The notes beneath the pieces are model-generated. The model was not told the origin of the DNA. It saw nothing but the letters and a program-made list of their open reading frames with translations, and did not search any database. From Bdellovibrionota bacterium (lineage in GTDB: Bacteria > Bdellovibrionota_C > UBA2361 > OMII01), in assembly GCA_044356215.1 (NCBI GenBank), contig JBIKWQ010000055.1:1-23694 (forward strand): a stretch of 23,694 bases of DNA, read 5' to 3'. Position 1 is the stretch's first letter; the number at the start of each line of letters is the position of its first letter. Below are positions 1-23,694 of this stretch, piece after piece. A program made the position numbers and the translations under genes.

Positions 1-379
1 AGAGTTCCTAGCCCGCGTGGTCAAGAAAGACGCAATCTCCCTACATTCTATTCTCGCGTGGTAGCCCATAAATAATACACAAATAGCCCAGCCGGCCTCG
101 TGGCCGAGCTTTCCATGTATTATTCGACCTATGGAGAGCATTAGTTTCTTCGAATAAGCCGGAGCGAGGCTGTATATGACCTGAAAGTCGCTCCATTTTT
201 AAAAAGAGCGCCCCAGCATAGCGGCCCAAATTACCCACGGAGCGTATTTTCGTTCGCAAGGAATTAAATTTTAGCAACTTCTCCCGACTCAGAACGAACA
301 TAAAAACAAATGTTAATTAAGCGCGATTGAATAAAGGCCCATGGCAATCAGCTTCAGCGCGCATATCAGGAGAATGACT

Positions 380-763
380 ATGAACACAAGGCACCTACGT
401 AAAGGGGATATCGTTGAATTGATTACCGATGCTAACGCAATTCCGGCGGGCGTTTACAAAGTTCTTGATAACAAAGATGAGTTCCTCGTCTTTCAAGTTG
501 GAACTTCTATTCAGTTCGGCGTCGCTGCTGAGTTCTGGGGTAACTTTATGCGTCCGGTAAATAGCTCAAATACCCCCGTTACCTCAACGACCGACTTTGT
601 GAAGCGTTACTCCGCCCTGCTCCAGAAGATTAGAGCAGCGGATGAGCCAATGACTCCGTATAAATTTACCTTCTGCGCGATGGACAGCAAGTTGATGAGG
701 AAAAGTGGCCTACGAAAGCCAATTAAACGTGGCCGCAATAAAATGGGAGAAGTCATCCACTAA
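380..763 (+). CDS. Hypothetical protein (~127 aa); N-terminus looks like a small beta-barrel (LRKGDIVEL...GVYKVLD)
   Basis: ORF 341..763; AGGAG at 368-372 lies 7 nt before ATG 380, so 380 is preferred as start. No family recognised. Confidence 0.7.
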   Translation: MNTRHLRKGDIVELITDANAIPAGVYKVLDNKDEFLVFQVGTSIQFGVAAEFWGNFMRPVNSSNTPVTSTTDFVKRYSALLQKIRAADEPMTPYKFTFCAMDSKLMRKSGLRKPIKRGRNKMGEVIH

Positions 764-1069
764 AAGGTACTGCCGAGAAAGGGGCATCGACAAGCAGGCG
801 GAGTCCATTAAGCTGTCGCTATAGCCCACCGGCCGGTATCCGAGGTGAGCGTTCGGGCGCTTCAAGTAGCCTGTAAGAATCAGTTCGTTAGAGTATGAAT
901 AAGTAATTGAACGTATATTAACTCGGTCAGCTCCAACGCCCATTCACTCTACTCCCGACAGGCTGCGCCTATCATTCTAAAAAACGCCTAATATGGATTC
1001 AGGTAAAAAAAGGTGATAAGAAAGTATCTTAAGTAGAGAATCCGCGGTCCATACAAAGATTAGGTTACT

Positions 1070-2266
1070 ATGAAGACTGCTACTGACCAATGTCTAGAGA
1101 ACGCCCGCCACTGGAAGGAATTTTGCGGTAGTAGAGATAGCAAAAATTCGCTACAAGACTTGTCAGATCAGATCCAATTCAACAACTTAGACCGGGTTCC
1201 CCCTCATGCGTTAGCATCTCTGACCCGTCCGGATAACCAGGAACGCTCCGGTCTGTTTCTTACGCGCCTGCGAGACCACCTGAAGAGCCGCAGAGAGAGC
1301 AACGATGCAATTGACTTTGATCAAATCGAAAAACAATTCGGCCCCACCCTGGGGCTTCTCCTTAGGCACCAGAATTATCGTATTCAGGAACTCGCGGCTG
1401 AAACGCTCGGAATTCTCGACTCAAGCCTCTCCTTTCCTCTTTTCTCCCACTTTTCTCTAGGGAGCACATACCTTAACGGCGACTTACTTAACAATTTTGA
1501 AAATCTATTATCATTGGACAGAAGAGAAGAATTCTCTCGTTACCAGCAAATCCACCGTGGCATTGGTGAAAAGCCTCTCAAGTGGAAACAATACCGATTG
1601 CAAGACCTGCGGGCGAGCAATTGGCGCCAAAGCTATGAGGATTCGGTTCTAGTATTAACCAGCCTTTTTGACTCAGATATCGTTTCTCTTTGCCGTGCTT
1701 TAACACTAATTGGCGACTTAAGTGACGACAAACCTCAAAGCCACAAGGGATTCTTCCTGTCAGACCAGAAAATCGAAGCCACCATGGTTATTGCGTCAGC
1801 ATTTGTTTTTAGTTCAGGCACTCGGCCTTTTTTGCAATACGCATTCATAAGAGCCTGTTCAGGCTTACGATCGGCCCCATTCCTCGCTGCCTTACTAGAG
1901 GGATTCGCCGATTCACAAGCTCTCTCCAATAAGGAGATCGAGAATCAAATGGCTAATTTTGGGATATTTCCTCCGCTTCTTACCGCGCATAGGCTTACCT
2001 CAGAGCATTATCGTCATCGTTCGCTAGTTAAGCTAATCGGTTTAATTGACCACCCTAACGACAACCTTTCGCAAAGAGCCATGAAACAGCTGAAGGAAAA
2101 GTGGCAGCTCATTAAAGACCTCCCTCCCGGTGGTCAGGCTAAGGTAGGCAAGGCGCTCTTTGATATCTTCATTGCAGCTCGGCAAAAAGGCCGAGATAGC
2201 TCCATAACTTCACATATTGCTGACGTGATTATCGATGTTTGGAAACATTCACCAAAAGATCGATAA
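1070..2266 (+). CDS. Hypothetical helical protein with possible HEAT-like repeats
   Basis: 398-aa ORF; segments LLLRHQNYRIQELAAETLGIL and LIGLIDHPNDNLSQRAMKQL resemble HEAT/PBS-lyase repeats. Confidence 0.7.
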   Translation: MKTATDQCLENARHWKEFCGSRDSKNSLQDLSDQIQFNNLDRVPPHALASLTRPDNQERSGLFLTRLRDHLKSRRESNDAIDFDQIEKQFGPTLGLLLRHQNYRIQELAAETLGILDSSLSFPLFSHFSLGSTYLNGDLLNNFENLLSLDRREEFSRYQQIHRGIGEKPLKWKQYRLQDLRASNWRQSYEDSVLVLTSLFDSDIVSLCRALTLIGDLSDDKPQSHKGFFLSDQKIEATMVIASAFVFSSGTRPFLQYAFIRACSGLRSAPFLAALLEGFADSQALSNKEIENQMANFGIFPPLLTAHRLTSEHYRHRSLVKLIGLIDHPNDNLSQRAMKQLKEKWQLIKDLPPGGQAKVGKALFDIFIAARQKGRDSSITSHIADVIIDVWKHSPKDR

Positions 2267-2508
2267 ATCCGCCTGCGATTTGTTTAATTCCCGAACCTAA
2301 GATAATTCGTTGCTCAGAGGTGATTTTCGGAAAATCATGGGTGCGATCGCCCGCAAAACGCAGGATGAGTATTTAAAGGGAAATTTAATCAGAGCAGGCT
2401 TCTAGCTCTTAATTTATAACAAAGCCCCCATGGCCCACCGCTTGCACATGGGTCCCTCCCCTAGAGCTACCCAAACGACCATGGCCTAACATTCACTGTA
2501 AGGATTCA

Positions 2509-3042
2509 ATGAGTTGGATATTTTCCTCACCACAAAAGACCCTCTCTGCTGCGCAGCAATTACAGGGAGAGCTACGCAAAAATGATAGCCCTATACCGCC
2601 ACACGCTATTCTCTTAGGGGTTCTTAAATCGATTGAAAAGGAGCTACGTGCGCGCCGATTTATCGGCGATTCTTTTCATGAAGCGATGCCTCTCTGGTTT
2701 CTTGCAGAGACTGAGCGCAATATATTCTTGTGGCGAAGCTGCCTAAGCATCGACGACGCTAATGAATTCGCCTTCTGGGTCGATGTTCCTGCGCTAATCG
2801 CAAAACGACGTAGACACCTCTCGCGCTGTGAGGGTTTTAATCCGTTCGTCAACTCTTCGCCAAGTGAGACCGGCGCGGAGATAGAGTTGCGGTACTTAGA
2901 CCACATAGAGGACTTAGGTGAGTCCGTTCTTACAAAAGCCGCCGTCATCAGCCGCGCGAGTCACGAGCTGCGGCGTGACCTCGCCCCTTTAGCTCCCATT
3001 TGCCCTACAATCGTTCTTCCCTACACCTCAAATCAATTGTAA
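2509..3042 (+). CDS. Hypothetical protein (177 aa)
   Basis: AAGGA just upstream of the ATG; ends 22 nt before the acyl-CoA dehydrogenase (likely operon). Confidence 0.7.
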   Translation: MSWIFSSPQKTLSAAQQLQGELRKNDSPIPPHAILLGVLKSIEKELRARRFIGDSFHEAMPLWFLAETERNIFLWRSCLSIDDANEFAFWVDVPALIAKRRRHLSRCEGFNPFVNSSPSETGAEIELRYLDHIEDLGESVLTKAAVISRASHELRRDLAPLAPICPTIVLPYTSNQL

Positions 3043-3064
3043 ATTGATGACGATTTGAGGAGCT

Positions 3065-4252
3065 ATGAAGACATCCGCCGCAGACCCGTTGATTATCGAG
3101 ACAGTCGAACGTCTATGCCGTGACGAGTTCCCCCTATATCAGAGCGAAAGCTTCTATAATACCGTACCCAGAGACCTTGTTACGTCTCTTGGATCGATCG
3201 GACTGATGGGTCTCGCCGTTCCAGATGAATTTAACGGACTAGATGCGTCTGCGGAAACAGTCGCTAAGGTTTTTGAGACCATAGCGTGCTTTGACGCAGG
3301 TCCAGCGGTATTCCTTTCTGTCCACACGATGGTGTGCGGATTAATCTCGCGCTTTGGAACCCCGGAACAGAAAAGCAGCTTACTCCCCAAGATGGCCGAT
3401 GGTACTCTACTAGCAGCCTTCGCCCTAACAGAGCCACACGCCGGATCGGACGCTCGCGCGATCACAACTGAAGCAAAAAAAGTTACTGGTGGTTATCAGC
3501 TAAAAGGTAGCAAATGCTACATTACAAGCGCTGGATTTGCTGATGTTTATCTAGTGTTCGCGCGAACAGCTTCAAATACGGGCTCAGAGGTTTCCGCGTT
3601 TATAGTGCCGGCTGCAACGCCTGGCTTATCGATCGGCAAGCCAGAGAGAAAGATGGGGGCGGAGTTATCTCCTATCGCATCGCTCTTCTTCGAAGACGCT
3701 TTTGTTCCAGAAAGCGCCTTACTAGGAGAACTGCATGGTGGTTTTAAGGTTGCACTATCTGGCTTAGCTGGTGGCAGAGTTAACATAGCTGCCTGCGCGA
3801 ACGGATTATCAATCGCCGCTATCGATTTAGCTATCAATCATATAAAGGAACGTAAACAGTTCGGCAAACCGCTCTCTGAGTTTCAGGGGCTACAGTTTAT
3901 GGTGGCCGATATGCATCAAAAGTTACGCGCCGCACAACTATTAACCGAGCAAGCCGCGCACGAGATTGATCTAACTCGCGTCAGCGGAAATAGCGCCGCT
4001 AACACAAAACTCTCCTCGTCAGTAGCTAAGTGCTTTGCCACTGATGCAGCGATGTCGATCACGACAGATGCTGTTCAACTTTTAGGCGGGGCTGGCTATA
4101 TAAAGGAATATACCGTAGAGCGTTTAATGCGTGATGCTAAGATGCTTCAGATAGTAGAGGGAGCCAATCAGGTACAGCGAGTTATTATCGCTAGAGAGTT
4201 AATTGACTATTCAGCTTCATCCCCCAGCGGCCCAGCGAGGAAAGCTAACTGA
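3065..4252 (+). CDS. Acyl-CoA dehydrogenase (short/branched-chain type)
   Basis: Motifs AFALTEPHAGSDA, LKGSKCYITS, ERKQFGKPLSEFQGLQF, QLLGGAGYIKEYTVERLMRDAKMLQIVEGANQVQR; RBS GAGGAG. Confidence 0.96.
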   Translation: MKTSAADPLIIETVERLCRDEFPLYQSESFYNTVPRDLVTSLGSIGLMGLAVPDEFNGLDASAETVAKVFETIACFDAGPAVFLSVHTMVCGLISRFGTPEQKSSLLPKMADGTLLAAFALTEPHAGSDARAITTEAKKVTGGYQLKGSKCYITSAGFADVYLVFARTASNTGSEVSAFIVPAATPGLSIGKPERKMGAELSPIASLFFEDAFVPESALLGELHGGFKVALSGLAGGRVNIAACANGLSIAAIDLAINHIKERKQFGKPLSEFQGLQFMVADMHQKLRAAQLLTEQAAHEIDLTRVSGNSAANTKLSSSVAKCFATDAAMSITTDAVQLLGGAGYIKEYTVERLMRDAKMLQIVEGANQVQRVIIARELIDYSASSPSGPARKAN

Positions 4253-4557
4253 GTATCATGATTAACCGGGAATTCATTCCCGCCCACCTGAATTACATCG
4301 GGTTGGAAAGCATTTTTCCGCACCTCGGCTTTTTCTCCCTGAACAGCTACTCCAAATCCAACCACACCTATATAGAGAGCGGCGCCACTACTAAGCAGCC
4401 ACCTCTTCATATTTGTAGTTAGCTCCGGACCCTGCGGGGCATCTTCCGATACATTAACGACTACGGGCTCACCCCTATTAAATCGGTGACTGAAGCACGT
4501 TTCGCACAACCTTGATTCACTACCCTCTGAAAGACCACATCTGTAACAGCCTGACAT
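4207..4557 (-). CDS. Small membrane protein with N-terminal CxxC-x10-CxxC putative zinc ribbon
   Basis: Strong RBS GGAGG 8 nt before the ATG; CYRC...CETC followed by hydrophobic WLLSSGAALYIGVVGFGVAV; convergent 46-nt overlap with the ACAD 3' end. Confidence 0.75.
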   Translation of the reverse strand: MSGCYRCGLSEGSESRLCETCFSHRFNRGEPVVVNVSEDAPQGPELTTNMKRWLLSSGAALYIGVVGFGVAVQGEKAEVRKNAFQPDVIQVGGNEFPVNHDTQLAFLAGPLGDEAE

Positions 4558-4642
4558 AGCTCTAACCTCCAGAAAGAGCTTCGTCAGATAAGCTAGACCT
4601 GTTTAGATTTAGGAGCTGGAAAGTTGGGATTAGGAGATTTCA

Positions 4643-4887
4643 CTAGGGAAGCGAGGCAAAACCTACCCGTAGCGAGAAAGTGGAGATTGGGTTGATATTC
4701 GATTTTTGTGATGAGAAAAAACCGAACCAAACTACGCCAAGGCTTCGTCCGGTCCGATATTGGCTTGCCGGCCGTAGCTTTAGCGAAGGCCGGAGATACA
4801 TTGAGGATTTTTTCTCGTCACAAAAACTCGAAGAGCAGCTCAAGATCCGCTTTCGCAGCAGGGAGGGGTTTTGCCTCGCTTCCCTAG
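4643..4887 (+). mobile_element. CTAG-bounded fold-back element (MITE/REPIN-like), copy 1, 245 bp
   Basis: Perfect 21-bp terminal inverted repeats ctagggaagcgaggcaaaacc / ggttttgcctcgcttccctag; inner stem 4703-4721/4808-4826; homologous inverted copy at 21111-21370; no coding capacity. Mobility is inferred. Confidence 0.85.
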
Positions 4888-6326
4888 CACTGCTTACTAC
4901 CAATACACACCGCAGCATTTATTGGACCGTAGCAGGTACCTCCAAAATTCATATAAATGGAAGTGCTCCCTGTCTTGGCGCTGGCTCTATTAGCGACTGT
5001 TGAGCCGTTAAATGGCGTAGCTGTGCCACACCCAACTCCGGCGTAGTATCTGGCCTCCCATCCTGCTCCTCGCGCATAGAGCCCCAACTGGGCGACGACA
5101 TTTCCCGCTGTATCGATCGCTTGAACACAAGATGGAAATGGCCCACGTCCCCCTGGTTTGACAACTATGCCGATAGTATTACGCCGAACATCAAAGAAAT
5201 GCTCAGAGCCGATGATTTTGTAAATGTGCCCATTCGGCCACGAAGTGATGGTGCTGCACTGAGCAACAGCGCCTCCTGATGAACCTCCACTCGAATCACC
5301 TCCACCTCCTTCTCCAGAGTTAGATCCGCCACTGGAAGACCCGCCAACTACATTCAAGTTAACCTCATCGACCGCCACACCATCAAGAAAAGAAGCCTGA
5401 GTCTTATCTTTAGAAACAGGATTAACCACCGCACTCTCCTCAGCGGCCTGATATGCCACCTCGTACCCCGAGCCCGAGTTAAAATCTCCAACTAGGCTTA
5501 TTCCAGCACCTTGGAACGTACCTGAGTAAACCGTCGAGCCTGAAATGGTGGTTACCAGAACGCGGGTGCTGCTGCCACTGGGAATCTGAAATCCAAGAAG
5601 ATCAGGGCCTGAAGTTTGTCTAATCGGAAACGCGCGCGGCCGAGTGCTCTGACTAGCGATACGTGGAAGTCTATTAAATCTCTTAACCTCTCCCGTAACT
5701 AAATTTCTCATTCGTCCGGCGGATCTGTTCCCCGCTCCCTTTCCTATCACGCCGATCCAGTCAAGTCCGCTACCATCCGCACGGGCGTAGAAAGCTCTAT
5801 CTCCCGTCTTTCCGGAGCTGACTTCAGTTGGCTGTATAATCCCCGATATAAGTGGATCGAGAACTACCTGCCAAATGGCTTTTCCACCTACCAAACGAAC
5901 AACTGCGGCATCTGCAACACCATTACCGTTAAAATCGCCACCTGCCACTACCAGGTCGCCTTTCCTTCCAAATGAAAATTGTGCTGGGGTGCCGCTCGTA
6001 TTTAGTACAGTCCACACCAGCGAATCGTCACTGGCGCTCTCACTAACTACGCCGATCTGCGTCCCAGAGCCAAACCATTGAGCCATGGCTAGGTGATCCC
6101 CCTTCTTGCCGAGCGTGCCTAAGGTAGTTGCAACTCCGCTTGTTGAGAGATTCGCTTTCCAGACCAGGGAATCATCAGCGGCAAATTCAACTCTGGTCAT
6201 ATCAGAGATCCCATCACCATCGAAGTCGTTAGGAGCTGCGGCGTAGGCATTAAACGCCCCGAGAGATGAGACGGCTAGCGCCTTTAGAGAGAGCGTAAAT
6301 GATTGATACAGATCTTGTGGTTTCAT
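4884..6326 (-). CDS. Secreted FG-GAP/VCBS-like repeat protein with Gly/Ser linker and 6-Cys C-terminal domain
   Basis: GGAGG before ATG 6326; signal-like LSLKALAVSSLGAFNAYA; Ca-binding-type motifs DFDGDGISD, GDFNGNGVADAAV, GDFNSGSGYE. Confidence 0.85.
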   Translation of the reverse strand: MKPQDLYQSFTLSLKALAVSSLGAFNAYAAAPNDFDGDGISDMTRVEFAADDSLVWKANLSTSGVATTLGTLGKKGDHLAMAQWFGSGTQIGVVSESASDDSLVWTVLNTSGTPAQFSFGRKGDLVVAGGDFNGNGVADAAVVRLVGGKAIWQVVLDPLISGIIQPTEVSSGKTGDRAFYARADGSGLDWIGVIGKGAGNRSAGRMRNLVTGEVKRFNRLPRIASQSTRPRAFPIRQTSGPDLLGFQIPSGSSTRVLVTTISGSTVYSGTFQGAGISLVGDFNSGSGYEVAYQAAEESAVVNPVSKDKTQASFLDGVAVDEVNLNVVGGSSSGGSNSGEGGGGDSSGGSSGGAVAQCSTITSWPNGHIYKIIGSEHFFDVRRNTIGIVVKPGGRGPFPSCVQAIDTAGNVVAQLGLYARGAGWEARYYAGVGCGTATPFNGSTVANRASAKTGSTSIYMNFGGTCYGPINAAVCIGSKQC

Positions 6327-6507
6327 AGGACCTCCTAGCATATCTCGCGTTAAGTAAGATGACAGAAGCGCTGTTTGCGTCGCAGGTCGGCTCCGCAAAA
6401 TCGCAAAGGATCAAGATCGTTCACAAACTATTGATTCTAGGAACAAAATGCGGGCTCTCTAGGGGCGAAATACTATACCGCAGGAAACGAGGTTTTGCCG
6501 CTCTATC

Positions 6508-8340
6508 CTAGATATGATTACTCTCCTGACCTCTTAACGACGCCGCTCTAAGCGCATTCAGAACAGCAAGTAGATCTATAACCTCTTGCGCCAGAGCTCC
6601 GAAAACTGGCGTAAGCAATCCAAACGCCGCAAATCCCATACCCAGCACACTTAGAGCCATGCCACCAACAGCGCTCTGTAATGCTACTGCTCGCATATGT
6701 TTGCTAATGTGCAGAAACTGATCCACCTTTCTTAGAGCTGGCTCGAGTATCACAGCTCCTGCCGCCTCTGATGTGATATCGCTCCTCGGACCAAAGGCTA
6801 TACCCACCGTCGCCGTGGTCAATGCCGGGGCGTCGTTTATTCCATCGCCGAGAAATAGAGTTGGATTTTTAAGAGTTTCAGCTCTGACGATCTCTACTTT
6901 TTCTTCAGGTGATTTTCCCGCATACAGGCGCTTTATTCCCATCTGCTCGGCTAAATACCGCACCTCCTCATCTCGATCCCCAGAAAGCAGTATTACGTCA
7001 CGAAAATCATGCTGTGGGCCAAGATGCGCGACGAATGAATGACTCTCAGGTCTTGCTTGATCGCGGAATCTAAATACAGCGATTACCTTGCCATCACACT
7101 GAACTACGCACTCTAGTCCAGATTTTGAATGTGAAAACTTTAAGAGCTTATCAGGCTCAGCGATAGCTCTCCGCCCAGTAATCGATACCTCTCGCCCCTT
7201 TACCATCCCCTTTAGTCCCTGCCCCGGGATCTCACTAACATCGCTAACCTCTAAGAGGACGATCTGTTTGCGCTTAGCATAATCCAGAACTGGCTGAGCC
7301 AAGGGGTGTTTTGAATACTGCTCGAGGCTCGCTGTTAATTGAAGAGCTTCAGCCTCTGCAACTCCATCTGTCTCGATCTCTTCTAAAAGCGGCTCACCGA
7401 CAGTTAATGTCCCGGTCTTGTCGGTAATTAAAACGCGGCAGGTTTGCGCGCGCTCAAGCGCTATCGGATCCTTCACAATAATTCCACGCTTGGCGCACCA
7501 AGAGATCGAGCCGATGATCGCTACCGGGATAGCGATGATCAATGGACAAGGGGTCGCTACAACTAAGACTGCCAAGAATCTCACCGGATCCCCGGAGAAG
7601 ATCCACGCGAGAGCGGCGAGCGCGATAGCTATGGGCGTATAGATAGTTCCCAAGGTGTCAGCCAAGCGACGGAGCCTCGGTCGCCGCTGCCGAGACGCGT
7701 CCATCACCATCATAATCTTTACATATCTTGAGTCGCGAGCCTCGCGAACCGCTCGGATCACTAACGCGCTCTCTCCGTTAATAGCTCCTGATATAACTTC
7801 ACATCCGGGAGTTTTTGAGATTCGATACGGTTCTCCCGTTAGGTAAGACTCGTCCATTGAACCGTGGCCATCAATTACAACTCCATCGACTGGACACAGT
7901 TCATGCGGTAGAACAACCAACTCATCCCCTGGAGCGACATCACCGACTCCGACATCGATCATGCTAGGACCGTTTCTCCGATGAGCTATCTGCGGCATCC
8001 GTTTGGCGAGCGCATCGAGAACCGAAGAAGCTCTGCGCATTGCGTAATCCTCAAGTGCCGATCCTCCGGAGAGCATCAGAACTACTAGCGCTCCGGCGAG
8101 GTATTCACCTAGTAGAAATGAAGTGACAATTGATATCCCAGCTAAGAGGTCACTACCAAACTCTCCGTGAAACGTACCAACTACGAGGCGAATCACGAGA
8201 ATCGAGCCGCCGACGATCAACACTGCCAGCGCGGGGAAATCAGCGAGATGCGCGTACTCGGGCTGCGTGAATCTAAAAACGAGAGTGAGTGCGATACAGA
8301 CGACGGCGAATAACGCGATAATTGAATTTATGTTTTTCAT
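6508..8340 (-). CDS. Heavy-metal translocating P1B-type ATPase (P1B-5-like motifs)
   Basis: LTGEP, ATPCPL, DKTGTLT phosphorylation site, SKHPLA, GDGINDAPAL, C-terminal QEVID. Confidence 0.95.
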   Translation of the reverse strand: MKNINSIIALFAVVCIALTLVFRFTQPEYAHLADFPALAVLIVGGSILVIRLVVGTFHGEFGSDLLAGISIVTSFLLGEYLAGALVVLMLSGGSALEDYAMRRASSVLDALAKRMPQIAHRRNGPSMIDVGVGDVAPGDELVVLPHELCPVDGVVIDGHGSMDESYLTGEPYRISKTPGCEVISGAINGESALVIRAVREARDSRYVKIMMVMDASRQRRPRLRRLADTLGTIYTPIAIALAALAWIFSGDPVRFLAVLVVATPCPLIIAIPVAIIGSISWCAKRGIIVKDPIALERAQTCRVLITDKTGTLTVGEPLLEEIETDGVAEAEALQLTASLEQYSKHPLAQPVLDYAKRKQIVLLEVSDVSEIPGQGLKGMVKGREVSITGRRAIAEPDKLLKFSHSKSGLECVVQCDGKVIAVFRFRDQARPESHSFVAHLGPQHDFRDVILLSGDRDEEVRYLAEQMGIKRLYAGKSPEEKVEIVRAETLKNPTLFLGDGINDAPALTTATVGIAFGPRSDITSEAAGAVILEPALRKVDQFLHISKHMRAVALQSAVGGMALSVLGMGFAAFGLLTPVFGALAQEVIDLLAVLNALRAASLRGQESNHI

Positions 8341-8341
8341 G

Positions 8342-8398
8342 GAGGGGAAGCGGTTTATATAAGACCACTATTATCAACCGCTATCCCCTCTCGAGCAA
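8342..8398 (-). promoter_or_regulatory. Putative sigma70 promoter overlapped by a 14-bp inverted repeat upstream of the ATPase
   Basis: Minus strand TTGCTC(8398-8393)-17 nt-GATAAT(8375-8370); inverted repeat gaggggaagcggtt(8342-8355)/aaccgctatcccctc(8376-8390) with one bulge. Confidence 0.45.
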
Positions 8399-8421
8399 CA
8401 ACAAAGGTTCCTAGATAATTA

Positions 8422-9786
8422 CTACAGTCCTCGTAACGAAACCTTAGCCTGCGCCACCCTCACGCGCAGTGCTGTTCTAACTCCAGACAGGCACAGCGCC
8501 TTCTTGGTTACCGTATGCAACGCCTCAACTCCTGTTGAGTTTAAGAACAGCGGAGCAGTCACCTCCGTGGGAGCCGCAGCGTGTTGCAAATATACTCGCA
8601 TCGCTTTAAGCGCTTCACCTCGCAGCCTGAAACGGCTTGGTTTAGCGGATGGTCGCGTAGATAAAGTTAGAACGCCACTATTACTATTGTAGTCCCCGCG
8701 CTTAACATTCACTAATGCTCCTAGAGGCATAGACCGCTGCGATAACACAGCCACCATCGCTCGATCTCGCAGGTCCACTAAGGTCTGCGGACTAATCTTC
8801 TTCAGGATAGCCACTCGGGATCGGCTTGATATCGATAGTCGTTTACCGCTTCCCTGTTCCTTCACTGGGCAGAACTGGTAAACCACCGAGTGATTCTCAA
8901 CCGGAGCCGGTGATGGTGTAGGTAGTGGCGTCGGCTGCAAGCGATCAGCGGAGTTGTCCCCATCGTCCTCGTCTGGCGGTGGCGTTGGACCTGCGCCGCC
9001 TCCGTTACGGTCCGGACTGGTTGGTGGACAGAGGGAAACATCTGGCTCTTGGATGTCTCCCGAGATCGATCCATCGGCCGGGATTACTCCTTTAATCGTA
9101 AAGTTATCCAATCTGACCCGGCCATTCACCTCGTCCATAAAGACCCCGAATGCTCGCACCATTCCAGCTGCTGGAAGCGGTGCTCCCGAGACCGCTGGTA
9201 GATTTGGCCCAAGTCCTGGAACATATGTCGTTGTGCCGTAGGTTAAGGCAGCTGGCGAAAACTGTGCTGATTCCCAGTATCCGGGCCTTGCCTGTCTCGC
9301 GAAATCGGACGAGATATACCAAACATTATCGATTAGGATCGCCAAATGAGTTTTGTTTGGCTGCCCCTGAATATCGATACCACTTAGTCTCTGCCTGTAT
9401 TGGATCAGCGCCTGACTATTTTTCAACATCCCGACGTCAAACTGAAACTCCGCCGTTAAAACGGTTAAACCGAATACAGGCTTAAACCAAAACGCATATC
9501 CCTGCGCCAAACCAAGGGGATTGCTGTTTACCGAGCTTCCGATATCAAGGGTCCCGTAACTAAACACTTTTAAGTTGCTGATTTTGGCTTGTGGTAACCC
9601 ACTAACCAGTCCAACCCAGTTGGTCTCAGCCGCTGCGTCTTTACCGATCGTTCCCGTGCAGTATCCAAAAGTCTCACGGTACAACGTGCGCGGCTCCGCT
9701 GTTGCCGTCGGCACCGCACTCAAGACCGCTCCTAAAATAAATGCTGCCCCAACGATATGCCACTTTCCGAGCGTTCTGTGCCTCAT
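8422..9786 (-). CDS. Secreted-type protein: signal peptide, beta-rich domain, Pro/Asp linker, degenerate tyrosine-recombinase-like C-terminus
   Basis: Purine-rich RBS; N-terminus MRHRTLGKWHIVGAAFILGAVLSAVPTATA; linker PTPPPDEDDGD...PTPLPTPSPAP; C-terminal LRDRAMVAVL...EALKAMRVYL...PLFLNSTG resembles XerC/D. Confidence 0.85.
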   Translation of the reverse strand: MRHRTLGKWHIVGAAFILGAVLSAVPTATAEPRTLYRETFGYCTGTIGKDAAAETNWVGLVSGLPQAKISNLKVFSYGTLDIGSSVNSNPLGLAQGYAFWFKPVFGLTVLTAEFQFDVGMLKNSQALIQYRQRLSGIDIQGQPNKTHLAILIDNVWYISSDFARQARPGYWESAQFSPAALTYGTTTYVPGLGPNLPAVSGAPLPAAGMVRAFGVFMDEVNGRVRLDNFTIKGVIPADGSISGDIQEPDVSLCPPTSPDRNGGGAGPTPPPDEDDGDNSADRLQPTPLPTPSPAPVENHSVVYQFCPVKEQGSGKRLSISSRSRVAILKKISPQTLVDLRDRAMVAVLSQRSMPLGALVNVKRGDYNSNSGVLTLSTRPSAKPSRFRLRGEALKAMRVYLQHAAAPTEVTAPLFLNSTGVEALHTVTKKALCLSGVRTALRVRVAQAKVSLRGL

Positions 9787-9953
9787 CTCTCTCTCCCTTT
9801 AGAAACTAAAACGTGTGAGCACATTTACCCTTATACTGAGCGGCTCCAAATGATCGGCATCATCAGGCGTGAGTGCTATTTGATGGTGTTGCTATTTTTC
9901 ACTTCCTTGATAATCTTTGTCCTGCAGACAGTATAATAAGCAAAAATACCACT

Positions 9954-11057
9954 ATGAAGACCAGCACCCTGAAAAAGCTCTCACCTGAACTTCGCTCAAT
10001 GATTATAAAGGACTCAAGTCGAGTAAAAAGCGGAGAGACCTTAGCGGCATCAGTAAAGAAGAGCTCTAAGGCGGTTACGGCATTTGCCGAGCGCACTCTT
10101 AATCACTGCAACGGCGGAGCTACCTTGCAGGCCGCGCACTGGTTAAACAAACACCTAGCTAGTGGTGGAAAGCTTGTCGTGACACTCGCTGGAGCGCTCA
10201 GCTCATTTCAAGTCGGTGTGATGCTAGCCGAACTGATCCGCAGGAATAAGGTGCACCTCGTCTCTGCAACCGGAGCGAACCACGAGGAGTCGTACTATCG
10301 TTATGTAGCTCACTCACACTACGCGTACATACCGCGCTACACAGAGCTGACCCCAACTCAAGAGGCTGAGCTAAGAGACGCGGGGTTAAGGCGCATCACT
10401 GACACGTTCCTGCCTGAGGACGAGAGCGTTAGAATTATGGAGCCACACCTTTTAAAAATGTGGAAGGCAGCAGAGAAAGCCGGTGAGAGCTACTATCCCC
10501 ACGAATATTTTAGGAGATTATTCAAGGAGCGCCTCATAACGCCTGACAAGGTGGCTAATCCCGCCGATTGCTGGGTTCACGCGGCCTACGAGAAGAATAT
10601 ACCGATCGTGATACCTGGCTTTGAGGATTCGACGATGGGAAATATCTTCGCCAGCTACACATACAACGGACCACACAAGCAAAAGGGATCAACCACGGTT
10701 AGCCCCTACGTGATGAAGGGCGGAATCGATTACTTTCACCTGATGTATGATTGGTATCTGAAGGAATCAAAAAAACATCCGATCGCTTTTTTACAACTAG
10801 GTGGTGGTATCGCCGCAGATTTCCCGATCTGCGTTGTTCCATCGATCAAGCACGATCTACATTTAACTGAGGCTCGCGACTGGGCTGGTTTTATTGAGAT
10901 AGGCTCCTCTCCTATGTCCTACGGCTCATATTCAGGAGCTGGCGGAAAAGAGAAGATAACTTGGGATAAGTTATCTACGGAGAGCTATTACCAGATTATT
11001 CAGAGCGACGTCACTGTGGCGTTTCCGTGGATTGCTGCTGTGTTGTTGGGGTTGTAG
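9954..11057 (+). CDS. Deoxyhypusine synthase-like protein (probable bacterial homospermidine/polyamine synthase)
   Basis: LAGALSS, SATGANHEE, RRITDTFLPE, LGGGIAADFPICVVP, SYGSYSGA...EKITWDK (Lys equivalent to the DHS WGK lysine). ATG 9954 preferred over GTG 9873; TATAAT at 9932-9937. Confidence 0.92.
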   Translation: MKTSTLKKLSPELRSMIIKDSSRVKSGETLAASVKKSSKAVTAFAERTLNHCNGGATLQAAHWLNKHLASGGKLVVTLAGALSSFQVGVMLAELIRRNKVHLVSATGANHEESYYRYVAHSHYAYIPRYTELTPTQEAELRDAGLRRITDTFLPEDESVRIMEPHLLKMWKAAEKAGESYYPHEYFRRLFKERLITPDKVANPADCWVHAAYEKNIPIVIPGFEDSTMGNIFASYTYNGPHKQKGSTTVSPYVMKGGIDYFHLMYDWYLKESKKHPIAFLQLGGGIAADFPICVVPSIKHDLHLTEARDWAGFIEIGSSPMSYGSYSGAGGKEKITWDKLSTESYYQIIQSDVTVAFPWIAAVLLGL

Positions 11058-11123
11058 GGGTGATGGCTGTTTGCTGCTCTGGCAAACGCCATGAACTGCG
11101 GAGATTCCTCGTTAAGGAGCCAG

Positions 11124-11594
11124 ATGAGCGAGGACCTTAGTAATCCACGAGTTTCTGTTCGTCTCGCGCTGGCTCATGAAGAGGAGATAATCAGCGCGAT
11201 GCTTCCATCGTATTTAGCTGAACTTCAAGTAGGTCCAGAGTATCCGTATTTAGGACTATACTGGAAGGACGAAAACCGTCGCCCTTATATCATTCAGTCT
11301 GGCCAGGAGGTGGCCGGATTCGCTTTGGTTCGTCAGGAGCACCAGGGAGCACCTTGGCAAATTGCTGAATTTTATATAGCGCCTAAATTCCGAAGAGTGA
11401 GAGTTGGCTTAATCGCTGCACTATCAATATTGAGCGAGCAGGAAGGCGCATGGCGAATCTCTGTCTTAGAGCATAACGAAGCCGCTAAAAAATTCTGGCG
11501 TCAAGTTATTAGCGGCGTTATTAACGGTGTCGGTTTACAGGAAGTGTTAGAGGACAAAAATACTGTGTTTTTATTTACAACAGCAGGCATCTAG
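11124..11594 (+). CDS. GNAT family N-acetyltransferase
   Basis: AAGGAG before ATG 11124; VAGFALV, IAEFYIAPKFRRVRVG, NEAAKKFW motifs. Confidence 0.88.
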   Translation: MSEDLSNPRVSVRLALAHEEEIISAMLPSYLAELQVGPEYPYLGLYWKDENRRPYIIQSGQEVAGFALVRQEHQGAPWQIAEFYIAPKFRRVRVGLIAALSILSEQEGAWRISVLEHNEAAKKFWRQVISGVINGVGLQEVLEDKNTVFLFTTAGI

Positions 11595-11709
11595 CGTTTC
11601 GTACAGTAATGCGGATCCTCTTCATACAAAGTACCAGTTCTTGAAAGTAACCCCGTACCAGTGCTTTTATACCAGTGCTTTTAGCGCTTTTGCTTTTTGC
11701 TTTTAGTGC

Positions 11710-12855
11710 CTACCTCCCCCACCCCGACACAACTATCTCCTCTACCGTAGTAGCAACCGAAGCTCCATTCTCAATCTTGAATAACCTCGGAGGACACGAC
11801 AATACGCCATCCTGATTAAACGACGCATTGGGAAAGATCGATTTAGTAGTTCCTAACGATTTGGTACGGGCCAGCACTTCAGCGCTACTAGGCTTCTTCT
11901 GGTCGCTATCAACAGACTGCTCAAATGCCTGTATTATAGTGCCTATCGCGTCATAAAAATTAGCTGAATAAAGTGTGTGTCGATGTCCAACGGATCGCGC
12001 CACTCGCTCCTCTAACTCTCGATCTGGAAAATAGGTCTCCGCGGCGTACCAATAACCCTCGTAAGGTACTAGCGATGCCACGTTAGAGAGTCCCGTTTGC
12101 ACGACCACTGGCAGAGTTTTATTAACCACTCTTAGCTGCGAAATAAAGGTATCAAGCTGTCCACCGAAAAGATTTACATACAAGACGTCCGGCTTTCTTG
12201 ATAACTCACGAGCTATACTCGATCTGAAATCTGTCTCTGATCCACTAACTTCTAACTTCGAGATTACTCGCATCCCTGACAAAGGAGCCAATCGCTCTAG
12301 CTCCTGAGCTGAATGCACCGAGCCCGCTTCAGATGGCACAACTGTTATGATGTTTTTAAATTCCCGCTTCTTAAAAACCTCTAGAAGCACCGGCAGGAAC
12401 GCGCTGGGAGGGGAGAGATTAAGGAAATTGAATCGTCCTTCCGCGATCTGCGGAGCCCATGCGACGCCGATATGAAGCACCTCCGAACGTTCAGCGATCG
12501 GAGCTACAACCGAGCCGCCATAGGACCATGTCGAAACAAGAGCTGATACACGATCTCTGTTAATAAGTTTCTGCGCCGCTGATGCGGCGTTCTTAGACTG
12601 TAGCTGATCGTCCTCAAAGACCACGCTATAGCGAAGTTTTGTGTTCTTACTAAAATCCTCAAGAGCCAAGAGAGCGGCGGCACGAAACGATTCAGCACTG
12701 GCGGCTAAAGGACCAGTAAGTGGAATCACAACGCCAATTTTAACCAGATTAGCCTCTGAATCATCCGCTGTAGATCCTGAGGCTCCAATAAAAAAAGACA
12801 AAACCGACAGGACTACTAAAATCAGGTATCCCTTGTTCCTATTCTCCATCATCAC
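11710..12855 (-). CDS. ABC transporter substrate-binding protein, LivK/LivJ-like type I fold
   Basis: Signal peptide; [45 protein letters not shown]. Start uncertain among GTG 12855 and ATG 12852/12849. Confidence 0.88.
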
Positions 12856-14887
12856 TAGCCTCCAACGCCTGCTTCATTATCCGCTGTATCTTATCCCTAA
12901 TCTGAGCCGCGACCTCGTACTCTTTTCTGGCCGCTGCATCAAACATCTCTTTCTTAAGCGATTCAATTAATCTCTGCTGCTCCTTAGGATCCGCCGGTAA
13001 CTCGACTCCGTATCCTGGCTCCTGCTGCGCCACCTCTTGAATGGATTGCTCCTCACTCAGAGATCTCTGCTCAGACCTCTTCGCCGAACGGGGAATTATC
13101 CCGTGCTTGGCGTTAAACTCAGCCTGAATGGCTCGCCTGCGCTCCGTCTCTGAGATGGCTTCCTGCATCGATTTAGTCATTTTATCAGCGTATAAAATTA
13201 CTCTTCCATCGATGTTACGGGCCGCTCGTCCCATAATCTGAATTAATGACCTAGTCGATCGCAAGAAGCCCTCTTTATCGGCATCAAGGATCGCCACTAG
13301 GCTCACCTCCACGAGATCTAGCCCCTCTCGGAGTAAGTTAATACCGATCAAAACATCGAAATCTCCCCTTCTAAGTCCACGAAGGATCTCGACCCGCTCT
13401 ATAGTTGTAATATCAGAGTGGAGATACCGCGCCTTAATTCCGATCTCTCGGAGATAGCTCGACAGATCCTCAGCTATCTTCTTGGTAAGAGTTATCGCCA
13501 ATATACGTTGACCAGCGGCGATGACCTTTTGAATCTCTGTAAGCAGATCGTCTATCTGCCGCGTTGCCGGCTTAATAGTTACCTGAGGATCAAGAAGTCC
13601 TGTCGGTCTATTCACCTGCTCCACAACCACACCGGCGCTTTTTTCCAACTCAAAATCAGCCGGGGTCGCCGAAACAAAGATCGTCTGTCCGACACGCGAC
13701 CAGAACTCATCTAAATTTAGTGGTCTGTTATCAAGCGCCGATGGCAAACGGAATCCGAAATCAACCAGGGTCTGCTTGCGCGCTCTATCGCCGCGATACA
13801 TCCCTCCTAACTGCGGTACGGTCACGTGACTCTCATCAATCACCAATAAAAAATCATCTGGGAAATAATCGAGTAGTGACGTCGGGGGCTCTCCAGGTTT
13901 ACGCCCCGCTAAATGCCTACTGTAGTTTTCAATTCCTCGACAGAATCCGATCTCATCTAACAATTCAAGGTCATAGGCCGTTCGCTGTTCAAGTCGTTGG
14001 CTCTCAAGAACTTTACCTTGTCGTAGCAGCTCCATCGACCACTCTTTTAGCTCAGCTTTGATCGACACCATCGCCTTTTCTACCGCGTCACGCCCCGTAA
14101 CGAAGTGGCTTACTGGATACGCGGCGGCGGATGAGAGCTGTCGAATCGTAGTCCCAGTCAACGGATCGATCTCGCGTAGCTCCTCTATCTCCGTTCCGAA
14201 AAAGAGGATCCTAACTGCCGCCGCGTCCTGATCAGATGGAAATACATCTATGGTATCCCCTCTAACTCTAAAGGTGCCGCGCGTAAACTCGATATCAGTT
14301 CGCTTGTACTGCATGTAAACAAGCTGCCGAATCACATCTTCTCTCGCTATCACGTCCCCCTTTTCGACGTACAACATCATCTTGAAGTAGTCTTCTGGGG
14401 CGCCTAATCCGTAGATGCAACTCACACTCGCTACGATAATCGTGTCACGAGACTCCAAAAGCGCCTTAGTGGCCGCGTGGCGCATCTTGTCGATCTCTTC
14501 ATTAATCGCCGAATCCTTCTCGATGTAGGTATCGGTCGCCGGAATGTATGCCTCCGGCTGATAGTAGTCGTAGTAGCTGACGAAATAACGCACCCTGTTC
14601 TTGGGGAAAAACTCAAGAAACTCGTTGTAGAGCTGCGCGGCCAGTGTTTTATTGGGTGCAATCACCAATGTCGGACGATTAACATTCGCAACTACGTTGG
14701 CGATCGTAAATGTTTTTCCTGAACCGGTAACTCCAAGTAAAGTCTGGAAACGAACGTCCTTCTTTAGATTCTCTGTGAGGCTCGCTATCGCTTGCGGCTG
14801 ATCTCCTTGCGGAGCGAATACAGTTGTGAGCTCAAACGGCTCAGATACCGGTTGTGCCCGAGCTGCTGATGGTCGGCGTGTACTCAC
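12839..14887 (-). CDS. uvrB: Excinuclease ABC subunit B
   Basis: [58 protein letters not shown]-terminal UVR domain [11 protein letters not shown]. Confidence 0.99.
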
Positions 14888-15987
14888 TAAGCCTTGCGCC
14901 TCTTTGCCTCCGCGATCTTCTCCTTGGCCAAATCGATCGCGACAACCTCTGTATCACGCCCCGTTTTCAGAGCCTGATCTAGCACCCTGCCAGTTGTCTC
15001 ATAGATGCCGTCTACCTTCTTTTGTATCCAAGGTATCGATGGACCACCCTCCGCCAACTCAGCTCCTACGCAGATCACACCACCAGAGTTGATCGCGAAA
15101 TCCGGACAGTAGAGCAATCCACGCTCCTTAATCGTAGTGTATACACTTGGAGCGGATAACTGATTATTGGCTGCCCCGGCGATTATCTTGCACGAGAGCC
15201 TCTTTAATGTTTCAGGGTTAATAGTCTGTCCGATCGCGCACGGCGCGAAGACATCGCATGGCACATCGTAGATCTGATCCGCCGAGACAACCGCCGCCCC
15301 AAAGCGCTTTGCTGCCTCTTCTGTCAGCGCGCTATTAGTGTCGCAAACCGTGACTTTTGCCCCGGCTTTAACGAGATTCTCTAGGAGATACATTCCCACA
15401 TGACCGACACCTTGAATCGCAACCCTCTTGCCTTCTATTTTTGGAGCGGCAGTAAAGACCCTTTCGACCGCGGCTCTTATCGAATGAAAAACACCGAGAG
15501 CTGTCCAAGGAGATGGATCTCCAGCGCCGCCGTTGTTCGGGTCGGTACCCACCACGAAAGGAGAGATCTTCTTGATTATACTCATGTCGACCACAGAGGT
15601 CCCCATGTCTTCCGCAGTCACATACCTGCCAGCAAGGTGGTTAAGACACTCACCTACCTTTGCAAAGAGAGCTTCGCGCCCCTCTTTCATCGCAGGATCG
15701 GCAATAATACAAGACTTGCCACCGCCAAGAGGTAGATCCGCCAGCGCGCTCTTGTAAGTCATCCCCTCAGAGAGACGCATTACATCATCCAGTGCCTGCG
15801 CCTCGCTCTGATACATGCGCATGCGACAACCTCCGAGACCTGGGCCGCGTGTTGTATCGTGGATCGCGACGATAAGCTTTAAACCGACCTCGGGATAATT
15901 AAAGAAACATACCTGCTCGTGACCACGAGCTGCGCACTGCTCAAGAACTAGCTGTGACATAACTTCAAGCCTTATAGGGCCCGACAC
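14887..15987 (-). CDS. Leu/Phe/Val (Glu/Leu/Phe/Val family) dehydrogenase
   Basis: [68 protein letters not shown]. True start may be the ATG for MSQL. Confidence 0.95.
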
Positions 15988-16018
15988 AAGTGGGCCATTA
16001 AACTAAACGAAGCGGCAC

Positions 16019-16046
16019 AAAAAATAGGCTCGGATCAAACTCCGAG
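16019..16046 (-). terminator. Putative intrinsic terminator after the small lipoprotein ORF
   Basis: Minus strand ctcgga-gtttga-tccgag followed by cctatttttt; U-tract offset by 4 nt, so possibly weak. Confidence 0.45.
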
Positions 16047-16047
16047 T

Positions 16048-16197
16048 TTAGTCCGCTTTGTGCGGATCTATTACCTCACCCTTCTGAGGGTCAGGTAGGC
16101 CCGCGTAATTTTGTGGACGGCGTTTGCACCCTGTAACAACAACAGAGCAAACCAGTAAACAGAGTACGAGTGCTAGCAAACCGTATGATCTTTTCAT
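16048..16197 (-). CDS. Small lipoprotein, 49 aa (not in ORF track)
   Basis: Manual translation MKRSYGLLALVLCLLVCSVVVTGCKRRPQNYAGLPDPQKGEVIDPHKAD*; basic n-region, hydrophobic h-region, lipobox VTGC; AAGGT upstream. Confidence 0.75.
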   Translation of the reverse strand: MKRSYGLLALVLCLLVCSVVVTGCKRRPQNYAGLPDPQKGEVIDPHKAD

Positions 16198-16239
16198 AGC
16201 TACCTTTTTTCAGTCTTAAGAGCTGTGACACAGCGTAAA

Positions 16240-16323
16240 TGCCCTGGAGAGGACTTGAACCTCCACACCCTTGCGGACACATGACCCTGAATCATGCCTG
16301 TCTACCAATTCCAGCACCAGGGC
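16240..16323 (-). tRNA. tRNA-Leu (anticodon CAG), CCA not encoded
   Basis: gccctgg acceptor stem, D-loop ggaattggtagac, anticodon arm catga-ttCAGgg-tcatg, long variable arm, T-loop ttcaagt, discriminator A. Confidence 0.97.
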
Positions 16324-16404
16324 AGATGGGAACCGACGCAATCCCCTTTCTTAGCACAGGTTTTTCCCGATTGAAACAGCCAGGAGATCCCCGCCGTCTA
16401 ATCA

Positions 16405-17922
16405 TTATGAGAACACTACACCCTGCGCAAGAGGCATCTTGTCGCCGTAGTTAATATTGCATGTTTGACGGCGCATGTACTGCTTCCAGGAATCAGAGCC
16501 AGATTCCCGACCACCGCCTGTATCCTTTTCTCCTCCGAATGCTCCTCCGATTTCTGCCCCGGATGGACCCATATTGACATTGGCGATCCCACAATCGCTG
16601 CCGGTGGCGGAAAGAAACCGTTCCACTGCTCGCATATCGCGGGTGAAGATCGCTGAACTGAGACCTTGAGATACCCCGTTATTTAACTCAATAGCATGCT
16701 CTAGGCTCTTTACCGGCACCACATAGACGATCGGAACGAAGTTCTCTTCCTGTAGGAGCTCCATCCCCGGCTTGGCTTTCACTATAGTCGGCCGTACATA
16801 GAGCTTTGATGGCATTGAGTCTAAAACCTCGCCTCCAAAAACTACCTCGCCACCCTCACTCGGAACTCTTTTTAGAACAGCGCGATATGTCTCTACTGCT
16901 CGCTCATTAATTAACGGTCCCATAAGGGTTCCGCTCTTTAGAGGATCTCCGATCCTCACTTGCGAGTAGGCCAGTTTTAATCGGTCTATCAACGAGTCGC
17001 ACACCTGCTCGTGAACGAAGATACGCCTAATACTTGTACATCTCTGCCCTGCCGTGCCCACAGCTCCGAAGAGGATCCCCGCGGTGGCAAGATTAAGATC
17101 CGCGTCCGAGAGCACTGTTACCGCGTTATTTCCACCAAGCTCAAGTAGAGAGCGCCCTAGACGCGTAGCCACGGCGACACCGACAGATCTTCCCATCGCG
17201 CAGGAACCGGTCGCGGAAATCAGAGGTAGGCGCTTATCTTGCGCCATTAATTTTCCTATCTCTGGCCCCTCACTGAGCACAAGTGAAAAGACCCCTTCAA
17301 ATCCGAATCTCTTTGCCACCTCTCGACACAATGAGTTCACACCGAGAGCCGAAAATGGCGCGAGATCTGATGGCTTCCAAACGATAGTATCTCCACACAC
17401 CGCGGCCACCATAGCGTTCCACGCCCAAACTGCGACTGGAAAATTAAACGCAGTGATTACTCCAACCGGGCCAAGTGGGTGCCACTGCTCCATCATCCTG
17501 TGGTCGCGACGTTCTGATTGAATTATCTTGCCGTAAAGTTGTCGTGATAAGCCGACAGCGAAATCAGCGATATCGATCGCCTCTTGAACCTCCCCCTCAC
17601 CTTCAGCGAGGATTTTCCCGGTTTCCCAGGAAACGAGTCTGCCCAGCTCGGCCTTGCTGTCTCTGATGGCATTAGCGATCTGCCGCACCATCTCGCCTCT
17701 TTCCGGGGCGGGAACTTTTCGCCACTCGTTAAAAACCTCTACTGAGTCGTTAACAACCTGGTCGTATGTGAGATTGTCGACACAGAGCACCTCGCCCAAG
17801 GGCTGCCGATCAATCGGTGACAACACTCGCAGTGATTTAGCTCCTGGTTTTTTATAGGACTCTTTACCAAAAGCGGTATAGCCTAGCGACTTGGAACAGA
17901 ATTGAGGAAGAGATTGCTTCAT
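16405..17922 (-). CDS. Aldehyde dehydrogenase family 7 (alpha-aminoadipic semialdehyde / piperideine-6-carboxylate dehydrogenase-like)
   Basis: ITAFNFPVAVW, LELGGNNA, GTAGQRCTS, SDCGIANVN, GAEIGGAFGGEKDTGGGRESGSDSWKQY. Confidence 0.95.
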   Translation of the reverse strand: MKQSLPQFCSKSLGYTAFGKESYKKPGAKSLRVLSPIDRQPLGEVLCVDNLTYDQVVNDSVEVFNEWRKVPAPERGEMVRQIANAIRDSKAELGRLVSWETGKILAEGEGEVQEAIDIADFAVGLSRQLYGKIIQSERRDHRMMEQWHPLGPVGVITAFNFPVAVWAWNAMVAAVCGDTIVWKPSDLAPFSALGVNSLCREVAKRFGFEGVFSLVLSEGPEIGKLMAQDKRLPLISATGSCAMGRSVGVAVATRLGRSLLELGGNNAVTVLSDADLNLATAGILFGAVGTAGQRCTSIRRIFVHEQVCDSLIDRLKLAYSQVRIGDPLKSGTLMGPLINERAVETYRAVLKRVPSEGGEVVFGGEVLDSMPSKLYVRPTIVKAKPGMELLQEENFVPIVYVVPVKSLEHAIELNNGVSQGLSSAIFTRDMRAVERFLSATGSDCGIANVNMGPSGAEIGGAFGGEKDTGGGRESGSDSWKQYMRRQTCNINYGDKMPLAQGVVFS

Positions 17923-17964
17923 AAGTAATAGTAAACGTTACTACAAGAAAAATCCGGTGAGTAG

Positions 17965-19059
17965 TTACACTCTATCAAAATCCTCCTCTCTCACTCCAAT
18001 AGCAACCTTGGCTTGCAGATCTATAGGAAGCGATTTAACGCACATCTCTATACAAACCTGTAGGTCGTTGGCTGGTCCAGAATGCGCTCCGATAAATTGA
18101 TCAAGCTCCCGAGCCCGCTGCTTCACCATCTCACGAACGATCGCGTGTGTCGCCAAAGACGGGCCGATCTGATTGAGCACATAAGAGAACGCCAGCGCTA
18201 TATCGATAAGCGGCCTGATTGCCAGGGCGGAGAGCCCACGATCTAGTCCGCACTTCGCTGTGTATATGGCGTCTATCGCCCCATAACTCGACAGAAATGG
18301 CGCATCCCAGATATCGTTACGGATCCCTGCGCTCAGAATCACATCCCACTGACGAGTTCCGCCAGCTCCCGCATTTAAGAAGTCAAAGAACTCACTCTGT
18401 TCAATGCCCCCTAGTTGACCACCCTGAAAACACTCAGAGTGCAGAGCTGCCGCGGAGCAGATCCCGATCAATCCGTTAAAGACCATCGCCTGCCCCATTA
18501 ACTTAACCTCAGTAGCGGCGCTTGGACTCTTGCCGAAATACTTCGGTGTACCTAGCTTCGATAGAGCAGGATGAAGTCGCTCATAGACCTCCGCGCTACC
18601 GCTAGCCAGGATCAACATTGTTGCCTTCTCAGCTCCGATTGGACCTCCAGTCAAAGGGTAATTCACGTAGTCGACCCCCTGCCTTGCGCAAAAACTATTC
18701 GCGGCCTCTGCGAAGCCGGCGCTTACGGTGGACATGTGGCAGATGAATGGATTCGCTCCATCGCGACGAAGCAGTTTAGCTAGTTTGGCTATCAGTGGCA
18801 GGTCATCGCCGTTTTTTCCACAGCAAACGAAAACACCGTCAAGTTCTCGATCTCCGCCCACTACATCTTCAATCTGCGGCACAAGGCTAGCGCCGTGACG
18901 TATCCAGGCCTCGCGGCAGCGATCGCGGTTCGCGCCGGGAGACCCACGGTCATGCACCCGAATAGCTTTAGCTGGCCCCCCTGGCGTCCAATGTCGCGCC
19001 ATCGGTGACGCCATCAGCCCCAATCCTCCAAAAACACCTACGCGGAGAGTATTTTGCAT
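17965..19059 (-). CDS. NAD(P)-dependent oxidoreductase, divergent beta-hydroxyacid dehydrogenase (HIBADH/6PGD) family
   Basis: GLGLMASPMARH, CHMSTVS, YPLTGGPIGAEKATMLILASG, ATEVKLMGQ (catalytic Lys position). Confidence 0.85.
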   Translation of the reverse strand: MQNTLRVGVFGGLGLMASPMARHWTPGGPAKAIRVHDRGSPGANRDRCREAWIRHGASLVPQIEDVVGGDRELDGVFVCCGKNGDDLPLIAKLAKLLRRDGANPFICHMSTVSAGFAEAANSFCARQGVDYVNYPLTGGPIGAEKATMLILASGSAEVYERLHPALSKLGTPKYFGKSPSAATEVKLMGQAMVFNGLIGICSAAALHSECFQGGQLGGIEQSEFFDFLNAGAGGTRQWDVILSAGIRNDIWDAPFLSSYGAIDAIYTAKCGLDRGLSALAIRPLIDIALAFSYVLNQIGPSLATHAIVREMVKQRARELDQFIGAHSGPANDLQVCIEMCVKSLPIDLQAKVAIGVREEDFDRV

Positions 19060-19153
19060 ATGTTTAATCCGTAAAGTAATTCGCTCTTGAGAATAACCAG
19101 CGGCCGGATGAGAGGCAAGGAGAGGTTACTGTTAGCTAATGTGGCAGCCGCGG

Positions 19154-19181
19154 CAAAGCGGCGCAGGAGCGCCGCACTCCA
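19154..19181 (-). repeat. Single REP-like palindrome (TGGAGTGCGGCG...CGCCGCTTTG)
   Basis: 7-bp stem gcggcgc/gcgccgc with 4-nt loop, preceded on the minus strand by GGAGT. Confidence 0.55.
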
Positions 19182-19257
19182 TTTTTTGGCACAGCCAAGC
19201 TGTCATAGGAGAACTGCCGCTGCAGGGGCAAGCGAAGCGCCCCTTGCCCGTCATGAC

Positions 19258-19431
19258 ACCTGAAAACGGCAGTCGAGGGACAAGAAAATGGTGCAGGTGG
19301 ACAAAAGCGCGCAGGATTTTGATTTTTCGGCGCGCAACCCTGGCCCGCCAGGGTGAGCACCGAAAGGTCAAAAGCCAAAGCGATTTTGGTCACATGCGCC
19401 GTTTTCTGGCCCGAGACTGCCGTTTTCAGGT
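19258..19431 (+). mobile_element. 174-bp fold-back element B, copy 1 (MITE-like)
   Basis: Perfect 17-bp terminal inverted repeat acctgaaaacggcagtc/gactgccgttttcaggt; nested inner stems. Mobility is inferred. Confidence 0.6.
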
Positions 19432-19664
19432 TCTATCTTGGCGCAGCCAAGTTGTCATAGGAGATAACTGGGGGTGCAGGGGGAAAGCGAAGCGCCCCTT
19501 GCCCGTCATGACAATCTTGGCGCAGCCAAGTTGTCATAGGAGATAACTGGGGGTGCAGGGGGCAAGCGAAGCGCCCCTTGCCCGTCATGACAATCTTGGC
19601 GCAGCCAAGTTGTCATAGGAGATAACTGGGGGGTGCAGGAGGAAAGCCCCTTGCCCGTCATGAC

Positions 19665-19838
19665 ACCTGAAAACGGCAGTCGAGGGACAAGAAAATGGTG
19701 CAGGTGGACAAAAGCGCGCAGGATTTTGATTTTTCGGCGCGCAACCCTGGCCCGCCAGGGTGAGCACAGAAAGGTCAAAAGCCAAAGCGATTTTGGTCAC
19801 ATGCGCCGTTTTCTGGCGCGAGACTGACGTTTTCAGGT
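19665..19838 (+). mobile_element. 174-bp fold-back element B, copy 2
   Basis: Three substitutions relative to copy 1; offset 407 bp. Confidence 0.6.
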
Positions 19839-20107
19839 TCCATCTTGGCGCAGCCAAGTTGTCATAGGAGAGAAACTGGGGGGTGCAGGGGGCAAGCGAA
19901 GCGCCCCTTGCCCGTCATGACAATCTTGGCGCAGCCAAGTTGTCATAGGAGATAACTGGGGGTGCAGGAGGAAAGCCCCTTGCCCGTCATGACAATCTTG
20001 GCGCAGCCAAGTTGTCATAGGAGATAACTGGGGGTGCAGGGGGCAAGCGAAGCGCCCCTTGCCCGTCATGACAATCTTGGCGCAGCCAAGTTGTCATAGG
20101 CAAAAAA

Positions 20108-20184
20108 TGGAGCGGGAGACGAGACTCGAACCCGCGACCCTCAGCTTGGAAGGCTGATGCTCTAGCCAACTGAGCTACTCCCGC
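20108..20184 (-). tRNA. tRNA-Gly (anticodon TCC), CCA encoded
   Basis: gcgggagtagctcagttggctagagcatcagcctTCCaagctgagggtcgcgggttcgagtctcgtctcccgctcca folds as a 77-nt cloverleaf. Confidence 0.98.
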
Positions 20185-20394
20185 TCACGAACTTTAGGCC
20201 CATGTTTAGTGGTAACCTCAGTACGCATCGGCGATTGAACACCAAAACGTTACAAAAAGCAACTACTGGCGGTGGCTGCGAGACCGCGAGGCATTTACGC
20301 TCATATCCCTAAAAGGGGGTACCACCAACGCTCCGGATATCTATATATTTACGGGGCGACCAATGAAGGTGTGATAGCAACGGTTCACCGCGAG

Positions 20395-21105
20395 ATGAAA
20401 AATAAGATTGCCCCAAAAAAGACTTCACGAAGGCCAAGTATCGTTGAACCACTACTGATCTCTATCGCAGACCCCAAGGGCACCGCCAATCGATTGATCA
20501 AGCCAAACGATTACCCACCTTATGGCATCACGCTGATTTTAATATTTTTGTGTGTTTGCGTCTCCCCACCCCTGGTTTACGCGCCCATTTATTATGAGGG
20601 AGGCGTCGATACTAAAAAAACTGCAACGGTCTTAACCAGTACAATCATGACTATCTCTTTGCTGGTTATTCTTCTCTCGTTTATCGCTCACGCGTGTAAC
20701 GTGAAGAGGCCTTTTGGTAAGATCTTCGCGTCGGTAGCCTACTGCACAGCGCCGCTCACCATAATATTCGCTACACTTCTCCTGGCCAATAAAATCCTGA
20801 TGGGAAACCTAACCCTGCTCACTTTTATCTCAAATAATTTGAGCTTATTAACGGACCTAATATCTCACATCTTCCCGTTCGCGCTGAGAATAGCTTTAGC
20901 CGTTTCGCTCTTTAACCTCTCCCAATTTCTATCCGCCGCTTCTCGAGGTGGCCTCGGACTGGGTATTGTTCTGGCGCTACTAACAGTTCCGTTACTGTTA
21001 GGATCTTTTGTAGCCTCCCTCTGGATTATCGAATCCTTTGATCGCTCGGCCTCTTACGATGTAATTACTTTCTTTTCTAACTTTATGGCGTATCCTGCCA
21101 AGTAA
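20395..21105 (+). CDS. Multi-pass membrane protein, possibly YIP1-like
   Basis: About five hydrophobic segments; DPKGTANRL before the first helix and FASVAYCTAPL resemble YIP1-family proteins. ATG 20395 preferred over GTG 20272. Confidence 0.75.
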   Translation: MKNKIAPKKTSRRPSIVEPLLISIADPKGTANRLIKPNDYPPYGITLILIFLCVCVSPPLVYAPIYYEGGVDTKKTATVLTSTIMTISLLVILLSFIAHACNVKRPFGKIFASVAYCTAPLTIIFATLLLANKILMGNLTLLTFISNNLSLLTDLISHIFPFALRIALAVSLFNLSQFLSAASRGGLGLGIVLALLTVPLLLGSFVASLWIIESFDRSASYDVITFFSNFMAYPAK

Positions 21106-21110
21106 GGTAA

Positions 21111-21370
21111 CTAGGGAAGGCCGGCAAAACCCCTCCCTACTGCGAAAGCGGATCTTGAGCTGCTCTTCGAGTTTTCGAGATGGGAAAAAATCCTCAATGT
21201 ATCACTGGGGATACACCTCCGGCCTTCGCTAAAGCTACGGCCGGCGAGGCTTTTGTCGGACCAGACGTAGCCTTGGCGTAGTCTGGTGCGGTTTTTTCCC
21301 ATCTCGAAAATCGAATATCAACTCAACCTCCACTTTCTCGTTACGGGTAGGTTTTGCCGGCCTTCCCTAG
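21111..21370 (-). mobile_element. CTAG-bounded fold-back element (MITE/REPIN-like), copy 2, 260 bp, inverted relative to copy 1
   Basis: Perfect 21-bp terminal inverted repeats ctagggaaggccggcaaaacc / ggttttgccggccttccctag; reverse complement aligns end to end with 4643-4887, with an extra ~14-nt segment forming tgtatc-cccagt-gataca. Confidence 0.85.
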
Positions 21371-22653
21371 GCCAGCGAGGCAAACCCCTGAACCGATTTC
21401 TCAAGCGTCTCTTTAATCGGACCCCCTCTGTGAGCCGCTGATACAAATCCCGCCTCAAAAGCTGATGGCGCGAAATAAACCCCTTGTTCGAGCATCGTTC
21501 TGAAAAACGCCACGAATCTATCCTTGTTCACATGCGCGGTATCTCGAAATGATCGAACGGGACGCTCACTAAAAAAGAAGCCAAACATCGTGCCGACGCT
21601 TTCAGCTTGGAGAGCCACCGCTGAGCTCGCAGCGACATTCAAGAGTCCAGCGACTAGAGCGCTTGTCGCCGCTACGGTCTCTTCAAAAACTCCTGGCTTG
21701 GACCACTCTCGCAGTGTCACTAGACCAGCCACCATCGCTAAAGGATTTCCAGACAACGTACCAGCCTGATAGACCGGCCCAAGTGGGGCGAGTAGCTTCA
21801 TAATATCTCTGCGTCCACCAAAAGCCCCTACCGGAAGACCGCCTCCGATAACTTTGCCGAGCATAGTTAGATCTGGTTTTATATCGTACAGCTTTTGAGC
21901 ACCTCCGAGATTAACCCGGAACCCGGTCATTACCTCATCGAAAATGAGTAAAGCGCCGAACTTCTCTGTAATAGCGCGCAGGCCATTTAGAAATCCTGAC
22001 TGCGGAACAAGTAGACCACAGTTGCCAACAACGGGCTCAACAATAACTGCGGCGATCTGATTGCCACACGCGTTAAATAGCGCGTCCACTGAATCGAGGT
22101 CGTTATACTGAGCGACCAGAGTATCTCCGACTACAGCGGCAGGCACTCCAGCGCATTCTGGAAGCCCGAGTGTGAGCACTCCGGAACCAGCTTTAGCTAA
22201 CAGCACATCCGCGTGTCCGTGATAACACCCTTCGAATTTAACTATCTTCTGTCTACCTGTGAAACCTCTGGCTAACCGAATCACCGCCATGCCAGCTTCG
22301 GTTCCTGAGTTTACGAAACGGAGCAGCTCGAGCGATGGAAACAGTCGCTTTACCTCCTCCGCTAGACGAGCCTCAAGCTCATGACACGCACCGAAACTCG
22401 TTCCGCGACAGGCTTGCTGATGCAGAGCCTCAACTACACTTGGATGCGCATGCCCTAATACCAGAGGACCCCAACTGTTAATGTAATCAACGTAGCGGTT
22501 CCCATCAACGTCGATGAGGTAAGCTCCCTCACCACGGTCGACTATAAATGGCTCCATGCCGACGGATTTAAACGCCCTTACCGGAGAATTAACTCCTCCA
22601 GGAAAGAGCTCTTTCGCTCTGTCGAAGGCCGCTTCTGAACGTTGACGCTTCAT
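21367..22653 (-). CDS. hemL: Glutamate-1-semialdehyde 2,1-aminomutase
   Basis: PGGVNSPVRAF, SWGPLVLGHAHP, RFVNSGTEA, FEGCYHGH, FDEVMTGFR, LGKVIGGGLPVGAFGG, YQAGTLSGNPLAM. Confidence 0.99.
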   Translation of the reverse strand: MKRQRSEAAFDRAKELFPGGVNSPVRAFKSVGMEPFIVDRGEGAYLIDVDGNRYVDYINSWGPLVLGHAHPSVVEALHQQACRGTSFGACHELEARLAEEVKRLFPSLELLRFVNSGTEAGMAVIRLARGFTGRQKIVKFEGCYHGHADVLLAKAGSGVLTLGLPECAGVPAAVVGDTLVAQYNDLDSVDALFNACGNQIAAVIVEPVVGNCGLLVPQSGFLNGLRAITEKFGALLIFDEVMTGFRVNLGGAQKLYDIKPDLTMLGKVIGGGLPVGAFGGRRDIMKLLAPLGPVYQAGTLSGNPLAMVAGLVTLREWSKPGVFEETVAATSALVAGLLNVAASSAVALQAESVGTMFGFFFSERPVRSFRDTAHVNKDRFVAFFRTMLEQGVYFAPSAFEAGFVSAAHRGGPIKETLEKSVQGFASLA

Positions 22654-22702
22654 ACGCTCTATTTGCCCTTAATTATCGTCCTCTGTCCTGTTCTTACCGC
22701 GG

Positions 22703-23503
22703 TTAATCGACCCCGCGCCGTGGCTCGGCGATCGTAGGATCTGACCCGAAATCAACCTCTCGTCCATCCGAAACTCCATCACCATCAGAATCAACCTTGA
22801 GAGGGTTTGAGCCAACGGCGATCTCCTTGTTATCTGGCAATCCATCTCCGTCGCTATCCATAGACTGCGGATTCATGCCACGCTTCTCCTCGGTTTCATC
22901 GCTTACTCCATCGCGATCGGAGTCGATTATCTGCTCGCCTTCACGCAATGACTCAGGAAGTAACGCCGCTGCTGAAACCCTATCCTCAAGACGGGTAACG
23001 ACCGCGCCTCTCGGGAATTGTCCCGCGTTGCTCGGCTCACTTCCGGAATCCTCCTCAAGCGAGTCGCTAAAGCCATCGCCGTCAGAGTCCTGCCATGATC
23101 CGTCCTCATCCTTTGAAAAAGACTCTCCTAACCAGTTAGTGGCGCCAAGCGCGCCGACAGCAGCTCCAGCGATAGCCGGAGCCTTATCTACAGGCGGCTT
23201 AGCTCCAAGCTTAGAGAGTTCCTGATATAGGTCGTCCTCGACCCCATTTTCCTCGGTAGAGACGTCATCATCACTGGATTGCTGCGCCCCTGAACTAAAT
23301 GATGATGAGCTAGAACTGGCCGAAGATGAGGAATTAGACGCACCGGTCGCGGTTACCGTAGCCGTAACGGTCCCGGTCGGCACAGAGGATTGGCCCCCAA
23401 CTTCATAGTCAGTTTGACATGCTTTAGTGCCGCTGACGACCACACCTACGGCGACCACCATTATCGCGCTTGCGCACCGATCTAACCAATTTCCTGCATT
23501 CAT
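22703..23503 (-). CDS. Putative lipoprotein/secreted protein with Ca-binding DxDxDG (bacterial thrombospondin type 3-like) repeats
   Basis: GAGGT before ATG 23503; hydrophobic [12 protein letters not shown] then TKAC; Ser/Thr-rich linker; [48 protein letters not shown]. Confidence 0.85.
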
Positions 23504-23647
23504 AGAAACCTCTGACCTAAGAAGAAAGTCTGACCCAATTAGGGAAATGGGGCAAAACATCCCTGCTGATTACATACACGCCAGGGGTAAGTATTGCCTT
23601 GCTGTCCTAGGCTACCCTGGACGGCCTCGTTTAGAAAGGGGCATCGC

Positions 23648-23694
23648 ATGAGGCCAAACCTTCCAATCCAAAAAATCCGGTGGGTAGTTACCCA
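23648..23694 (+). CDS. Possible 5' end of a gene running off the window (MRPNLPIQKIRWVVT...)
   Basis: AAGGGG 6 nt upstream of the ATG; open to the window end; too short to verify. Confidence 0.3.
   Translation, partial: MRPNLPIQKIRWVVT

Follow-up and report, generated by a model that had tools for sequence, protein, structure and literature searches.

The gene at positions 8422 to 9786 of the window (the whole stretch of 23,694 nucleotides that was analysed) encodes a protein, P0001, whose C-terminal part retains the first half of the catalytic domain of a tyrosine recombinase. This half-domain is catalytically dead, maintained by purifying selection, and attached to what is probably an exported, CBM-like beta jelly roll. 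The family is real, conserved and apparently undescribed, and belongs to uncultured freshwater and sludge bacteria. We lean towards the view that the half-recombinase was exapted as a polycationic, sequence-unspecific anchor, by which extracellular DNA or an anionic polymer of the envelope would hold the exported domain. The features are as follows.

8422..9786, minus strand: whole gene, 454 aa (P0001), from the ORF call, with 115 relatives at E <= 0.001
9697..9786, minus strand: predicted Sec-type signal peptide, aa 1-30 (basic n-region, hydrophobic core, ATA^E), from the sequence and a family heuristic
9028..9696, minus strand: CBM-like beta jelly roll, aa 31-253, from a VIA structure match, cysteine-pair covariation and a dN/dS of 0.055
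9658-9660 and 9028-9030, minus strand: jelly-roll cysteine pair C43 and C253, from covariation
8890..9027, minus strand: acidic Pro/Asp linker, aa 254-299, net charge -6, of low pLDDT
8425..8889, minus strand: 'Xer tail', dead, truncated tyrosine-recombinase half-domain, aa 300-454, charge +19, pI 11.4
8869..8871, minus strand: Cys306, at the tail start, invariant (139/139)
8725..8727, minus strand: Pro354 at the catalytic Arg position, from the XerD alignment and family column counts
8491..8493, minus strand: Cys432, invariant, where the major-groove helix starts and integrases have Ser/Thr
8449..8490, minus strand: last helix, aa 433-446, equivalent to the Xer major-groove helix (XerH alphaK, aa 285-299; PMC5241119)
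6508..8340, minus strand: P-type ATPase, conserved downstream neighbour, from the Pfam E1-E2 ATPase match; present in 29/35 loci

A scan for promoters and terminators gave no signal above that of shuffled sequences.

Taken alone, the last 162 residues gave a weak match to PF00589 (E = 0.082, Pfam), and a comparison of the tail with the PDB returned XerD as the sole match (E = 0.5). A profile made from 60 relatives matched, over positions 319-448, XerA (5hxy) at E = 5.2e-7, XerD at 1.1e-5 and another archaeal Xer at 2.6e-5; PF00589 was detected at E <= 1 in 31 of 60 members, the best at 1.2e-5. Modelled by AlphaFold at a pLDDT of 93, the tail retrieved XerA (E = 6e-4) and XerD (E = 8e-4) as first ranks in Foldseek, and was superposed on XerD 1a0p with a VIA Z of 11.6 and an rmsd of 2.8 over 127 residues. 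All 28 chains with Z >= 5, among 48,161, had the tyrosine-recombinase/topoisomerase IB fold. Homology and fold thus confirm the likeness to a XerC/D catalytic domain that the original prediction had read from sequence patterns. Its start was placed too late, at about residue 335: the domain begins near residue 300-306 (window about 8889). The N-terminal core-binding domain is absent, and the jelly roll occupies its place.

The structural match to the tail stops at XerD 244 and XerH 307 (tail model residues 21-155 aligned to XerH 180-307), just before the HxxR histidine of XerH, which is H309 (PMC5241119). No HxxR was found after C432 in any of the 139 members, only 8-33 residues remaining past this cysteine, and an HMM of the missing integrase half found no downstream match in any frame of 35 genes (best E = 0.06), while 23 control integrases matched it at E <= 1e-9. 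The earlier observation that the ORF ends before the HxxR and Tyr motifs, with no continuation, is confirmed. The other sign of inactivity then put forward, a Pro at the catalytic Arg position, is correct for P0001 (Pro354) and for 102 of 139 members in total, but 17 of 139 have kept the Arg, which is found in 20/20 integrases. Being truncated, all members are dead whatever residue stands there. Position 357, which corresponds to the acidic residue of RxxE, is Ala in P0001 and D/E in 3% of members, compared to 80% of integrases. At the beta2-beta3 turn, which carries the catalytic Lys, K/R is found in 36% of members at 379 and in 77% at the adjacent 378, and in 3-10% at 378/379 among 30 divergent members. 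P0001 is not an active tyrosine recombinase.

Relatives were collected as 115 clusters from one search and 83 representatives from another. Of the 190 proteins stored, 139 combine the two domains, 44 have the jelly roll without the tail, and the remaining 7 are fragments of the tail; the fusion is kept between proteins down to about 22-30% identity. A search of 124 genomes of the phylum found the gene in 31 of 34 congeneric genomes, sometimes split at contig ends; 32 congeners matched, but one of them (G022) was not counted because it matched via an integrase only. Five genomes of other genera also carry it (G034, G040, G049, G067 and G083). In the congener G024, 97% complete, neither the fusion gene nor the GSDH-PKD protein described below was matched; both are near-core in the genus.

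Downstream, 29 of 35 loci carry the P-type ATPase, and 26 of 35 an exported protein with FG-GAP repeats. On the other side, in divergent orientation, lies a gene of the deoxyhypusine-synthase family (window 9873-11057, plus strand; PF01916, E = 2e-29), adjacent in 3 of 35 loci. Two further observations concern the rest of the window. Shadow ORFs at 19136-19393, 19506-19778 and 19585-19857 have repeated translations in common, as if an element were present in several copies between genes (19136-19860). The gene at 22703-23560, minus strand, encodes an acidic protein that starts like a lipoprotein and contains bacterial TSP3 repeats (PF18884, E = 7e-18).

The dN/dS ratio, estimated on 6 independent pairs among 30 genes (13 of 435 pairs being unsaturated), was lowest in the jelly roll (0.055), intermediate in the linker (0.10) and highest in the tail (0.14). 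This ratio, the synteny and the presence of the gene in 31 of 34 congeners show that purifying selection maintains the dead fold, at a locus that is stable in the host. The same fusion in 139 of 190 proteins and the ratio on the tail argue against a unique chimera evolving neutrally, which had been named as the outcome that would count against the original prediction.

In an unrooted tree, built without four integrases that were partial or duplicate and without five divergent tails, 40 tails were split from 16 integrases by a branch with 99/98 support. The position of all tails on one side of this branch fits a single capture event. The integrases that score best against the tail profile are those of mobile elements. 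With neither a root nor a wider sampling, the tree does not single out a donor. A mobile-element origin of the present gene was discarded: no phage matched, one plasmid integrase matched the tail only, and the context is stable. In three genomes (G022, G018 and G061), mobile integrases are adjoined by ORFs that look by eye like reverse transcriptases (L034:173-1237, L043:2234-2878 and L111:2090-3127, respectively). A separate clade of order-wide tyrosine recombinases of 370-390 aa with an intact active site (L004, L036-L039; 100/99 support) is possibly the chromosomal Xer of the lineage.

Several observations suggest that P0001 is exported. By our own crude heuristic, which also defined the set of exported proteins used below, a hydrophobic window of at least 1.5 was present at the N-terminus of all 130 proteins with a complete start; in the same 130 N-termini, a strict AxA was found in 96, a lipobox in 3 and a Tat motif in 0. 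The cysteines give a second indication, which the original prediction had missed. C306 and C432 are both present in 139/139 proteins, and exactly four cysteines follow the signal in 129 of 139. C43 and the linker cysteine are either both present (130) or both absent (4) in the 134 proteins that cover position 43, the partner being shifted in 6 of 130 and five N-terminally cut proteins being set aside. Such paired cysteines suggest disulfides and export, and two bonds, C43-C253 and C306-C432, would probably form. The host genome (G000) encodes a VKOR (C45:12647-13051, L172), as a domain within a 450-aa frame, as well as two secretins; searches of this genome found no match for DsbB and none for GspK (PF03934). 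Together with homology and dN/dS, the signal-like N-termini and paired cysteines agree with the earlier idea of an exported protein that reuses a dead recombinase subdomain.

The beta-rich domain recognized in the original prediction proved to be a jelly roll. Its model matched the N-terminal chain of Xyn10B (2w5f) with a VIA Z of 12.8 and an rmsd of 2.5 over 140 residues, and CBM15, CBM22 and CBM11 with Z of 11-11.5. The likeness to CBMs is one of fold only, at 9-12% identity, and no Pfam or NCBIfam family matched the domain. W57, W100, W156 and W171 are conserved. Its neighbours in the ESM Atlas, to be taken as leads only, were unnamed, laminin-IV-like and glycan-binding clusters (0.87-0.88); another search of the Atlas returned unnamed clusters and integrase fragments. 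On the strength of the modelled fold, the jelly roll may bind a glycan. The Pro/Asp linker that follows, also correctly anticipated, is acidic, and its length varies from 2 to 86 aa across the family.

The tail has become more basic than the domain from which it derives. Its net charge has a median of +20 in the family, compared to +11.5 in 20 integrase segments, some of which are partial. The gain did not occur at the catalytic site, where K/R is found at 354, 379 and 382 in 16, 36 and 37% of tails, compared to 100% each in integrases; it occurred at columns 316, 322, 324, 329, 351, 387, 437, 443 and 448, which are basic in 52-88% of tails and in 0-15% of integrases, and which are neutral or acidic positions in the latter. 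The major-groove helix has been retained: K/R stands at 441 in 55% of members, 73% of the 30 divergent ones and 75% of integrases, and at 438 in 60% of divergent members. Cys432 takes the position of the Ser/Thr that starts this helix in integrases, a residue that we take to touch a phosphate. The catalytic and DNA-contacting basic residues of integrases are thus mostly degraded, and this, together with the new charge, is more easily explained by unspecific binding of polyanions than by a recombinase grip that was preserved. Binding of extracellular DNA by the tail is, on these residue counts, plausible.

The tail is also found on an unrelated protein. In one genome of another genus (G034; C46, that is L040:3648-6575, minus strand), a Xer tail follows an exported GSDH beta-propeller/PKD protein in the same reading frame, with one TAA codon between them. 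It has both cysteines and a charge of +22, the GSDH-PKD body having a charge of -29, and it nests inside the family tree. In contigs from two runs of one study the TAA reads TCA, which leaves the fusion open, at a depth of 3-4; a third run has a gap there. Thirty GSDH loci were fetched, 7 of which ran off the locus. Of the 22 congeneric orthologues of the GSDH protein that are complete, 21 have a basic C-terminal segment (+9 to +21), mostly a basic PKD domain; the PKD domain of the G034 protein itself is neutral. Two metagenome scans and two protein searches, all insensitive, revealed no third passenger: the profile search of longer proteins gave 14 matches, all of them fusion members or integrases, and in the region search PKD repeats overwhelmed the output.

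Conversely, the jelly roll is found with other tails. Among 28 proteins scanned, 13 of which had been picked by eye for such tails, 5 distant relatives end in a PEP-CTERM above the cut-off and 1 in an IPTL-CTERM; the PEP-CTERM relatives match our profile at E = 1e-14 to 1e-27. Others carry a basic helical tail shared with a 1541-aa exported protein of the host genome (E = 5e-25), and some end in a long acidic domain. Neither an exosortase (PF09721) nor a PEP-CTERM-like tail was detected in the host genome, which is 96% complete, and P0001 itself had no NCBIfam match.

Basic C-termini were then counted in the host genome, as a last 100 aa of at least +10 on a neutral or acidic body, in proteins of at least 350 aa. 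They were found in 14 of 133 proteins predicted as exported by the heuristic, compared to 6 of 542 others (P = 1e-6); these 14 include P0001 itself and some that are not a simple passenger plus tail. Only 1 of the 133 reached +10 in a middle window. The basic-tailed proteins comprise subtilases, a reprolysin-type protease, and InlB-B-repeat, FG-GAP and Ig proteins, and their C-terminal basic domains are of unrelated folds. Exported proteins of this kind lie on contigs C38, C84, C99, C69, C100, C88, C30, C91, C63, C120, C9 and C18 (L160-L171). Taken together, the exchanges suggest that the lineage may possess several basic C-terminal tails that can replace one another, the Xer tail among them.

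These results can be assembled into a possible history and mode of action. The tail would have been captured once, from an integrase of the same phylum; the core-binding domain, the HxxR/H/Y half and most of the basic residues of the active site would have disappeared, while a disulfide and Lys/Arg residues were gained, and the tail would have become a compact grip for polyanions without sequence specificity. The protein would leave through Sec, shed its signal peptide and be oxidised at C43-C253 and C306-C432. The grip would then hold the glycan-binding-type jelly roll, on its flexible acidic linker, at the cell surface or in the matrix, the candidate targets being extracellular DNA, LPS and anionic exopolysaccharide. 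If the tail is a polyanion anchor, we consider the chances that DNA is its main natural ligand to be roughly even. A broader version, in which the phylum would display proteins on its surface or matrix via interchangeable polycationic C-terminal domains rather than sortase-type anchors, and the Xer tail, still able to grip DNA, would cross-link extracellular DNA to a glycan bound by the CBM-like domain, is offered more tentatively, and we would sooner doubt it than adopt it.

ComEA is an extracytoplasmic, sequence-unspecific DNA binder, and the tail might likewise be a dedicated DNA receptor, having kept a DNA-specific backbone grip for uptake in the periplasm or at the surface; the original prediction had suggested the binding of incoming DNA. 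The retained major-groove helix with K/R at 441 and 438 could be invoked for this, as could the presence of ComEC in 117 of 124 genomes and the lack of a PF12836 match in the host genome, and the corresponding domain of XerH touches mainly the DNA backbone (PMC5241119). The uptake reading is weakened, however, because the host genome encodes a separate HhH protein (C98:37195-37578, L159), homologous to PF12836-positive ORFs of relatives, because most genomes of the phylum have ComEC without the fusion, and because no competence genes were found among the neighbours; besides, the catalytic-site basic residues are degraded and the tail is found on a sugar dehydrogenase too. We regard such a receptor as unlikely. 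For the same reasons, namely an HhH homologue of the host's own and ComEC being mostly kept in fusion-less genomes, the tail was dropped as a replacement of ComEA. The HhH protein is small, highly divergent and membrane-anchored, has no Pfam match and lies near a cysteine-desulfurase-like gene; it is a possible ComEA of the lineage. Strong PF12836 matches in the phylum sit in frames of about 760-890 aa, which are not ComEA-sized.

About equally improbable is a sorting signal, that is, a folded basic tail read by a secretion machine or an outer-membrane receptor, with no polymer binding. The strictly C-terminal position, the same as that of PEP-CTERM/IPTL-CTERM in relatives, the unrelated basic tails on proteases and other exported proteins, and the two secretins would all suit it. 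However, the tails (PKD, InlB B-repeat, helical and Xer) share charge only, with no common fold or sequence, and electrostatic binding fits this better than recognition by a protein. We give slightly less credit still to a structural or protein-binding module, in which the tail would pack on the jelly roll or on a partner and its charge would be incidental. The fusion is retained over great divergence, the two-domain model has a pTM of 0.70, and the acidic linker could pair with the tail; yet both domains also occur with other partners, the linker length is highly variable, and the charge exceeds that of the ancestral domain. A complex prediction for jelly roll and tail gave a score of 0.00, which carries no weight either way. 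Finally, the gene could be a recent chimeric pseudogene, or encode a cytoplasmic DNA-binding regulator like MrpR, and the dead recombinase folds among the structural matches (MrpR, SroF, Ndc10 and QRICH1) are all, we presume, intracellular DNA or chromatin proteins. A recent chimera or frameshift is refuted by the 139 fusion relatives, the dN/dS of 0.14 and the failure of the missing-half HMM, and the synteny, the 130/130 signal-like N-termini and the invariant cysteine pairs count against both possibilities, which we consider very improbable. The reading that we favour is that of an exapted polyanion anchor.

If the broader version, with its DNA-gripping tail, were true, this would be the first recombinase fold at work outside the cell. 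A recombinase fold that is halved, given a probable disulfide and secreted as a mobile tail would represent an exaptation across compartments, and the basic C-terminal tails, lineage-wide in this Bdellovibrionota-labelled group, suggest an undescribed way of surface retention. No exported dead recombinase was found in the open-access literature; domain surveys in supplements or subscription journals could list the family.

Parallels with known systems can be drawn for each part of P0001. Its jelly roll has the fold of CBM22, CBM15, CBM11 and CBM4 (Z of 10-12.8), but no sequence-level family match, the identity being 9-12%. With ComEA it would share the role of an extracytoplasmic DNA binder without sequence specificity; its tail differs in not having the HhH fold (no Pfam match), a membrane anchor or a competence context. 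PEP-CTERM and IPTL-CTERM (TIGR02595 and TIGR04174) are carried by jelly-roll relatives at the very position of the Xer tail. P0001, by contrast, has no transmembrane tail and its host no detected exosortase, and anchoring here would be non-covalent. The recombinases XerC, XerD, XerA and XerH (PF00589; 1a0p, 5hxy and 5jjv) share with the tail the fold of the first half, the LRDxA, YL and PLF/LF motifs, and the major-groove helix. Unlike them, the tail is without the core-binding domain, HxxR, H/W and Tyr, and has mostly lost the Arg and apparently the Lys, whereas P0001 has two invariant tail cysteines, a higher charge, a signal peptide and a CBM-like partner. That the fold may outlive catalysis is also seen in MrpR/YopR, SroF, Ndc10 and DUF3504 (QRICH1, ZMYM and KCTD1). 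MrpR is described as an inactive protein of recombinase fold that acts as a DNA-binding repressor (PMC10516654), and DUF3504 as missing most of the catalytic tetrad and as a domain found for the most part in regulators of transcription (PMC3212892). The Xer tail is a half-domain, whereas MrpR has retained the two domains and recognizes a specific element within the cell; in contrast to proteins of this kind, it is a mobile C-terminal tail, carried by signal-peptide proteins and marked by invariant cysteines.
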